From: Bacteroidales bacterium | GTDB taxonomy: Bacteria; Bacteroidota; Bacteroidia; Bacteroidales; JAAYJT01 | Reading direction: 5' to 3' | Assembly (NCBI GenBank): GCA_034370405.1 | Contig: JAXMKY010000080.1 | Span: 1 to 52,567 of the forward strand | DNA: 52,567 nt | Shown here: piece after piece, positions 1 through 52,567 of the stretch | How positions within the stretch are numbered: position 1 is the stretch's first letter | Layout: the number at the start of each line of letters is the position of its first letter | Translations under genes and position numbers: made by a program | Notes under the pieces: model-generated | The model's database searches: none | What the model was told of the DNA's origin: nothing | Seen by the model: only the letters and a program-made list of their open reading frames with translations

Positions 1-2
1 TG

Positions 3-890
3 TTTCCGTCGGCGAGCAGTTCGATTTCAAAATCCCTTCTAACTGATCGAAGTTTACAACGCAACGATCTGTTAGATTTTGGCCAGGATGCACAAACTGA
101 ACAAATGCTGCAAATATTGAATTCAAGTCGCATACGCGAAAAAGTAGTTGAACGATTCAATCTCTATGAGCACTATGGGATTGAACCCAACCACCGTTAC
201 AAACAAACCCTGTTACTTAGGGAATATCACTTCAATATCAGGTTCAGGCAAACTGAGTATATGGCTGTTAAGATTTCTGTTCTCGATGAAGATCCACAGA
301 TGGCAGCCGATATTGCAAACTATATTGGAGAATTGGTTGACTCGGTTCGAAATAAGATTCAAAGAGAAGTAGCCATTCCTGGATTTCACATCGTCGAACA
401 ACAATATAACCGGTTGAAAGATCACATCAAGGAGAAAGAGGATTCCTTGCGTCTGTTACGTGAACTGGGTGTGTATGAGTATGAATCGCAATCGGAAATG
501 CTCAACCAGCAAATGGCCATAGAAATTTCGCGTGGAAACCGGCCTGCCATTAGAGCACTGGAGGAACAACTTGACGTATTAGCCAAATATGGTGGTGCAT
601 ATATGTCACTCAGAGACGAACTTGTGCACGATAAAAAACAGTTGAGCCTGATAAAAACACGATACGAGGAAACCAAGGTAGATGCTGAGCAATTTTTACC
701 TTTCAAATTTGTGGTAGAACCCGCAATCAAAGCCGAAAAAAAATCTTATCCTGTGCGATGGCTTATTATATTGGTTTCTACAATAGGTGCGTTTATTATT
801 GGGGTCATCTCGATTCTCCTATTCGAAAATTTCAGAGAGATAGCCCATTTGATGGCCGAACAGAAAAAAAAAGTCCTCGAAAATTATTAG
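3..890 (+). CDS. Wzz/chain-length-determinant-like membrane protein (5' truncated by the window edge)
   Basis: The frame is open from position 3 (FPSASSSISKSLL...EQMLQILNS). It has a long coiled-coil region and a C-terminal 'KKSYPVRWLII' followed by a TM helix, typical of polysaccharide co-polymerases. Confidence 0.75.
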   Translation, partial: FPSASSSISKSLLTDRSLQRNDLLDFGQDAQTEQMLQILNSSRIREKVVERFNLYEHYGIEPNHRYKQTLLLREYHFNIRFRQTEYMAVKISVLDEDPQMAADIANYIGELVDSVRNKIQREVAIPGFHIVEQQYNRLKDHIKEKEDSLRLLRELGVYEYESQSEMLNQQMAIEISRGNRPAIRALEEQLDVLAKYGGAYMSLRDELVHDKKQLSLIKTRYEETKVDAEQFLPFKFVVEPAIKAEKKSYPVRWLIILVSTIGAFIIGVISILLFENFREIAHLMAEQKKKVLENY

Positions 891-955
891 ATATGCCAAA
901 GCTTCAATCTCTCAAGCATAAGTCAGCAGATATCAAACCAAAGAAAACATATAAT

Positions 956-1936
956 ATGGACAATTATTTCAGCAATATGAACCTGGTAAAGATTTTCCTA
1001 AAGTGGAAATGGCACTTACTCATCCTCATGGCAATTGCAGCGGTGATAGCGGTTATTATCTCCAGCCCTTGGGTAATCAAGCCCAAATTCCGTTCCACGG
1101 CAGTACTATATCCGGCAAATATTTCGCCCTACTCTGACGAGAGCGAAACAGAACAAATGCTTCAATGGTTGAATTCCAGGGACATCATGGATAGTATGAT
1201 CATTCGATTCGATTTATCAAAACATTATGAAATTCCTCAGTCGCATCGCCACTACAACTCCATCATTGAATATCTCTACAATGAGAATGTCCGGATTAGT
1301 AAAACCCAGTTTGAATCGGTAAGAATTGAGGTGCTGGATACTGATCCTGTTCGGGCAAGAGATATGGTGTATGCCATTATTGACTTACTAACTCTCAAGA
1401 TTCGTAAAACTCACAAGGAAAAATATGCAGAGGTTGTTACAAGTTACAAACAGCTACTTGATAGCAAACATAAAGAAATTGACTCGGTGCTTCAACAACA
1501 TTATATCCTCCGAACGGTGTTCGGCTTGCTGGATTATGGAAATCAAACCCGGGAGGTAGCCCGCGGCCACCTTCGAACTGTTGACGGAAACAACGCCCAA
1601 CATGTGAATGTGCTGGAGGTTGAAAAGCTGAAAAAAAATCTTGAGGAAAAGGGCGGCGATTTTATATATTATAACACCCTGATTTATTCGCTTCTTGAAC
1701 AACTTGCAAGAATCCAGTCTGACTATGAAGCACACCTGTATCACTACAACAAGGAATTTACCTATGCCAATATCGTAAGTCATCCGGTTGTAGCCGATAA
1801 AAAAGTTTACCCTGTGCGTTGGCTCATTATGGCTTATGCGCTTGTTGCTGCTGCCTTATTTGGATTAATTTCCATAGCCCTGATAGAAAACAGCGGCAAT
1901 ATCGAAAAGAAGTTTTCAGAAGAAACAAAGAGCTAA
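956..1936 (+). CDS. Second Wzz-like polysaccharide co-polymerase paralog
   Basis: N-terminal TM (KWKWHLLILMAIAAVIAVII), 'PKFRSTAVLYP', 'EQMLQWLNS', and C-terminal 'KKVYPVRWLI' plus TM. ATG 956 is preferred over 758, which overlaps the upstream gene. Confidence 0.75.
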   Translation: MDNYFSNMNLVKIFLKWKWHLLILMAIAAVIAVIISSPWVIKPKFRSTAVLYPANISPYSDESETEQMLQWLNSRDIMDSMIIRFDLSKHYEIPQSHRHYNSIIEYLYNENVRISKTQFESVRIEVLDTDPVRARDMVYAIIDLLTLKIRKTHKEKYAEVVTSYKQLLDSKHKEIDSVLQQHYILRTVFGLLDYGNQTREVARGHLRTVDGNNAQHVNVLEVEKLKKNLEEKGGDFIYYNTLIYSLLEQLARIQSDYEAHLYHYNKEFTYANIVSHPVVADKKVYPVRWLIMAYALVAAALFGLISIALIENSGNIEKKFSEETKS

Positions 1937-1964
1937 ATACCGCATTCTGCCATAAGATTATCCT

Positions 1965-3473
1965 ATGTTTGAGGATTTCAATAAAGTGATTGGTGAGATC
2001 AGGCACAACAGCCTATCGGAAAAAGCCAAACTTTACCTGGTTTATTTCACCTCAGGGCTTTTTATTGTTTTAAACAGTTTTTTGATTTATAAAGAGTTCT
2101 TCTGGGGTGCTGTTATTCCGGCATTCATCATCATTGCATTGTTTTTTATTTTTGCCCTTGATAAAGTACTGCTACTCATTGTTTTTCTCACTCCCCTCTC
2201 GATAAACCTGCTCGACAAGGAATTGAACATAGGTATATCGCTTCCTGCTGAACCACTGATGTTCGGTTTGTTAGTGATATTTGTAATTAAGGTTTTATTT
2301 GATTTCAAATACGATCGTCAGGTGTTGCATCATCCGGTTACGATTGCAATCATATTCAATCTAATCTGGATATTCTTAACTTCCGTTACCAGCCAGATAC
2401 CCCTAGTCTCTTTCAAATTTTTCTTGTCCAGGCTTTGGTTTGTGGTGCCTATGTTTTTTGTAGCCCTGATGCTGTTGAAAAATTACCGCAATATCAATAA
2501 ATTGTTCTGGTATTACGCCATTGCCTTGGCAATCGTAATTATCTATACAACGTACCGGCACTATATCAATGGTTTTGCTGAAAAAACGGGAACGTGGGTT
2601 ATGAAACCATTTTATAACGACCACACAGCCTATGGTGCGGTGATGGCTCTATTTATCCCTGTTTTCGTAGGCTTAATAATCAATCCCGTGCAAAAGGGTT
2701 GGGCCCGCATAGCTGCGTTGTTCATGGTTGCGATGATGGTGATGGCACTCATACTTTCGTTTAGTAGGGCTGCCTGGATCAGCCTTGCAGTTGGAACTTT
2801 TGTATTCGCTATTGCTTTGTTTAAAATCAGATTACGCTGGGTGGCACTAACAGGCATCCTGTTATTTGGCATACTTTATACCTTTAAATTCGAGATATTC
2901 GACTACCTGGCAAAAAACAAGCAGGACAGCTCAGCCAATTTTGTTGAACATGTACAATCCATTGCCAATATATCGTCGGATGCAAGCAACCTTGAGCGCA
3001 TAAATCGATGGCAATCTGCAATCAGGATGTTTAACGAAAAACCCATTCTCGGCTGGGGCCCGGGCACATACCAATTTGCTTATGCACCATTCCAACAATC
3101 GAAAGAAAGAACAATCATCAGCACAAACTTTGGGGATGTGGGCAACGCTCACAGCGAATATATAGGGCCAATGGCTGAATCCGGCATATTGGGTATGATA
3201 ACATTCGTATTAATTATGCTTACAACGCTTTATACTGGTTTTAAGGTATATCGCCAATCACAGTTGCGCGAAGTTCGCCTCCTCAGCCTTTCAGTTACTA
3301 TTGGCTTAATTACCTATTTTGCACATGGAGTCTTAAATAATTTTCTTGACACCGATAAACTTTCCATTCCATTTTGGGGATTTATCGCTGTGTTGGTTGC
3401 GCTCGACCTCTACCATAAAGATCATCTTAAACAAGCGAAAGACACTGGCCTTAAGCCTTCTGCCAACTTCTGA
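1965..3473 (+). CDS. O-antigen ligase (WaaL/Wzy_C) family protein
   Basis: About 12 TM segments, with 'SFSRAAW', 'ERINRW...P.LGWGPG' and 'NAHSEY' motifs. Confidence 0.85.
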   Translation: MFEDFNKVIGEIRHNSLSEKAKLYLVYFTSGLFIVLNSFLIYKEFFWGAVIPAFIIIALFFIFALDKVLLLIVFLTPLSINLLDKELNIGISLPAEPLMFGLLVIFVIKVLFDFKYDRQVLHHPVTIAIIFNLIWIFLTSVTSQIPLVSFKFFLSRLWFVVPMFFVALMLLKNYRNINKLFWYYAIALAIVIIYTTYRHYINGFAEKTGTWVMKPFYNDHTAYGAVMALFIPVFVGLIINPVQKGWARIAALFMVAMMVMALILSFSRAAWISLAVGTFVFAIALFKIRLRWVALTGILLFGILYTFKFEIFDYLAKNKQDSSANFVEHVQSIANISSDASNLERINRWQSAIRMFNEKPILGWGPGTYQFAYAPFQQSKERTIISTNFGDVGNAHSEYIGPMAESGILGMITFVLIMLTTLYTGFKVYRQSQLREVRLLSLSVTIGLITYFAHGVLNNFLDTDKLSIPFWGFIAVLVALDLYHKDHLKQAKDTGLKPSANF

Positions 3474-3520
3474 AAATTCAAGATGAAAGCGCTCGAAAAT
3501 TGTTAATAAGTTCTTGCAGG

Positions 3521-4447
3521 TTAGAGTTTTGCCAAAAGGTCGGGCAACTGTTTTAATGCAGCCAATTCGCGCCATTTCTTTCGTGCTTCGATAGCAGGAA
3601 TACCAAAATAAATTTTACCACCCTCGAGCGATTTATCCACTCCCGATGTGGCAAGAATTACTGCACTCTTACCTATTGTTACCCCTTTTTGCACCACAAC
3701 CTGTCCCCAAAGGATTACATCATCCTCGATGGTAACCATTCCGGCAAGCAGCACTGCAGAGGCAAAGAGGCAATTTTTCCCAACAACGGTATCGTGCCCT
3801 ACATGCACATGATTATCGAATTTAGTGCCTGCGCCTATTTTTGTGACCCCAGAAACCCCTCGGTCAATTGTACAACAAGCACCCATTTCCACATTTTCCT
3901 CAATAATTACTTTGCCGCACGATTCCAGTTTGCGGTACCCCGCGGGCCGGCGCTGAAAATAAAAAGCATCGGCACCTATGACCGTGCCTGAATGAATGAT
4001 AACGTTGTCGCCAATCTCAGTGCGGTCATAAATACTAACATTGGCATGTATCAGGCAATTATTGCCTATCAGCACATGATTCCCAATAAAAGCCCCGGGC
4101 TGGAGGATGGTTCCCGGGCCAATAATGGCTGATGTACTAATCATGCGATCGGCAGGCTGGAACTGGATGAAATGTTTCACCAGGTTGGTATAATCGCCAA
4201 ACGGATCGTCTGAAAAAATGAGTACCTTGCCTATGGGTTTTTCAACCTTTTTATTAATCAGGATGGTTGTAGCAGCCGAACTCAGGGCTTTTTTGTAGTA
4301 CTTGGGATGATCAACAAAGGTGAGGTCGCCAGGTTGAACAACATGAATCTCGTTTAATCCACTGACAAGAAAATCTGGATCACCCTCAAATTCTGCCTGG
4401 ATAATTCCGGCGATCTTGCTTAGCGTGCTTGTAGGGTTCAGTTGCAT
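3521..4447 (-). CDS. lpxD: UDP-3-O-acylglucosamine N-acyltransferase (LpxD family)
   Basis: LpxD N-terminal domain (GDLTFVD..KY), hexapeptide repeats and 'IDRG...TKIG.GTKFDN.VHVGHD'. It may be the second lpxD paralog seen in Bacteroidota. Confidence 0.85.
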   Translation of the reverse strand: MQLNPTSTLSKIAGIIQAEFEGDPDFLVSGLNEIHVVQPGDLTFVDHPKYYKKALSSAATTILINKKVEKPIGKVLIFSDDPFGDYTNLVKHFIQFQPADRMISTSAIIGPGTILQPGAFIGNHVLIGNNCLIHANVSIYDRTEIGDNVIIHSGTVIGADAFYFQRRPAGYRKLESCGKVIIEENVEMGACCTIDRGVSGVTKIGAGTKFDNHVHVGHDTVVGKNCLFASAVLLAGMVTIEDDVILWGQVVVQKGVTIGKSAVILATSGVDKSLEGGKIYFGIPAIEARKKWRELAALKQLPDLLAKL

Positions 4448-4461
4448 TTAAGTACAGGCAA

Positions 4462-5028
4462 TCAACTTTTTACACGTTCTGAATAGCCACCTGTCCGAGT
4501 ATCAACCTTGATTTTTTCTCCTTCGACGATAAAGAGAGGTACATTAATAGTGGCACCTGTTTCAAGGGTAGCCGGCCGAAGCGTATTGGTGGCGGTATCG
4601 CCTTTGACACCTGGCTCGGCATAGACCACCACTAATTCAACAAAGGGGGGTAACTCGGCTATCAAAGGTGTTTCAGTATCGGCGTGGATGGTAATGCCGA
4701 CTTCCTGACCTTCTTTAAGTAGTGCAGGTGCATTGATAATATCTTCGGAAATGTAGATTTGATCAAAGGTTTCGGTATTCATAAAATGATAACCGCTATC
4801 GTCTTTGTATAGGTATTGGTATTGACGACGCTCAACCCTGGCAACATCAATTTTCACTCCCGCATTAAAAGTATTCGGGATCACCCTTCCTGTTTTGAGG
4901 TTTTTGAGCTTCGTGCGAACGAATGCCCCTCCCTTGCCTGGCTTAACATGTTGAAAATCAACAATCATAAAGAGTTCACCATTCATCTCAATACAAAGCC
5001 CGTTTCGAAAATCTGCGGTAGTAGCCAT
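4462..5028 (-). CDS. efp: Elongation factor P
   Basis: [10 protein letters not shown] start, '[17 protein letters not shown]', 'PGVKGDT', 'KVDTRTG.Y..R'; 188 aa from ATG 5028. Confidence 0.97.
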
Positions 5029-5055
5029 TGGATATAAATTATTAACAAAGTCGTG

Positions 5056-5063
5056 CAAATTTA
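5056..5063 (-). promoter_or_regulatory. Bacteroidota -7 promoter element (TAAATTTG) for efp
   Basis: Matches TAnnTTTG on the minus strand, 27 nt upstream of the ATG at 5028. Confidence 0.55.
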
Positions 5064-5130
5064 CAACAAAATCAGAGATTGGCAAGTGTAGGCCAGCCAG
5101 CCAACTGTATGAACTCTAATCAGAAGCCAG

Positions 5131-7194
5131 TCAACTATAGCTGATCCTGACATGATAAATATTCATTAGCTTCTTTTTCAGTATCTTTTTAATCCGGTAG
5201 ATATCCCGCATGGTTATGTCTGCATTGTCATACTGACCTTCGGCAAGTTGTTTGTTGATAATGGTTTCAACCAGGTTATTGATTTTCTCGGGATCGGGCA
5301 TTTTCAGACTTCGGGATGCAGCCTCAACAGAGTCGGCCATCATGACAACAGCGGTCTCTTTCGAAAATGGAGCAGGCCCGTGATAAGTGAATGTCTCTTC
5401 GTTGGTTTCTTCGTCAGGAAAATCTTCGAGATGCTTAGTGAAAAAATATTCAGCCTTCTTGGTCCCATGGTGTGTTCGGATAAAATCAATAATGGCTTCG
5501 GGTAGTTTATGCTTGCGTGCTATATCAATGCCTTTCGGCACATGGCTGATGATAATGCGTGCACTTTCTTCATAGGGCAGATCGTCGTGCGGATTGACAC
5601 CGGTAGTTTGATTTTCGATGAAATACACAGGCATGTCAGCCTTGCCAATGTCGTGATACAAGGCACCTGCTCTGACTAACAATGGATTTCCGCCAATTTC
5701 TCTGACTACTTCTTCCGCAATGTTTGCCAGCTGGATGGAGTGCTGAAATGTTCCAGGTGCACGTTCGCCTAACTTTCGCAGCAATTTGTTATTTGTATCC
5801 GACAACTCAAGCAAGGTGATATCAGTAACAAACCCGAATGCTTTTTCAAAAATAAAAATCAACGGATAGGCCAGCAAAGTAAGTAGAGCACTGCCACCAA
5901 ACAGCAGGTAGTTGGTAGTTCCGATTGTTGAAAAATTACCTTCCTGCATCAGGTTCATGCCAGTATAAATTGCTGAATAGGTAATGAAAATCAGGAAGGC
6001 ACTTAATACAAACAGGCCACGTCTATCTACCTTTACCACACTGATAATTGCAATGATTCCAGCAATAAGCTGCAGAAAAACAAATTCAAAACTGTTGGGA
6101 ACCAAAAAGCCAGTGATAATAATTACGACCAGGTGAACAAAGAGAGCGAGGCGAGTGTCATAAAATACCCTGATCAGCACAGGCACCAGGCAAACTGGCA
6201 GCAGATAAAAATAATGGAGATGATTGCGGACAACAAAACTTATGGTAAACACCATAAGCAGGATTACCAACAGGATGAACACTATGTTTTTGTTTTGCAT
6301 AAACAAATCTGGCCTGAAGAAAATCAGGAAGAGCAGAAGCACAGCCAACGAGATCGTCACGAGAATGCTCTGGCCTGCAATGATTCCGAGATAACTTATG
6401 GTGGAGCCCACCTGTGTTTCATATTCCTTTCGAAAAGATTCGAGAATAAGCAATTTCTCTGCCGTTACAAGTTCGCCTTCTGAGATGATTCGCTCCCCTT
6501 TTTGTATCATGCCACGAGCTTGCGAAATGCGTGCGAGGGCATTCTGCTTTTCATGTTCGGTAGTTGCTTGATCATAAAAAACGTTTTGAATAAGATGATT
6601 TGAGATAATCACAGCAAGAATTTCGTTATTGACTGCATTGTTTAGCGATTTCAACTGTCCTCGAACCCACAGATCGGCAGTTTGAATTGTGAACAACTTG
6701 TTCATTTCCACTTCGTTGGCCGTATTTTCCTTAATTACCATGAGCTGGAAATCAGATGGCCGGCCTTCCAACATAGGATTCATTTCTATAATACCTCTTT
6801 CATGCACTTTATCGAAAACCTCCAACGCCTGCTTTTTGCTGGTCTCATAACCTGCTGGCAATCTGCCTGAAGGAGTCTGCAATTTCGATTGCAGGTGTTG
6901 GATCACTTGACTGCGTTGTGGCGAGAGTTGCTGATTATTGAAACGAAAATAGGGTTTAATCTGCCGTATAACCAACTCGCGTTCCTGGCTTATCTCATTA
7001 GCTGGCTTTAAAATAGGGAAATCGAAGGATGCAATCAGATCTTCATGCATCCAGGGTTTACCCCGTTGAAATTCGTATTTAAACTTTCCCTCTCGCGGAA
7101 ATATGAACATAATAAGTACGACCGAAAGCAAAAATAGAGATATACGAAAAAGGTATATTGCGTGTTTGCGTAAGAAATTGATTTGTTGATTCAT
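5131..7194 (-). CDS. 7TM-HD (HDIG) phosphohydrolase, PgpH-like
   Basis: Extracellular domain plus 7 TM, then 'APGTFQHS', 'YHDIGK', 'THHGT' and 'MMADSVEAASRS'. Likely start is ATG 7194. Confidence 0.9.
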   Translation of the reverse strand: MNQQINFLRKHAIYLFRISLFLLSVVLIMFIFPREGKFKYEFQRGKPWMHEDLIASFDFPILKPANEISQERELVIRQIKPYFRFNNQQLSPQRSQVIQHLQSKLQTPSGRLPAGYETSKKQALEVFDKVHERGIIEMNPMLEGRPSDFQLMVIKENTANEVEMNKLFTIQTADLWVRGQLKSLNNAVNNEILAVIISNHLIQNVFYDQATTEHEKQNALARISQARGMIQKGERIISEGELVTAEKLLILESFRKEYETQVGSTISYLGIIAGQSILVTISLAVLLLFLIFFRPDLFMQNKNIVFILLVILLMVFTISFVVRNHLHYFYLLPVCLVPVLIRVFYDTRLALFVHLVVIIITGFLVPNSFEFVFLQLIAGIIAIISVVKVDRRGLFVLSAFLIFITYSAIYTGMNLMQEGNFSTIGTTNYLLFGGSALLTLLAYPLIFIFEKAFGFVTDITLLELSDTNNKLLRKLGERAPGTFQHSIQLANIAEEVVREIGGNPLLVRAGALYHDIGKADMPVYFIENQTTGVNPHDDLPYEESARIIISHVPKGIDIARKHKLPEAIIDFIRTHHGTKKAEYFFTKHLEDFPDEETNEETFTYHGPAPFSKETAVVMMADSVEAASRSLKMPDPEKINNLVETIINKQLAEGQYDNADITMRDIYRIKKILKKKLMNIYHVRISYS

Positions 7195-7234
7195 CAATAA
7201 TAAGTTTTGCACGAAAATATAAAAAACTATGGAT

Positions 7235-7375
7235 CTATACCTGAATCCGTGAACAGATTTTTGTACGGTACGTCATTGCGAAGAAACGAAGCGACTGAAG
7301 CAATCTCTTTCATCAACAGAGATTCCTTCACTGCGTTCGGAATGACGGATTCGCTTCACGGATTCACGTCTATAG
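7235..7375. mobile_element. MITE-like element with an internal REP-like palindrome
   Basis: Perfect 12-bp inverted repeat TGAATCCGTGAA (7242-7253)/TTCACGGATTCA (7355-7366). It encloses nested IRs CGTCATT/AATGACG and TGAAGCAATCTCT/AGAGATTCCTTCA. Confidence 0.6.
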
Positions 7376-7463
7376 TTAAAAGAGAATCAGTTGTTGGCAT
7401 TTCAAGCGATATCAATAACTGCCGAATGCAATTTTACATACTAACACTTTTCAAGTGTTTATG

Positions 7464-7471
7464 TATTTTTG
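7464..7471 (+). promoter_or_regulatory. Candidate -7 element (TATTTTTG) for the antiporter operon
   Basis: TAnnTTTG match in the intergenic region. Confidence 0.4.
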
Positions 7472-7560
7472 CAAAAAACAGAAACAGGCGAACCAGGGGA
7501 ATCCTATGAACCTACTTAAGCTATTATACTACAATCGGGAACAACAAACGGTTTAAAGTT

Positions 7561-7623
7561 GCAGCGGCAGTAGCAGCGGCAGTCCTCCTCCCGCACTTGC
7601 GAGACCACTGCTACTGCCACTGC
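7561..7623. repeat. Low-complexity GC-rich hairpin
   Basis: GCAGCGGCAGTAGCAGCGG (7561-7579) is the reverse complement, at 17/19, of CCACTGCTACTGCCACTGC (7605-7623). Confidence 0.7.
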
Positions 7624-7646
7624 TTACTTGTTATCATACGCAATTT

Positions 7647-9779
7647 ATGACCATTCAAAGTATAACATTACCTCTCCAGAATCCAGTACTGATATTTGCG
7701 CTGGTATTGCTCATCATCCTGCTCTCCCCTATTGTGTTGCGGAAGTTGCGGATACCGGGCATTATAGGATTGATTCTCGCCGGTGTCATCATCGGGCCCA
7801 ATGGACTTAACATCCTGTTGCGCGACAGCAGCATTGTGCTGTTCAGTACCGTTGGTTTGCTTTATATAATGTTGCTTTCCGGATTGGAAATTGATATGGT
7901 GCAATTCAGACGTAGCCGTCATCGAAGTATTTTCTTTGGCATGGCTACTTTTCTACTACCGCAGGTATTAGGAACCATGATCGGCTATTATTACCTGCAT
8001 TTCAACCTTTCAACTTCCACACTTCTGGCCAGCATGTTTGCCTCGCACACACTCATTACATATCCTATAGCAAACAAGCTCGGACTCGTTCAAACAGAGG
8101 CTGTTACGATAGCGATAGGCGGAACAATAATCACAAACACACTCTCGTTGCTGATCTTATCTATCATTGTTCAGCTCAAGCACAATGCATTGGATATCTC
8201 CTTTATCATGCAAATCATTTTACTTGCAGGGTTCTTTGGCATTTTGATTTTTTGGGGCGTACCGCGTCTTACCCGATGGTTTTTCAACAATTTCGCCGGA
8301 GAAGGTTATGCACATTTCCTATTTGTATTAGTGATTGCTTTTTTATCTGCCTCTATTGCACAATTAGCAAAGCTGGAACCGATCATTGGGGTTTTTCTTG
8401 CAGGCATTGCACTAAACCGGTTGATTCCCACAAATTCCTCACTCATGAATCGGATTGAATTTGTTGGAAACACTCTTTTTATTCCCTTCTTCCTCATCGG
8501 TGTGGGTATGCTTGTTGATCTAAAGGTACTGTTTCAAGACTCCGAAGCCATTAAGGTGGCTGTTGCTATGACGGTAGTGGCTACTGCCACAAAATGGCTG
8601 GCTGCTTTTCTCACACAGTTGGTGTATGGATATTCATCAACTCAGCGAAGGATTATTTTTGGGCTTACCAACGGGCAGGCTGCGGCCACGCTGGCAGCTG
8701 TTACGATTGGCTACAACCTGAGACTGCTAAACGAAAATGTTTTGAATGGCTCATTACTCATGATCCTGGTCACTTGCTTAATCGCTTCTTTTGCCACCGA
8801 ATCAGCGGCAAGGAAACTTGCCCTCGAATTAGATTCCAATCCCGAGCAGCTGACCGAAAAACCCGAGCGAATTCTGGTTCCTGTATCAAACCCCGAAACA
8901 GTTGAAAAACTTATCGAATTAGCCATCCTGGTGAAAGATCCTATGTCGGCAGAGCCCATCTATCCCCTTACTGTGATACAAGATACCAACAGTACCGACC
9001 AACAAATCGCCTATTGTCGCAAATTGATGCAACACACCATAAAACAAGCCGCCGCAGCTGATACCGTATTGCAGCTTGTTACACGCATTGACCTTAACAT
9101 AGCCAGTGGCATCATCAGGGCTCTTAACGAGTTGCAAATAACCACACTCATCATTGGATGGAATGCTAAGATGACAACCCAGGAGAAGATATTTGGAAGT
9201 GTGCTTGATACCATTTTACATAACAGCAACCAAACAATCATGGTATGCAAGCTCTTGCAACAGCTAAACACCTATAGCCGTATACGCCTGTTTGTCCCTC
9301 CGCTTTCGCATCACGAAAAAGGATTTATTCAATGGCTGAAACTGATGAGCCTGTTGAGTAAACAAACCGGCACACGCCTTGAGATCATATCCTCCAAAGA
9401 ATCTATCAGGCATATTGTAAGAGGCATTACCCTGATTAAACCACAAATTGCTGCCACTTTTATTGAAGACAACGATATGCCGGATATCAAAACATTGGCA
9501 GGTCGAGCAGGATCCGGAGACTTATTTGTATTTGTTTCTTCACGTCGCACGGCCATCAGTTATCAAGATTATCTCGACGATATACCATACCTGGCATCAA
9601 AATATTTCGAAAATCACAGCTTCATTGTGATCTACCCCGAACAGGGCGATAGTTCAACCTATGAAAGTACATTGCAACTCGATGAAGACTCCCTGTTTCC
9701 GTATCATAAAAGTCTCAGCATTATAGAAAAGTTGCAAAACCTAGTATCGAACATGTCCAAAAGAAATATTAAACAATAA
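7647..9779 (+). CDS. Cation:proton antiporter (CPA2) with a C-terminal USP-like domain
   Basis: Multi-TM N-terminal half ('GVIIGPNGL', 'GLEID', 'FIPFFLIGVGM') and a C-terminal 'ERILVPVSNPET' USP-like domain. Confidence 0.9.
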   Translation: MTIQSITLPLQNPVLIFALVLLIILLSPIVLRKLRIPGIIGLILAGVIIGPNGLNILLRDSSIVLFSTVGLLYIMLLSGLEIDMVQFRRSRHRSIFFGMATFLLPQVLGTMIGYYYLHFNLSTSTLLASMFASHTLITYPIANKLGLVQTEAVTIAIGGTIITNTLSLLILSIIVQLKHNALDISFIMQIILLAGFFGILIFWGVPRLTRWFFNNFAGEGYAHFLFVLVIAFLSASIAQLAKLEPIIGVFLAGIALNRLIPTNSSLMNRIEFVGNTLFIPFFLIGVGMLVDLKVLFQDSEAIKVAVAMTVVATATKWLAAFLTQLVYGYSSTQRRIIFGLTNGQAAATLAAVTIGYNLRLLNENVLNGSLLMILVTCLIASFATESAARKLALELDSNPEQLTEKPERILVPVSNPETVEKLIELAILVKDPMSAEPIYPLTVIQDTNSTDQQIAYCRKLMQHTIKQAAAADTVLQLVTRIDLNIASGIIRALNELQITTLIIGWNAKMTTQEKIFGSVLDTILHNSNQTIMVCKLLQQLNTYSRIRLFVPPLSHHEKGFIQWLKLMSLLSKQTGTRLEIISSKESIRHIVRGITLIKPQIAATFIEDNDMPDIKTLAGRAGSGDLFVFVSSRRTAISYQDYLDDIPYLASKYFENHSFIVIYPEQGDSSTYESTLQLDEDSLFPYHKSLSIIEKLQNLVSNMSKRNIKQ

Positions 9780-9784
9780 GAAAA

Positions 9785-10588
9785 ATGAACCAAAATGAAT
9801 TACCCGTCCTTGGATTTGGCTACTGCCACCTATCAGCTGCTCCTTTGAGGGCCGAACCCGGTGAGCGTTCCGAAATGATCTCCCAGTTACTCTTTGGCGA
9901 AACGCTGATGGTGATCGAAAAGCATCATTCATGGCGCCGAATTCGTTGCACCTTTGATAATTATGAAGGTTGGATTGACAAAAAACAGTTTGATGAAATT
10001 GCTGAAGCAGAGTTCATGCGGGTAGCCCACCTACCCAACGTTATGAGTAATGAACTGGTTCAGATCCTTTTCGACCTGAATGGAAACCGAATGTTTCCGT
10101 TGCTTATTGGCAGCTCGCTGCCCGGGCTTGCCGAGCAACAGCTTACGATAGCCGGAAACGTTTATTCATACGAAGGCTCCGTAGTGTGCCCTACCAATCG
10201 GATTTTTCCTCAACAAGTGATTGATACTGCACATCTTTATCTGCACGCGCCTTATTTGTGGGGTGGGCGCAACCCGTTTGGAATTGACTGCTCGGGTTTT
10301 GTGCAAATGGTTTACAAACTATGTGGCATTGCACTAATGCGTGATACGAACCAACAGGCTACACAAGGCGAGGTAGTGAATCTGCACAGCGAATCACGCC
10401 CCGGTGACCTAGCCTTTTTTGATAACGATGAAGAGCAAATCACGCATGTAGGCATCCTCATAGATCAAAACAACATCATCCATGCCAGTGGCCTGGTAAA
10501 AATCAATCAATTTGATCATTTTGGCATTTTTGAACAACTGCAGAAGAAGTACACGCATAAACTACGGATAATCAAACGAATACTTTAA
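9785..10588 (+). CDS. SH3 + NlpC/P60 (C40) cell-wall peptidase
   Basis: 'SEMISQLLFGE', 'PYLWGG...GIDCSGFVQ', 'PGDLAFF...HVGI...IIHASG'. Confidence 0.92.
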   Translation: MNQNELPVLGFGYCHLSAAPLRAEPGERSEMISQLLFGETLMVIEKHHSWRRIRCTFDNYEGWIDKKQFDEIAEAEFMRVAHLPNVMSNELVQILFDLNGNRMFPLLIGSSLPGLAEQQLTIAGNVYSYEGSVVCPTNRIFPQQVIDTAHLYLHAPYLWGGRNPFGIDCSGFVQMVYKLCGIALMRDTNQQATQGEVVNLHSESRPGDLAFFDNDEEQITHVGILIDQNNIIHASGLVKINQFDHFGIFEQLQKKYTHKLRIIKRIL

Positions 10589-10693
10589 TAAAATTTTCCA
10601 TCCGCAAAGATAGCAGGAGAATTGTCGAAAAGTTTTTAACAAATTGTTAATATCTATTTGCTCTCTTATCCTTCAAGATTCTCACTTCCCTTC

Positions 10694-10701
10694 TATATTT
10701 G
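10694..10701 (+). promoter_or_regulatory. Candidate -7 element (TATATTTG) upstream of the TonB receptor
   Basis: TAnnTTTG match in a ~410-bp AT-rich intergenic region. Confidence 0.35.
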
Positions 10702-11000
10702 CGAAAAATAAGAAAATAATACAACGATCACACGATGATTAATAACCAATGTACCCCTGCTCGGTCATCTTTTTTTTATCGCATTACCTGCCGCTTTCCT
10801 CACTGCATTGACAATTTCCAGTATGTTTGACATGTCTAATATTTTTTAAAATATTATTGCAACACTATGCTAATCACATCTCTATCAAATATTTAAAAAA
10901 ACCGGCAGTATTTATACCAATGAAGCATAATCACAACCAAACCTAACATATATTTTTAGAAACCAATTAGTTAATCATTACAAACAAACAATTAGCATTT

Positions 11001-14000
11001 ATGAAAAAAAGATTATTTATCAGCATGCTTGCATTTTTGCTTGCCTTTGGTTGGCAGGCAGTTTATGCACAAGGTGTAACCACAGGCTCAATCAGTGGCA
11101 CCGTTGTTGACGTCTCGGGTTCAAGCCTTCCCAGCGCAACTGTGTTGGCAGTGCATGAGCCTTCGGGCACACGATATGGTTCTACTACCATGCTCGATGG
11201 CCGATTTAATATCATTGGTATGAGAGTGGGTGGGCCTTATTTGATCACTGTCTCGTTTATTGGTTTTGAAAGCCAATCACAAGGCGATGTGCAAATTGGG
11301 CTGGGTGAAACCTCTAATTTCAACTTTGTGTTGCGCGATATCGCTGCGATGCTCGGTGAAATTGAGATCGTTTATGTAAGGGATGGTATATTCAGTGCCA
11401 ACCGAACAGGAGCCTCCACGAGTATTGGCCAGAACGCCATCACAAAGCTCCCTACTCTTTCAAGAAGCATTGGTGATTTCACCCGGCTCACACCTCAAGC
11501 TAGCGGGTCGTCATTTGCAGGGCAGGATAACCGCCTGAACAACATTACAGTTGACGGTTCGTACTTCAACAACTCCTTCGGCCTGGCCGGACAACCCGGC
11601 GACCGCACCGGCGTAGCGCCTATCTCTCTTTCTGCAATCGAGCAAATTGTCGTTAACATTGCTCCATACGACGTACGCCAAGGGAACTTTGTTGGTGCAG
11701 GTATCAACACGGTTACCAAAAGCGGTACCAACACATTTAAGGGCGAAGCATATTACAACTTCCGCAACTCCAATATGGTTGGCCGGCAAGCAAAGGAACT
11801 CAGCATTGACCCAGGAACATTTAAATTCAACCAGCTTGGATTGAGCCTTGGTGGCCCTATTATTAAAAACAAACTCTTTTTCTTTGCCGACTTTGGGCAG
11901 GAAACGCTTGAATCGCCAGGTACTACCTTCCTTGCCAATACAGGTGGACAAACTGTGGCCGGCAATATTACCAGGGTATTGGCCTCCGACCTGAACACAC
12001 TGAGCACATACCTTAGAGAAAAATTCAGTTATGTAACCGGACCCTACCAAGGTTATATGCATGAAACACCTGCCCTTCGGTTCATCGGTAAAATTGACTG
12101 GAACATTAATGACCGGAACAAGTTTAGTATTCGCTACAATCATTTGGATTCAGATACAGATGTATTGTTATCAAACTCATCCTCGCTGGGCTGGGGAACC
12201 CGACGCAGCAACCTGACCGGCTTAAATTTCCAGAACTCAAATTACCAGATTATGGAAAACATCCGTTCAATAATTGGTGAACTAAATACCCGCATTGGCG
12301 ACAATATGTCGAATAACCTGATCTTGGGCTATACCTATCAGGACGAAAGCCGCACTTCAAGAGGTTCGATGTTTCCTATGGTAGATATTCTGAATGGCGG
12401 CACGGTCTATACTACATTTGGTTTTGAACCATTCACCCCAAACAATGAATTGCGTTACGGCACTTACCAACTGCAGAATAATTTTACCATTTTCAAGAAT
12501 AAACATACACTGACTTTCGGTTTGAGTGCCGAAAGGTATGAATCAGAAAATATCTTCTTCCCAGGCTCGCAAGGTATCTATATTTACAACTCTTTGGCTG
12601 ATTTCTATACCGATGCCAACGATTATATTGCAAATCCCAACAGGACAGCATCGCCCATCACACTGCGCAGATTCCAGGTGCGTTGGTCAAACATCCCCGG
12701 AAAAGAAATTCCTGTACAACCCCTGCAGGTTTTCTATGCAGGGATATACGGGCAGGATGAATGGCAATTAACTTCACAGCTTAAGTTAACCGGTGGCCTG
12801 CGCATTGATGTACCTTTTTTCGGAGAAGTTGAATACAGGAATCAGGAAGTTGAAACTATGAAGTTTCTTGATGAAAATAGCGATACAGTTAGATACGCTA
12901 CAAATAAACTACCGGACCCAAAACCTCTTTGGTCGCCCCGACTTGGCTTTAACTGGGATGTCATCGGTAATCGTTCTACCCAGGTGCGCGGTGGCTCTGG
13001 AGTCTTCACCGGACGTCCTGCTTATGTATGGATCTCAAACCAAGTGGGTAATAACGGCATCCTGACAGGATTTGAACAATTGGACGATATCAAGACTCGC
13101 CCGTTTAATCCCAATCCAAATGCCTACAAACCAACCACTGTAACCGGTGCACCAGCCACAAGTTATGAGTTGGCCCTTACTGATCCCGACTTCAAATTCC
13201 CACAGATATGGAGAAGTAATATTGCAGTTGACCAAAAATTACTCTGGGGTGTGATTGGTACGCTTGAATTTATCTATAGCCGCGATGTGAATGGCATCTA
13301 TTACATTAATGCAAATCTAATAAAACCAACTGCTAAATTTGTCGGCCCTGATAATCGTTTGCTCTATCCGGGCGGAACCCCCAACAGGATTAACTCAAAG
13401 ATTACCAGCGCCATCGTACTTAAAAATCAAAATGTTGGAACTGCTTACAACCTTGCCGTTTCGCTCGAAAAACCATTCAGCAAAGGCATATATGCCAAAG
13501 CTGCATACTCCTATGGCATGGCGAAAAACACAGTAGATCCGGGTTCCATCGCTTTCGGTTCCTGGAACAATAACCAGCATCCGGGCAATCCAAATGATCC
13601 TGGTATAGGCTTCTCGGCCAATGCCGCCGGTCACAGAGCATTTGTTGCATTAACATACACAACACCAAGCGCTACCACCTTTTCACTATTTGCTGAGAGT
13701 CGTAACGCTGGTAATTTCTCTTATGTATTCTCAGGCGACCTGAATAGGGATGGTGGTACATCCAATGACCTTATTTATATTCACAAGGATCAAAGTGAAA
13801 TGAATTTTTATCCTTATAGCATTAGTTCTACTGGCTCGATTGTTACTTATAATCCTTCAGTCACTACAAATCGGGCTAATTACTCTGCACAAAATCAGCA
13901 AGATGCATGGGAAGTTTTTATTACACAGGATAACTATTTGAGAAAAAATCGTGGCAAATATGCTGAACGTGGGGCCGTTTTCCTTCCAATGGTCACCAGG

Positions 14001-14330
14001 GTTGATTTCAGTGTTTCGCACGACTTTAAGGTGAACATTGCGGGATCAAAAAATGCCTTCCAGGTAAGAATGGATTTCATTAATGTCGGAAATATGCTTA
14101 ATAAGAATTGGGGGGTGGCAGAGCGCTTTATTGTGAACAATCCACTCATAGTCCGGCCTACAATTACTGGAGGTACACCCGCTACCAGCGGCCCTGTTGA
14201 TCCTGACGGAAAACCCATCTATCGCCTTGCAAATATTGGCAACGCGCTTATCTCTACCACTACTCAACAATCTCTCCTCTTGACTGATGTTTACAGGATT
14301 CAGTTTGGTGTGATGTACTTATTCAACTAG
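11001..14330 (+). CDS. TonB-dependent receptor (Oar-like, carboxypeptidase-regulatory N-terminal domain)
   Basis: Signal peptide, 'MRVGGPY', plug motifs 'NNITVDG' and 'GAGINTVTKSGTN', and a C-terminal beta-strand 'IQFGVMYLFN'. Confidence 0.92.
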   Translation: MKKRLFISMLAFLLAFGWQAVYAQGVTTGSISGTVVDVSGSSLPSATVLAVHEPSGTRYGSTTMLDGRFNIIGMRVGGPYLITVSFIGFESQSQGDVQIGLGETSNFNFVLRDIAAMLGEIEIVYVRDGIFSANRTGASTSIGQNAITKLPTLSRSIGDFTRLTPQASGSSFAGQDNRLNNITVDGSYFNNSFGLAGQPGDRTGVAPISLSAIEQIVVNIAPYDVRQGNFVGAGINTVTKSGTNTFKGEAYYNFRNSNMVGRQAKELSIDPGTFKFNQLGLSLGGPIIKNKLFFFADFGQETLESPGTTFLANTGGQTVAGNITRVLASDLNTLSTYLREKFSYVTGPYQGYMHETPALRFIGKIDWNINDRNKFSIRYNHLDSDTDVLLSNSSSLGWGTRRSNLTGLNFQNSNYQIMENIRSIIGELNTRIGDNMSNNLILGYTYQDESRTSRGSMFPMVDILNGGTVYTTFGFEPFTPNNELRYGTYQLQNNFTIFKNKHTLTFGLSAERYESENIFFPGSQGIYIYNSLADFYTDANDYIANPNRTASPITLRRFQVRWSNIPGKEIPVQPLQVFYAGIYGQDEWQLTSQLKLTGGLRIDVPFFGEVEYRNQEVETMKFLDENSDTVRYATNKLPDPKPLWSPRLGFNWDVIGNRSTQVRGGSGVFTGRPAYVWISNQVGNNGILTGFEQLDDIKTRPFNPNPNAYKPTTVTGAPATSYELALTDPDFKFPQIWRSNIAVDQKLLWGVIGTLEFIYSRDVNGIYYINANLIKPTAKFVGPDNRLLYPGGTPNRINSKITSAIVLKNQNVGTAYNLAVSLEKPFSKGIYAKAAYSYGMAKNTVDPGSIAFGSWNNNQHPGNPNDPGIGFSANAAGHRAFVALTYTTPSATTFSLFAESRNAGNFSYVFSGDLNRDGGTSNDLIYIHKDQSEMNFYPYSISSTGSIVTYNPSVTTNRANYSAQNQQDAWEVFITQDNYLRKNRGKYAERGAVFLPMVTRVDFSVSHDFKVNIAGSKNAFQVRMDFINVGNMLNKNWGVAERFIVNNPLIVRPTITGGTPATSGPVDPDGKPIYRLANIGNALISTTTQQSLLLTDVYRIQFGVMYLFN

Positions 14331-14351
14331 TCTTACTAAACTTTAACTCGC

Positions 14352-14385
14352 AGAGGCTGCCCGCTAAGGGCAGCCTCTCTTTTTT
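14352..14385 (+). terminator. Rho-independent terminator
   Basis: AGAGGCTGCCC-GCTAA-GGGCAGCCTCT followed by a T-tract. Confidence 0.9.
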
Positions 14386-14388
14386 ATT

Positions 14389-14396
14389 TATTTTTG
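14389..14396 (+). promoter_or_regulatory. -7 element (TATTTTTG) for the phosphodiesterase gene
   Basis: TAnnTTTG immediately after the terminator, 23 nt before the ATG. Confidence 0.45.
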
Positions 14397-14419
14397 TAAA
14401 CACACCAAATCATGCTACC

Positions 14420-15640
14420 ATGCTCAAGCCCCTGATGATATATGCACTGATACCGCTGTTTTTCGAATTATATACTATTTCGGCACAGAACAAGAAAGAG
14501 AATTACCTGGTTGTCCTCTCCATGGATGGTTTTCGCTGGGATTATCCTGATCGTACCACCACTCCTACCCTCGACTCTATTGCCCGCGTGGGTATAAAAG
14601 CGATAGCGATCAGGCCGTCATTTCCATCAAAAACTTTTCCCAACCACTACACCTTGGCCACAGGTTTACATCCCGACCATCATGGACTTGTAAATAATAG
14701 CTTTTACGACCCTGCCAGCAACACCACCTTCACCATACGCGATAGTGATGCCAGGGATAACCCAATGTATTACGGAGGTGAACCCATTTGGGTGACTGCC
14801 GAAAAGCAAAACTTAAAAACCGCTTCATTTTTTTGGGTGGGCAGTGAAGTGCCTATACAAGGTATCCGGCCCACGTATTGGAAACGATATCAAAACGACT
14901 TTCCTTTCGAACAACGTATAGATACTGTAATCGCCTGGTTAAATCTCCCTGTTGAAAAACGCCCTCGCCTCATTATGTGGTATATGCACGAACCCGATGC
15001 CATAGGACATATTTATGGCCCTGATGATCCCCGTACGCTGGCCTATGTGAGCTACCTCGATAGTCTTGTAGGTGTCTTTTGCCGAAAAGTTAAATCCTTG
15101 CCTCACGCCAACCGAATCAATCTGATCTTTACCAGCGATCACGGCATGGGCAATATTTCGCCCGACAGGGTGGTAAATTTGATTGATTATGTAGATGAAT
15201 CATGGGTGGAGAAAGCCATAGGTGGCAATCCTGTATATAGTATTAAGGCCAGGACAAGTTTTGCTGACTCAATCTATCATCGGTTAAGTAAGGTTCAAAA
15301 TATCAAGGTATGGAAAAATGGCGAAATGCCTGCCGAATATAACTACGGTACACATCCGCGTACCCTCGATTTGATTGTGGTGGCCGACAGCGCCTGGAGC
15401 ATTGAATGGCGCCGGGGGTCGGGATATGATTACGCCGGAGGAACACATGGTTATGACATTCGCAACACTGATATGCATGCCATTTTTTATGCCAACGGGC
15501 CGGCATTCAAGAAAGGGCACAAGCATCCCGTTTTCGATAATATTGATCTCTACCCATTGATGGCCAGGATATTAGGCCTCACCCCTGCTAAAGTGGATGG
15601 AAGAATAGAAAAAACAAAAAAAATGCTTCGGAAGCGTTAG
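14420..15640 (+). CDS. Nucleotide pyrophosphatase/phosphodiesterase (alkaline phosphatase superfamily), exported
   Basis: 'SMDGFRWDY', 'PSKTFPNHYTLATGLHPDHHG', 'EPD..GH', 'SDHGM', 'GTHGYD'. Confidence 0.93.
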   Translation: MLKPLMIYALIPLFFELYTISAQNKKENYLVVLSMDGFRWDYPDRTTTPTLDSIARVGIKAIAIRPSFPSKTFPNHYTLATGLHPDHHGLVNNSFYDPASNTTFTIRDSDARDNPMYYGGEPIWVTAEKQNLKTASFFWVGSEVPIQGIRPTYWKRYQNDFPFEQRIDTVIAWLNLPVEKRPRLIMWYMHEPDAIGHIYGPDDPRTLAYVSYLDSLVGVFCRKVKSLPHANRINLIFTSDHGMGNISPDRVVNLIDYVDESWVEKAIGGNPVYSIKARTSFADSIYHRLSKVQNIKVWKNGEMPAEYNYGTHPRTLDLIVVADSAWSIEWRRGSGYDYAGGTHGYDIRNTDMHAIFYANGPAFKKGHKHPVFDNIDLYPLMARILGLTPAKVDGRIEKTKKMLRKR

Positions 15641-15755
15641 ATAGTTACTTCCTCCATTCGTTTCATACGGATATTTCGATTGTGGATTGCAGTACTTTCG
15701 CACCTGTATCGGTCAGCTTAGTGGCAATTAATCTAGCCAGACCATTTATTCTTTC

Positions 15756-15763
15756 TAACTTTG
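15756..15763 (+). promoter_or_regulatory. -7 element (TAACTTTG) for the M16 peptidase operon
   Basis: TAnnTTTG match about 100 nt upstream of ATG 15865. Confidence 0.5.
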
Positions 15764-15864
15764 CATATTCACTATAAAATTCGTCATTGTTAGCCCTTGA
15801 CACTGACAGCAAGAATTCAATCTATTAACTTTCAACCCATAAGGACTACCTTAATTAATTCAAA

Positions 15865-17184
15865 ATGAAACATTTAATTTTAATTACAATTGCTTTGTTG
15901 TTCATTTTCAATGCGGCAGCACAACAACGCAAGATTGATTACGTAGAGTACAAACTCAACAACGGTCTTCACGTTATACTGCACCAGGACAACACGACTC
16001 CGGTGGTTGCTGTGACAGTGACCTACCATGTGGGATCGAAAAACGAAAATGCCGACCGCACAGGCTTTGCTCATTTCATGGAGCATTTGATGTTTGAAGG
16101 TTCGGCCAACATCGCTCGTGGTGAGTATTTCAAGATCGTGCAGGATGCAGGTGGCCGGGTGAACGCCTACACTTCGCAAGACAAAACACATTATTACGAG
16201 TTATTGCCCTCCAACCAACTTGAGTTGGGCTTGTGGATGGAAGCCGAACGCATGTTACACCTGGTTATTGATAGCGTGGGCGTGGAAACGCAACGCAGTG
16301 TTGTGAAAGAAGAACGCAGCCAGCGTTATGACAACCAGCCCTATGGTTCTTTTATGGAGGAAATTTTCAAACGGGCTTACAAAGAACACCCATACACCTG
16401 GCTCCCCATTGGTTCGGTGCAATACATTGACCAGGCAAGCCTTGGTGAATTCAGGGAATTCCACAAAACCTATTATGTGCCCAACAATGCTGTGCTTGCC
16501 ATTGCCGGCGATATTGACATTGAGAAAACCAAGAAGCTGATTCACAAATATTTTGCCGATATTTCGGCAGGCAAACAACCGATTGTTCGCCCCATTGTTG
16601 TTGAAAAACCCCTTGACGGCGAAGTAAGAGATATCGTTTACGACAACATCCAGCTTCCTGCTGTGATCCAGGCATATCGTATCCCCGAAAAGGGACACCC
16701 TGACAGTTACGCTTTGGAAATGCTGACCAATATCATGTCGTCGGGTCAAAGTTCGCGAATGTACAAAAGCATTGTGGATGAACAACAAAAAGGGGTTGCC
16801 GTTTTTTCATTTCCTTTCCCGCTTGCCGATCCGGGTTTGTTTATCGTACTCGGCATCACCAACATGGGTGTAACTGCCGATGATCTTGAGAAGGCAATCA
16901 ACACTGAAATCGAAAAACTGAAAAAGGATGGCCTGAGTGAAATGGAGTTCCAAAAGGCACGCAACATGGCTGAAACACAGTTTGTTACAAATAATTCAAG
17001 GGTTTCGACCATTGCCGATCAACTGGCTGAGTATTATATTTTCTATGACGACGCCAACCTGATAAATACCGAAATTGATCGCTACATGAAGGTTAGTCCC
17101 GACGATATCCTAAAGATTGCCAACAAATACCTGAACGACAATAACCGTGTGGTTTTATATTACCTTCCCAAATCTAAAATCTAA
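15865..17184 (+). CDS. M16 (pitrilysin-family) zinc peptidase, catalytic subunit
   Basis: Signal peptide and the inverted zincin motif HFMEH ('GFAHFMEHLMF'), plus 'VVKEER'. Confidence 0.93.
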   Translation: MKHLILITIALLFIFNAAAQQRKIDYVEYKLNNGLHVILHQDNTTPVVAVTVTYHVGSKNENADRTGFAHFMEHLMFEGSANIARGEYFKIVQDAGGRVNAYTSQDKTHYYELLPSNQLELGLWMEAERMLHLVIDSVGVETQRSVVKEERSQRYDNQPYGSFMEEIFKRAYKEHPYTWLPIGSVQYIDQASLGEFREFHKTYYVPNNAVLAIAGDIDIEKTKKLIHKYFADISAGKQPIVRPIVVEKPLDGEVRDIVYDNIQLPAVIQAYRIPEKGHPDSYALEMLTNIMSSGQSSRMYKSIVDEQQKGVAVFSFPFPLADPGLFIVLGITNMGVTADDLEKAINTEIEKLKKDGLSEMEFQKARNMAETQFVTNNSRVSTIADQLAEYYIFYDDANLINTEIDRYMKVSPDDILKIANKYLNDNNRVVLYYLPKSKI

Positions 17185-17200
17185 TTAGGAGTATTTCATT

Positions 17201-19267
17201 ATGAAAAATATTTTTTTAACCATCATTGGCTCAACTATCCTTCTATCCGGATATGCACAGATTGACCGTTCGGTACGTCCGGGTCCAGGTTTTGCACCCC
17301 ACATTGAGCTGGGCGAAGCCAAAACATTCGTCCTTGACAATGGACTTAAAGTATTTGTTGTTGAGAACCGTAAAGTTCCGAGCATTACCTTCTCGATGGT
17401 TTTTGATTATGACCCTGTTTTTGAAGGCCCTGCCGCCGGAATGGTTGATATGACAGGGCAACTTCTGCGCACAGCAACTGCCAATCGTACCAAAAAACAA
17501 ATTGACGAAGAGATTGACTTTATTGGTGCATCGCTAAATGCCAGTGCAACTGATATTTATGCCAGTGGACTCTCGAGGTATGCACCAGCATTAACCGAAC
17601 TACTGGCTGACATCATCATCAATGCCCGCTTCGAAAAGGAACATTTTGACAGGATTAAAACCCAAACCCTTTCTGGACTTGCGGCCTCAAAAAACAACCC
17701 TACTGCCATAGCCAGCAGGGTAAACAATGTTTTACTATACGGTGAACGTCATCCTTACGGCGTGAATGTGACCGAGAAAAGCCTCGAAAACATCACCATT
17801 GATATGTGTTCCAAATTTTTCGAGACCTTCTACAAACCCAATATTACCTACATGGCAATTGTGGGGGACATTAAATTTGACGAAGCTAAAAAACTCGTTG
17901 AGAAGCATTTTGGATACTGGAAAGCCGGGGAGATACCCAGCATGTCTTATCCCGCCCCAAAGCCACCCTTGGGAACACGCGTTGCCATTGTTGACAGGCC
18001 CAATGCTGTGCAGTCAACAATAAACGTAAGCTTTCCGGCAGAACTTAAACCAGGCTCAGAAGATGCCATCGCAGCCCGTGTGATGAACAGCATCCTGGGA
18101 GGAAGCACCTCGCGTTTGTTTAACAACCTTCGCGAGAAGCATGGATTCACTTACGGCGCTTATAGCCGGCTTACTTCCGACAAACTCATTGGGTCGTTTG
18201 TTGCATCAACAGACGTACGCAACATTGCCACCGACAGCGCCGTGCGCGAGATACTATACGAAATCAAGCGAATACGCCAGGAGATTGTCCCTGCCGATGA
18301 ATTGCGACTCTACAAGAATGAAATCAACGGAAATTTTGCCCTCTCGCTCGAAAACCCACAAACCGTGGCCAATTTCTCACTGAATATTGCACGCTATAAA
18401 CTTCCGGCCGACTATTACAACACTTACCTCCAACGATTGGCAGCCATCAACGAAAAACATATTAATGGAGCAGCCAACACATACCTGTTTCCCGACAATG
18501 CAAACATACTTATCGTCGGCAAAGCATCGGAAGTGTCCGAAACAATGAAGGAGTTTGCAAGCGATGGGCGTATACATTATTACGACGAAGACGGCAAAGA
18601 ATATGACCCTGCTAATAGATTAAAGGCTGCACCGCAAGGGATTACTGCAAAACATGTAACCCAGAAATATATCCAGGCCATTGGCGGAGAGAAAAAGCTT
18701 TCCAAAACCAAAGACATAACCATAAATGCTGTCACCAGCATGCAAGGAATGACCATCACCTATGACACCTACCGCAAGGCACCCAATAAAATCAAGGTTG
18801 AAATTGGCAGCGGTGGAACTGTTTTCTCTAAAAAGGTTTTTGATGGAACCAATGGAATGGTTTTCTCGCAGATGGGAAACCAACCCCTTAATGGCGACAT
18901 GCTCGAGGAAATGAGAATTCAGGCCATCTTGAATCCGGAGCTGGACTACCAAAAGCATGGCATCAAACAGGAATTGCTTGGCATCGAGATGGTTGACGGA
19001 AAGGAGGCATATAAAATGAACATCACCTTGCCGCATGGCAAAACCATCACCAACTATTACAATGCTGAAAGCGGGCTGCTGATACGCTCAATCACCGAAA
19101 GCGGAAATACAGATTTTTCGGACTACCGCGATGTGAATGGATTGAAGTTCCCATTTGCTATCAAGCAGGCAATGGGGTCACAAACCATTGACCTGAAGGT
19201 GATTTCTGTAAAAATTAATTCGAAGCTGAAAGACAATTTATTTTCTATGCCAGCCACCCACCAGTAA
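17201..19267 (+). CDS. M16 peptidase partner subunit (no HxxEH) with an extra C-terminal domain
   Basis: 'SRLFNNLREKHGFTYG' motif, no HxxEH, and a ~200-aa C-terminal extension. Confidence 0.88.
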   Translation: MKNIFLTIIGSTILLSGYAQIDRSVRPGPGFAPHIELGEAKTFVLDNGLKVFVVENRKVPSITFSMVFDYDPVFEGPAAGMVDMTGQLLRTATANRTKKQIDEEIDFIGASLNASATDIYASGLSRYAPALTELLADIIINARFEKEHFDRIKTQTLSGLAASKNNPTAIASRVNNVLLYGERHPYGVNVTEKSLENITIDMCSKFFETFYKPNITYMAIVGDIKFDEAKKLVEKHFGYWKAGEIPSMSYPAPKPPLGTRVAIVDRPNAVQSTINVSFPAELKPGSEDAIAARVMNSILGGSTSRLFNNLREKHGFTYGAYSRLTSDKLIGSFVASTDVRNIATDSAVREILYEIKRIRQEIVPADELRLYKNEINGNFALSLENPQTVANFSLNIARYKLPADYYNTYLQRLAAINEKHINGAANTYLFPDNANILIVGKASEVSETMKEFASDGRIHYYDEDGKEYDPANRLKAAPQGITAKHVTQKYIQAIGGEKKLSKTKDITINAVTSMQGMTITYDTYRKAPNKIKVEIGSGGTVFSKKVFDGTNGMVFSQMGNQPLNGDMLEEMRIQAILNPELDYQKHGIKQELLGIEMVDGKEAYKMNITLPHGKTITNYYNAESGLLIRSITESGNTDFSDYRDVNGLKFPFAIKQAMGSQTIDLKVISVKINSKLKDNLFSMPATHQ

Positions 19268-19432
19268 TCCGATAGTAAAACCAAGCCCTGAGGTAACTAA
19301 TAACAAAAGAATCAGAGGCATCTCGACTTTAATAAACAATATCCGGGTTTCGACAGGGATGATGTTTTGAACGATAATCACCCCGACGATAATTGTCAAC
19401 GTGATAATGATAATGCGTCTAAGGTTTTTCAT
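19238..19432 (-). CDS. LapA/DUF1049-family small membrane protein
   Basis: Two TM helices with 'IVQN..PV...ILF.....PLILLLL...LGF.IG'. TAAATTTG is present upstream on the minus strand (19473-19480). Confidence 0.7.
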   Translation of the reverse strand: MKNLRRIIIITLTIIVGVIIVQNIIPVETRILFIKVEMPLILLLLVTSGLGFTIGLLVGGWHRK

Positions 19433-19574
19433 AGTTTGGTTTCGTTACGATTCAATCTTTGATTATCTTCTGCAAATTTATATCTTTACACCTGAAAGAC
19501 AATAATAATTCATCGCTACGCTACAATCAAACGCCCTGAATAATTGCCTTAATTTGACATAAGAGAGAATCCGC

Positions 19575-21071
19575 ATGAGGCTGTACTTTGCTTTAATATT
19601 TCTATTGATAGTTTCAGACGTTCGCACGTCGGCATTTCTCGAAAAAACGCTTTTGAAGGATGTTACAAACGAGCAATTGCACAATCATCAGCAGGCAGCA
19701 GCTTTCCTTTGGGAAACAATCCTCCGGATCAATCAATATTTCAGCGAGATTCAAAAAAACGGGCTACACGAGATTCAAATCCATGATGCAGATGCCGATA
19801 AAAAATCTCAACTAAAAACATACTTAATCAAATTGCATCAACAGCACGAAATACTGAAGATTTATATCGGGGAATATGGTTTCAGCGAAAGCCTTTTCCC
19901 GGGCGAAGAACGGACGAATAATCCTGAAACATTTATATTAGGATATGCAGCCGATATGGCACAATACGATCTCCTGCTCAGAATGGCCCGATTGAGCAGC
20001 AACAATGAGTATTTTAAAAGCATATTCCGTGAAGTAACCCAACAAGTTGCACCTGAAGAAAATTATGGTTTACTCATGGCTGAAGCTGCTTTGCCGGCAA
20101 AATACTTTCGGCTCTATTCCGGAAACATTGATCTTGAAGAACTCCTGCAAAGCACAGTACTTAGCGAACCGATGCAGAAGCTGGCCGAATATTCTTTATC
20201 CACCCACGGGATGACAGGCGCCAGTACAGTTGTGCCCTTTGCAATGGCTGCTACCGGGTTGCAAGATTATGTCAGTAGTTCAACAAGCGAGGCCTTTTAT
20301 TCTTTCCAGGTTAAGGTTTCGGATTTTGCCAGCAATCTTAGATTTTCGCTGCGCAAAGGCTATTATATAACCACCGACCAACTATCCACCCTTTATTCAT
20401 TGCTCGAACCGGGCGATATCCTCCTACAACGCAGAGAAGGCTACCTGAGCAATATTGGCATACCAGGGTTTTACACACATTCGGCTATATATACAGGAGA
20501 CTTTGAGCTCCTTGATCGGTATTTTTCTGAAGAATCGCAACAACGATGGAGATATACATTCAGTGAGTTTGTCGAAAAGCAATACCCTGAAATATTTACT
20601 GATATGATGATAAAAAACCCGCAAGGATTTTTTCCAACTACCATCGAAGCCAAAGGGGTGGGCATCATTGTGCTGCCTCTCGAAGTTTCGGGCAATGCCG
20701 ACCACTTGGCCGCACTACGTCCGAGACTGACAAAGGATGAGAAGCTGCAAGCCATCCTTTTTGCATTTGACAATTACGGAAAGCCTTATGATTATGATTT
20801 TGATTTAAAAACCGACTTACGTTTGGGATGTTCTGAACTGATCTACAAAGCTTATTTGCCTACCAAAGGCAAGAACGGGCTGACCTATACATTGCAGGAG
20901 GTTGCCGGACGCTGGATGCTGACACCCAACGATATTGCCCGGGATTTTGCCACAAACCATCGGTCGAAACAACAGCAGTTTGATTTTATTTTTTTCTTGT
21001 CCGGGGATGAAGAAAAAGGGATTGCTGAATTTAAGTCGGAGGAGGAATTTCTGGGAAGCTGGGAGAGGTAG
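19575..21071 (+). CDS. Permuted papain-like amidase (YiiX/YebB-like NlpC/P60) with a large N-terminal domain
   Basis: 'LEPGDILL...THSAIY...GKPYDYDFD...GCSELIYKAY' shows His before Cys. There is an N-terminal hydrophobic signal. Confidence 0.8.
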   Translation: MRLYFALIFLLIVSDVRTSAFLEKTLLKDVTNEQLHNHQQAAAFLWETILRINQYFSEIQKNGLHEIQIHDADADKKSQLKTYLIKLHQQHEILKIYIGEYGFSESLFPGEERTNNPETFILGYAADMAQYDLLLRMARLSSNNEYFKSIFREVTQQVAPEENYGLLMAEAALPAKYFRLYSGNIDLEELLQSTVLSEPMQKLAEYSLSTHGMTGASTVVPFAMAATGLQDYVSSSTSEAFYSFQVKVSDFASNLRFSLRKGYYITTDQLSTLYSLLEPGDILLQRREGYLSNIGIPGFYTHSAIYTGDFELLDRYFSEESQQRWRYTFSEFVEKQYPEIFTDMMIKNPQGFFPTTIEAKGVGIIVLPLEVSGNADHLAALRPRLTKDEKLQAILFAFDNYGKPYDYDFDLKTDLRLGCSELIYKAYLPTKGKNGLTYTLQEVAGRWMLTPNDIARDFATNHRSKQQQFDFIFFLSGDEEKGIAEFKSEEEFLGSWER

Positions 21072-21194
21072 TAATAAGATGATTATTAGGTAATTCAATC
21101 TATATAATAGAGTTCATTGTAAAGTAAACAGACACATCAGATTGAAGGTTGATAACTTCACAAAAACTATAGTTGGAAACCGGTGGATAATGAT

Positions 21195-21202
21195 TAAATT
21201 TG
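21195..21202 (+). promoter_or_regulatory. -7 element (TAAATTTG) for the R-M operon
   Basis: TAnnTTTG about 21 nt upstream of ATG 21224. Confidence 0.5.
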
Positions 21203-21223
21203 CTTGTATAATACGAGTTGAAA

Positions 21224-22204
21224 ATGAAAGTTAGTGAACCCCTATTTGAATTTATTAGCCCTGACATAGACTATCAAATTGTGAATGGAGATAGCCTGAA
21301 AGTTCTTATTGGCATTGAAGATGGTAGATTTGATCTGATTATTACTTCACCACCTTACAATGTTGGAAAATCATATGAAACAAAGACAAGTATTGAGAAA
21401 TATCTTGAAACACAAGAAGAAATCATCAATCAACTTGTAAGGGCCCTCTCTGACAAAGGAAATTTGTGTTGGCAGGTTGGCAACTATGTTGACAAGGGTG
21501 AAGTCTTTCCATTAGACATTTATTATTATCAGATTTTTAAGAGATGCGGGCTTAAGCTGCGTAATAGAATTATTTGGTATTTTGGACATGGGCTTCACGC
21601 ATCAAATAGATTTAGTGGAAGATATGAAACGATTCTTTGGTTTAGTAAAACCAATGATTATATTTTCAATCTTGACCCTGTCAGAGTTCCTGCAAAATAT
21701 CCAGGCAAATTACATTTTAAAGGTGAGAAAAAAGGATTACCATCTGGGAACCCACTTGGAAAAAATCCGAGTGATATTTGGAACATCATTGCAAATGACT
21801 GGGAAACTGCAATGTGGAATATTCCAAATGTAAAGTCAAACCATCCTGAAAAAACCGAGCATCCATGTCAATTTCCAATAGAGCTAGTTGAACGCTGTGT
21901 TCTTGCTTTGACGAATGAAGACAGTTGGGTACTTGACCCATTTGCCGGAGTAGGTTCGACTATTATAGCGGCAATTAAGAACAAGCGGAATGCCATTGGC
22001 ATTGAAAAGGATGCAGAATATTGCAAAATTGCCAAACAGAGAATTAACGATCTCAAAGAAGGTAAATTAAGAGTTAGGCCCATAAACAAACAAATTCATA
22101 AACCTTCAGGGAAAGACAAAGTATCTCAAGTTCCAAAAGAATGGTTACAACTTGAATTGGAAAAGGTAAACGGGAAATATAATGAAAAAAGTGATCAAAA
22201 ATGA
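21224..22204 (+). CDS. Beta-class amino (N4C/N6A) DNA methyltransferase
   Basis: Motif IV 'ITSPPYN' precedes 'HPCQFP' and motif I 'VLDPFAGVGST'; the sequence is AT-rich. Confidence 0.92.
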   Translation: MKVSEPLFEFISPDIDYQIVNGDSLKVLIGIEDGRFDLIITSPPYNVGKSYETKTSIEKYLETQEEIINQLVRALSDKGNLCWQVGNYVDKGEVFPLDIYYYQIFKRCGLKLRNRIIWYFGHGLHASNRFSGRYETILWFSKTNDYIFNLDPVRVPAKYPGKLHFKGEKKGLPSGNPLGKNPSDIWNIIANDWETAMWNIPNVKSNHPEKTEHPCQFPIELVERCVLALTNEDSWVLDPFAGVGSTIIAAIKNKRNAIGIEKDAEYCKIAKQRINDLKEGKLRVRPINKQIHKPSGKDKVSQVPKEWLQLELEKVNGKYNEKSDQK

Positions 22205-22821
22205 AAGTAGCACAGAAATACTCGCACTTGAACGGAGAAGAATATCTCATTGTTCATCATAATGATCTCTACAAAGAAATCCTTGATATTATTCAAAGCA
22301 TTGATGCGTCAATGTTTATGACCAAAGAAAGTAAAGAAAAAACTATGAGAGGGAAAATGCTTTATAGCCCAATTGAATTGAATAAAGCGTTTAATGAGAA
22401 GTTTAATAAAATTGGTTGGCACGAAACCAGATACCAGTATTACATTACAACAGAACCAAAGCTTCTACCTGGGCTTATTACACTTCCAATCGAGGAGCAG
22501 AAACAGTACCTTATTTCAAAAGGTATTAAAGAACCTATTTCGTCATACAAGCAAACAGATTTCGTGAAAGACCAGATAGCAGTGGAAGTTCAATTTGGAA
22601 AATATGCTTTTGTGGCATTTGATCTCTTTGTTAAACACCTACTTTTCTACTCTGGTGGAGTGATTAACCTTGGAGTTGAAATGTTACCAACAAAAAAAAT
22701 GCAGTCACAAATGAGCAGCGGAGTTGCATATTATGAAGGAGAAGTTTATAATGTTTTAAGACACGGAAGAAATAATCCACCCGTTCCTTTGTTAATTTTG
22801 GGAATTGAACCAGAATATTAA
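22201..22821 (+). CDS. Type II restriction endonuclease, BglII/BstYI family
   Basis: 'QTDFVKDQIAVEVQFGKY' (D...ExQ active site), and an ATGA overlap with the methyltransferase. Confidence 0.85.
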   Translation: MKVAQKYSHLNGEEYLIVHHNDLYKEILDIIQSIDASMFMTKESKEKTMRGKMLYSPIELNKAFNEKFNKIGWHETRYQYYITTEPKLLPGLITLPIEEQKQYLISKGIKEPISSYKQTDFVKDQIAVEVQFGKYAFVAFDLFVKHLLFYSGGVINLGVEMLPTKKMQSQMSSGVAYYEGEVYNVLRHGRNNPPVPLLILGIEPEY

Positions 22822-22859
22822 ATATCGCAACACCACCCTCAGCTCTTCACAGCTAAATC

Positions 22860-25361
22860 ATGACCTCATATACAAACCCCCGACTAAAACTGGCTGCTGA
22901 TTTTGTTCAGTACACCAATAAGCACCTTTTCCTCACCGGCAAGGCTGGAACGGGCAAGACCACATTTTTGCGAAACCTGAAAAGCATCACACACAAACGT
23001 ATGGTAGTGGTTGCGCCAACGGGTGTGGCTGCCATCAACGCCGGAGGAGTGACCATTCACTCTTTTTTTCAATTGCCATTTGGCCCCCAGATTCCCGAAG
23101 AGCTGGCCTCCAGGTTGCCCGCCACAGGTGGCGAAGCCAAACATGCTGCTTCGCGCTACCAACGTTTTCAGCGCGAAAAGATCAACATCATCAAAAGCCT
23201 CGATTTGCTCGTGATTGACGAAATCAGTATGGTGCGTGCCGACTTGCTCGATGCTATTGACATGGTGCTCCGGCGATACCGCAACAGGGAGAAACCCTTT
23301 GGCGGAGTGCAGTTGCTAATGATTGGCGACCTGCAGCAATTGGCTCCCATCGCCAAAGAAGCAGAATGGAGTCTGCTTAAAGATTACTACGATACTGTGT
23401 ATTTCTTCAGCAGTAAGGCTTTGCAGCAAACAGATTATGTAAGTATTGAACTTACAAACGTCTATCGGCAGCAAGAGGAAACTTTCATAAATCTACTTGG
23501 CAAAATACGCAACAATAACCTGGACGCAGACGCCATTAAAGAACTGAATAACAGATACATACCAGATTTTACATTCAAGCCACATGAGGGATATATCACC
23601 CTTACAACCCACAACCACCAAGCACAACAAATCAACCAGGCCAGGCTGGAAGCGCTGAAGGGGAAAATCTATCCATTCAAGGCCGTGATCAAGGATGATT
23701 TTCCTGAGCTTTCCTTCCCCACCGATGAAGAGTTGAAACTAAAAATAGAAGCGCAGGTGATGTTCATCAAGAACGACCCTTCGCCAAGTAAGGAGTTCTA
23801 TAACGGGAAAATAGGTAAAATCGTTGATATTAAGAACGATAAGATATTTGTGTTATGTCCCGGTGGAGATGACCCTATAGCTGTTTCTCCCCTTGCGTGG
23901 CACAACTGCCGCTACACGCTCGACGATAATACGAAAGAGATTACAGAAACCATTATTGGTACTTTTGTTCAGTACCCGCTTAAACTGGCCTGGGCTGTTA
24001 CCATCCATAAAAGCCAGGGGCTCACATTTGGCAAAGCCATCATTGATGCAAACCAAGCCTTTGCCTACGGGCAGGTGTATGTAGCCCTGAGCCGCTGCCG
24101 CACACTCGAAGGCATGGTGTTGAGCAGCGCCATCAAGCCATCGGCAATCAAAAGCGACTATGCGGTAAGCCGTTATGTTCAACGCATCGAACAGAATACA
24201 CCTGATGAAAAACAGTTAGTAGAAGCTCGCCATGCCTATCAAAAATCGCTCGTTGAAGAGTTATTCAACTTTTCGCTATTCCACAAAAGGTTGGGATACC
24301 TACTGAAGCTGCTCCGTGATAACCTTACGGCTTTTAGCCACAACGCCCTAGCGACATTCACCACAATGGACCACAAGCTCAAGACCGAAGTGAGTGTGAT
24401 TGTGGAAAAGTTTATGCCCGAGGTACAACATCTGATTTCTGAAGAACCGGACCTCGAGATGAATGAAGCATTGCAGATACGCATCCGTAAGGCGTGTAAT
24501 TATTTCGCGCAAAAATTTGATGAGATTGTGTTGTCGGTTGATCGCGAGGTGGAAAGCGACAACAAAGCTGCAAAAAGGCCGGTGGATGATTTGCTCGAAC
24601 GCTTTAATAATGAAGCCCTTGTTAAACAGTCTTGCTTGCGTCGCTGCCAACAGGGATTTGTTGTGTCCGCCTATCTTGAAACCCGCGCCAAGGCCTCGAT
24701 AGAAACACCAAAACAGAAAAAGAAAGCCACCATCACGAAGGCAGGTGGAACACCTTCAAGCTACCCGGAATTACGCAAAAGGCTTAAAAGTTGGAGAGAT
24801 CTACTTGCCGAAGAGCTCGATTTGCCGGTATACATGATTATTCCAAAGAAGGCATTGACTGAAATTGCCGAAAGTCTTCCTGCGAGTCGCACTGAGCTGC
24901 TGGGTATCACAGGCATGGGGAAGATAAAAGTGGAAAAATTCGGCAGTGAAATCCTCGGGATGATTACAGAATACCTTGCCGAAAAAAACATCAATCGTAC
25001 GGTTGACGACTCTCCCCTGCCTATTTTAGGCAAGGAGAAAAAGCCCGAAAGCAAGCAAGTGAGCTTCGAGATGTTCGAGGTAGGAAAAACCATCGAAGAA
25101 GTTGCCCATGAACGCGGATTGGCTCCTTCAACCATCGAAGGCCACCTTTCGTATTATGTGGGAACCGGTGAACTAGAACTCGAAAAACTGATGCCTCCCG
25201 AAAAAATTGCATGGCTTATGGGGTATTTCGCCGAAGCTGACGACCTGTCGCTTGGTATTGCCAAAGAAGTGCTGGGTAACGATGTATCGTGGAGCGAATT
25301 GCGCTATGCTGCCAAACGCATTGATTTTGAGCGATCCAGCAGGGTGATTGGAGAGCTGTAA
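22860..25361 (+). CDS. Pif1/RecD-like SF1B helicase with HRDC and C-terminal HTH domains
   Basis: 'LTGKAGTGKTT', 'IDEISM', 'GDLQQL', 'AVTIHKSQG', 'YVALSR'; HRDC 'LKSWR...PVYMI'; HTH 'ERGLAPSTIEGHL'. Confidence 0.9.
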   Translation: MTSYTNPRLKLAADFVQYTNKHLFLTGKAGTGKTTFLRNLKSITHKRMVVVAPTGVAAINAGGVTIHSFFQLPFGPQIPEELASRLPATGGEAKHAASRYQRFQREKINIIKSLDLLVIDEISMVRADLLDAIDMVLRRYRNREKPFGGVQLLMIGDLQQLAPIAKEAEWSLLKDYYDTVYFFSSKALQQTDYVSIELTNVYRQQEETFINLLGKIRNNNLDADAIKELNNRYIPDFTFKPHEGYITLTTHNHQAQQINQARLEALKGKIYPFKAVIKDDFPELSFPTDEELKLKIEAQVMFIKNDPSPSKEFYNGKIGKIVDIKNDKIFVLCPGGDDPIAVSPLAWHNCRYTLDDNTKEITETIIGTFVQYPLKLAWAVTIHKSQGLTFGKAIIDANQAFAYGQVYVALSRCRTLEGMVLSSAIKPSAIKSDYAVSRYVQRIEQNTPDEKQLVEARHAYQKSLVEELFNFSLFHKRLGYLLKLLRDNLTAFSHNALATFTTMDHKLKTEVSVIVEKFMPEVQHLISEEPDLEMNEALQIRIRKACNYFAQKFDEIVLSVDREVESDNKAAKRPVDDLLERFNNEALVKQSCLRRCQQGFVVSAYLETRAKASIETPKQKKKATITKAGGTPSSYPELRKRLKSWRDLLAEELDLPVYMIIPKKALTEIAESLPASRTELLGITGMGKIKVEKFGSEILGMITEYLAEKNINRTVDDSPLPILGKEKKPESKQVSFEMFEVGKTIEEVAHERGLAPSTIEGHLSYYVGTGELELEKLMPPEKIAWLMGYFAEADDLSLGIAKEVLGNDVSWSELRYAAKRIDFERSSRVIGEL

Positions 25362-25404
25362 GGCACTTAAACCAGGATGATTCCAATAAGTCATTCTATT
25401 ATGG

Positions 25405-25436
25405 TTTGCTTTACATCTAAGAAAATCTTATTTTTG
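25405..25436 (+). promoter_or_regulatory. Bacteroidota housekeeping promoter (-33 TTTG / -7 TATTTTTG)
   Basis: TTTG at 25405-25408, a 20-bp spacer, and TATTTTTG at 25429-25436. This implies the symporter starts downstream of 25436. Confidence 0.65.
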
Positions 25437-25475
25437 AACCCCAAAGTTCAGGATATTACAAACCACATACAGGGT

Positions 25476-26924
25476 ATGCAGTCATCATTAACGGCCTCCT
25501 CCATGATCTTGAAAATCATTGTAGTAGCCCTATATGCGCTGATGATCATCGTAATCGGCCTGATGGGTTTGCGAAAGACCAGATCATTTAACGATTTTTT
25601 CCTGGGAGGCGGCAATGTAGGTGCATTGATGAGTGCATTCTCCTATGGAACCGCTTACTTCTCGGCAGTGCTTTTTATTGGTTTTGCCGGGAAAATCGGT
25701 TGGGACTTTGGCCTTTCAGGCCTCTGGGTAGCCTTTTTCAATGCCTTCGTGGGTGTATTGGGCGTGTGGGCCTTGCTCGGCTGGCGCATAAAAAAGATGT
25801 CGTCCGAATATGGGGTTGCCACCATGAGCGAATTTCTGGAAAAACGCTACAACAGCCGCCTTTTCAAACTCCTGTCGGCCATGGTTATCTTTATCTTCAT
25901 GGTGCCTTATTCGGCAGCAGTATTTATGGGTTTGTCGTATCTTTTCACCTCCAATTTTGGTGTTGGATATCATTATGCATTGCTTTTCATGGGTATAATC
26001 ACCGCCCTCTACCTGTCACTCGGAGGCTACAAATCAATGACGATGATTGATATGATCTTCGGGATGATTATGGTGGCAGGAGTTATTGTTTTGTTTACCA
26101 GCACTGTGAAAGTTGGTGGAGGGCTATCCAATATAACTGAGTCATTATCGGCAATTACACCCGGGCTCACCAAAGCCATCGGCCCACCAGGGTGGTGGCC
26201 GTTGTTTTCGATGGTCTTCCTTACCAGTGTAGCACCTTTTGCTATGCCACAGTTGGTGCAGAAGTTTTATGCCATCCGCGGCCGCAACGCTATCAGAACG
26301 GGTATGATTGCTTCAACACTATTTGCGGTATTGATAGGAGGTGTTGCCTATTTTGTAGGTGCCACCACCCGGGTTTTTATGAACCCGGAAGTTACGCCCG
26401 CTGCTTTTCATCAGGGTCGGCCCATCTTCGACCGTTTGATGCCCGAACTGCTCACCAATGTGATTCCAGGAACACTATCAGTGCTTATCCTGCTGCTTAT
26501 CCTTTCGGCTTCAATGTCAACACTGGCAGCCCTGGTGCTCATAGCCAGCTCCGCGTTCTCAAAAGATTTCTACATGGGATTTATCAGCAAAACCATTTCA
26601 GACAAAGGGCTCACGATGATGATGCGTTTGATGAGTACAGTATTTGTTTTCGTCTCGGTGCTGCTTGCCTTTTTGAACCTCGACTCCATTGTCGCCATCC
26701 TGGGGATCTCGTGGGGCGCCATCGGGTCGTTCTTCCTTGGGCCTTTTGTATGGGGCTTATTTTCAACAAAGGTAAACCGATTCGGGGCTTTATCGTCGGG
26801 CATTGGCGGACTTGCCATCTGCCTCATCCTCTATTTCATCGGAATGCCATCACCTCAAGCCGGAACCATTGGTATGCTGGCATCGCTGGCAATAAATCCT
26901 GTGTTCAGCCTCTTAAAAAATTAG
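25476..26924 (+). CDS. Sodium:solute symporter (SSS; PutP/PanF-like)
   Basis: About 13 TM; 'DFFLGG', 'TMSEFLEKRY', 'LSASMST'. Start is 25476 or 25503. Confidence 0.9.
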   Translation: MQSSLTASSMILKIIVVALYALMIIVIGLMGLRKTRSFNDFFLGGGNVGALMSAFSYGTAYFSAVLFIGFAGKIGWDFGLSGLWVAFFNAFVGVLGVWALLGWRIKKMSSEYGVATMSEFLEKRYNSRLFKLLSAMVIFIFMVPYSAAVFMGLSYLFTSNFGVGYHYALLFMGIITALYLSLGGYKSMTMIDMIFGMIMVAGVIVLFTSTVKVGGGLSNITESLSAITPGLTKAIGPPGWWPLFSMVFLTSVAPFAMPQLVQKFYAIRGRNAIRTGMIASTLFAVLIGGVAYFVGATTRVFMNPEVTPAAFHQGRPIFDRLMPELLTNVIPGTLSVLILLLILSASMSTLAALVLIASSAFSKDFYMGFISKTISDKGLTMMMRLMSTVFVFVSVLLAFLNLDSIVAILGISWGAIGSFFLGPFVWGLFSTKVNRFGALSSGIGGLAICLILYFIGMPSPQAGTIGMLASLAINPVFSLLKN

Positions 26925-26967
26925 AAATATGATATCAAAACGAAACATTCATTCAATCAAAACTAAC

Positions 26968-28194
26968 ATGAGAACCCTATTTTTTCTTCAACTCCTACTA
27001 TTGTCAAGCTTAGCCATAGCTCAAGGTTCTGACCAAGGTGAACCCAGGAAATTCGGCATCCAGTTCAAAGGTTTCGTAAAAAGTGATTACTGGTACGACA
27101 GCCGTCAGGTGGTTGGTGCCCGCGAAGATATTATCCTTCTTCTGCCAACTAACCGGTTGCAGGATGCCAACGGAAAAGACATCAATGCTCATCCTACCTT
27201 TAACTACAGCCCTGTCAGCTCCCGGATCACGGGAGTAATCACAGGGCCGGATGCCTTTGGTGCCAAAACTTCTGGTATGATCGAGGCTGATTTTTCGGGT
27301 GTTACGAATGCCGATATCAATGGGTTTCGTTTAAGACATGCCATCGGAAAACTCCGTTGGACGAATTCTGAGCTAATGTTTGGCCAGTATTGGCACCCGA
27401 TGTTTGTGCCCGAAGTTTTCCCGGCTGTTATTTCCCTCAACACCGGTGCACCTTTCCAGCCGTTTATCCGTAACCCACTCATTAGTTATACCCAGTTCTT
27501 CAATCGCTTCAACCTGAATTTCACCTTGCTGTCGCAACGCGATAATGCCAACGACGGGCCACTGGGAGCAAGCTCTATTTACATTCGCAACACCTTGATT
27601 CCTAATGCCCATCTGCAACTTCAGTACAAGCATGACAAATACATTTGGGGGATAGCCGCAGACTACAAGGTGTTGAAACCCAGACTTGCAACTGCTAACA
27701 ATTATAAAACCAATGAAACCATAAGCACCTATGCATTTATGGGTTACTTTAAATATACAAACCGCGACTTTTTATGGAGTTGCAAAACAATCTATGGACA
27801 AAATCTTACTGAGCATCTGTTGTTGGGTGGTTATGCAGTTCGAAGTGTTGATCTACTGACCAAATATGAGACCTATACCCCTACTAACCACCTGTTTTTC
27901 TGGAACTTTATCGGATATGGCAAAACACTGAAGGTGTGCCTTTATACAGGCTTTGCAAAAAACCTTGGAACCACACATAACAATACAGGTACATATTATT
28001 CGCGGGGCAAGGATATTGACTATGCGTACCGAATCGCACCTTCTTTGTCATGGGTTTCGGGCAAAGTGCAAGTATCCAGCGAGCTTGAATATACTGCCGC
28101 TGCCTATGGTACCCCCGACAACAAAGGAAATGTAAAAAATGCAGATGAGTTTGGAAACCTTCGGTTATTACTTACATTTTTTTATTTTTTTTAA
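26968..28194 (+). CDS. Outer-membrane beta-barrel/porin (DcaP-like)
   Basis: Signal peptide, 'GFVKSD', 'IEADF', 'RLRHA', 'GQYWHP', and an aromatic C-terminal 'FFYFF'. Confidence 0.7.
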   Translation: MRTLFFLQLLLLSSLAIAQGSDQGEPRKFGIQFKGFVKSDYWYDSRQVVGAREDIILLLPTNRLQDANGKDINAHPTFNYSPVSSRITGVITGPDAFGAKTSGMIEADFSGVTNADINGFRLRHAIGKLRWTNSELMFGQYWHPMFVPEVFPAVISLNTGAPFQPFIRNPLISYTQFFNRFNLNFTLLSQRDNANDGPLGASSIYIRNTLIPNAHLQLQYKHDKYIWGIAADYKVLKPRLATANNYKTNETISTYAFMGYFKYTNRDFLWSCKTIYGQNLTEHLLLGGYAVRSVDLLTKYETYTPTNHLFFWNFIGYGKTLKVCLYTGFAKNLGTTHNNTGTYYSRGKDIDYAYRIAPSLSWVSGKVQVSSELEYTAAAYGTPDNKGNVKNADEFGNLRLLLTFFYFF

Positions 28195-28275
28195 TCAATA
28201 CTTTTTCTTTATTTCGAATTACAAATTGTGCAATCGTGGCATACAACAAACTAACTATTTCAATATAAACGCATT

Positions 28276-29595
28276 ATGAAAGACACACCCATCAACTACG
28301 AGATTGTAAACCAGAAAATTAGGGAGATGAACCTGCCCAGTGTTGGCAAGGCTTCCATTCGTGAAATAAAACGCCTTGTTGATAATATCGAAACTGCAAC
28401 AGGCGAGTGTTTTGTTCGCATGGAGATGGGGGTTCCTGGCTTGCCTGCCGCGGCCGTGGGTGTGAAAGGTGAAATTGAAGCCCTTGAAAGAGGGGTGGCA
28501 TCCATTTACCCGGACATTGACGGGATACCGGAACTCAAACCCGAAATCAGTAGGTTTGTCAAAAATTTTCTTGATGTTGAGGTAGACCCAAGCAGTTGTA
28601 TCCCCACCGTTGGAAGTATGCAGGCCAGCTTTGCCAGCTTCCTCACACTGGCCCGTATGTACAGGGATCGCGACACTACCCTTTTCATTGACCCCGGTTT
28701 CCCCGTACACAAGCAGCAACACAAAGTGTTGGGGCAAAATTTTGAATCCTTTGATGTGTACGAATACAGGGGGGTAAAGCTTCGTGCTAAATTAGAATCA
28801 TATTTGAGTAAAGGCAGAATCCACTCCATTTTATACTCGAATCCTAATAATCCATCATGGATATGTTTCACTGACAAGGAATTGCAAATCATTGGCGAAT
28901 TGGCTACTAAATATAACGTAGTGATAATCGAGGACCTGGCATACATAGCCATGGATTTCCGCAAAGATTTTTCTCAGCCAGGCATTCCTCCATTCCAACC
29001 AACAGTAGCAAAATATACTGACAACTATGTTCTGTTGATTTCCAGCTCAAAAGCTTTTAGCTATGCCGGGCAGCGCATCGGCACGATGGTCATTTCAAAT
29101 AAATTGTTCAATACCAAAGCGCCCGATTTGCTCAGGTTCTTCAGCAGCGATGTGTTTGGCCATGCTATGATTTTCGGAACCGTGTATGCACTCAGTTCAG
29201 GGACCTCGCATTCGGCACAATATGCTTTGGCAGCCATGCTCAGGGCTGCCAATGATGGAACGTTTAACTTCGTTGAGGATGTAAGGGAGTATGGCAAAAA
29301 GGCCAAAATCATGAAGAAAATTTTTACTGATAATGGCTTTAAGATCGTCTATGATATGGATGAAGACACTCCCATTGCCGATGGATTTTATTTCACCATA
29401 TCCTATCCTGGTTTTACTGGTGAACAGTTGATCGAAGAGCTAATCTACTATGGAATCAGCGCCATTTCATTGGCCATCACTGGTAGCGAACGACTTGAGG
29501 GCCTCAGAGCTTGTGTTTCGTTGGTAAAACGCTCACAATTCCCCGACCTGGAATACCGCCTCAATAAGTTTTACGAGCATCATCCCATTGGCTAA
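28276..29595 (+). CDS. PLP-dependent aminotransferase, class I/II
   Basis: 'NPNNP', 'EDLAY', 'SSSKAFSYAGQRIG' (PLP lysine). Confidence 0.92.
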   Translation: MKDTPINYEIVNQKIREMNLPSVGKASIREIKRLVDNIETATGECFVRMEMGVPGLPAAAVGVKGEIEALERGVASIYPDIDGIPELKPEISRFVKNFLDVEVDPSSCIPTVGSMQASFASFLTLARMYRDRDTTLFIDPGFPVHKQQHKVLGQNFESFDVYEYRGVKLRAKLESYLSKGRIHSILYSNPNNPSWICFTDKELQIIGELATKYNVVIIEDLAYIAMDFRKDFSQPGIPPFQPTVAKYTDNYVLLISSSKAFSYAGQRIGTMVISNKLFNTKAPDLLRFFSSDVFGHAMIFGTVYALSSGTSHSAQYALAAMLRAANDGTFNFVEDVREYGKKAKIMKKIFTDNGFKIVYDMDEDTPIADGFYFTISYPGFTGEQLIEELIYYGISAISLAITGSERLEGLRACVSLVKRSQFPDLEYRLNKFYEHHPIG

Positions 29596-29800
29596 GAAAT
29601 GGCATAGGGTAGCGGCGAACATAAACCTTAGTTATTCCGCGCTTATCTGAGTACCTATTTATAAAAGCCTTTTTTTGTATCAATAAGTTTGTATAGGCAG
29701 GGGTTATTTTGTGCAAATAGTTGGTTTCCTTGAATATATCAGTATAGAAGGTGCTTTTGTCGTTGATTGCACAATGAATTTTTTATTTATCCTTGGCTCT

Positions 29801-29967
29801 ATGAAACAGAAAGAAATTGATAGCGAAAAATTAATCAAATATTGGACAGAAAGCTCGGATGATGATTTTGAGACAATGGTAGCCATGTATGAAACCAAAC
29901 GATAATGTGCTTCAGAATACACGGAAAAATGGATCAATGAACTAAAAACTCAACGCAAATGGATAAA
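29801..29967 (+). pseudogene. HEPN-domain gene remnant (internal deletion and stop)
   Basis: MKQKEIDSEKLIKYWTESSDDDFETMVAMYETKR* continues in frame as CASEYTEKWINELKTQRKWIK. These resemble the N- and C-terminal helices of small HEPN proteins, with the core missing. Confidence 0.6.
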
Positions 29968-30090
29968 ATGTTGCTCGCATCTCAGGTTGACTCACGAATT
30001 GAACCGCATCCTATTTCAAAAACAGATTTTTATTCAAATAATCCTTTTGTAGCTGAAATTAAAAGGACAAGCATTGAAATTTATGCGTGA
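29968..30090 (+). pseudogene. Minimal nucleotidyltransferase (MNT) C-terminal remnant
   Basis: LLASQVDSRIEPHPISKTDFYSNNPFVAEIKRTSIEI resembles the C-terminus of MNT antitoxins; the GS..DxD N-terminal half is absent. Confidence 0.6.
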
Positions 30091-30308
30091 ATGCACGTTG
30101 TAATCCACTTGATAAGATAATTCAATTCTTTGTGCACCATTAAGCATTTGAAGGTGCAGATCGGCTAAGAATTCACCCTGATGTCCGGGCCTAAAAGGGA
30201 AAACCACTCTTTTTGGATCAGGAAATAACCGACACCAAGGTATAACGGAAACAACATTTCTATAACCCTACGGGTGAGATAAATGCATGTTTCTGAAGTT
30301 CGGAAAAT

Positions 30309-30335
30309 AAAAAACCCCGACTAAGCGGGGCTTTT
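30309..30335 (-). terminator. Terminator of tRNA-His (possibly bidirectional)
   Basis: AAAAAA-CCCCG-ACTAAG-CGGGG-CTTTT directly 3' of the tRNA. Confidence 0.7.
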
Positions 30336-30337
30336 AG

Positions 30338-30412
30338 GGTGGATAATGGGACTTGAACCCACGACCCTCAGAACCACAATCTGATGCTCTAACCAGCTGA
30401 GCTATACCCACC
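30338..30412 (-). tRNA. tRNA-His (GTG)
   Basis: The minus strand reads G(-1)GTGGGTA TAGCTCAGCTGGTTAGAGC A TCAGA TT GTG GT TCTGA GGGTC GTGGG TTCAAGT CCCAT TATCCAC C. It has G-1 and C73, CCA is not encoded, and TATTTTTG lies upstream (30424-30431). Confidence 0.97.
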
Positions 30413-30518
30413 ATTTAGGCTGACAAAAATAGTAAATTTTTTGTTTTGCCATTACAACGAAGCCGAAATTTTCGAAAACGACCCGGCATTAATATTTTTC
30501 AGCACCTTTGCAATCAGA

Positions 30519-31757
30519 ATGTTCCGAAAAAAACTATACACATCCTCTTCGTCGCCCAACGTCGCGGCCCTACGTAGGCTGTTGCGCAGTAAGCTCACCT
30601 TAGCTGCTATTTTTGTGATCGCCCTGGCTATGATGGTGGCCATCCTTGGCTACCTGATCTCTCCAGATAACTCACCCTTTGCCAACGAACAGTATATCGA
30701 AATTTCCGCCCAAAAACCGGGATTCAAAGCCTATATGCTCAAGTATCGCAAAAATGAAACCGTACATGCGCAGTCAGTAATGAAAACCATGATCTATGGC
30801 AAGAGGAGTAATTATAAGCTAATACCCTTCAATGCCTATCGTTTTGATAATGATCAAATTGTGCTTGCCGAGTTTGATCCTTTCCCATCAGAAAATCCAC
30901 GTGAACACCGCTATCGCCTTGCCGATGTGGTATTTGCCTTAGCACCCAACGCGCCTTATGTGATCGGCCCCGATAGTGCCCGGTTCACCACATTGGAAGG
31001 CACTTCTTTTACTTATGCAATCGCCCACTTACAACAGGTTGTTTCAAAAACCCATTTTATTACCAAACGCTTCCCGCTTGGCTCCGACCGCTATGGCCGA
31101 GATGTACTCAGCCAGCTGATGATCGGCACCCGGGTCAGCCTATCGGTAGGTCTTATTGCAGTATTGATTTCCCTGCTGGCAGGCATTTTTATAGGAGCAC
31201 TCGGGGGTTATTTCAGGGGTTGGATTGATACTTTCGTAATGTGGCTGATCAATGTGGTGTGGTCTATTCCTACCTTGTTGCTGGTGATCGCCATAACGTT
31301 TGCGCTGGGCAAGGGCTTCTGGCAGGTGTTTGTGGCTGTAGGCCTTACAATGTGGGTTGAAGTGGCAAGGGTGGTGAGGGGACAGATATTATCGGTTCGC
31401 GAGAAAGAGTATGTAGAAGCCGCCCGCGCCCTGGGTTTCGGACATGCACGCATCATCATCCGTCATATACTCCCCAATGTGATGGGCCCTGTAATTGTGA
31501 TTTCGGCAGCTAATTTTGCATCGGCAATCCTGATCGAGGCAGGATTAAGCTTTCTGGGGTTGGGAGTGCAACCACCCATGCCATCGTGGGGCACCATGAT
31601 CAAAGAAAATTATGCTTACATCATCCTCGATAAAGCTTACCTGGCCATTTTGCCGGGTCTGGCCATCATGATCATGGTACTGGCATTTATGATAATAGGT
31701 AATGGCTTACGCGACGCGCTAGATATCAAGACCATCGAAAAACCGGGTAGGCTATAA
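30519..31757 (+). CDS. ABC transporter permease (DppC/OppC-like), orphan
   Basis: 'LGSDRYGRD', EAA loop 'EYVEAARALG...RIIIRHILPN', 'LSFLGLG..PP..SWG'. Confidence 0.9.
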   Translation: MFRKKLYTSSSSPNVAALRRLLRSKLTLAAIFVIALAMMVAILGYLISPDNSPFANEQYIEISAQKPGFKAYMLKYRKNETVHAQSVMKTMIYGKRSNYKLIPFNAYRFDNDQIVLAEFDPFPSENPREHRYRLADVVFALAPNAPYVIGPDSARFTTLEGTSFTYAIAHLQQVVSKTHFITKRFPLGSDRYGRDVLSQLMIGTRVSLSVGLIAVLISLLAGIFIGALGGYFRGWIDTFVMWLINVVWSIPTLLLVIAITFALGKGFWQVFVAVGLTMWVEVARVVRGQILSVREKEYVEAARALGFGHARIIIRHILPNVMGPVIVISAANFASAILIEAGLSFLGLGVQPPMPSWGTMIKENYAYIILDKAYLAILPGLAIMIMVLAFMIIGNGLRDALDIKTIEKPGRL

Positions 31758-34700
31758 ACTCAATTCCACAGCCCTGCAATCGTCGTCGAGATAGATCAGC
31801 TTGCCTTGCACCTTCCCATAACCCATTTTATACATAAGCTGCATATAGCCAAATAATTGTTCTTGATGTTTCTTTTGAGCAGAACCTGTCTTGAACTCGA
31901 TAACCTGGCACAATCCAGGTTGAATTATAATCCGGTCGGGGCGAAAAACAACCCCATTGGGCAATATTATCTCAGGCTCGGGCAGGATGGTGCCCTTGCA
32001 ATTAAAAATTCCTTGCATCACAGGAGTTTGAGCAAACTTATGGAGCAGATTGCGGAACTCATCACTAAGCTCAGGAGCTATCTCGCCGGCTGCGAGCATA
32101 TCATCAAGCACCTGCTCTGCACTGGGCAAAGAAGTGATCCTCGCCAAAATACGGTGCACCAGGCTACCATGTGCACGGGCATCGGAGGTGTTGCCGCTAA
32201 ACCAAGTTTCAGGAGCCTGGCTGCCAAGCACAACCCGTTGTTTCCAGCTTATCCTGCTATCTTGCTCGATTGTGATAGGTCCTTCCTGAAATGCAAAGAC
32301 CTGGCTATCGGCAGTTTTCGTTGCACCAGTGGGGCAATAAGGCTGGCCAAAAGTATATATTGAGCCATCGCTGGCCTCAAAACCGGCATCTTGCGATTGT
32401 ATGAATTCTTGTATGAAAACAGGAACAGACATTTTTTCAGAGGTCTTCGAGTCCTTAGCTTGGGTAAGAATGTAAAGCCTGTCTTCGGGGCGGGTGCAGG
32501 CTACATACATAATATTCAGCAAATCGAGTAGTGTTTTATCCTCTTCCTCTTCTTTCAGATGAGCCAACGGGGTATTGCCAAGACTTTCATAAGGCAGGTA
32601 AGCCGTTTTGATATTGCCAAGCAAAGGATCGTCCAGATCAACCCAGCTACTTGCACCACGCAAGCTGACGCTGGTGGACGCAAAAGGATATATCACTACC
32701 GGAAACTGCAGCCCTTTGGATTTGTGAATACTCATCACCTTTACCGCGTCAATATTTGCGGGAAAAGCTACTGAAATATCAGCCCCTTTTTCCTCCCACC
32801 ACGACAGCAGGCTATCAGCTTGCAGGCTGTTTTTCATGGTTTTTGCGTGTAATTCCTCGCAAAAAAATTGCAGGTAAATGTCTTCGGGTTCATTCAATCC
32901 GAAGAGCCGTATCAACTCTTCAGCCAAATCGTATAGGTTAAGAGTTAAGAGCAATTGGCGATTGTATTCAAATCCATGATGAGTAAGCAGTTGTTTGAAT
33001 TTATCAGGGTCGAAAGTGTTCTTATACCTGGTATCAGGTGCTGGGTTGAAAACCTGCACGATAGTCTCATGCAAACCAACGGTTGAAATAAGGTTCAATT
33101 TTATCAGGTTGCTTATTGCTTCAACATAAGCCAAGTGATCGGCGGGGTTGATGACCAAGCGCATACATGCCATGATCAGTCGAACCTTTTCGGAGCTTCC
33201 AAGCAACAGCGAATCGGACGATATCACGGCAATTTCGTTTTTCAGCAGGTATCGGGCGAGTAGCGCACAGCTTTTATTGGTGCGGCAGAGCACAGCAATA
33301 TCGCCGGCGCTGTAACCGTCTTCGATCACGGATTGTACAATTTGCATCACACGGTCGCACTGACGTTCGATCCATGCATTGCCTTTGTTGTTGAGCATAA
33401 ACTCAATATGAACGTACCCATGGGGCTTGTCATCCCTGTATTTCTGATTAACATCTTCGTATACACCTGTCATCCCCTGCGGGAGTTTATTTGCCAGGAA
33501 CGAAAACAAATTATTGTTAAACTCAACAACCGTTTTGTGCGAGCGGTAATTCTTATCTAAATTTACATACCGATAGTGTCGCTCCAAGGTACTTTGCCGT
33601 TCGGCGTCAATTTCCGACCGCAGCCTGGTAAGTAGCGGGAGGTTGATAAACTGCTCCACCTCACCATTGCGCCAGCGATAGATGGCCTGTTTTCCATCGC
33701 CAACTACAAGGTTAAAATAATTGGATGCCAGCGAGTTATCAACAAGAGGTAGCAGGTTGAACCATTGTAAGACTGAAGTATCCTGGAATTCGTCAATCAT
33801 GAAATGCTTGAAGCGAGTGCCGATTCTTTCATAAATAAATGGTACGGGTTCACTCATAGTCACCTCTGATACAATGCGATTGAATTCTGAGATGGGAAGA
33901 ATTTTTTCCTCTTCTTTTATCTCAGATACAATCTTTTCAATTCCGGCCAATACTGCAGTGGCGTATAACTGCTTGAGCAGGAGCTTATATAGCTTATAGG
34001 TTGCAAGTTTGCTTGATAGCAGGGATGTTGCCTCATTGTAAAAGTGGAGTAACTGGGGTTTTATTTGTTCAATCCTAACGCAGATTGAAGGCTCTTGTTT
34101 TTTCGAAGTCCAGATGTCTTCTTCAATGGCCTGGATGATATATGCGTTTTTCGTGGAGGCATCTTCAAGCTTATTGGACTTCAACTTGACGTAAAACCCT
34201 GCTATGCCCTTTGCTCCTTGAAAAAAATCAGAAACCTGCAACTGGTGGTTTTCCATCAGTTGTATGGCTTGTTGGCCAACAAGATTTACTTGTTTTTCGA
34301 AACCTTCGTTCCACTGTCTGATCTTCCTGGATGATTCTCTGAAATCTTCGTATTTGACATTTTTCAGCGATTCACGCTGTTCCATCCCTTCTTCTCTGAA
34401 AAGTGACTTGGCCACCTCGTAAATATCCCGTTCGATCTTCCAGCTTTTATCATCCTCAGCTTTGGTTTCTGTGTAGTGAACCAGTAGGCTTGTGAGATCT
34501 GCATCCACCCCTACCCTATCAATCAAACGGTCAACGGCCCGAAGACAGAGAGAGTCGGTGTCGAGGTCAACTTCGTAGTTGTGTGGAAGATCGAGGTCAA
34601 TGCTGAAGGTGCGGATAACCCGCTGCATAAAACTATCAATGGTTGACACGGCCAGATCGGAATAGTTGTGCAGAATCTTACTTACTACCTTCGTTGCCTG

Positions 34701-34976
34701 TTCACGGACTTTCCGATCAGTATAGCCATGTGAAGCGATGAGCGAGCCAGCGATTTCCCGAGTGATCTTACTCCAGGATGCGGGTTCCTTCGACAGGTCA
34801 ATAAGACATTCAACGATTCGCTCCTTCATTTCGTTGGCAGCCTTGTTGGTGAAGGTGATGGCCAGAATACGACGGAAACTATCGGGGTCCAGCACTACTA
34901 ACGTGATGAATTCCCTGACAAGGGTAAAAGTTTTACCCGAGCCGGCAGAGGATTTGTAAACCGTAAAGTTCATCAT
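31752..34976 (-). CDS. addA: UvrD-type helicase/nuclease AddA
   Basis: 'SSAGSGKTF', 'AITFTNKAA.EMKERI', 'IDEFQDTS', 'VGDGKQAIYRWR', 'SIHKSKGL', and a C-terminal 'RPDR...EFKTG' nuclease. Confidence 0.88.
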   Translation of the reverse strand: MMNFTVYKSSAGSGKTFTLVREFITLVVLDPDSFRRILAITFTNKAANEMKERIVECLIDLSKEPASWSKITREIAGSLIASHGYTDRKVREQATKVVSKILHNYSDLAVSTIDSFMQRVIRTFSIDLDLPHNYEVDLDTDSLCLRAVDRLIDRVGVDADLTSLLVHYTETKAEDDKSWKIERDIYEVAKSLFREEGMEQRESLKNVKYEDFRESSRKIRQWNEGFEKQVNLVGQQAIQLMENHQLQVSDFFQGAKGIAGFYVKLKSNKLEDASTKNAYIIQAIEEDIWTSKKQEPSICVRIEQIKPQLLHFYNEATSLLSSKLATYKLYKLLLKQLYATAVLAGIEKIVSEIKEEEKILPISEFNRIVSEVTMSEPVPFIYERIGTRFKHFMIDEFQDTSVLQWFNLLPLVDNSLASNYFNLVVGDGKQAIYRWRNGEVEQFINLPLLTRLRSEIDAERQSTLERHYRYVNLDKNYRSHKTVVEFNNNLFSFLANKLPQGMTGVYEDVNQKYRDDKPHGYVHIEFMLNNKGNAWIERQCDRVMQIVQSVIEDGYSAGDIAVLCRTNKSCALLARYLLKNEIAVISSDSLLLGSSEKVRLIMACMRLVINPADHLAYVEAISNLIKLNLISTVGLHETIVQVFNPAPDTRYKNTFDPDKFKQLLTHHGFEYNRQLLLTLNLYDLAEELIRLFGLNEPEDIYLQFFCEELHAKTMKNSLQADSLLSWWEEKGADISVAFPANIDAVKVMSIHKSKGLQFPVVIYPFASTSVSLRGASSWVDLDDPLLGNIKTAYLPYESLGNTPLAHLKEEEEDKTLLDLLNIMYVACTRPEDRLYILTQAKDSKTSEKMSVPVFIQEFIQSQDAGFEASDGSIYTFGQPYCPTGATKTADSQVFAFQEGPITIEQDSRISWKQRVVLGSQAPETWFSGNTSDARAHGSLVHRILARITSLPSAEQVLDDMLAAGEIAPELSDEFRNLLHKFAQTPVMQGIFNCKGTILPEPEIILPNGVVFRPDRIIIQPGLCQVIEFKTGSAQKKHQEQLFGYMQLMYKMGYGKVQGKLIYLDDDCRAVELSL

Positions 34977-36061
34977 GAACCATTGGGTGAATGAATAAGA
35001 AGTTTTGATGTAACGATTTCATTTACAGTGCTGAACCTGAGAATATATATCCCATTTTTCAGCCCGTACTGTCTTAACGGCACCTGCTCCGTATGCTTGC
35101 CGACTGGAAAAAACCGGTTAACAACATTCAGTAGACGGCGACCTGTTAGATCAAACAAACATACCTGAACCATGCCGGCTTGTTGCTGGACGAACGAGAC
35201 AGTGATTTGATCCACGGCTGGATTAGGAAAGATGTTTACATGCCGGGCAGGTAAATAAATGTCAGGCACTCCTACAAACATACGTAGTGAGTCCCTATAG
35301 GTTGCCGTAATGGCCAGACCCTCCTCATTAATCTGAATCACAGGCACTTTCATACCTATAGCCAACCATTTGTATTCAACGATCTGCCTGTTCAAGGATT
35401 GTCCGGCAGCCAATGAATCAACGTATATGCTATCTCGGGTAGTGAGGTAAGACTTGATCCTCATGCACTGAAAAATGCCATAAGGTGTCTTGACGGTCCC
35501 CCAGGCATCCACATAATTCACCCGTTTGCGGTAGGTAGCATATAAACCAACACCGGGAAAGCCGAGGCTAAAGGTTGATGTGCTGCTATCGGTGCTGAGG
35601 TATGTAACCGGAAAGCGATACCAAATATCCGGGTTATCATATTTCATGGGCAGGGGCAAGCCGTTAAAAGTAACTCCCATGCCAGCCATTGCATAAGCGA
35701 CTGATGTTTTTCGATAAAACTCGTAGATATCGGTGAGTAAGAGACCCGGAATAAAATCAATGGAGGGCATTGGTGATGCGAGGTTGGCAACAGTGGCGTT
35801 AAATACTATTTGATAGAACAATGGCACAGACGATACAGTTTTAAATGTGTCAACACGTTGTATTGAAGCTTGCAGTGAGCTGAAATCCCAGGTGATGTTG
35901 GCACCTGCCTGTTGAAAATTTATTCCGGATGGTACCAATACGGTACTGAGGCGTAGCGTATCTCCGGCCACAGGCATATCATTTTGATTTACAATAATTT
36001 GCGAATGCACTCCTAAGTTCAGAAAGGCGAATACTACAACAAGGAACTGTCTTGATTTCAT
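34973..36061 (-). CDS. Secreted protein with a T9SS type A C-terminal sorting domain
   Basis: Signal peptide MKSRQFLVVVFAF and CTD 'NIFPNPA...GIYILRF...SKLLI'. Confidence 0.85.
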   Translation of the reverse strand: MKSRQFLVVVFAFLNLGVHSQIIVNQNDMPVAGDTLRLSTVLVPSGINFQQAGANITWDFSSLQASIQRVDTFKTVSSVPLFYQIVFNATVANLASPMPSIDFIPGLLLTDIYEFYRKTSVAYAMAGMGVTFNGLPLPMKYDNPDIWYRFPVTYLSTDSSTSTFSLGFPGVGLYATYRKRVNYVDAWGTVKTPYGIFQCMRIKSYLTTRDSIYVDSLAAGQSLNRQIVEYKWLAIGMKVPVIQINEEGLAITATYRDSLRMFVGVPDIYLPARHVNIFPNPAVDQITVSFVQQQAGMVQVCLFDLTGRRLLNVVNRFFPVGKHTEQVPLRQYGLKNGIYILRFSTVNEIVTSKLLIHSPNGS

Positions 36062-36099
36062 TTGGGTTCGGATTAAAAATGTTGTATAACAATGCAATT

Positions 36100-39000
36100 C
36101 TAGTATAATTCGGTATTGGTAGGCAAAAGAAAGAGGCTTCCATCCTTGTTGTTGTTCACAACTTCTCCTTCAACGGGGGTTTTACGGCGACGCCTAAAAA
36201 GGTCGTTGATACCGTTGAATTCCCTGCGGTAGAAAAATGCAACACCTTGGGTATAGGGCGTTTCTTGTCTGGTAATGTCAAGTTCGTTGTATTTATTAAA
36301 GGCCCTGACACGAAAACGTCCGTCGCGCGTAAGCAAGAATTCCACGTTTATATCACCGATAACATTGCTGGCATTTTGGTTTTCGCGATTGCCCACCAGG
36401 AAGTTACCGTCAATGAGAACGCGGTCATCAAATAGCTGGGTTGAGAGAGCCAACTCAAGCTCTTCGGGCGTAAGTTCATCTTCTGGCCGGTAGTTTAACC
36501 CGAAATCGAAGTCTTTACTAATTTGTGAGATCCAATTGCTCAACTGACTGGATATAAGATCGAAAGATGACGTTTCCAGTGAAGTGGCAAAGTTTCCCTG
36601 TTCCACCGAAAAATTAAAATTACCAAGCAAGAGCAAGGAGATCACCTGGCGGCTAAGCATTACCTGGTTGGTGGTATCAATAACGCTAAACACCTCACGT
36701 TGAACATTTTGATCAACATTTGGCATTCGCAGGCTGAATGTGATATCTGGATCCATTAGGTTGTTTTTGAGTTTCAGCACACAATCAACCGGAAATCGGC
36801 GGTTGCTAAACTCTTCGCTGATGTTAGGAAGGCCGTTCAGGTTTACTTTCAGCTTATAAATGGCACTTAAATCTATTTCGGCATCGTAGGGGCTTCCACT
36901 CCATCGGATAACACCCCCTTTTTGGAGCACAAACGGACGGTTTATGAAATTTTTCAGCGTAAACAGGAAGGTTCCCTGGTGCATGAAATAATCACCGTAC
37001 ATTGTGAAATCACCATTAGTATTGTAATGCATCTTTATCTTGCCATTGCCTGTGCTTTGGATATTGCCCATCTGATATGGAAGAAATAGCTGGATGTCAG
37101 CATCGCGCGTAACGTCAAGGTCCATATTCATGCGAACGGCAGAGCTGGATTCAATCTTCCTGATTGGTGTGTCAAGGGTACCGGAAGGATTATTGAATAT
37201 GATAAACGTGTTGTCAGCAACATCCACTGCATAGCTGATAGGGATGGTAATCGAAGTACGTGGTTCGGATTTCAGTTTTAAATCAATGGTTATGTCATCT
37301 AAGGGACCAAATACCACTACTGTACCACTCACATAGGCTGTTCCATAGAACAAGCTGTTTTGCGAGGCATCGGTTTCGAGGCCTGCCAGATTGCTGGCGG
37401 TAATCTTCACCTCAAGCCTGAAATCGTCGAAATTTTTGTGAAGAACTTGCACATCACACAATCCACTGTTGCCGAAATTGTCGAAAACCTGTATGTTGTT
37501 TCCATATATCCTGTCTTTCTCAAAGTGTATCAAATCGGCCAGCGAATACGAGATATTGGTATAATCGAACCTGAATTCAGCGCGCATAAGGCGAAGGTCT
37601 CCTTCTACAATAGGTTCAGAAACAGGTCCTTTAATTGCGAGTTCCCCGGTAGCCAAGCCTTGTATGTTCGAAAAAAGTCCTTCTACGTATGGTTCAAGGG
37701 TTTGAAGCTTAAAATTATTCACCTTCAGCAGGAAATCAAGATTATTATTAGCCTTGTTGGGAAAATAATTCCCTGTTAGCGAAAGTGGTACGATCGTTCC
37801 AATATTGCCCGTGTATGTGATATGAGTATTCACCCAAATTGATTCGCTGGTGGAGTTCCACGTAGCATTTACAAAAAGATCGCCCAACGGCTCGCTGTTA
37901 AAGATGGTTTTATTAAGCACCAAATTGGCACTTAATCCTGGATTATCATACACGTTATTCACACCTATGCTGCCGCTAAGTATGCCTTTTACATCTATTC
38001 CGTAATAATATAGTATGGGGTCGAGGCTTGAAATGCTGAATGCCTCGAATGTTGCCAGCAGATCGTCAGTGGGATTGGGTGAGATTTTTCCTTCGATCTT
38101 GATTTTTTGGTTTGAGCCTGCCAATGCCAAATTGCGGATGGTTATAGTATCGGTATCAAAAAGCACGCTGTTGTTGTGGTTAAAAGCCCAAGGGTCACCG
38201 CCAATCATCAGTTCCGATTGCGTTATTCTGAACTCAACCTGTGGAATGTTCACGAAAGTGAGAAAACCGTCAACCCGGCCCGAATTCAGCTTCGGATTGA
38301 AGTGGTCGGCCCACGAAAATTTATACTGTATGGTGTCGCCCGAAAATTCTCCGGTCAGAAGTACTTTCTCAAGGCTTACCTTGAGCGAATCGGATTTGGT
38401 TGGCTCCTTGATATAAATATGGCTTAGGGTGGTGCGCAATTTGAGGTTTCGATCCTGGGCCAGAATACTGATATTCAGGTTTTTAAATTTAATTCCCTGT
38501 ATTTTCAGCGAAGGCGAATTGGCTTTGAGAATTATACTCTCGATTTTAGTATCGAAATCCGCTTCCACGAGTGCTCCCTCTTCAATAAAGATATCTGGAA
38601 AAAACAACTCAGAAAAAATATCTGTTTCCTTAAGCCGGATAATAGCGTTGAATGATTGATTTGGAATGGCAATATCATTCTGATCAAGGCTAAGTGCCAG
38701 GGATGGAAGGTATTGGTGCATCATTTTTTTTAGGGCCGGCCAAAGTTTAGCATAGTCAAACACGCCTTTAATGTCGGCGTCGGCATAATCGGATCGAAGG
38801 GTAAGTGTTTTTTGAAGCAACGAATCGGGATTGGCTTCCAGCACAAGGTTTTTTAAATTATATACCTTCCCTGCTTCGCTATATCGAGTATCGTTGATTA
38901 TGATTTTGCCCTGCAACTCATCAAGGTTTGACCCTGAGAAATTGATGGTGAGACTGGAACTAAGCGTTGATGATAAATCTCTGTTTATCAGATTCATTGT

Positions 39001-40620
39001 ACTAAGCCGTGCATCAACCAGCAAGGCAGAGAAATCGAACACCGGGGGATCCTGGTTCAAATCAAACAAGCCCTGGAATCCAAACTGTATTAGCTCGTCG
39101 TTGATCGAAAGTTGCCCGTCGAATTTTTTGTCCTTTAGCTCCCCTTTCATCGTGATGCGGTCATAGCTATTTCTCCTGAATTCGAGTGAGTCAACAACGG
39201 CGTTGAACTGCAGGTCGAAATTTGAAGGAAATCGCCCCGTGCCAACAACATCGGCAGTCAGATTCAGGGTACCGAAATTTTCGGTATCAGCCAGCAATTT
39301 CCCCAAATTAAACGCCTTGGTAGCTAAGCTTCCTTTATATTGAAGCTCATCAGTTTCAAAATCATATCGCAACGCGATGTCGGTATTCACCTTTCCCATG
39401 TTGGATGTGAAGGTTCCGTAGGAAACAAAATCGGTATAGAAGCCAGTAAATATGGCTTTGACACGTATTACTCCCAGTTGATAGAATTCCTCGGACAAGC
39501 TAAGGTATGTTGGCCCATTTGATGATGGCAAACGAAAAGTGGTAAGGTCGCGGCTTTGTGTTGTTAATTCCTTGATATCAAGATGAATAAATGTTTCGGC
39601 TAATCCAGGAAGACCATCCAAAGTGAGGTTTCCGACGAAGCGGGTTGAGCGACCATAAGTAAAACGAAGGTTTTTGGCACGTAAACTTTTTATTTCTCCT
39701 GACAGGTTTCCCTCAAGCGTGAAAAGATTGTCCATGCCTCGCATTTCGGGAACAAACCACGAAATGTCATTCAGGTTAAGTTCTGATGGGTGAATTGTTG
39801 CTTGTAGGTAAACGCTATCGGTAAAATGCGAAAATGCTTTAAGGCTGCTGAAATGCATACCAAAATCAAGCAGCAAATCCGAGTGATCTGTTTGCAGGAT
39901 GCTGTTATTCAATTCGATAGAAGTAGGACAAAACACCAGGTCAGCTGTCAGTCGCCGCAGATTAAACCCACTGTGTTCCACAGCACTCAGATGATGAATG
40001 TACGCCAGGAGGGTGTCGCCGGAAGATGAAATATTGTTGGCAGTCAAATTCATATTCTGAAGCCGAAGGTGGTTAACGTCAATGCCATAGCTTGCAGGCT
40101 CCCTGTTAAAATCCTGCATCGCGAAGCAAGCATTACTGATAGTCAGGCTGGCCAGATCGAAGCGCCAGGGTCTTGATTCTGTTGCTATGGTATCGCCTGG
40201 ACCAAAATAATCAACAAGGAACTGAAAATTAAAATTGTCATTCCCTTTCAACTTCAGCAGGTTTATCTCCGGATTCTCGAGCAATATTCGTCCTAAATGG
40301 AAGAAGCGTTTTTTCAAGCTGAGTTTGTGCAAGCTTAGTTCTAAACGTTGGGTATGAAGCAATGGCTTCCCCTCTAAGCCATCAATTCCAAAATTTATTG
40401 CTTCAACTGACAAAGGAAGCCTAACCCGCAGTTTTTCGATATACACGTTGGTGCCCAGCTCATTGCTTAGATAGGTGGTGGCTTTATGTGCCAACCAGGT
40501 TTGCACAGGACCAAGTCCTAACGCCAACCATAAAGCAAGGAGCAATACTGCCAGCAACAGCAGCGTACGGGCCGTGATACGAAGTGCTTTTTTGATAACT
40601 TTGTCGTTTTCCAAAATCAA
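36100..40620 (-). CDS. tamB: Translocation and assembly module TamB (AsmA-like, DUF490)
   Basis: N-terminal TM anchor followed by 'VQTWLA', ~1500 aa beta-rich, C-terminal 'YTQGVAFFYRREF'. The start codon is uncertain (non-ATG). Confidence 0.85.
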   Translation of the reverse strand: MILENDKVIKKALRITARTLLLLAVLLLALWLALGLGPVQTWLAHKATTYLSNELGTNVYIEKLRVRLPLSVEAINFGIDGLEGKPLLHTQRLELSLHKLSLKKRFFHLGRILLENPEINLLKLKGNDNFNFQFLVDYFGPGDTIATESRPWRFDLASLTISNACFAMQDFNREPASYGIDVNHLRLQNMNLTANNISSSGDTLLAYIHHLSAVEHSGFNLRRLTADLVFCPTSIELNNSILQTDHSDLLLDFGMHFSSLKAFSHFTDSVYLQATIHPSELNLNDISWFVPEMRGMDNLFTLEGNLSGEIKSLRAKNLRFTYGRSTRFVGNLTLDGLPGLAETFIHLDIKELTTQSRDLTTFRLPSSNGPTYLSLSEEFYQLGVIRVKAIFTGFYTDFVSYGTFTSNMGKVNTDIALRYDFETDELQYKGSLATKAFNLGKLLADTENFGTLNLTADVVGTGRFPSNFDLQFNAVVDSLEFRRNSYDRITMKGELKDKKFDGQLSINDELIQFGFQGLFDLNQDPPVFDFSALLVDARLSTMNLINRDLSSTLSSSLTINFSGSNLDELQGKIIINDTRYSEAGKVYNLKNLVLEANPDSLLQKTLTLRSDYADADIKGVFDYAKLWPALKKMMHQYLPSLALSLDQNDIAIPNQSFNAIIRLKETDIFSELFFPDIFIEEGALVEADFDTKIESIILKANSPSLKIQGIKFKNLNISILAQDRNLKLRTTLSHIYIKEPTKSDSLKVSLEKVLLTGEFSGDTIQYKFSWADHFNPKLNSGRVDGFLTFVNIPQVEFRITQSELMIGGDPWAFNHNNSVLFDTDTITIRNLALAGSNQKIKIEGKISPNPTDDLLATFEAFSISSLDPILYYYGIDVKGILSGSIGVNNVYDNPGLSANLVLNKTIFNSEPLGDLFVNATWNSTSESIWVNTHITYTGNIGTIVPLSLTGNYFPNKANNNLDFLLKVNNFKLQTLEPYVEGLFSNIQGLATGELAIKGPVSEPIVEGDLRLMRAEFRFDYTNISYSLADLIHFEKDRIYGNNIQVFDNFGNSGLCDVQVLHKNFDDFRLEVKITASNLAGLETDASQNSLFYGTAYVSGTVVVFGPLDDITIDLKLKSEPRTSITIPISYAVDVADNTFIIFNNPSGTLDTPIRKIESSSAVRMNMDLDVTRDADIQLFLPYQMGNIQSTGNGKIKMHYNTNGDFTMYGDYFMHQGTFLFTLKNFINRPFVLQKGGVIRWSGSPYDAEIDLSAIYKLKVNLNGLPNISEEFSNRRFPVDCVLKLKNNLMDPDITFSLRMPNVDQNVQREVFSVIDTTNQVMLSRQVISLLLLGNFNFSVEQGNFATSLETSSFDLISSQLSNWISQISKDFDFGLNYRPEDELTPEELELALSTQLFDDRVLIDGNFLVGNRENQNASNVIGDINVEFLLTRDGRFRVRAFNKYNELDITRQETPYTQGVAFFYRREFNGINDLFRRRRKTPVEGEVVNNNKDGSLFLLPTNTELY
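40596..40603 (+). promoter_or_regulatory. -7 element (TAACTTTG) for tsaD, overlapping the tamB 5' end
   Basis: TAnnTTTG 23 nt upstream of the tsaD ATG. Confidence 0.5.
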
Positions 40621-40626
40621 CGTGCT

Positions 40627-41655
40627 ATGCCGGTTTATATTTTGGGCATTGAATCATCGTGCGACGAAACATCTGCTGCTGTGCTGAATGGCACCACCGT
40701 GCTAAGCAACTTCATTGCCACCCAAACCGTTCACCAACACTTTGGTGGAGTGGTGCCCGAACTGGCCAGCCGTGCCCATCAGCAGCATATCATCCCAGTG
40801 GTTCATACTGCCCTACAAAGAGCAAATGTAGATAAAAAAGATCTCTCAGCCGTTGCTTTCACCCGTGGGCCGGGTTTGCTCGGTTCGCTGCTTGTGGGCG
40901 TGTCGTTTGCCAAATCGTTTGCGCAAGCATTGCAAATCCCGCTGGTTGCAGTTGACCACATGCAGGCCCATATTCTGGCGCACTTCCTGCAACTGCCAGG
41001 GCAAGAAAAACAGGTTCCAACGTTTCCGTTTATTTGCCTTACCGTATCCGGCGGACATACCCAGATTGTTAGGGTAAACGATTACTTCGAGATGAAAATC
41101 ATTGGCCAAACCATTGATGATGCTGCCGGCGAGACTTTCGACAAGGCTGCGAAGATCATGGGCCTGCCCTACCCCGGCGGGCCAGTGATTGACAAATTAG
41201 CCAACCAAGGAAATGCCGAAGCATTTAAGTTCGCCAAGCCAAAAGTTTCGGGTTATGATTACAGCTTTAGCGGGTTGAAAACCTCTATCCTGTACTTTCT
41301 GCGCGACCAGTTAAAAAACGACCCTGAATTCATCACTAAGCATAAGAACGACCTGGCTGCCTCGGTACAGAAAACAATCATTGATATTTTAACCGAAAAA
41401 CTTATCCAGGCTTCCGAAGCCACGGGTATTAAAGAAATCGCCATTGCCGGTGGCGTCTCGGCCAATTCGGGCCTCCGAAACAAAATGCTTGAATTTCAGC
41501 AGACAAAAGGTTGGAATATTTACCTGCCCGGGTTGGCATTCACCACTGATAATGCTGCCATGATTGCTGTGGCAGGGTATTTCAAATACCTTACAGGCGA
41601 TTTTGCCCCCTTGGATATAACCCCGTATTCGAGAGGCGGGCACGTATTCGGGTGA
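40627..41655 (+). CDS. tsaD: tRNA N6-adenosine threonylcarbamoyltransferase
   Basis: 'ILGIESSCDET', 'GGVVPELASRAH', 'HMQAH', 'SGGHT', 'DDAAGE.FDK', 'TDNAAMIA'. Confidence 0.97.
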   Translation: MPVYILGIESSCDETSAAVLNGTTVLSNFIATQTVHQHFGGVVPELASRAHQQHIIPVVHTALQRANVDKKDLSAVAFTRGPGLLGSLLVGVSFAKSFAQALQIPLVAVDHMQAHILAHFLQLPGQEKQVPTFPFICLTVSGGHTQIVRVNDYFEMKIIGQTIDDAAGETFDKAAKIMGLPYPGGPVIDKLANQGNAEAFKFAKPKVSGYDYSFSGLKTSILYFLRDQLKNDPEFITKHKNDLAASVQKTIIDILTEKLIQASEATGIKEIAIAGGVSANSGLRNKMLEFQQTKGWNIYLPGLAFTTDNAAMIAVAGYFKYLTGDFAPLDITPYSRGGHVFG

Positions 41656-42489
41656 TCACTTCATGATAATAAAGCGCTTGTCTCCGGCCGGTTTTATTTT
41701 TCTTGCAGATGCATCGTACCGCAGATACATGCTCTCTATGCCCGGCGAGGATAGATTGCTGTTAATATAGCGGTTCATCATATAATCAGCAAGGTATCCG
41801 GCGAAGCGTTGCCCTGCCAAACGAGCCAACGGGTAGGCCTGGTTTACTTCGATGGTATCAATGGTGTAAATGTACTTGAACTCACCGGTATAAGGGAAAA
41901 AGCGCAGTCGGCCCTCCAGCTTATCCATAAGCGTAACATTTGAAAAAGCAACCTCTTTATGCGGAGCTTCTTCGTTTACTCCGCTAATTTCGAACCAGGC
42001 ATTAAAACGGACTACGTTAAGATATAAATCTCCAAGATAATAATATTGAAAATCAACATCCTTTTCATAAACAGCTTCAATATCCTCCTCTAGCTGAGCC
42101 TGGGCAAGGTTAACAACATATTTATAGCCCTGATTATCAAAAAACAAGTCCGAATCGGGTGCCAGATAAACGGCCATCCTACGCGCGCGCAATTCACGAA
42201 TCAATGCATTCACATACTCTTCGAGAAACATCGAGTCGGAAATATATTGCACAAACATGCTTTTTTGAAATAAGATAGAGTCGAGCGTATATTGATCCAT
42301 CGAAGCTGCATCGGGCACTTCGTAGGCTTTGAGGTTGGTTTTATAAAGATAATCAAGCGGAAACACAAGCACCGAAATATATTCCTGGTTGTGCAGAAAC
42401 TTATGAGCCAGTTTGCGCTCAACACTGCACGACATCAGCAAGAGTGAAGCAGCCAGCAATAATGCCAAGGGTTGTAGTTTGGTAGCCAT
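41656..42489 (-). CDS. Hypothetical lipoprotein
   Basis: 277-aa ORF with a lipobox (LLLMS-C), co-oriented with fprA. Confidence 0.7.
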   Translation of the reverse strand: MATKLQPLALLLAASLLLMSCSVERKLAHKFLHNQEYISVLVFPLDYLYKTNLKAYEVPDAASMDQYTLDSILFQKSMFVQYISDSMFLEEYVNALIRELRARRMAVYLAPDSDLFFDNQGYKYVVNLAQAQLEEDIEAVYEKDVDFQYYYLGDLYLNVVRFNAWFEISGVNEEAPHKEVAFSNVTLMDKLEGRLRFFPYTGEFKYIYTIDTIEVNQAYPLARLAGQRFAGYLADYMMNRYINSNLSSPGIESMYLRYDASARKIKPAGDKRFIIMK

Positions 42490-42499
42490 GAACTTTGTG

Positions 42500-43711
42500 T
42501 TAATTCATTTTGTTGGCAATCACCTTTTCAGCAAATTTCAGGCCATAGTCGAATGCTTTTTGCAGCGCATCGTTGTGGGGTGTGAACTTGATGAACAAGG
42601 ACTCACCAACATAGTTCAGCTTCAATCCTTCGAAGTTATTAATGATGATTTTATCGGCATCGCCGCTCCACCCGTACGAGCCAAAAGCACCTGCCAACTT
42701 GCCACGGTCGCGGATGGGGCTGATGAGTGCAAACACACTGTAGATCTGTGCCAGGATGTTTTGATTGATAGTTGGTGTGCCGATGATCAGGCCGGAGCAA
42801 CGCGCCAGGTGATCGTCAATGTCAGACAGGGGCATGGCCTCGATGTCGTGCAGTTCAACTTTGATAGCGCCTGTCGCAGCCAGCCCTTCGGCGATCTTCC
42901 GGGCCAGCAGCCCAGTGTTGTCATATGCTGATACGTATGCGATAAAAACACGGTTGGCCTCTTGCATAATCGCGGCTTCCTGCGACAGCTTCTCGCTCCA
43001 GTCAACATATTTTTTCCAGTTGCTTCGTAATATGGGGCCATGTCCCGTGCAGACAGCCTTTATGTCGAGCGGGCGGATTTTTTCGATGGCCTTGACCATG
43101 AACCTACTGAAAGGCTTGAGGATCACATCGAAATAGTATTTGAAGGCATCGTCCCAGTTGCCAACCAGGTCGTCGAACATGTTTTCATGGCAGTAATGTG
43201 CTCCAAACGAATCGCAGGTAAATAGCACATTATCAGGTTCTAACCAGGTGTACATTGAGTCGGGCCAGTGTAGGTTGGGTGTACCAATGAAGCGGAAAGT
43301 TTTGCGGCCGGTGCTAAAGCTATCACCGTCTTTTACAATGCGATGCCTGAATGACTCGCCCAGCAGATCATGCATGTTGCGGATGGCTACCCCACTGCCA
43401 ACAACGGTAGCGTTGGGTGCTATACGCAGCAGGTTCCTGACACTGCCCGAGTGATCAGGCTCGGTGTGGTTAAGGATAATATACAGTATTTCAGCCGGAT
43501 CGGTAAGCTGCCGTATCTTGGCTTCATAGATGTCCCAAAATTTCTCCTTGGCGGTTTCAACAATCGTTTTTTGCTCGTCGTCAACAAAATAGGAATTGTA
43601 AGTGGTGCCGTATTTGGTCTCCATCACCACATCGAAGGTGACCAGGTCTGGATCGAGCACTCCTATCCATTTCACATCTGGAGTTATTTCAAGTATCTGG
43701 TTGTTTTTCAT
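42500..43711 (-). CDS. fprA: Flavodiiron protein (FprA / A-type flavoprotein)
   Basis: 'GTTYNSY', 'NHTEPDHSG', 'HWPDS', 'CDSFG', 'GHG', and flavodoxin 'AFGSYGWSG'. Confidence 0.93.
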   Translation of the reverse strand: MKNNQILEITPDVKWIGVLDPDLVTFDVVMETKYGTTYNSYFVDDEQKTIVETAKEKFWDIYEAKIRQLTDPAEILYIILNHTEPDHSGSVRNLLRIAPNATVVGSGVAIRNMHDLLGESFRHRIVKDGDSFSTGRKTFRFIGTPNLHWPDSMYTWLEPDNVLFTCDSFGAHYCHENMFDDLVGNWDDAFKYYFDVILKPFSRFMVKAIEKIRPLDIKAVCTGHGPILRSNWKKYVDWSEKLSQEAAIMQEANRVFIAYVSAYDNTGLLARKIAEGLAATGAIKVELHDIEAMPLSDIDDHLARCSGLIIGTPTINQNILAQIYSVFALISPIRDRGKLAGAFGSYGWSGDADKIIINNFEGLKLNYVGESLFIKFTPHNDALQKAFDYGLKFAEKVIANKMN

Positions 43712-43831
43712 AATTCAATGGCTAAAACTTATATCATGTTCTGAAAAAGACAGGTAGCGAAATCCAGTTCCGCAATGGCAGGATAGGGTCGTAGTAGAAT
43801 ATATTTCCCGGAACAGTCTCATAATCAAACT

Positions 43832-46618
43832 TTAAAATTCAATAATCATTTGTTTGCTGTCTTCGTCGCTGCGCCGGGGCGCGATGGGTTTGGGCTCCAC
43901 CGGAGGAAATAGATCGGATAGAGAGCCTACTGCTTCCTGTTCTTGCTCCCCGGCTGTAACAAGCCCGTTAGAACAGTCTGTGCTATCTGCTTCAGCAGTC
44001 CCTGGAACTACTGAAAATCCAGTAATTGCCTGAGCACCTGCCTTGGCATCAAGCTCACCCCCATCACTGCGGCTGCTGCCATCATCAGTTTCTTTTTCTT
44101 CAGATTTAGTTAATGTGATTATTTTAATAAAGTACTTCGAGACCTTCTTGCCCAAGGCTTTCACACCCATCACTTCAACCAATTGATTAAGATGTATGAT
44201 TTCGTTGGCATGAGGTTTCTTGTTGAGTTTATCATCGTACACCACCGTAACAAGTGGATTGTCGCTGGTGCTGAAAAGAATCAGTTTGTTTAGCTCCGGT
44301 TCAGGCATGAAGGATGTCTTTTTGTCGCCATTTTCGATGACAAAGCGTTTCACAAAATAGAAATGTTTTTCGTTGTGAAAATACACGGCAGTAAGTATGG
44401 TTGCTTGGACGAATTTTTCGATATGAATCAGGTCTTCGTCGAAATGCAAGCCCAGGTCGTAGCTGGTGAGCTGGTAGGCCCCCGACTGCATGATGGTCAA
44501 TATTTTATCATCGCCGGCAAAATCTCCAAGGTAGCGGCCACGTTCGTCGGCATTGAGTCGCCGAATGCTGTCGTCGAACCAGATTGGCCGTGCACCAAGT
44601 GTTGAAACACCCTCTTCGGTTTTCACGATCTTCTGCACATGCTTCTTGCTCAGGATATTTCCTTTGGACCCTCGCCCTTTGATGGTAAGTGTGCTGAGGT
44701 CGAACTCAAAAATAAGTTTCTTGAGCCGCTTTTGGGGGCGCAAATGCACCCGTATTATCTCTGCCTCGCCATTGGGATTGGCAGTGAAATAGAGCACCTT
44801 GCTGCCTGAAACATCTCCGGTAAGGTCGTACTCTTTGTCGCGCGTGATGCCCAACACAGCAAAGCGTTTGACGTACACCGGTCCGTTTTTACCATTGCGG
44901 TAAGCCATGTTGTAGATGGTGCGGTCGTCGTTGCGTTTAAACACATCAATGTGGATGATGTGCTGGCCAACAAATACTTTCTCGGCCACCTTCAGCACCT
45001 GGAAAGTTCCGTTTTCGCGAAAAACGATGACATCATCAATGTCGGAACACTCGCACACATATTCATCCTTTTTCAGTCCCCACCCAACAAAACCAACAGC
45101 CTTGTTCACATAAAGTTTCAGGGTGGCAGCTGCCACAGCAGCAGCTTCGATGGTGTCGAAGTAGCGAATCTCGGTGCGGCGTGTGCGGCCCTTGCCATGT
45201 TTCTTCAACATCTGCCTGAAATGCTCAATGGCATAGTCAACCAAATGGTTCAGATGATTTTGCACCTGCCCCATTTCTTCCTGCATCCGTGCTATGTCTT
45301 CGTCGGCCTTCAAGGAGTTGTATTTCGAGATGCGTTTGATCTTTATCTCGGTGAGGCGGATGATGTCGTCGGTGGTGATAGAACGGATGAGCTTTTTCAT
45401 GTATGGCTCCAGTCCTTTGGCAATGGCCTCAATCACTTCCTGCCAGGTTTGGCATTCTTCGATTTTGCGATAGATGCGTTTTTCGATAAATATTTTCTCG
45501 AGAGAGGCAAAGTGAAGCATTTCAAGCAGTTCATCCTTACGTATCTGTAACTCCCTACGTAGAATATCAACCGTGTTCTCGGTTGAGATCCTGAGCATCT
45601 CTTTCACACCCAAAAATTGAGGCTTACCTTGGTAGATTACGCAGGCGTTGGGTGAGACGGCTATTTCGCACGCAGTAAAAGCATATAGCGCATCAATGGT
45701 GGTGTCGGGCGACACTCCGGGCTGCAGGTGGATGAGTACCTCAACATTTTCGGCTGTGTTGTCGTCAATCTTGCGTATCTTGATCTTGCCTTTGTCGTTG
45801 GCAGCCACGATGCTGTCAATCAATGTTCCGGTGGTGGTTCCGAAAGGCAACTCGGTGATTGACAGGATTTTTTTATCGAGCTTGTTGATTTTGGCCCTCA
45901 CGCGCACCTTGCCACCGCGCAGGCCACGGTTGTATTTCGAAAAATCGGCCAGGCCACCCATTTGAAAGTCGGGATAGAGGTCGAAATCTTGGTTTTGCAG
46001 GATTTTTATGGAAGCTTCGATGAGTTCAACGAAGTTGTGCGGCAGTATTTTTGAAGCCAGCCCCACGGCGATGCCTTCGACACCCATGGCCAGCAGCAAG
46101 GGGAATTTCACCGGTAGGGCGAGGGGTTCCTTGTTACGGCCGTCGTATGAAGATTTCCATAGTGAGGTTTTCGGATTAAACACCACATCGAGGGCGAATT
46201 TCGACAGGCGTGCTTCGATGTAGCGAGGTGCAGCAGCGCTGTCGCCTGTGAACGTGTTGCCCCAGTTACCCTGGGTATCTACCAACAACTCTTTCTGGCC
46301 TATTTGCACCAGCGCATCGCCGATCGAAGCGTCGCCATGCGGGTGATATTTCATGGTGTGGCCGATGATGTTGGCCACTTTGTTGAAACGCCCGTCTTCG
46401 AGCTCCCACATGGCATGTAAAATCCTGCGCTGCACCGGTTTCAGGCCATCGAGCAATTCAGGCACAGCGCGTTCCAGAATCACATACGAGGCATAGTCGA
46501 GAAACCAGTTCTCATACATCCCCGAGAGTGGGATCACATGATGCATCCCGTTCTGATCCTGGATGGACTCAGCATTCAGCTCAACGTCTCCTGATTCTAT
46601 GGATTTATCCTCTTCCAT
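43832..46618 (-). CDS. parC: DNA topoisomerase IV subunit A (Bacteroidota type)
   Basis: 'DGLKPVQRRIL', 'YHPHGDAS', 'AAAPRYIEARL' (catalytic Tyr), and the Bacteroidota ParC-type N-terminus 'WFLDYASYVILERA'. Confidence 0.88.
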   Translation of the reverse strand: MEEDKSIESGDVELNAESIQDQNGMHHVIPLSGMYENWFLDYASYVILERAVPELLDGLKPVQRRILHAMWELEDGRFNKVANIIGHTMKYHPHGDASIGDALVQIGQKELLVDTQGNWGNTFTGDSAAAPRYIEARLSKFALDVVFNPKTSLWKSSYDGRNKEPLALPVKFPLLLAMGVEGIAVGLASKILPHNFVELIEASIKILQNQDFDLYPDFQMGGLADFSKYNRGLRGGKVRVRAKINKLDKKILSITELPFGTTTGTLIDSIVAANDKGKIKIRKIDDNTAENVEVLIHLQPGVSPDTTIDALYAFTACEIAVSPNACVIYQGKPQFLGVKEMLRISTENTVDILRRELQIRKDELLEMLHFASLEKIFIEKRIYRKIEECQTWQEVIEAIAKGLEPYMKKLIRSITTDDIIRLTEIKIKRISKYNSLKADEDIARMQEEMGQVQNHLNHLVDYAIEHFRQMLKKHGKGRTRRTEIRYFDTIEAAAVAAATLKLYVNKAVGFVGWGLKKDEYVCECSDIDDVIVFRENGTFQVLKVAEKVFVGQHIIHIDVFKRNDDRTIYNMAYRNGKNGPVYVKRFAVLGITRDKEYDLTGDVSGSKVLYFTANPNGEAEIIRVHLRPQKRLKKLIFEFDLSTLTIKGRGSKGNILSKKHVQKIVKTEEGVSTLGARPIWFDDSIRRLNADERGRYLGDFAGDDKILTIMQSGAYQLTSYDLGLHFDEDLIHIEKFVQATILTAVYFHNEKHFYFVKRFVIENGDKKTSFMPEPELNKLILFSTSDNPLVTVVYDDKLNKKPHANEIIHLNQLVEVMGVKALGKKVSKYFIKIITLTKSEEKETDDGSSRSDGGELDAKAGAQAITGFSVVPGTAEADSTDCSNGLVTAGEQEQEAVGSLSDLFPPVEPKPIAPRRSDEDSKQMIIEF

Positions 46619-46715
46619 GTAGTATTATGAGGGCTCTCATTTATTTTGAGCCTGTAATTTAATTTTATTCATTTTCTATAAAACACAAAGAGGCATGGAT
46701 AAAAAAGTTCCAAGA

Positions 46716-46746
46716 TAAAAGGTAAAAGGGTAAAGGGTAAAAAAAG
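46716..46746. repeat. Degenerate TAAAAGG heptamer repeats, inverse of 47214-47276
   Basis: TAAAAGG TAAAAGGG TAAAGGG TAAAAAAAG. Confidence 0.7.
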
Positions 46747-46862
46747 AGGAAGGTATCAACTTTTTTTGAACTATAGCCTTTGCTTTTGCGTACTCCATCT
46801 TTTTATCTATCTGAAAAAATTCCTTCCTGTAAGCTTTTTCATTTTAACTTTTTCCTTTTAAC

Positions 46863-47210
46863 TTATAATTTGCTGAGAATTGAGCCAAGTATATTTTTTA
46901 ACTCGGTTGATTCGTTTACGAGGTATCTACATTTTTCTATATCACCTGATTTAAGATTATTAAAAATTCTTAAAAAGTAGTTTGATTCACGCATTTCTTT
47001 CAGGGAAATACCGATTTTAGTTTTAAAGTCAGGTTTTGTAGGTGACCCCTGAGATTCTTCATAATTTGCTCCGCTTGATGTTGAGGCTTTTATGAGTTGT
47101 CTTTTCATATCCATAGTCTCAATTGTATTTTTTACAGTACGCAAATACAAAATTACATCTACCGCAAATCGTAGCAATCTTTCACACAAATCTCTCTTTT
47201 GAGCTTTCAT
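46863..47210 (-). CDS. Four-helix-bundle protein (TIGR02436 / 23S-IVP / Avd-like family)
   Basis: 'DL.ER...FA', 'QLIKASTSSGANYEE', 'DF..KI.ISLKE.RES.YFL', 'ES.EL..IL'; AT-rich. Confidence 0.9.
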   Translation of the reverse strand: MKAQKRDLCERLLRFAVDVILYLRTVKNTIETMDMKRQLIKASTSSGANYEESQGSPTKPDFKTKIGISLKEMRESNYFLRIFNNLKSGDIEKCRYLVNESTELKNILGSILSKL

Positions 47211-47213
47211 AAA

Positions 47214-47276
47214 CTTTTACCTTTTCCCTTTTACCTTTTCCCTTTTACCTTTTACCTTTTACCTTTTACCTTTTCC
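47214..47276. repeat. Nine tandem CTTTT(A/C)C heptamers directly upstream of the four-helix-bundle start
   Basis: Nine consecutive CTTTTAC/CTTTTCC units counted directly. Confidence 0.95.
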
Positions 47277-47336
47277 CTTCATCCTTACCCTCACCCACTT
47301 GCTTTTATAATCATGATAGGTATATCAAGTTCAGCA

Positions 47337-49400
47337 TCAGGACAAAAAGCGCAGTGCAAGGCCTTCGAGCATCAAGAAGAACAAGGCGGCAATGATGAAA
47401 TATTTCCACAGTTGCCTTCCGATATTCATCTCGCTGATGACCTGATCTATGGGCCGGTCGCTGTTGCGAATGACGGCAAAATTAGTGATTCCTGCCTTTA
47501 CCGCCAACTCCGAAAGCTGATCGGCCGAAAGATAATCCTGCTCCGACTCGCGGCGGTCGTAATTAAAAGCCAATGCTGAAAGTATACGCTGACCTGCCAG
47601 CAAATGATAGTTACCTGCGATGTGAATGCGGTTGAGGGCATAAATCCAGGTGCGGAAGTTCAGCACCCGGTGGCCGGGGATAAACTCAAACTGCTCATCG
47701 GAACTGCGGAGGTGGAACACCTGCTCGGTGTCGGGGGTGATGTTTCCGATCAACACCGATTCGTCGCGACCGATGATGTGATACAGCGCCTGCCGTGGAG
47801 CACTCAGCAGGGCCATTTTATAAAAGGTGGGAACAAAGAGGGCGTGAACGGGGAAGTTGGTGGCATCTTTTTCGAGGGGCGCTGCCATGGCCCACACGGT
47901 GCCTTCGCCCACGCTGTTGGTGACCAGGAACGGCTGCCCGTTTTGCAATCTTACCACCACTTCCACATCGCGCCGCGATGGCATTTGCAAGCTCCAATAG
48001 TAACGAACCCATGGCAGGTCGGTCTCAGGAGGCATGATGTACCTGCCTGAAGCATCGCGTTCAAACACATCGCCATAAACAGGGTGCAACAAATCAAGCT
48101 GGTCGAGACGTGTACGACTGGTATCGCTGGTCGAGAAAGACACCGATTGAAGGCTCTCCATAAAAATGTTGTAACTGGCCCGTTCGGCTTCCCTTGTCGG
48201 GATCACCACGAGGTGACCGCCTGCATTCACAAACTTACTCAATTCGTTGGCAAGGCCACTCGAAATGCTTGACAAGCCGCTAAGTATAATGAGCTGCTGC
48301 CCGGAAAATGTGGAATAGTTGATCTGGCGAAGGTTCACCTCCTGGTATTGAAAAAGGCTGTCGGAACCGTAGAGGGTGCGCAGGTAAGGGCTGGGTTGCC
48401 GATCGCAGATCGAAAGAACCCGGATGACAGGCAACACGTTGAAAGAGAAGAACAACTGATCGTCGAAAGTAATCGGGTAGTCGCTGATTTCAATCACGCC
48501 ATTGTGCAGTCCCGTTTCGCGGATGGTGAAGGTCATGAGAAGATCATGGTGGCTGTTGGCATCGAGATCGGCCGTGGCAAGGGTGCGCTGAATGCCATTG
48601 ATGAGGAGCTTCACGGGAATTTTTTCGTATTGCTGGGTGCTGTGGTTGGTGATTCTTACATGAAGCTGTGCCACTTGTCCGGGTTGTTGCACCGGCACAG
48701 CAAACCAGCAAGTATCAATGCTGAGGTTTTGCAGCGCACCGGCTGTGAGCGGAAGGAAGAAATGTCTCAGGCTTGTATCGGTTTTGGCAGGGTCGGCTAT
48801 GGCCATATTGCGCTGGAAGTCGCTCAACAGGTAGACCGAAGCATGTTCTTTATTTCCGGTTCGCACAATGTCATACTGGCGCTGCAGCACATCGGAAATA
48901 GCCCGCACCGAAGGTGAGAGTTCCACTTCTTCGATAAGCGATAGCATTTCGTCGGCAGTGAAAAGGTGATGGTGGCGGCCATCGAAATCGTTGGTAACCA
49001 AGCCAAAACGCGCTGCGCGCGGATGGCCTTTCACCACCCCAATGGCCTTTTGCCTGGCTTCGTCAAGCAAACGCCCTGCATCGCCTTGAGCTTCCATGCT
49101 GAATGAGTTATCAATGTATATGCTTACCACCTCTTCGCTGCCTGCCTTGTAGCCGTGGATGGGGGGCAGGTAGGGCCGGGCAAAAGCCATCACCAGCATT
49201 GCAATGGCCAGCACACGGCTCAGCAATGCCAGCCAGTGGCGCAGACGCCTCTGCTTTTTCGCCTCGAGCTGCAGCTGCCTGAGAAAGCGTACATTGGTGA
49301 AATACACCTTGCGGTAGCGTTGCAGGTTAAAAAGGTGCAACAGTATGGGAATGGCAATAGCCAGCAGCCCCCACAGGGCGTTGGGGTTGGTCAGTAACAT
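47337..49400 (-). CDS. BatA-domain / VWA membrane protein (N-terminal double-TM family)
   Basis: 'LWGLLAIAIPILLHLFN..R...YF.N.RFL', 'AFARP', VWA 'IDNSFSM', 'LSDFQ', and C-terminal 'LWKYF' plus TM. Confidence 0.88.
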   Translation of the reverse strand: MLLTNPNALWGLLAIAIPILLHLFNLQRYRKVYFTNVRFLRQLQLEAKKQRRLRHWLALLSRVLAIAMLVMAFARPYLPPIHGYKAGSEEVVSIYIDNSFSMEAQGDAGRLLDEARQKAIGVVKGHPRAARFGLVTNDFDGRHHHLFTADEMLSLIEEVELSPSVRAISDVLQRQYDIVRTGNKEHASVYLLSDFQRNMAIADPAKTDTSLRHFFLPLTAGALQNLSIDTCWFAVPVQQPGQVAQLHVRITNHSTQQYEKIPVKLLINGIQRTLATADLDANSHHDLLMTFTIRETGLHNGVIEISDYPITFDDQLFFSFNVLPVIRVLSICDRQPSPYLRTLYGSDSLFQYQEVNLRQINYSTFSGQQLIILSGLSSISSGLANELSKFVNAGGHLVVIPTREAERASYNIFMESLQSVSFSTSDTSRTRLDQLDLLHPVYGDVFERDASGRYIMPPETDLPWVRYYWSLQMPSRRDVEVVVRLQNGQPFLVTNSVGEGTVWAMAAPLEKDATNFPVHALFVPTFYKMALLSAPRQALYHIIGRDESVLIGNITPDTEQVFHLRSSDEQFEFIPGHRVLNFRTWIYALNRIHIAGNYHLLAGQRILSALAFNYDRRESEQDYLSADQLSELAVKAGITNFAVIRNSDRPIDQVISEMNIGRQLWKYFIIAALFFLMLEGLALRFLS

Positions 49401-49452
49401 CTCTGAAAGTTAGTTATATATCAGTATTATTAAGTACAGTGAAAGTTGATTT

Positions 49453-49917
49453 ATGAACAGTGATTAACGATTTTTGATTTATGATTTATAGTTTATTGTT
49501 TTGACTATTTTTCTGTGCAGTTTCAACACTTTTCACAAAAATAGATATCAACTCATTGCTTTCGTTCAGGGCAAGAATAATTTTATCTTCTGATTTATAG
49601 AGTTTTGTGCGAAATATAATTTTCAAACAGATATTGGTTTCCCTCAATTCTTTCAAAACGATTTTTATTTTGTGGATAAAATCTCTGCGAGATTCTCCGC
49701 TTTGGGCCTCACCATAATTTAATGCAGGAGACGTTCCTGATCGCAATAACTGCCCCGCCAGATGGTTTGACTCTTTTGTATCAAACATCGTTTTACTGAT
49801 TTCAACAATCAATACTGCAAAATTTATTAATCGTTCTTCAAGGTCGTGCTTATTCATACGTTTACTTTGATTCCTTGTTTCTTCTTCGCATATCATAAAT
49901 CGTTAATCATTATTCAT
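49453..49917. repeat. Inverted repeat pair bracketing the second four-helix-bundle gene
   Basis: ATGAACAGTGATTAACGATTTTTGAT (49453-49478) matches the reverse complement of 49892-49917 (ATGAATAATGATTAACGATTTATGAT) at 23/26. Both arms show 7-bp periodicity. Confidence 0.8.
49486..49857 (-). CDS. Four-helix-bundle protein (TIGR02436 family), second copy
   Basis: 'DLEERLINFA', 'QLLRSGTSPALNYGEAQSGES..DFIHK....LKELRET', 'E..ELI.IF'. ATG 49857 is preferred. Confidence 0.92.
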   Translation of the reverse strand: MNKHDLEERLINFAVLIVEISKTMFDTKESNHLAGQLLRSGTSPALNYGEAQSGESRRDFIHKIKIVLKELRETNICLKIIFRTKLYKSEDKIILALNESNELISIFVKSVETAQKNSQNNKL

Positions 49918-50010
49918 TATTCATTATTCTTCCTGATTCTTCCTGGATGGTAGGATTTACACCTCAGGTTCCGATCAGCGATAAAGGTTATACGGCAGGA
50001 TTAATTTCAT

Positions 50011-50466
50011 TTAGTTCTCTCTTAGCACATATTCGTCGTATTCGATCTCGAAGCGCAGCTTGTGTTTCGACTCTTCGATGGCCAGCGACAGGAAAAGCTG
50101 GCGCAGTTCTTCGCTTCCCGATCGTTCGGCCAGGCGGCTGTAAAGCTTGAAGGCTGCTTTTTCGCGTTTCATGGCCAGCACCAGGGCTTGTTCGTAGCTC
50201 ATTTCGGGGGTGGCTTCCGATCGAACCACAAAGTCGGCAATCTTAAGGTCTTGCACTGTGCCCGCATGGGCTTCGAGGATGCCTGTTTCCTTTACTTGCA
50301 TCAGCTTGGCTTTGTGGTCCATCTCTTCGCGTGCAAATTGGGCAAACACCGATTTCATCTCGTGGTTGGCAGCATTTTCGGAAAGAGAGGTATAGAAATC
50401 AACTGCGCTTTGCTCCTGTTCGATGGCAAAGTCGAGTATTTCGTTGACGGTGCTGAATTTATCCAT
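50011..50466 (-). CDS. Rubrerythrin/ferritin-like protein
   Basis: 'ILDFAIEQE..A..FY', 'EE..H', 'AMKRE..A...Y', 'EE.KH' diiron motifs; start at MDKFSTV. Confidence 0.9.
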   Translation of the reverse strand: MDKFSTVNEILDFAIEQEQSAVDFYTSLSENAANHEMKSVFAQFAREEMDHKAKLMQVKETGILEAHAGTVQDLKIADFVVRSEATPEMSYEQALVLAMKREKAAFKLYSRLAERSGSEELRQLFLSLAIEESKHKLRFEIEYDEYVLREN

Positions 50467-50526
50467 AGGCTTGGTTGTATAGAATTGAAGGGTCAAAGGT
50501 AGGGAAAATTTGAGGACGTGAGGGAA

Positions 50527-50575
50527 GTGATGTGGTGATGGAGTGATGGGGTGATGGAAGTGATGGAGTGATGGG
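50527..50575. repeat. Six tandem GTGATG(NN) 8-9-bp repeats
   Basis: GTGATGTG GTGATGGA GTGATGGG GTGATGGAA GTGATGGA GTGATGGG. Confidence 0.85.
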
Positions 50576-50702
50576 ATGATCATTGTTTTGAGCAAGTGTT
50601 AAATATCATAAATGAATATTTTTAGTCCTATGTAGATTTTGCATCATTCTTTTGTATATTTACGGCTTTGGAATTTTCATTGCAATACGAAACAATAAAA
50701 GC

Positions 50703-51866
50703 ATGAAACCCACGGTGGTACTGGAACCCGGAGAGCATCACGGGCAAGAGGTGGTATTTTTGATTTTTCCGAAGGACGAGCAACTCATAGCTGAAGTGAA
50801 AAGGCTGGGGGTAGCGCGCTGGAGTACAACACAGCAAAGGTGGTATATTCATAGAGAGCGATTTGTGTTATCAGATGTGTTCAATGCCTTTCAAAAATTA
50901 GCTTTTGTAGATTACAGTGCGCTGAAAAACGGCAGATCAGTTTCACCTGCCACTGCCACTGCCACTGCCCCTGCGCAACCTTCCATTAACTACAACAAGC
51001 CCAAATTGCCACAATTAAGTGCTGATAAAGCCGCCAGGATTAATGATTTCCGGTACTGGATGCAGCAAAAGCGTTACAGTAAGAATACCGTAAAGACTTA
51101 CACTGATGCCATCAGAACTTTTTTGCGCTATTATGCTCACCGCGAATCTTCGACATTATGCAATGACGATCTTGTGCGGTTCAATACAGATTATATTCTA
51201 GCGAACAAATACTCACCAAGTTACCAGAACCAGGTGATAAATGCTATCAAGCATTTTTTTGCTCAACAGTACCAAACTAAAATGGATATCCAAGGGATTG
51301 AAAGGCCCCGGCGTGGCAGCAAGTTGCCCAAGGTGATTGACAAAGGAGATATACAAGCCATGTTGGCTGGCATTTCAAATTTGAAACACAAAACGGCACT
51401 CGCATTGATTTATGGCTTGGGTTTGCGACGCTCGGAGCTGATCAATATGAAGATCAGGGATATTGATTTTAACAGAAAGGTACTGACCATTTTCAACGGG
51501 AAGGGGCAGAAAGATCGTGTGCTTCCGATAAGTGATAAGCTCATCCGTCTTATTCAGCAGCATCTGGCAACTGCAACTTCTCTTGTATATGTGATTGAAG
51601 GGCAAACCAAGGGACAGCCTTACAGTGCTACAAGCGTTGAAAAGATTTTTGAAAAGTATATGGATAGCGCAAAAAGAAATCATAATTTTACACCACATTG
51701 CCTCAGGCATTCGTATGCAACCCATTTGCTTGAGGCGGGTGTTGATTTAAGATTTATACAGGAGTTGCTAGGACACAAAAGCAGCAAAACGACAGAAATA
51801 TATACCCATGTCAGTATGAAAAACCTAAGCAAAATAAAGAACCCGACCGATGATTTCGATTTGTAA
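50703..51866 (+). CDS. Tyrosine recombinase, integron-integrase-like (SAM-like + catalytic domains) with an extra N-terminal domain
   Basis: Intact catalytic set: R (GLRRSE), K (GKGQKDR), HxxR (HCLRH), H (LLGH), Y (TTEIYTHV). 'YSKNTVKTY' marks the SAM-like domain. Confidence 0.9.
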   Translation: MKPTVVLEPGEHHGQEVVFLIFPKDEQLIAEVKRLGVARWSTTQQRWYIHRERFVLSDVFNAFQKLAFVDYSALKNGRSVSPATATATAPAQPSINYNKPKLPQLSADKAARINDFRYWMQQKRYSKNTVKTYTDAIRTFLRYYAHRESSTLCNDDLVRFNTDYILANKYSPSYQNQVINAIKHFFAQQYQTKMDIQGIERPRRGSKLPKVIDKGDIQAMLAGISNLKHKTALALIYGLGLRRSELINMKIRDIDFNRKVLTIFNGKGQKDRVLPISDKLIRLIQQHLATATSLVYVIEGQTKGQPYSATSVEKIFEKYMDSAKRNHNFTPHCLRHSYATHLLEAGVDLRFIQELLGHKSSKTTEIYTHVSMKNLSKIKNPTDDFDL

Positions 51867-51930
51867 TAAGAAACACCTTAGGGTGTACATAGCATACCAT
51901 ATGCATGTGCTAAGAAGATAAAAGGTGTGG

Positions 51931-51950
51931 ATATAAACAAGTTGCTGCGG
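51931..51950 (+). other. attI-like recombination site (ATATAAACAA-G/TTGCTGCGG)
   Basis: AAAC-AA-GTT core 74 nt after the integrase stop, similar to the attI1 core AAAACAAAGTT. Confidence 0.55.
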
Positions 51951-52319
51951 AATTTTAATCCGCGGCCCGTTCTTTGAAAAAAATTGGAAGGAGTAAAATA
52001 GCTGCTAAGCTACGGGATTTCTGAAGGAAACAGGCTCGGGAATTTTCGTATGAAACGCGAAAAAGTTCACTTTTACCAGCGTGAGTACGCTGAAATTCCC
52101 GGCAAAGTTCTGAGAAATTTCTGACATTATCAAATTTCGCAAAGAACTTTTAGCTTAGCAGCTATTTTGAAGGGTTTGTTTTTTACGGTCAAAATGAAAG
52201 CTGATAGCTCCCCGAACCGCTATCAGGCAATAATTTTGGCCTCAAAGAACGGAGCCTTTGAAGGGGATTAAAACTGTCAGTTTTTTCTAATGACTGACTT
52301 CATGAAAAAACTCCGCACA
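51941..52319. mobile_element. ORF-less, highly structured putative gene cassette
   Basis: The ends are complementary (GTTGCTGCGGA / TCCGCACA[AC]). It contains many nested perfect IRs and has no ORF of 60 aa or more in the track. Confidence 0.6.
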
Positions 52320-52567
52320 ATCGAGTAGGCTGCCCCACCAGCGAAACTGATGGGGAGAGCCTCTCACACCACTGTACGTACGGGTCTCGTATACAGCGGT
52401 TCGTCAGGTATCAGTACTATCGCTCATTACACCAATAGTACCTCTGCCTTTGTTTAGGATAAGGCTGGCAAACTCGAAGTTTGAACCTCCTTATCGAATT
52501 CGAGACAACCCAACGTTCTGCCCTTCACTGGCTTGTGAGACCTCCGCTTTATTCATCGGCTCGTTAC
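52320..52567 (-). ncRNA. Group II intron, class IIC, 3' part (end of DIII, ORF-less DIV, DV, DVI); 5' part outside the window
   Basis: On the minus strand: DIII end GAAGGGCAGAAC; DV ACCGCTGTATACGAGACCCGTACGTACAGTGGT with a CGC triad (52368-52400); DVI GAGAGGCT...AGCCTACTC with a bulged A; terminal AT at 52320-52321. Confidence 0.9.

Follow-up and report, generated by a model that had tools for sequence, protein, structure and literature searches.

A probable integron-like platform at the end of a Bacteroidales contig, with a tyrosine recombinase that lacks the IntI additional domain

Integrase, attI-like site, cassette and intron

The window analysed here is the whole 52,567-nt stretch of Bacteroidales DNA, and the features of interest lie at its right-hand end (Table 1). 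The integrase reading frame is open from 50652, the 387 aa being counted from the ATG at 50703. It was predicted to encode an intact tyrosine recombinase, which is borne out by the full reading frame and by the presence of all catalytic residues (R242, K267, H332, R335, H358 and Y367), invariant in alignments A2 and A3. Pfam matches are to Phage_integrase (6e-40) and Phage_int_SAM_4 (2e-11).

Table 1. Coordinates of the features at the right-hand end of the window.
Feature	Position	Strand	Remarks
Tyrosine recombinase gene, 387 aa	50703..51866	+	IntI/XerA-like clade, without IntI additional domain
N-terminal domain, aa 1-77, predicted beta-beta-alpha-beta-beta-alpha	50703..50933	+	without counterpart in IntI and Xer proteins
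attI-like site ending ...GGATATAAACAA-GTT	51867..51943	+	85% identity to G000:C9:19756-19832
GTT triplet, putative crossover, attI/first-cassette junction	51941..51943	+	homology boundary in attI1 pair and attI2 trio
First cassette, 378 nt, non-coding, multi-copy in genome	51941..52319	+	starts at GTT
CTCCGCACA, left part of R″ box of cassette attC	52311..52319	+	cut by intron
3′ part of ORF-less group II intron	52320..52567	-	domains V-VI at 52320-52401; runs off contig

The stop codon (ending at 51866) is separated from the GTT triplet by 74 nt, and ATAAACAAGTT occupies 51933–51943, exactly where a TAAACAA-GTT motif had been described. The identity between the attI-like site and its copy on contig C9 stops exactly at GTT, and the same triplet forms the left end, at 51940/51941, of separate Logan contigs of the cassette. 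Taken alone, this sequence is no rarity (allowing one mismatch, 4 matches in the window vs 1.76 expected, a number equalled by 6 of 100 shuffles); what gives it weight is that homologous loci keep it at the same place. Motifs of the TATAAAC-AGTT type occur at the equivalent place 3′ of close integrase homologues; the regular expression TATAAAC.AGTT was found 3′ of only a few of 80 homologous integrase loci, and the endings differ in more distant homologues (e.g., ...CCAATTGTT). The site adjoins the integrase gene on its 3′ and not its 5′ side. The original prediction called such a same-strand array 3′ of the integrase unusual; the layout stands, and its unusualness holds only in part, as passages of PMC9668308 describe a reverse orientation for 'typical' IntIs of Spirochaetota.

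The cassette contains no ORF of 60 aa or more and matches no Rfam family. Its start (GTTGCTGCGGA, 51941–51951; reverse complement TCCGCAGCAAC) and its end (TCCGCACA, 52312–52319) are complementary bar one extra base, as had been noticed before (one indel when the end is completed by AC). By itself this would be a weak sign of a cassette, and it is other loci, described below, that validate it. The cassette is confined to its own genome, 40 relatives giving one weak 36-nt match. Invariant sequence after GTT had been named as a result that would speak against a cassette; homologous loci carry sequence there that is unrelated to the window's.

An intron inserted on the bottom strand at the cassette end had also been noticed, and the Rfam model Intron_gpII (RF00029) matches its domains V and VI at 39 bits (E 2e-5), just below the gathering score of 40. 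The 3′ exon begins with T; the 5′ exon lies beyond the contig end. One Logan contig extends 317 nt past the window end in the intron, and the remainder is missing from the genome assembly, in which no contig shares even the last 15 nt. Contigs C66 (at its start) and C94 (at its end) carry an intron 5′ part followed by AC and an attC, and either could be the continuation of the window; no link was found. From a conserved 36-mer to domain V the intron spans about 130 nt in the window vs about 1480 nt, with a reverse transcriptase (RT) gene, in the related copy at locus L050. The L050 RT has the domains RVT_1 and GIIM and no further Pfam domain, and is closest to the GsI-IIC RT (3.6e-82; LtrA, 9e-28). 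Judged by sequence, the L050 intron is probably of class IIC, an assignment that holds for this related intron and not for the window's ORF-less copy.

Of 40 other genomes searched, 13 contain related introns with the identical ...CTACTCGAT 3′ end. In Rfam, the copy on C35 of the window's genome scores 54 bits against RF02001 and that at L045 scores 93.6 bits. Complete related introns lie in the R″ box of an attC, on the bottom strand, at xTGT/T (CTGT/T in L050, ATGT/T in C35), each within an attC confirmed by the attC model R1; the target given for IIC-attC introns in passages of PMC7923331 and PMC3001079 is TTGT/T in R″. Five other related introns (G007, G034, G004, G009 and G039) show no 5′-exon box complementary to the 3′ exon within 3–3.6 kb, and their DNA likeness is confined to domains V and VI.

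The window ends before a complete attC is reached. AC and an attC-like hairpin ending in GTT were expected past the intron, and this is the arrangement found in public Logan contigs (two groundwater runs of one study), in which the cassette without intron is joined to ...CGCACAAC and an attC hairpin ending in GTT. They join 51940/1–52320 to 77–78 nt matching the attC of contig C102, so that the intron-less end reads ...CGCACA-AC, then the hairpin. In the Logan contigs and at G000:C102:44-140 the intron-less attC reads CTCCGCACAAC-TTT-GTATATCCGG...CCGGATATAC-TTTCC-GTTATCGG. It is these two sources, and nothing inside the window, that identify the attC of the window's cassette. Even with filters off, model R1 gives no match in the window, in C9 or where C114 and C145 begin; at about 95 nt, the cassette attC (C102 type) differs in size class from the sites that R1 describes. 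Among the Logan contigs listed, none crosses the cassette–intron junction, pieces stopping or starting at 52319/52320, and this junction is therefore taken from the genome assembly alone. None of those listed crosses 51899–51940, and runs X3 and X4 contain only small shares of the window.

C-terminal (3′) integrase fragments with attI copies at C9, C114 and C24 indicate that some platforms in this genome have decayed, and the R′ boxes of some attCs are degenerate (ATT in C35 and C9, none in C94). Together with a non-coding cassette, an ORF-less intron copy and the absence of excision or circle junctions among the Logan contigs (assembled contigs only), this could suggest that the window itself holds a decayed, inactive remnant, right in kind and with a single non-coding cassette, whose 378-nt segment was spread by homologous recombination or rode with the intron. 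That is unlikely, given the intact reading frame and catalytic residues and the behaviour of the cassette. Further copies open contigs C114 (91 nt) and C145 (34 nt), behind an attI2-type ...TACTAGTT, and in this genome the cassette stands behind three different attI-type sites, beginning exactly at GTT each time, which argues for site-specific insertion and not homologous spread. In two runs the cassette contig is also more deeply covered than the integrase contig (40.7 vs 30 in X1; 46.2 vs about 6 in X2). The locus may still be active.

The integrase protein

The best NCBIfam match of the integrase is XerA_Arch, at 217 bits against a cut-off of 220. With 192.4 bits it stays under the curated cut-off of 265 for TIGR02249 (integron integrase), the match being split in two stretches, so it is not an IntI by the TIGR02249 / IntegronFinder definition. 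Nor does it reach the equivalog cut-offs for XerC (179.8 vs 335) or XerD (179.7 vs 330). The IntI-specific insertion around patch III is absent, as predicted: residues 293–309 of the integrase (17 aa) face residues 186–244 (59 aa) of IntI4 (2a3v). Among 93 aligned rows, the span from KDR to HxLRH measures 58–59 residues in rows of the Bacteroidota family (59 in the integrase itself) vs 100–103 in the 7 IntI rows, and the insertion of ~41 residues is missing throughout the integrase family.

The N-terminal domain was modelled by AlphaFold2 with a pLDDT of about 95 across residues 1–70. Its structural neighbours in the Atlas are all N-termini of Bacteroidota integrases or small stand-alone proteins, and Pfam offers just a weak hint of DUF5710 (E 0.1). 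The integrase family has this Bacteroidota-specific domain in place of the IntI insertion. Searched with Foldseek, the integrase model matches the integron integrase 2a3v best (E 6e-17), in a PDB list that consists mostly of catalytic-core matches.

A phylogeny against IntI had been suggested as a check. In a quick maximum-likelihood tree of 90 rows, picked by likeness to the integrase family and with weakly placed deep forks, the insert-bearing IntIs form one clade (support 100) and the window integrase falls outside it, in a separate Bacteroidota group. Two XerC/D-like paralogues of the same genome (C145 and C130) form a clade of their own, with a support of 100.

Cassette arrays and attC hairpins in related genomes

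In Bacteroidales, Flavobacteriaceae and Cytophagales, an attI-like ...AGTT junction lies 3′ of homologous integrase genes, on their strand, and leads into cassette arrays, the cassettes being divided by AAC...GTT hairpins of ~137 nt. The original prediction called for further cassettes with similar ends, and these are found in the relative G015, where an integrase homologue (38% identity) is followed by a same-strand ...TATAAGCTAGTT/AGGTGC and by 13 attC-like sites across 13 kb, separating same-strand ORFs. Eight of nine cassette ORFs have no Pfam match. At all 13 junctions of G015, the bases that follow GTT complement the lead of the AAC box in the next site (9–11 nt). In seven of the eight loci with downstream R1 matches (L057, L058, L064, L065, L067 from Winogradskyella ursingii, L114 and L125), attI and the first detected attC complement each other in the same manner; in L082 they do not. 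The outcomes named beforehand as contrary to the prediction, i.e., no attC-like hairpin or repeated cassette ends downstream and an invariant sequence after GTT, were looked for, and all results came out in favour of an integron. As the cassettes are co-oriented with the integrase, read-through from its gene into them is possible.

Imperfect hairpins with R″ ...AAC and R′ GTT... are found in the relatives and in the window's own genome, where six R1-type attCs lie on other contigs and where a cassette end on C35 reads ...GGCACA, intron, AC and attC. Rfam holds no family for these attC-like repeats. In 37 sites from many genomes, 85% of cells are paired vs 24–37% with partners slid, 24 of 28 pairs show compensatory changes (reached by 0 of 500 shuffles), and the AAC/GTT triplet is nearly invariant. 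This covariation bears on whether the GTT motif, the complementary ends and the hairpins are ordinary intergenic features (terminators or a MITE-like repeat), resembling an integron by chance, with the intron landed behind a terminator. Class IIC introns usually insert behind terminators, and a T run (TGTGCGGAGTTTTTT) does follow the intron 3′ exon; the attI motif alone is statistically ordinary in the window, and the folding z of the C102 hairpin is only -2.3. Against these points stand the covariation across genomes, the position-specific complementarity at every G015 junction, and the complete introns inserted with identical geometry inside model-confirmed attCs, which make a chance resemblance most improbable.

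In seven relatives (G015, G007, G006, G037, G027, G032 and G004), sites matching R1 are located 3′ of an integrase gene of the family, or of a fragment of one, and share its contig and strand; one relative carries 72 attC sites. R1 is a narrow attC model and most relatives' genomes are fragmented; it matches in 14 of 19 relatives with a strong integrase homologue (E <= 1e-50) and also in 9 of 22 without. This imperfect co-occurrence could mean that the recombinase is unrelated to the arrays, being a small mobile-element integrase or a Xer-type housekeeping enzyme at GTT sites, and that the arrays are CALIN-like clusters served by another enzyme. The database names ('site-specific integrase' or 'XerD') and the XerA_Arch match would fit, as would the gene neighbourhood, which is not conserved among relatives: the genes found here 5′ of the integrase are not neighbours of its homologues in other genomes, and what lies beyond the rubrerythrin gene varies among five genomes of the genus. 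Yet in eight independent genomes (G015 and the seven loci above) the bases just past the integrase-proximal GTT complement the lead of the first attC, which ties the site behind the integrase to the array. No other IntI-like candidate was seen in any of five array-bearing genomes, in none of which TIGR02249 exceeds its cut-off (all matches skip profile positions 184–238), and none of the seven array-adjacent integrases tested exceeds it. The XerC/D-like paralogues, moreover, are a distinct clade, and an unrelated recombinase is very unlikely.

Interpretation and comparison with known systems

The end of the window is therefore best read, with a probability of roughly 0.78, as the platform of a Bacteroidota-type integron, comprising a recombinase that lacks the IntI additional domain but has an extra domain at its N-terminus, a same-strand attI 3′ of it ending in ...TAAACAA-GTT, a first cassette, and an attC whose R″ box (CGCACA/AC) appears to be split by an ORF-less, group IIC-attC-type intron on the bottom strand. 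Judging from integrons, the integrase would recombine the double-stranded attI with the folded, single-stranded attC hairpin, within or at GTT, and circular cassettes would be taken up and released by attI x attC recombination. Retro-homing would have brought the intron into the attC hairpin. Passages of PMC9668308, citing Messier & Roy, describe the IntI additional domain as necessary for integron recombination, and this counts against the integron reading.

The evidence points to bona fide attC cassette arrays being common in Bacteroidota beside a different, Xer-like recombinase. We lean slightly towards a class of integrons that spans the phylum Bacteroidota (Bacteroidales, Flavobacteriales, Cytophagales and others) and has gone undescribed so far. 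Its integrase would recombine attC hairpins although it has no IntI additional domain, possibly by way of the lineage-specific N-terminal domain. Such a class would either have an origin separate from that of canonical IntI or show that the additional domain is dispensable. The full-text literature searched (main texts) contained no description of attC arrays with an additional-domain-free integrase in Bacteroidota.

The defining feature of integrons is an integrase that carries a unique additional domain, and programs that detect integrons rely on that domain. Because the recombinase lacks it, integron-finding tools probably miss the window's system; were the phylum-wide reading true, tools that need the IntI C-terminal signature would greatly undercount Bacteroidota integrons. 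Surveys have recorded hardly any integrons in Bacteroidetes; a passage of the IntegronFinder 2.0 paper names for this phylum no more than In0 elements and a single complete integron, that of Salinibacter. If the interpretation is correct, marine, sediment and gut-related Bacteroidota harbour a large and overlooked pool of mobile cassettes, folded attC is recognised under broader structural rules than thought, the single or repeated origin of integrons becomes directly testable, and a native cassette-insertion tool for Bacteroidota may exist.

The arrays resemble those of integrons in their mostly unannotated small cassette ORFs, in attC hairpins with R″ ...AAC, R′ GTT..., an unpaired spacer and an L box, in cassettes that open with the GTT-side letters of their own attC, in an attI adjoining the integrase, and in bottom-strand introns of the IIC-attC type. 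An integrase oriented towards the array is shared with the integrons of Spirochaetota, as described in passages of PMC9668308. They differ in the position of the integrase outside the insert-bearing IntI clade of the quick tree, its lack of the additional domain, its Bacteroidota-specific N-terminal domain, and long attCs (about 135–140 nt) with a start–lead complementarity that reaches 9–12 nt. Like group IIC-attC introns (e.g., S.ma.I2), the introns lie on the bottom strand, opposite to the cassettes and between cassette body and attC, with an xTGT/T target in R″ and, in the related copy, an RT nearest to GsI-IIC; unlike them, the window copy is ORF-less and ended by the contig, and the hosts are Bacteroidota integron-like arrays.

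With XerA, XerC and XerD the integrase shares a two-domain 'simple' core, a Xer-like size of the region from the beta-hairpin to HxLRH, and XerA_Arch as best model, whereas it scores below the XerC and XerD cut-offs, carries an extra N-terminal domain and adjoins attI and cassettes, not dif; the Xer-like paralogues of its own genome fall in another clade. The 'integron-like' subgroup of simple tyrosine recombinases of Smyshlyaev et al. (10.1101/542381) unites IntI with the recombinases of IS91/IS3-type elements, which a passage there places close to IntI. The IS91/IS3-type recombinases of that work likewise lack the IntI insertion, but its passages report them with insertion sequences and not with attC arrays such as those that accompany the integrase family described here.

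Organisation of the contig end

The window spans the entire contig G000:C80, and the features described here lie in its final 1.9 kb. The recombinase gene, the GTT motif and the bottom-strand intron that the original prediction had placed at this end of the contig were all recovered (see table). The recombinase frame is complete and has both Pfam matches, the intron match (39 bits, E 2e-5; gathering score 40) begins where the 378 nt segment stops, and the segment ends, noted beforehand as complementary bar one extra base, pair at 10 of 11 positions with one indel. The GTT motif by itself is not rare in the window sequence, and together with the end complementarity, taken alone, it is weak evidence. 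All that the window's own copy offers is the platform, a single non-coding cassette and an intron cut short by the contig end. The best-supported reading is that the locus is an integron-type platform.

Features of the contig end and its surroundings, and attC-like sites found with covariance model R1
Feature	Position	Strand	Evidence or remark
Tyrosine recombinase gene, intact	50703-51866	+	387 aa; Pfam Phage_integrase 6e-40, Phage_int_SAM_4 2e-11
GTT within ATAAACAAGTT	51941-51943	+	74 nt past integrase stop
378 nt segment (first cassette)	from GTT to 52319	+	start GTTGCTGCGGA, end TCCGCACA
Group II intron 3′ end	52320 to contig end	-	Rfam RF00029 at 52320-52401
Rubrerythrin-like gene	50011-50466	-	
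Small gene, '23S rRNA intervening sequence protein' family	49486-49857	-	PF05635
Second ORF resembling the previous gene	46863-47210	-	appearance only
R1-type attCs, window's genome (G000)	C93, C95, C35 (two), C94, C66		R1 search
Divergent attC arrays, fetched loci	L080:85-7212, L084:79-1694, L081:7653-7792	opposite integrase	R1

Within the cassette, a perfect 18 nt inverted repeat (AAAATAGCTGCTAAGCTA / TAGCTTAGCAGCTATTTT, window 51995-52012 and 52151-52168) surrounds about 140 nt and is followed by further small hairpins, seen by eye; the region gave no Rfam match. Contigs about 93–97% identical to the non-coding cassette (window 51968-52320; 25 differences in 353 nt, 8 in 236 nt) occur in a sediment metagenome (run X3) from a different study than the two groundwater runs considered below (X1, X2), indicating that the cassette is present beyond one site. 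Upstream, GTGATGG-like heptamer repeats (window 50490-50590, by eye) immediately precede the rubrerythrin-like gene, and the intervening sequence protein gene and the ORF resembling it flank a BatA-like gene.

Cassette arrays behind related integrases

Many integrase homologues lie within 1–2 kb of a contig end, a crowding that marks a downstream repeat, and close homologues show TATAAAC-AGTT-type motifs 75–190 nt past their stop codons. On contig C7 of a related genome (G015), the motif TATAAGCTAGTT stands ahead of a 13 kb run of same-strand ORFs separated by 13 copies of a ~137 nt repeat (...YTAAC-AG-CCGGTATACGCAATTGCCG...CGGCAACTGCGCATACCGG-CGGAC-GTTR...). At 13 of 13 junctions, counting that between attI and the first site, the 6–9 letters past GTT are the reverse complement of those preceding the AAC of the next site. 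This is the integron cassette pattern, since each cassette starts with the GTT side of its own attC, and it supplies the repeated cassette ends that had been expected. Eight of nine cassette ORFs in G015 have no Pfam match, as is usual in integrons.

The G015 repeat folds into a 28-pair hairpin (RNAalifold), and a covariance model (R1) was built from 12 of its sites. R1 sites were found in 23 of 41 related genomes, including 72 in G015 and 6 in G000. In an alignment of 37 sites drawn from many genomes, 85% of cells are paired versus 24–37% with slid partners; the alignment was fitted to R1 and so is biased toward structure, a bias that the slid controls share. Compensatory changes occur in 24 of the 28 pairs, a level reached by none of 500 shuffles.

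Among 80 loci picked from GTDB species genomes by integrase similarity, R1 also matches 11; they include Winogradskyella ursingii, other Flavobacteriaceae, Pontibacter and Bacteroidales MAGs. Eight of the 11 have their sites downstream and on the same strand as the integrase, and in seven of these the letters past the integrase-proximal GTT complement the lead of the first attC. In the remaining three the sites stand upstream and on the opposite strand, as in classical divergent integrons; these loci come from Psychroserpens, one Flavobacteriaceae genome and one MAG, and two of them (L080, L084) form a clade of their own in the integrase tree. A tRNA gene (L067:6808-6881) precedes the W. ursingii integrase by about 3 kb.

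Cassette ends and intron insertion in the window's genome

The 77 nt past the integrase stop are 85% identical to G000:C9:19756-19832, which sits behind an integrase 3′ remnant, and the identity stops at GTT. A second integrase of the family (C100:7630-8798), within a 605-aa open frame, has its own attI-type site (...TTTACTAGTT; ...GATGATATTTACTAGTT followed by ACCTGC), and similar sites occur on C145 and, together with an integrase remnant, on C114. The 378 nt segment stands past GTT on the window contig (C80), C114 and C145, and is missing from the 40 relatives, bar one weak 36 nt match, so the sequence past GTT is not invariant, in keeping with the original prediction. The tail of the C93 site (GTTATAGCCA) is complementary to the lead of the first C35 site, and one C35 cassette starts with (A)TTGTGCCGC and ends in ...GACGGCACA.

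Some attCs have ATT for GTT at R′, the GTT-side box (G000:C9:19833-20130, C35:2791-2929); the R″ (AAC-side) box on C9 is AAT, so that AAT/ATT pairing is kept. The first 'cassette' on C9 is only about 95 nt long and its attC about 290 nt. C-terminal integrase fragments, several per genome and scattered over many genomes, occur at G000:C9:19700-19832, C114:289-396 and C24:413-640, and in G004 (four places), G032, G023, G030 and G039. They comprise the last 36–75 aa (one on C9 only ~16 aa), some with an attI copy behind, and are candidates for decayed platforms or for attI-bearing pieces moved as cassettes.

Both groundwater metagenome runs, which belong to one study, contain the stretch as Logan contigs; they may include the window's source sample and so are not independent support. 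The cassette forms a separate piece (51940/1-52320) at depth 40.7 versus 30 for the integrase contig in X1 and 46.2 versus ~6 in X2, extending 77–78 nt into CTTTGTATATCCGGCAATGCC... and not into the intron; further pieces with differing flanks are joined at 51930/51941 and 52314/52316. This continuation was located at G000:C102:63, where another cassette end has the last 21 nt in common (...TCATGAAAAAACTCCGCACAAC) and is followed by TTT-GTATATCCGGCAATGCCAGCC...GGCTGTCACTGCGGATATAC-TTTCC-GTTATCGG. As single-stranded DNA this folds to an L-box hairpin (z -2.3, either strand). Without the intron, the window's cassette therefore closes with CGCACAAC and then an attC-type hairpin whose end is GTT, matching the predicted continuation of AC plus such a hairpin. 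The cassette past the C102 attC (G000:C102:213-4386) exceeds 4 kb; its product appears N6-adenine methyltransferase-like (NPPY motif, by eye), possibly a restriction or defence gene.

On C35, the cassette end given above is followed by an ORF-less intron remnant of 335 nt in the opposite orientation (RF02001, 54 bits), then AC and the remainder of an R1-confirmed attC. This intron 5′ part recurs at the start of C66 and at the end of C94, in both cases with AC and an attC after it. A 36-base word from the window end matched one metagenome contig (L050), where a related intron is present in full and its RT gene is frameshifted. RVT_1 and GIIM are the only Pfam domains in this RT, and its closest match is the solved GsI-IIC RT (3.6e-82, versus 9e-28 for LtrA). 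The cassette strand of L050 reads ...CTGGCTATA, intron, ACAGCACCTAC...GTTAGCGG, and the part past the intron matches R1 (31 bits, E 1e-6). These flanks give bottom-strand targets CTGT/T (L050) and ATGT/T (C35); the consensus target of IIC-attC introns is TTGT/T in R″, bottom strand, according to PMC7923331 and PMC3001079. From the conserved 36-base word to domain V there are ~130 nt in the window versus ~1480 nt in L050, so the window copy is ORF-less; the two RT genes of G000 belong to other introns. Intron pieces (window 52320-52567) reach depth 233–549 in X1 versus 30 for the chromosome and, in X1 and X2, have several different 3′-exon flanks ending ...CACA, so the intron family is high-copy in this community.

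What the sequences show is the anatomy and its regularities; how recombination proceeds chemically, which strand is used and whether the system is active today are inferred. The integrase would bind attI and recombine it with a folded attC at or in GTT, inserting or excising circular cassettes. The intron would have retro-homed into an attC hairpin; lacking an ORF, the window copy would depend on an RT supplied in trans. Integrase gene and cassettes share one orientation, so read-through or cassette-borne promoters could express the cassettes.

The integrase and comparison with known integrons

The catalytic set (R242, K267, H332, R335, H358, Y367) is intact. By NCBIfam the integrase sits between two families, with 217 bits for XerA_Arch (cut-off 220) and 192 bits, in two stretches, for the integron integrase model TIGR02249 (cut-off 265), and it scores far under the XerC and XerD cut-offs. 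TIGR02249 exceeded its cut-off in none of five array-bearing genomes and for none of seven array-adjacent integrases. Residues 293–309 (17 aa) align opposite IntI4 186–244 (59 aa; structure 2a3v), so the IntI-specific additional domain is absent, as originally claimed. In an alignment of 93 homologues, the KDR-to-HxLRH spacing is 58–59 residues in every Bacteroidota family row; in seven rows, of Proteobacteria, Verrucomicrobiota, Kiritimatiellota and Gemmatimonadota, it is 100–103. A rapid ML tree built from 90 of the 93, rows that were chosen by likeness to the Bacteroidota family, joins the seven in one clade (support 100) and places the window integrase in a separate Bacteroidota group, leaving the deep forks unsettled; XerC/D-like paralogues of G000 (C145, C130) form an outer clade (support 100).

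In the AlphaFold2 model (mean pLDDT 86.9), an N-terminal domain predicted with confidence (aa 1-77) is joined by a disordered linker to the usual pair of recombinase domains; by Foldseek the model's top PDB match is the integron integrase 2a3v (E 6e-17), with archaeal XerA next. All neighbours of the N-terminal domain in the ESM Atlas are from Bacteroidota, and it has no Pfam family; two copies of it occur in some homologues (L010, L011). The best 120 homologues in a large protein collection, the window's own record excepted, are 42–59% identical, most over nearly the whole length; those with a name are annotated as 'site-specific integrase', 'tyrosine-type recombinase/integrase' or 'XerD'.

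Almost no integrons are reported in Bacteroidetes in the IntegronFinder 2.0 paper, and another review just names the phylum in a list. Insertion-less IntI relatives are described from IS91/IS3-type elements, not with attC arrays, in 10.1101/542381. Full-text searches of open-access articles, main text only, gave no description of attC arrays with an insertion-less integrase in Bacteroidota. Same-strand orientation of integrase and array has a precedent in Spirochaetota (PMC9668308). The integrase differs from IntI in its family score, its lack of the additional domain and its clade, whereas at the level of the system the attCs, cassette logic, attI and arrays are all like those of integrons.

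Follow-up and report, generated by a model that had tools for sequence, protein, structure and literature searches.

Integron attC sites are imperfect palindromes with outer R boxes (..AAC and GTT..) and inner L boxes; they fold as single strands and are about 57-141 nt in length. Xer enzymes act on duplex sites. In work on the IntI4 structure, the IntI-specific insertion reportedly contacts extrahelical bases of attC. Large structured bacterial non-coding RNAs (ncRNAs) present in Rfam include GOLLD, ROOL, HEARO/OMEGA and OLE. ORF-less cassettes represent a sizeable and poorly understood part of integron cargo. Both they and attC sites targeted by introns are known already: one study of an oral metagenome gives 13 of 63 as ORF-less (PMC6557892), and for group IIC-attC introns another describes the layout cassette body, bottom-strand intron, rest of attC (PMC3001079).

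The sequence analysed here, referred to below as the window, is a contig of 52,567 nt from the genome of an environmental bacterium of the order Bacteroidales (assembly GCA_034370405.1, contig JAXMKY010000080.1, here also C80). Its initial annotation, made from the sequence letters, described a first cassette at 51941-52319, free of ORFs and folding into a multibranched structure. Very probably, these 379 nt form the body of a non-coding cassette that is mobile within an integron-like system of arrays. The features referred to below are as follows (a caret marks a joint; no strand is given for structures that are not read in one direction).

50703-51863, plus strand: tyrosine recombinase of 387 aa, Xer/IntI-like, co-oriented with the cassette
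51930-51943, plus strand: attI-like simple site (GATATA box, 5-nt spacer AACAA, GTT where differing sequences join)
51941-52319: ORF-less cassette body (379 nt), predicted to fold with 126 pairs into a branched rod
51941-51951, plus strand: cassette start GTTGCTGCGGA (R'-like box), pairing with the inverse core 52312-52319 plus AC
51994-52169: core domain, a 19-bp stem (18 perfect) closing hairpins 52034-52103 and 52104-52150
52187-52241: side hairpin with 9-bp and 8-bp stems
52276-52298: small side hairpin GTCAGTT/GACTGAC
52312-52319, plus strand: leading 8 nt of the inverse-core (R''-like) box TCCGCACA^AC, which belongs to the cassette's own attC-like site and is interrupted by the intron
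52320-52567, minus strand: 3' portion of a group II intron, with domains V-VI at 52320-52401, truncated by the contig end

The left joint of the cassette is the G^TT of the attI-like site, 78 nt downstream of the recombinase gene. Positions 19686-19832 of contig C9 of the same assembly, a remnant of the 3' end of the recombinase gene and its spacer, are 83% identical to the window over 149 nt up to ...AAACAAGTT and then diverge. Two other contigs, C114 and C145, terminate within the cassette and match its first 91 and 34 nt, respectively, at 100% identity; their left flanks differ (...GATAGTTACTA^GTTGCTG and ...GATATATACTA^GTTGCTG) and the sequences are identical after A^GTTGCTG. Therefore, with C80 and C9 sharing the left side up to AAACAAGTT and differing on the right, and C80, C114 and C145 sharing the right side from AGTTGCTG and differing on the left, the joint falls within AGTT, as at an integron core site. 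These junctions support the annotated first cassette and place it at a GTT box behind the recombinase gene, and a crossover in the GTT core box with differing partners on either side is what characterizes an integron gene cassette. Loose ends of metagenome contigs from the source study reveal two more left flanks (before 51930 in X1 and before 51941 in X2), so that at least five different left flanks are found for the same cassette, three of them within the assembly. The corresponding contig depths (40.7 versus 30 in X1 and 46.2 versus 6.5 in X2) are not copy numbers and were not used as such.

An attC-like hairpin would be expected in front of the C145 and C114 copies, but none was predicted there (z -0.4 and -1.1), from which it appears that both copies lie behind simple attI-like sites. 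No hairpin was predicted at the attI-like site of the window (51930-51943) either, and three of the cassette's left flanks are thus simple attI-like sites of this kind; that of C145 has no recombinase gene in front of it. On C9, at 19686-20140, two hairpins without ORFs, ~92 and ~195 nt in length and adjacent to each other, come after the recombinase remnant (z -4.4), and a junction sequence related to that of C9 is found in the opposite orientation near a group II intron on C18.

The cassette contains no credible reading frame, as had been annotated. The longest frames, each with a TTG start, encode 45 aa on the minus strand and 34 aa on the plus strand, and the TTG of the 45-aa frame is altered in both natural variants covering the site (52140 C>T in X3 and X14, see below).

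The right boundary had been placed at 52319, and this part of the initial annotation has to be corrected. At 52319/52320 the cassette meets the 3' end of a group II intron, which lies on the minus strand and interrupts the cassette's attC-like site; intron-less copies run on beyond this point. The Rfam model RF00029 matches 52320-52401 on the minus strand over its full length (model positions 1-77) with 39 bits (gathering threshold 40) and an E-value of 1.5e-5; the window includes 248 nt of intron sequence. Intron-less contigs of 458-463 nt from X1 and X2 cover 51940/51941-52320 without a difference and continue from 52320 with CTTTGTATATCCGGCAATGCCAGCCCCAAC, a sequence equal to C102:62-91. 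On C102 the order is ...CTCCGCACAAC, TTTGT, GTATATCCG, a loop, CGGATATAC, TTTCC and GTTATCG, and this stretch folds as a ~95-nt hairpin ending in ...GGATATACTTTCC^GTTATCG. From these continuations it follows that the cassette ends in an inverse-core box, TCCGCACAAC, which is complementary to its own start GTTGCTGCGGA apart from one extra C in the latter (the C at 51945, unpaired relative to the partner as read from the sequence). The attC-like site after the inverse core has outer R and inner L boxes. All the parts that mark a cassette's own attC are therefore present, namely an inverse core complementary to the start, L boxes around the loop and the next GTT, with 8 nt of them in the window. 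The initial annotation had missed the intron, the attC-like hairpin of the intron-less copies and the multi-copy, mobile nature of the element.

Further sequences abut this intron end in X1 and X2, where loose ends occur before 52314 and 52316. The intron therefore has more than one target of this kind, and it appears to insert into such boxes repeatedly. The sequences joined in this way finish with ...CGCACA or ...GGCCACA. The reverse-transcriptase part of the intron is absent from the assembly, where TIGR04416 matches C18 and C122 only, and the genome holds no other copy of the C80 intron piece.

The recombinase matches the Pfam families Phage_integrase (137 bits) and Phage_int_SAM_4, and its N-terminal extension of ~110 aa has no Pfam match. 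Against the NCBIfam model XerA_Arch ('XerA / integron integrase') it scores 217 bits (cut-off 220), and against the integron integrase model TIGR02249 192 bits (cut-off 265), the latter in two stretches. In a comparison with the IntI4 structure (2a3v), 17 residues separate the aligned stretches in the query (292-310) and 59 in IntI4 (chain 185-245), indicating that the IntI-specific insertion is missing from the recombinase. An IntI integrase with the IntI-specific additional domain, by which integrons sensu stricto are recognized, was thus not found here: the system works like an integron but does not pass the defining IntI test. Upstream of the recombinase gene, the spacer contains, at 50518-50580, a GTGATGG(G) tandem array that can be described with a period of 8 (6.6 copies) or of 17 (3.4 copies). 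Two minus-strand ORFs farther upstream, 46863-47210 (115 aa) and 49486-49896 (136 aa), presumably resemble four-helix-bundle proteins that are common in rRNA intervening sequences.

Homologues of the recombinase with 32-53% identity are present in 23 of 60 related genomes (E up to 1e-40), and many of them are located at contig ends. A box of the form ...ATA..AC.A^GTT(A/G).. was recognized by eye 100-250 nt downstream of the gene at 12 of 25 homologue loci; among the other 13, four have less than 45 nt before the contig end and nine have no visible box. Two of the relatives (G015 and G043) carry homologues followed by rows of near-identical palindromes of 127-130 nt (CGCTAAC...GTTAGCG), spaced 0.7-1.9 kb apart, and their recombinases show the same below-cut-off, two-stretch match to the integron integrase model and likewise lack the IntI insertion. 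Since the attC-like finder is unspecific when used alone (232 hits across the genome studied here), the evidence rests on these regular rows and not on single hits. In a further relative, G002, two different recombinase genes on contigs C106 and C77 are followed by the same sequence, GTTGAACTTAATGCTAAAAAG..., from the GTT onward, that is, by the same first cassette at two platforms.

In the region C100:7006-10290 the genome studied here encodes a paralogous recombinase of 588 aa (34% identical over the core) with the attI-like box GATATTTACTA^GTTACCTGC. Behind it comes a 1.4-kb unit that carries an SDH-type protease gene and ends in GCAGGTAAC and a 23-nt inverted repeat; an EcoRI-type methylase, a GmrSD/HNH nuclease and a protein sorted by the T9SS are encoded further downstream. 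The cassette-like neighbour genes in this genome have restriction-modification and similar functions.

Folding energies of the cassette body were compared with those of dinucleotide-preserving shuffles. Minimum free energies (MFE), shuffle means with standard deviations, z-scores and the number of shuffles as stable were as follows.

Plus strand, RNA fold, 379 nt: MFE -136.9 kcal/mol; shuffles -92.1 (sd 6.3); z -7.09; 0/100
Minus strand, RNA fold, 379 nt: MFE -125.9 kcal/mol; shuffles -83.6 (sd 6.0); z -7.05; 0/100
Minus strand, DNA fold, 379 nt: MFE -81.4 kcal/mol; shuffles -40.9 (sd 4.6); z -8.74; 0/100
Core 51994-52169, RNA fold: MFE -66.6 kcal/mol; shuffles -36.5 (sd 3.7); z -8.12; 0/200

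The claim that the cassette holds far more structure than expected by chance is therefore well founded. The plus-strand fold consists of 126 pairs, of which 120 are Watson-Crick and 6 G-U; that of the minus strand consists of 125 pairs with 3 G-U. All nine inverted repeats of the initial annotation were recovered where it had placed them, the 6-nt ones by reading the sequence and the others with a repeat finder, which returned an 18-nt perfect pair (51995-52012/52151-52168), an 11-nt pair (51967-77/52242-52), two 9-nt pairs (52037-45/52093-101 and 51953-61/52265-73) and 8-nt local pairs. That the stems are mostly compatible also proved right, as eight of the nine co-occur in the plus-strand RNA MFE fold. 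The ninth, CAGCGT/ACGCTG, is used in the minus-strand and DNA folds, but is replaced by neighbouring pairs in that of the plus strand.

The rod is built from the stems 51953-61/52265-73, 51964-77/52242-56 and 51978-84/52178-84 and from the 19-bp stem 51994-52012/52151-69; two hairpins occupy its centre, and two side hairpins emerge on the right arm only. The annotated end stem TGCGGA/TCCGCA is present, but pairing of the cassette start with the inverse core is general to such cassettes, and the outermost stem is simply the pairing that any cassette of the same type displays. The 1.4-kb unit on C100 provides an example, its start GTTACCTGC being answered by GCAGGTAAC 1.4 kb farther on, followed by the 23-nt inverted repeat. 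The remaining ~115 pairs of the rod are not required by this rule. Within the array the rod could extend by ~11 bp more into the flanking sites, as the flanking L boxes GGATATAAACAA and TTTGTATATCC are complementary in sequence. None of the hairpin loops is a GNRA or UNCG tetraloop. The cassette start, 51944-51966, can also form a local 8-bp hairpin (GCTGCGGA/TCCGCGGC) in place of its pairing with the far end, a possible alternative conformation. Nested self-insertion of a smaller copy, considered because of short direct repeats, was discarded, the local alignments lying within those of shuffles (fractions 0.27 and 0.17).

No homologue of the cassette was found in about 550 related genomes, the GTDB representatives, JGI metagenomes, plasmids or phages. 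BLAST searches with the element gave a single 36-nt match among 60 relatives (in G005) and five matches of 25-44 nt with dissimilar flanks among 400 genomes from the same order. In 150 relatives, a covariance model built on the core (51994-52169) had no matches at E-values up to 0.1, two exact patterns were each found 0 times in the GTDB representative genomes and 0 times in IMG/VR, and blastn against plasmids and phages returned no match. An exact 19-mer occurs at 17 loci in JGI metagenome contigs, where the likeness is limited to 19-27 nt and was put down to chance. The Rfam check proposed in the initial annotation bore out the absence of a known family from the element: a cmscan of 50000-52567 on both strands at E up to 1 reported RF00029 only, outside the element.

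The sole variants are three Logan contigs from two other studies, with 92-97% identity. X3, a sediment sample, contributed one contig covering 51968-52320 with 25 differences and one gap, and a second covering 52026-52261 with 8 differences. The metatranscriptome library X14, from a third study, yielded a 225-nt contig which is 92% alike over 52035-52197 (12 differences); presence in an RNA library does not by itself show transcription. Both are small-share runs, and only those of their contigs that span the element were used.

The 24 substitutions of X3 record 19, an incomplete list of variants, were mapped on the plus-strand fold. Eleven are in unpaired places, two constitute one compensatory pair at 52201/52226 (C-G to T-A, the inner closing pair of the side hairpin), and two give G-T wobbles on the plus strand. 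About nine of the 13 substitutions at paired sites break a plus-strand pair, and five of these nine would be wobbles on the minus strand; the wobble-compatible single changes, two for the plus strand and five for the minus, are too few to decide between the strands. In X14, compensatory changes are seen at 52008/52155 (A-T to G-C) and 52006/52157 (T-A to C-G), the left side being a hand-aligned loose end, and two neighbouring pairs of the long stem are broken. As a test of covariation for a structured ncRNA, X3 and X14 thus offer three compensatory pairs alongside many broken ones.

The substitutions of X3 record 19 were also applied to the cassette, which was then refolded and compared with random mutants carrying the same base changes. 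The variant has an MFE of -126.8 on the plus strand (random mutants -114.3, sd 6.6, n=300; fraction as stable 0.023) and of -115.1 on the minus strand (random mutants -102.5, sd 6.1, n=250; fraction as stable 0.024). It appears from this one incomplete list of variants that the fold is under some constraint, equal on both strands.

The initial annotation had proposed either an undescribed structured ncRNA or a single-stranded DNA element mobilised as a cassette. A mobile structured cassette is indeed what was found, but its fold is kept equally on both strands, and the evidence tips slightly towards DNA. The second-ranked reading, conceivable if rather doubtful, is that the cassette encodes a large structured ncRNA, with the plus strand being read by read-through from the recombinase or from an unrecognized promoter and the cassette carrying the RNA between hosts. 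Its size and branched architecture recall large bacterial ncRNAs, and the plus strand folds 11 kcal/mol better than the minus, with 6 G-U pairs against 3; the similarity of a metatranscriptome contig to 52035-52197, the compensatory changes in X3 and X14 (those in X14 partly hand-aligned) and the retention of the fold in a natural variant point in the same direction. ORF-less cassettes encoding regulatory RNA have moreover been reported (sRNA-Xcc1, cited in PMC6557892). However, G-U pairs make up 5% of the total, fold conservation does not distinguish the strands, the X14 library is ambiguous with regard to transcription, and Rfam returned nothing for the element at E up to 1. On the plus strand there is no sigma-70-type promoter above shuffles, and no complete TTTG/TAnnTTTG pair was seen by eye. 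As the 150 relatives searched with the covariance model of the core gave no match, the element is not a conserved RNA family of the lineage. The cassette might instead be a promoter, terminator or insulator that sets the expression of the array, as do the Treponema ORF-less promoter cassettes (promoter activity of ORF-less cassettes, including one in first position, has been demonstrated by experiment; PMC6557892), and a terminator-like hairpin, 51944-51966, directly follows the crossover. We regard this as quite improbable: the T tract after that hairpin is poor, the two promoter-like sites found (0.8, sd 0.8, in shuffles) are weak (9/12) and both on the minus strand, the C145 copy has no recombinase gene ahead of its site, and 126 nested pairs are needed for neither role.

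The rod may also have no function at all, being a by-product of inverted duplication or template switching that is kept palindromic by conversion between the arms. Nearly pure Watson-Crick pairing with perfect stems of 18, 11 and 9 bp, as in young DNA palindromes, would fit such an origin, as would the very narrow distribution of the element and the many X3 substitutions that break pairs. It is nevertheless unlikely, given that the arms are not mirror images (the four local hairpins are in the centre and right arm only), that no significant internal duplication was found, and that the 92-97% variants from two other studies keep the fold, one of them beating 97.7% of random mutants. The element occurs in several copies, lacks coding sequence, is palindromic and has contigs breaking off within it, which could also be said of a MITE, an IS end or an assembly artefact. 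Any of these is highly improbable, as its joints coincide with GTT and AAC boxes of recombination sites and target-site duplications are absent; the flanks, GATA..AC.A^GTT and AAC^TTTGTATATCC, contain no direct repeat, the rest of the genome, plasmids and phages gave no match, and no complete autonomous element was found that shares its ends and carries a transposase. The match to an IS or MITE end that the initial annotation had named as counting against its proposal did not turn up, and a chimera of a single assembly is ruled out by the occurrence of the same sequence and close variants in contigs from three studies.

The reading that we tentatively prefer is that the fold acts on DNA and not on RNA, and that the element is a self-zipping, possibly selfish 'empty' cassette. 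Upon exposure of a single strand, the whole body would zip into a branched rod continuing the R-box stem of the recombination site. The zipped rod would hold the crossover at the cassette start against the cassette's own attC-like site, and this proximity would favour excision and re-insertion, so that a cassette reduced to its recombination structure could spread for its own sake, with no cargo needed. A role at the DNA level is favoured by the near-exclusive Watson-Crick pairing, by folding and conservation that are equal on both strands, by the absence of RNA-type tetraloops and of a plus-strand promoter signal above background, and by C9, where a second hairpin-only ORF-less unit occupies the same position (z -4.4). 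The weakness of this reading lies in the recombinase: as the IntI insertion is lacking, action on duplex DNA is conceivable, and the enzyme may act on double-stranded sites, leaving the rod without a DNA role. The broken pairs of X3 (~9 of 13 substitutions at paired sites) and the X14 homologue in an RNA library also speak against it, and a palindrome can be kept by arm-to-arm gene conversion without function. That we are dealing with a new type of protein-free mobile element, a hairpin-only, self-complementary cassette parasitising a Bacteroidota-type integron-like recombination system and spreading solely by its fold, or else with a new large structured RNA whose DNA form travels as a cassette, is put forward as a possibility in which our confidence is low.

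Short, mobile and extremely structured, with a fold that is kept in natural variants, the cassette makes a clean test case, and the array type is of interest on account of a recombinase without the domain thought to define integron integrases. Should the fold work on DNA, cassettes could evolve as selfish structures and cassette bodies could join in site folding; should it work as RNA, a new large ncRNA would be spread by cassette capture. A full-text literature search, with supplements outside its scope, found no report of a rod-like non-coding cassette and none of Bacteroidota arrays with a recombinase lacking the IntI insertion.

Compared with described systems, the element shares with MITEs and with palindromic repeats of the REP/BIME type its multi-copy, non-coding and hairpin-forming character, but it has no terminal inverted repeats with target duplication, its joints being recombinase core sites. 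Like GOLLD, ROOL, HEARO/OMEGA and OLE, it is a few hundred nt long, multibranched and, as those often are, on mobile DNA; unlike them, it has no Rfam match, very few G-U pairs, strands that fold alike and no homologue family that could be found. The right boundary resembles the targets of group IIC-attC introns (e.g. S.ma.I2; PMC3001079) in position and strand: the intron separates the cassette body from the remainder of attC and occupies the bottom strand, against the direction of the cassettes. Only 248 nt of it are available here, its 5' exon falling outside the window and being absent from the assembly, and it is likened to those introns without being assigned to a class. The ORF-less integron cassettes of PMC6557892 (the Treponema promoter type and Xanthomonas sRNA-Xcc1) are equally geneless, bounded by core sites and possible in first position, but the present one lacks a promoter consensus, occurs behind several flanks, accompanies a recombinase that is no canonical IntI and has as its body one long-range branched rod (z -7 to -8.7). 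As with attC sites, the first bases of the cassette pair with its own inverse core; here, however, 379 nt outside the attC-like hairpin proper are involved, extending the R stem into the cassette body.

Follow-up and report, generated by a model that had tools for sequence, protein, structure and literature searches.

The 3' end of an ORF-less class IIC group II intron in a Bacteroidales contig and its relatives at attC-like hairpin repeats in the Bacteroidota

The window analyzed here is a stretch of 52,567 nucleotides from a Bacteroidales bacterium, which makes up the whole of contig C80 in the 189-contig genome assembly G000. It contains the 3' terminal 248 nt of a group IIC intron at positions 52320-52567 on the minus strand, and since the window is the entire contig, the intron runs off the end of the assembly at 52567. 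The window copy belongs to a widespread non-autonomous lineage in the Bacteroidota, the members of which insert at ...TGT|T a few bases past a hairpin repeat of about 140 nt and antisense to the flanking genes. The window probably holds the 3' end of a non-autonomous IIC intron for which the reverse transcriptase (RT) is provided in trans by an autonomous relative. For the family, there is good support for mobilization in trans; for the window copy, it is a hypothesis.

Read along the minus strand, the intron end starts with the 3' part of DIII and the J3/4 motif GAAGGGCAGAAC (52516-52567), which is cut by the contig end and aligns with the 3' half of the matches to RF01998 (group-II-D1D4-1) in two relatives, L012 and L016. 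It is followed by a DIV without an ORF (52402-52515, minus strand), as delimited by the minimum free energy fold, the RNAalifold consensus and pair counts over 26 sequences. This domain is closed by a helix of 8 bp, in which 52515-52508 are paired with 52409-52402, and DIV is therefore 112 nt long. The helix includes the pairing of GTTGGGT (52514-52508) with ACCTGAC (52409-52403) right after the DIII end motif that was described in an earlier note, made from the sequence alone, and the length given there is also recovered. Instead of the three hairpins reported in that note, the fold gives two on the closing stem, namely a composite hairpin 1 (52495-52458) and hairpin 2 (52442-52413), with an extension of 5 bp (52507-52503/52449-52445).

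DV (52368-52400, minus strand), as defined from the RF00029 alignment and the fold, has a 2-nt bulge and a CGC triad at 52398-52396, which aligns to the AGC of the RF00029 model. In DVI (52320-52366, minus strand), A52326 is a single bulged base in the 3' strand, located 7 nt from the intron 3' end, ...CUACUCGAU, at 52320, and this 3' end is common to 13 aligned copies. The 3' exon (TGTGCGGAGTTTTTTCATGA; 52300-52319, minus strand) is the 3' flank of the target hairpin. That DV and DVI are intact, with the CGC triad and the bulged A, was borne out by the fold and by a match to RF00029 (DV and DVI) at 52401-52320 on the minus strand, with a score of 39.0 bits and an E-value of 4.6e-6 in a search of 768 nt. 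The Rfam check suggested in the earlier note thus recovers the intron, with a score under the gathering score. This score is 40 for RF00029, 1 bit above the match, and the intron is consequently missed by a default Rfam scan; at the gathering threshold, the scan of the whole window returned a tRNA only and no intron. A tRNA gene is located at 30338-30411 on the minus strand (65.7 bits). The whole-genome search of G000 with RF00029 gave the window match again, plus two stronger introns on contigs C18 and C122.

The segment 52530-52320 folds with -80.6 kcal/mol, as compared to -60.6 +/- 4.6 kcal/mol for 200 shuffled sequences (z = -4.35), none of which folded as well. For the covariation analysis, the window sequence was aligned with 25 of 29 homologous stretches, with the near-duplicates L058, L054, L045 and L042 left out. 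The RNAalifold consensus of these 26 sequences contains 42 pairs. In total, 95.0% of the cells pair, as compared to 30-51% when the partners are slid, and double changes were identified in 22 of the 42 pairs, as compared to 5-9 in the slid controls. None of 500 shuffles reached any of the covariation measures; the alignment rows are related, with six of the 26 taken from one genome (G405), so the shuffle counts overstate the signal, whereas the slid controls are unaffected. The covariation in this short DIV is strong, and the loop of hairpin 2, GGUGNAAAGAGC, is near-invariant.

No trace of an RT was found in this domain. The region 44000-52567 is overlapped by 35 ORFs with a length of 50 aa or more, none of which extends beyond 51866. 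No RT remnant was detected in the DIV of the window, where the stretch at intron positions 110-165 (about 52458-52403), with hairpin 2 in it, shows no resemblance to the RT-bearing relatives, in agreement with the previous description of the domain as free of an RT ORF. Hairpin 1 is common to the window and the RT-bearing relatives, with 72-75% identity, and DV together with the start of DVI is 100% identical over 50 nt to one of them (L024). Two RT-bearing relatives, L024 and L026, have DI-DIII, hairpin 1 and DV-DVI in common with the ORF-less family, and between the shared parts they contain an ORF of 438 or 467 aa that runs into DV. RVT_1 and GIIM domains were identified in the encoded protein, which is without an endonuclease domain.

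Searches against the PDB with the RT of the ORF-bearing relatives yielded nearly full-length matches to the GsI-IIC RT (6ar1, 1.1e-96) and to the 7uim RT (2.9e-96), and far weaker matches to LtrA (1e-40) and the 6me0 RT (2.6e-31). The best PDB matches were all IIC RTs (6ar1, 7uim, 5hhj, 5hhl). Among the best 40 rows of the tblastn ranking for this protein, the cognate RTs are from Bacteroidota (62-72% identical), the next are class C RTs from Firmicutes with at most 43.6% identity, and no integron intron is included. A CGC in place of AGC as the DV triad is a mark of class IIC. Taken together, the triad, the class C RT of the relatives and the hairpin with a TGT|T target place the family in class IIC, as the earlier note had assumed, with the class C intron-encoded protein (IEP) found in the ORF-bearing relatives only.

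The lineage is widely distributed. The 166 nt upstream of DV match sequences in 29 of the 401 genomes that represent the order in our sample, and in 23 when counting is restricted to the 343 of high quality. A 21-base motif from DIV was identified at 30 loci on 19 contigs, with hosts in Bacteroidales, Prolixibacteraceae, Tangfeifania, Saprospiraceae, Chitinophagales, Cyclobacteriaceae and Rufibacter. The motif is present in three metagenome-assembled genomes (MAGs) that are labeled Burkholderiales, Legionellaceae and Desulfobacteraceae, labels that we do not trust without a check. Unannotated copies were also recovered from plasmids of Chryseobacterium sp. SNU WT5 and Persicobacter sp. In G405, at least nine copies with different flanks were identified, and the two copies in G081, a genome in a single contig, are 88-90% identical to the window in the part upstream of DV.

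ORF-less copies with both ends recognizable (L013, L016, L017, L041, L058) are 606-714 nt long, and the relatives match RF02001 and RF01998, that is, DI-DIII. Between the true intron 5' end, GTGYGCC, and the conserved ...CCAGAGGGTGAAAGTCCC, there is an additional hairpin of about 65 nt. An internal GTGTG was rejected as the 5' end, because aligned flanks and copies in tandem showed that GTGYGCC, about 105 nt further upstream, is the end. In these tandem arrangements (L017, L060), the second copy begins 1-4 nt past the 3' end of the first, and the intron's own 3' hairpin thus seems to have been used as an insertion target. A sublineage (L042-L054, L069 and L070 in G405; L012/L055 in G081) has about 60 nt inserted into the upper DV, and the CCUA stretch around the branch A is missing from some of its copies; despite the insertion, at least nine copies of this sublineage are present at different sites in one genome.

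Upstream of GTGYGCC, about 130 nt are common to 13 copies from different genomes, and the sequences further upstream are unrelated. These 130 nt were rejected as a part of the intron, since an HMM of the stretch (nhmmer) identified an independent and mostly unoccupied repeat at 15 places in G000 (E<1e-4), of which 5 continue into intron 5' sequence and 10 do not. The repeat is an imperfect hairpin of about 140 nt, the stem of which ends 2-5 nt before the insertion point, and no Rfam family was found for it. The 5' junctions end in TGT in 16 of 21 cases, and the first base of the 3' exon is T in 13 of 14. The flanking genes are located on the opposite strand in each of the ten contigs examined, and the stop codon of a gene abuts the 3' side of the repeat there. 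In the window, the 21 nt at 52300-52320, which include the 3' exon, are identical to an unoccupied and shorter hairpin site at C102:42-62. The empty site of the window copy was deduced from C102 and from read-derived contigs of two sequencing runs, X1 and X2, to be ...AAAGT|TGTGCGG.

A short relic of the family was also observed on an E. coli plasmid (NZ_CP037909.1; L085 3001-3082), where 82 nt of DV-DVI with 78.6% identity are located 22 nt past the stop codon of tet(X4) in a convergent orientation. Among 543 matches, 294 are Escherichia records. The arrangement is the same as in the Bacteroidota, which fits an origin of the tet(X4) region in that phylum.

The suggestion in the earlier note that the intron parasitizes cassette recombination sites stands in part, for the shape and position of the target. 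An attC-like hairpin located behind genes is used, the intron is in antisense orientation, and in three relatives (L013, L052, L054) the hairpins are repeated at intervals of 1.4-2 kb with the same orientation. Most repeats in G000 are single on their contig and hence mostly dispersed, and no canonical integron integrase was found next to them. A neighboring gene, at 50652-51866 on the plus strand and 453 nt from the intron 3' end, codes for a Xer/IntI-like tyrosine recombinase of 404 aa, which scores 216.9 bits against NF040815 (cut-off 220) and 192.1 bits against TIGR02249 (cut-off 265), the latter in two separate stretches, with profile positions 184-240 left unmatched. These positions correspond to the IntI-specific segment, which the protein is thus without. 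Its best PDB match is XerA-like (4a8e, 3.9e-42), and IntI4 (2a3v, 2.4e-34) is matched in two stretches. No integron integrase above the TIGR02249 cut-off was identified in the whole G000 genome. With the recombinase below the cut-off and most repeats single, the target is best called attC-like. A paralogue of the recombinase is encoded at C100:7006-8772; both proteins have an N-terminal extension of about 130 aa, and a hairpin repeat is located downstream of both genes in the same relative orientation, at 0.45 kb in the window and about 1.4 kb on C100.

The proximity of the recombinase could mean that the intron, or its DIV module, is a domesticated element that serves the hairpin repeat or the recombinase, for example as a block to recombination or as an outward promoter. 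We consider this very unlikely. The distance of 453 nt, the similar placement of a hairpin repeat about 1.4 kb downstream of the C100 paralogue, the outward promoters that are reported for IIC-attC introns (PMC3001079), and the covariation in DIV, which implies selection on the RNA structure, would all be in line with such a role. However, a requirement of the fold for mobility would produce the same covariation, and copies of the family occupy many unrelated loci without a recombinase.

The intron in the window is flanked by a segment of 380 nt (51941-52320) that occurs more than once in G000; two other contigs, C114 and C145, terminate in this segment. Its left edge, ...GGATATAAACAAGT|TGCTGCGG at about 51929-51950, resembles the hairpin insertion site in inverted orientation, and the segment contains a perfect inverted repeat of 17 bp (AAAATAGCTGCTAAGCT) with the two arms about 150 nt apart. 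An inversion of the segment between its inverted ends was rejected, because the loose ends in the X1 and X2 contigs do not fit. In the RNA run X14, a contig with 12 differing letters covers 52035-52197, which is the only match in that run, and none was obtained on the intron.

The occupied junction at 52320 could also be a chimeric join of flank and intron in the MAG. In both X1 and X2, a contig that contains 51941-52320 with no differences (depth 46.2 and 40.7, respectively) continues for 78 nt into an empty hairpin site, and no contig among those listed bridges the occupied junction; the flank is also a repeat in which other contigs end. On the other hand, the join falls exactly at the insertion point of the family, with ...CUCGAU, then T, then a hairpin 3' flank of the C102 type, which argues against a chimera, and flank and intron have no repeat in common that is long enough to mislead an assembler. 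An artefact of this kind is therefore extremely improbable. An exact-match metagenome scan for the occupied junction returned 0 stretches. We do not claim a presence/absence polymorphism at the window locus, as the flank is repeated and the empty-site contigs may derive from paralogues that are indistinguishable from alleles.

Other contigs of the same runs extend the intron beyond the window. A 266-nt contig in X1 continues 24 nt past the window end, and a 512-nt contig in X2 (depth 233.5), which covers 52373-52567 with one differing letter, continues 317 nt past 52567, and it is thus unlikely that the window copy is without DI-DIII. At least three other exons are joined to the same intron 3' end in X1, at 52314-52319, and a loose end at 52402 in X2 joins an RT C-terminus to the same DV. 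The depth of the intron part is 2.0 times (X1) and 5.7 times (X2) that of the flank, where depth is not the same as copy number.

Within the G000 assembly, there are no sister copies of the 248 nt, and the DI-DIII region and 5' exon of the window copy are missing from it. Intron 5' ends were identified at the ends of contigs C94 (138 nt) and C66 (91 nt) behind other hairpins, and both were rejected as the missing 5' half of the window copy, since their hairpins mismatch the window 3' exon, which is fitted by the C102-type site. There are also 5' intron stubs on C111 and C147. An internally deleted copy of 350 nt is located behind a hairpin repeat at C35:1675-2023, and it keeps the 5' end, a part of DI (RF02001, 54 bits) and a DVI-like 3' end, without DIII-DV. 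No contig in the MAG is shorter than 2568 nt, so a collapsed intron repeat would have been dropped from it.

A cognate RT was not identified in the G000 assembly either. The only RTs obtained there are encoded by the introns on C18 and C122, with 33% and 34% identity to the RT of L024, respectively, and both of these introns have a DV with an AGC triad and are of other RNA types; for the C18 intron, a match to RF01999, another DI-DIV model, was obtained as well. The RT-bearing intron on C122 (L084 2528-2609, 2762-3135) ends about 150 nt from a tmRNA gene on the opposite strand. The sister copies and the RT-encoding relative for which the earlier note had proposed a search are thus both missing from the assembly, and the window copy may be stranded, or its RT may be located elsewhere.

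We compared the RT content of 30 family-bearing genomes, using the RT of L024 as the query. Most of these are MAGs, so an absence is weak evidence. A near-full-length cognate RT without a stop codon and with at least 65% identity was identified in five of the 30, namely G094 (the source of the query), G080, G308, G140 (in two pieces) and G411 (intact, 65% identity), and copies with a stop codon were present in G407 and G412. The remaining genomes contain RT fragments only, unrelated RTs, or nothing. Among them is G405, in which a contig of 6.2 Mb with at least nine ORF-less copies has no intact cognate RT. About 30 copies of another group II RT, with a frame of 519 aa that is 35-36% identical to the class C RT, are clustered in a few regions of G405 contig C4 (e.g., 2.05-2.18 Mb).

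The two forms are found together on plasmids from two isolates. On the complete Chryseobacterium plasmid NZ_CP041688, an ORF-less copy (about 3441-4033) and a cognate ltrA intron (about 8502-10355) are located 5 kb apart. The two are 98.1% identical over the 530 nt of the hairpin and DI-DIII and 82.5% identical over DV-DVI, and they have unrelated DIVs, with the hairpin 2 loop of the family in the ORF-less copy. This mosaic pattern suggests, from sequence comparison, that the ORF-less lineage has recombined with the resident autonomous copy. The Persicobacter plasmid likewise has ORF-less and RT-bearing forms together. The claim that the intron is mobilized in trans is thereby supported for the family, with many copies at different hairpin sites, a preserved hairpin 1 and both forms on two plasmids, and falls short for the window copy, the genome of which encodes RTs with only 33-34% identity.

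The missing cognate RT could also indicate that the window copy is a fossil, that is, an immobile relic of a past invasion, too young to have decayed and inactive now. This explanation, which we regard as rather unlikely, would also account for the truncated or internally deleted copies on C35, C111 and C147. Similarly, the genomes G002 and G006 of the same genus contain only 5'-truncated RT-type fragments that keep the last RT codons, with a disrupted DV in the G006 fragment, and in G081 both ORF-less copies are broken, with only short cognate RT fragments and no other group II RT at E<=1e-10. The window copy further has two private changes at highly conserved positions, at 52519, where it has an A in place of the T found in 24 and the C found in one of the 25 remaining sequences, and at 52426, where the X1 and X2 contigs carry the family consensus base and the window does not. 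Yet these are the only deviations in 109 conserved columns, at the low end of the range of 0-21 in the family, and DV is identical to that of RT-bearing relatives. The elevated depth of the intron part, if not a copy number, and the at least three other exons joined to the same 3' end in X1 also speak against a relic, and an RT-bearing repeat may be missing from a MAG without contigs under about 2.5 kb.

In the reading that we favor, a non-autonomous intron served in trans, the family keeps what appears to be a complete ribozyme, with DI-DIII, a DV with the CGC triad and a DVI with the branch A. The RT ORF in DIV would have been replaced by a conserved module of 112 nt, composed of hairpin 1, which may represent the RT-binding DIVa, and hairpin 2, which appears only in the ORF-less lineage. 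The intron RNA would reverse-splice into a single-stranded hairpin target, like IIC introns, and cDNA synthesis would depend on a class C RT acting in trans, in a partnership that resembles that of SINEs and LINEs. Under this scheme, the window copy may be stranded at present, or its RT may come from a repeat that is missing from the assembly or from a plasmid that is present only transiently.

A more far-reaching proposal, which we put forward tentatively as a possibility, is that the ORF-less form is an old, self-perpetuating, SINE-like lineage that has its own DIV module, spreads between orders, swaps its 5' part with the resident class C intron and outlives its partner. If so, attC-like hairpins in the Bacteroidota would be colonized mainly by RT-less ribozymes, and hairpin 2 would either recruit a foreign RT or free the ribozyme from the maturase. 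A conserved RT-less lineage would represent a bacterial counterpart of the SINE/LINE pair for group II introns. For experiments on splicing and retrohoming, it would provide a small natural IIC ribozyme, about 600-700 nt in length, that inserts at a defined DNA hairpin. Pipelines that rely on an RT ORF or on the Rfam gathering score will miss such introns, as illustrated by the score of the window copy against RF00029.

Both ORF-less bacterial group II introns and IIC-attC introns have been described. IIC-attC introns insert in the bottom strand of attC, antisense to genes, at a TTGT/T site (PMC3001079, PMC7923331). ORF-less bacterial group II introns are described as rare and as located nearly always beside closely related IEP-encoding copies, reviews treat them as recent derivatives of parent copies, and a cyanobacterial example is served in trans by related IEPs (PMC4424553). 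A preprint from 2021 counts more ORF-less introns and, in its accessible part, describes no lineages (10.1101/2021.09.28.462093). In the full-text literature covered, we found no RT-less IIC lineage with a conserved DIV of its own at hairpin repeats in the Bacteroidota.

In comparison with these systems, the family resembles the IIC-attC introns of proteobacterial integrons (S.ma.I2 and relatives) in the class C ribozyme and RT, in the insertion at hairpins opposite to genes and in the target, which is TTGT/T-like in those introns and (N)TGT|T here. It differs from them in that the lineage has no RT ORF, that the cognate RTs form a Bacteroidota clade with 62-72% identity among themselves, and that the target repeats are about 140 nt, conserved in sequence across families and without a canonical IntI beside them. 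C.te.I1 of Clostridium tetani is also ORF-less in a genome without an IEP gene (PMC4424553); unlike the family described here, which is multi-copy, intergenic and targeted to hairpins, it is single, located inside a gene and alternatively spliced. The solved IIC systems (the GsI-IIC RT, 6ar1, and the 7uim RT) represent autonomous introns, whereas the window copy has no RT, and the DI of the family differs from theirs by the additional hairpin of about 65 nt that follows the intron 5' end. With the ORF-less introns served in trans, the family has in common the lack of an IEP, an intact-looking ribozyme, several copies per genome and, on two plasmids and in G411, a co-resident cognate IEP. In contrast to these, most assemblies with the lineage show no intact cognate RT, and the ORF-less form is here a separate lineage with its own covarying DIV module, present in several orders.
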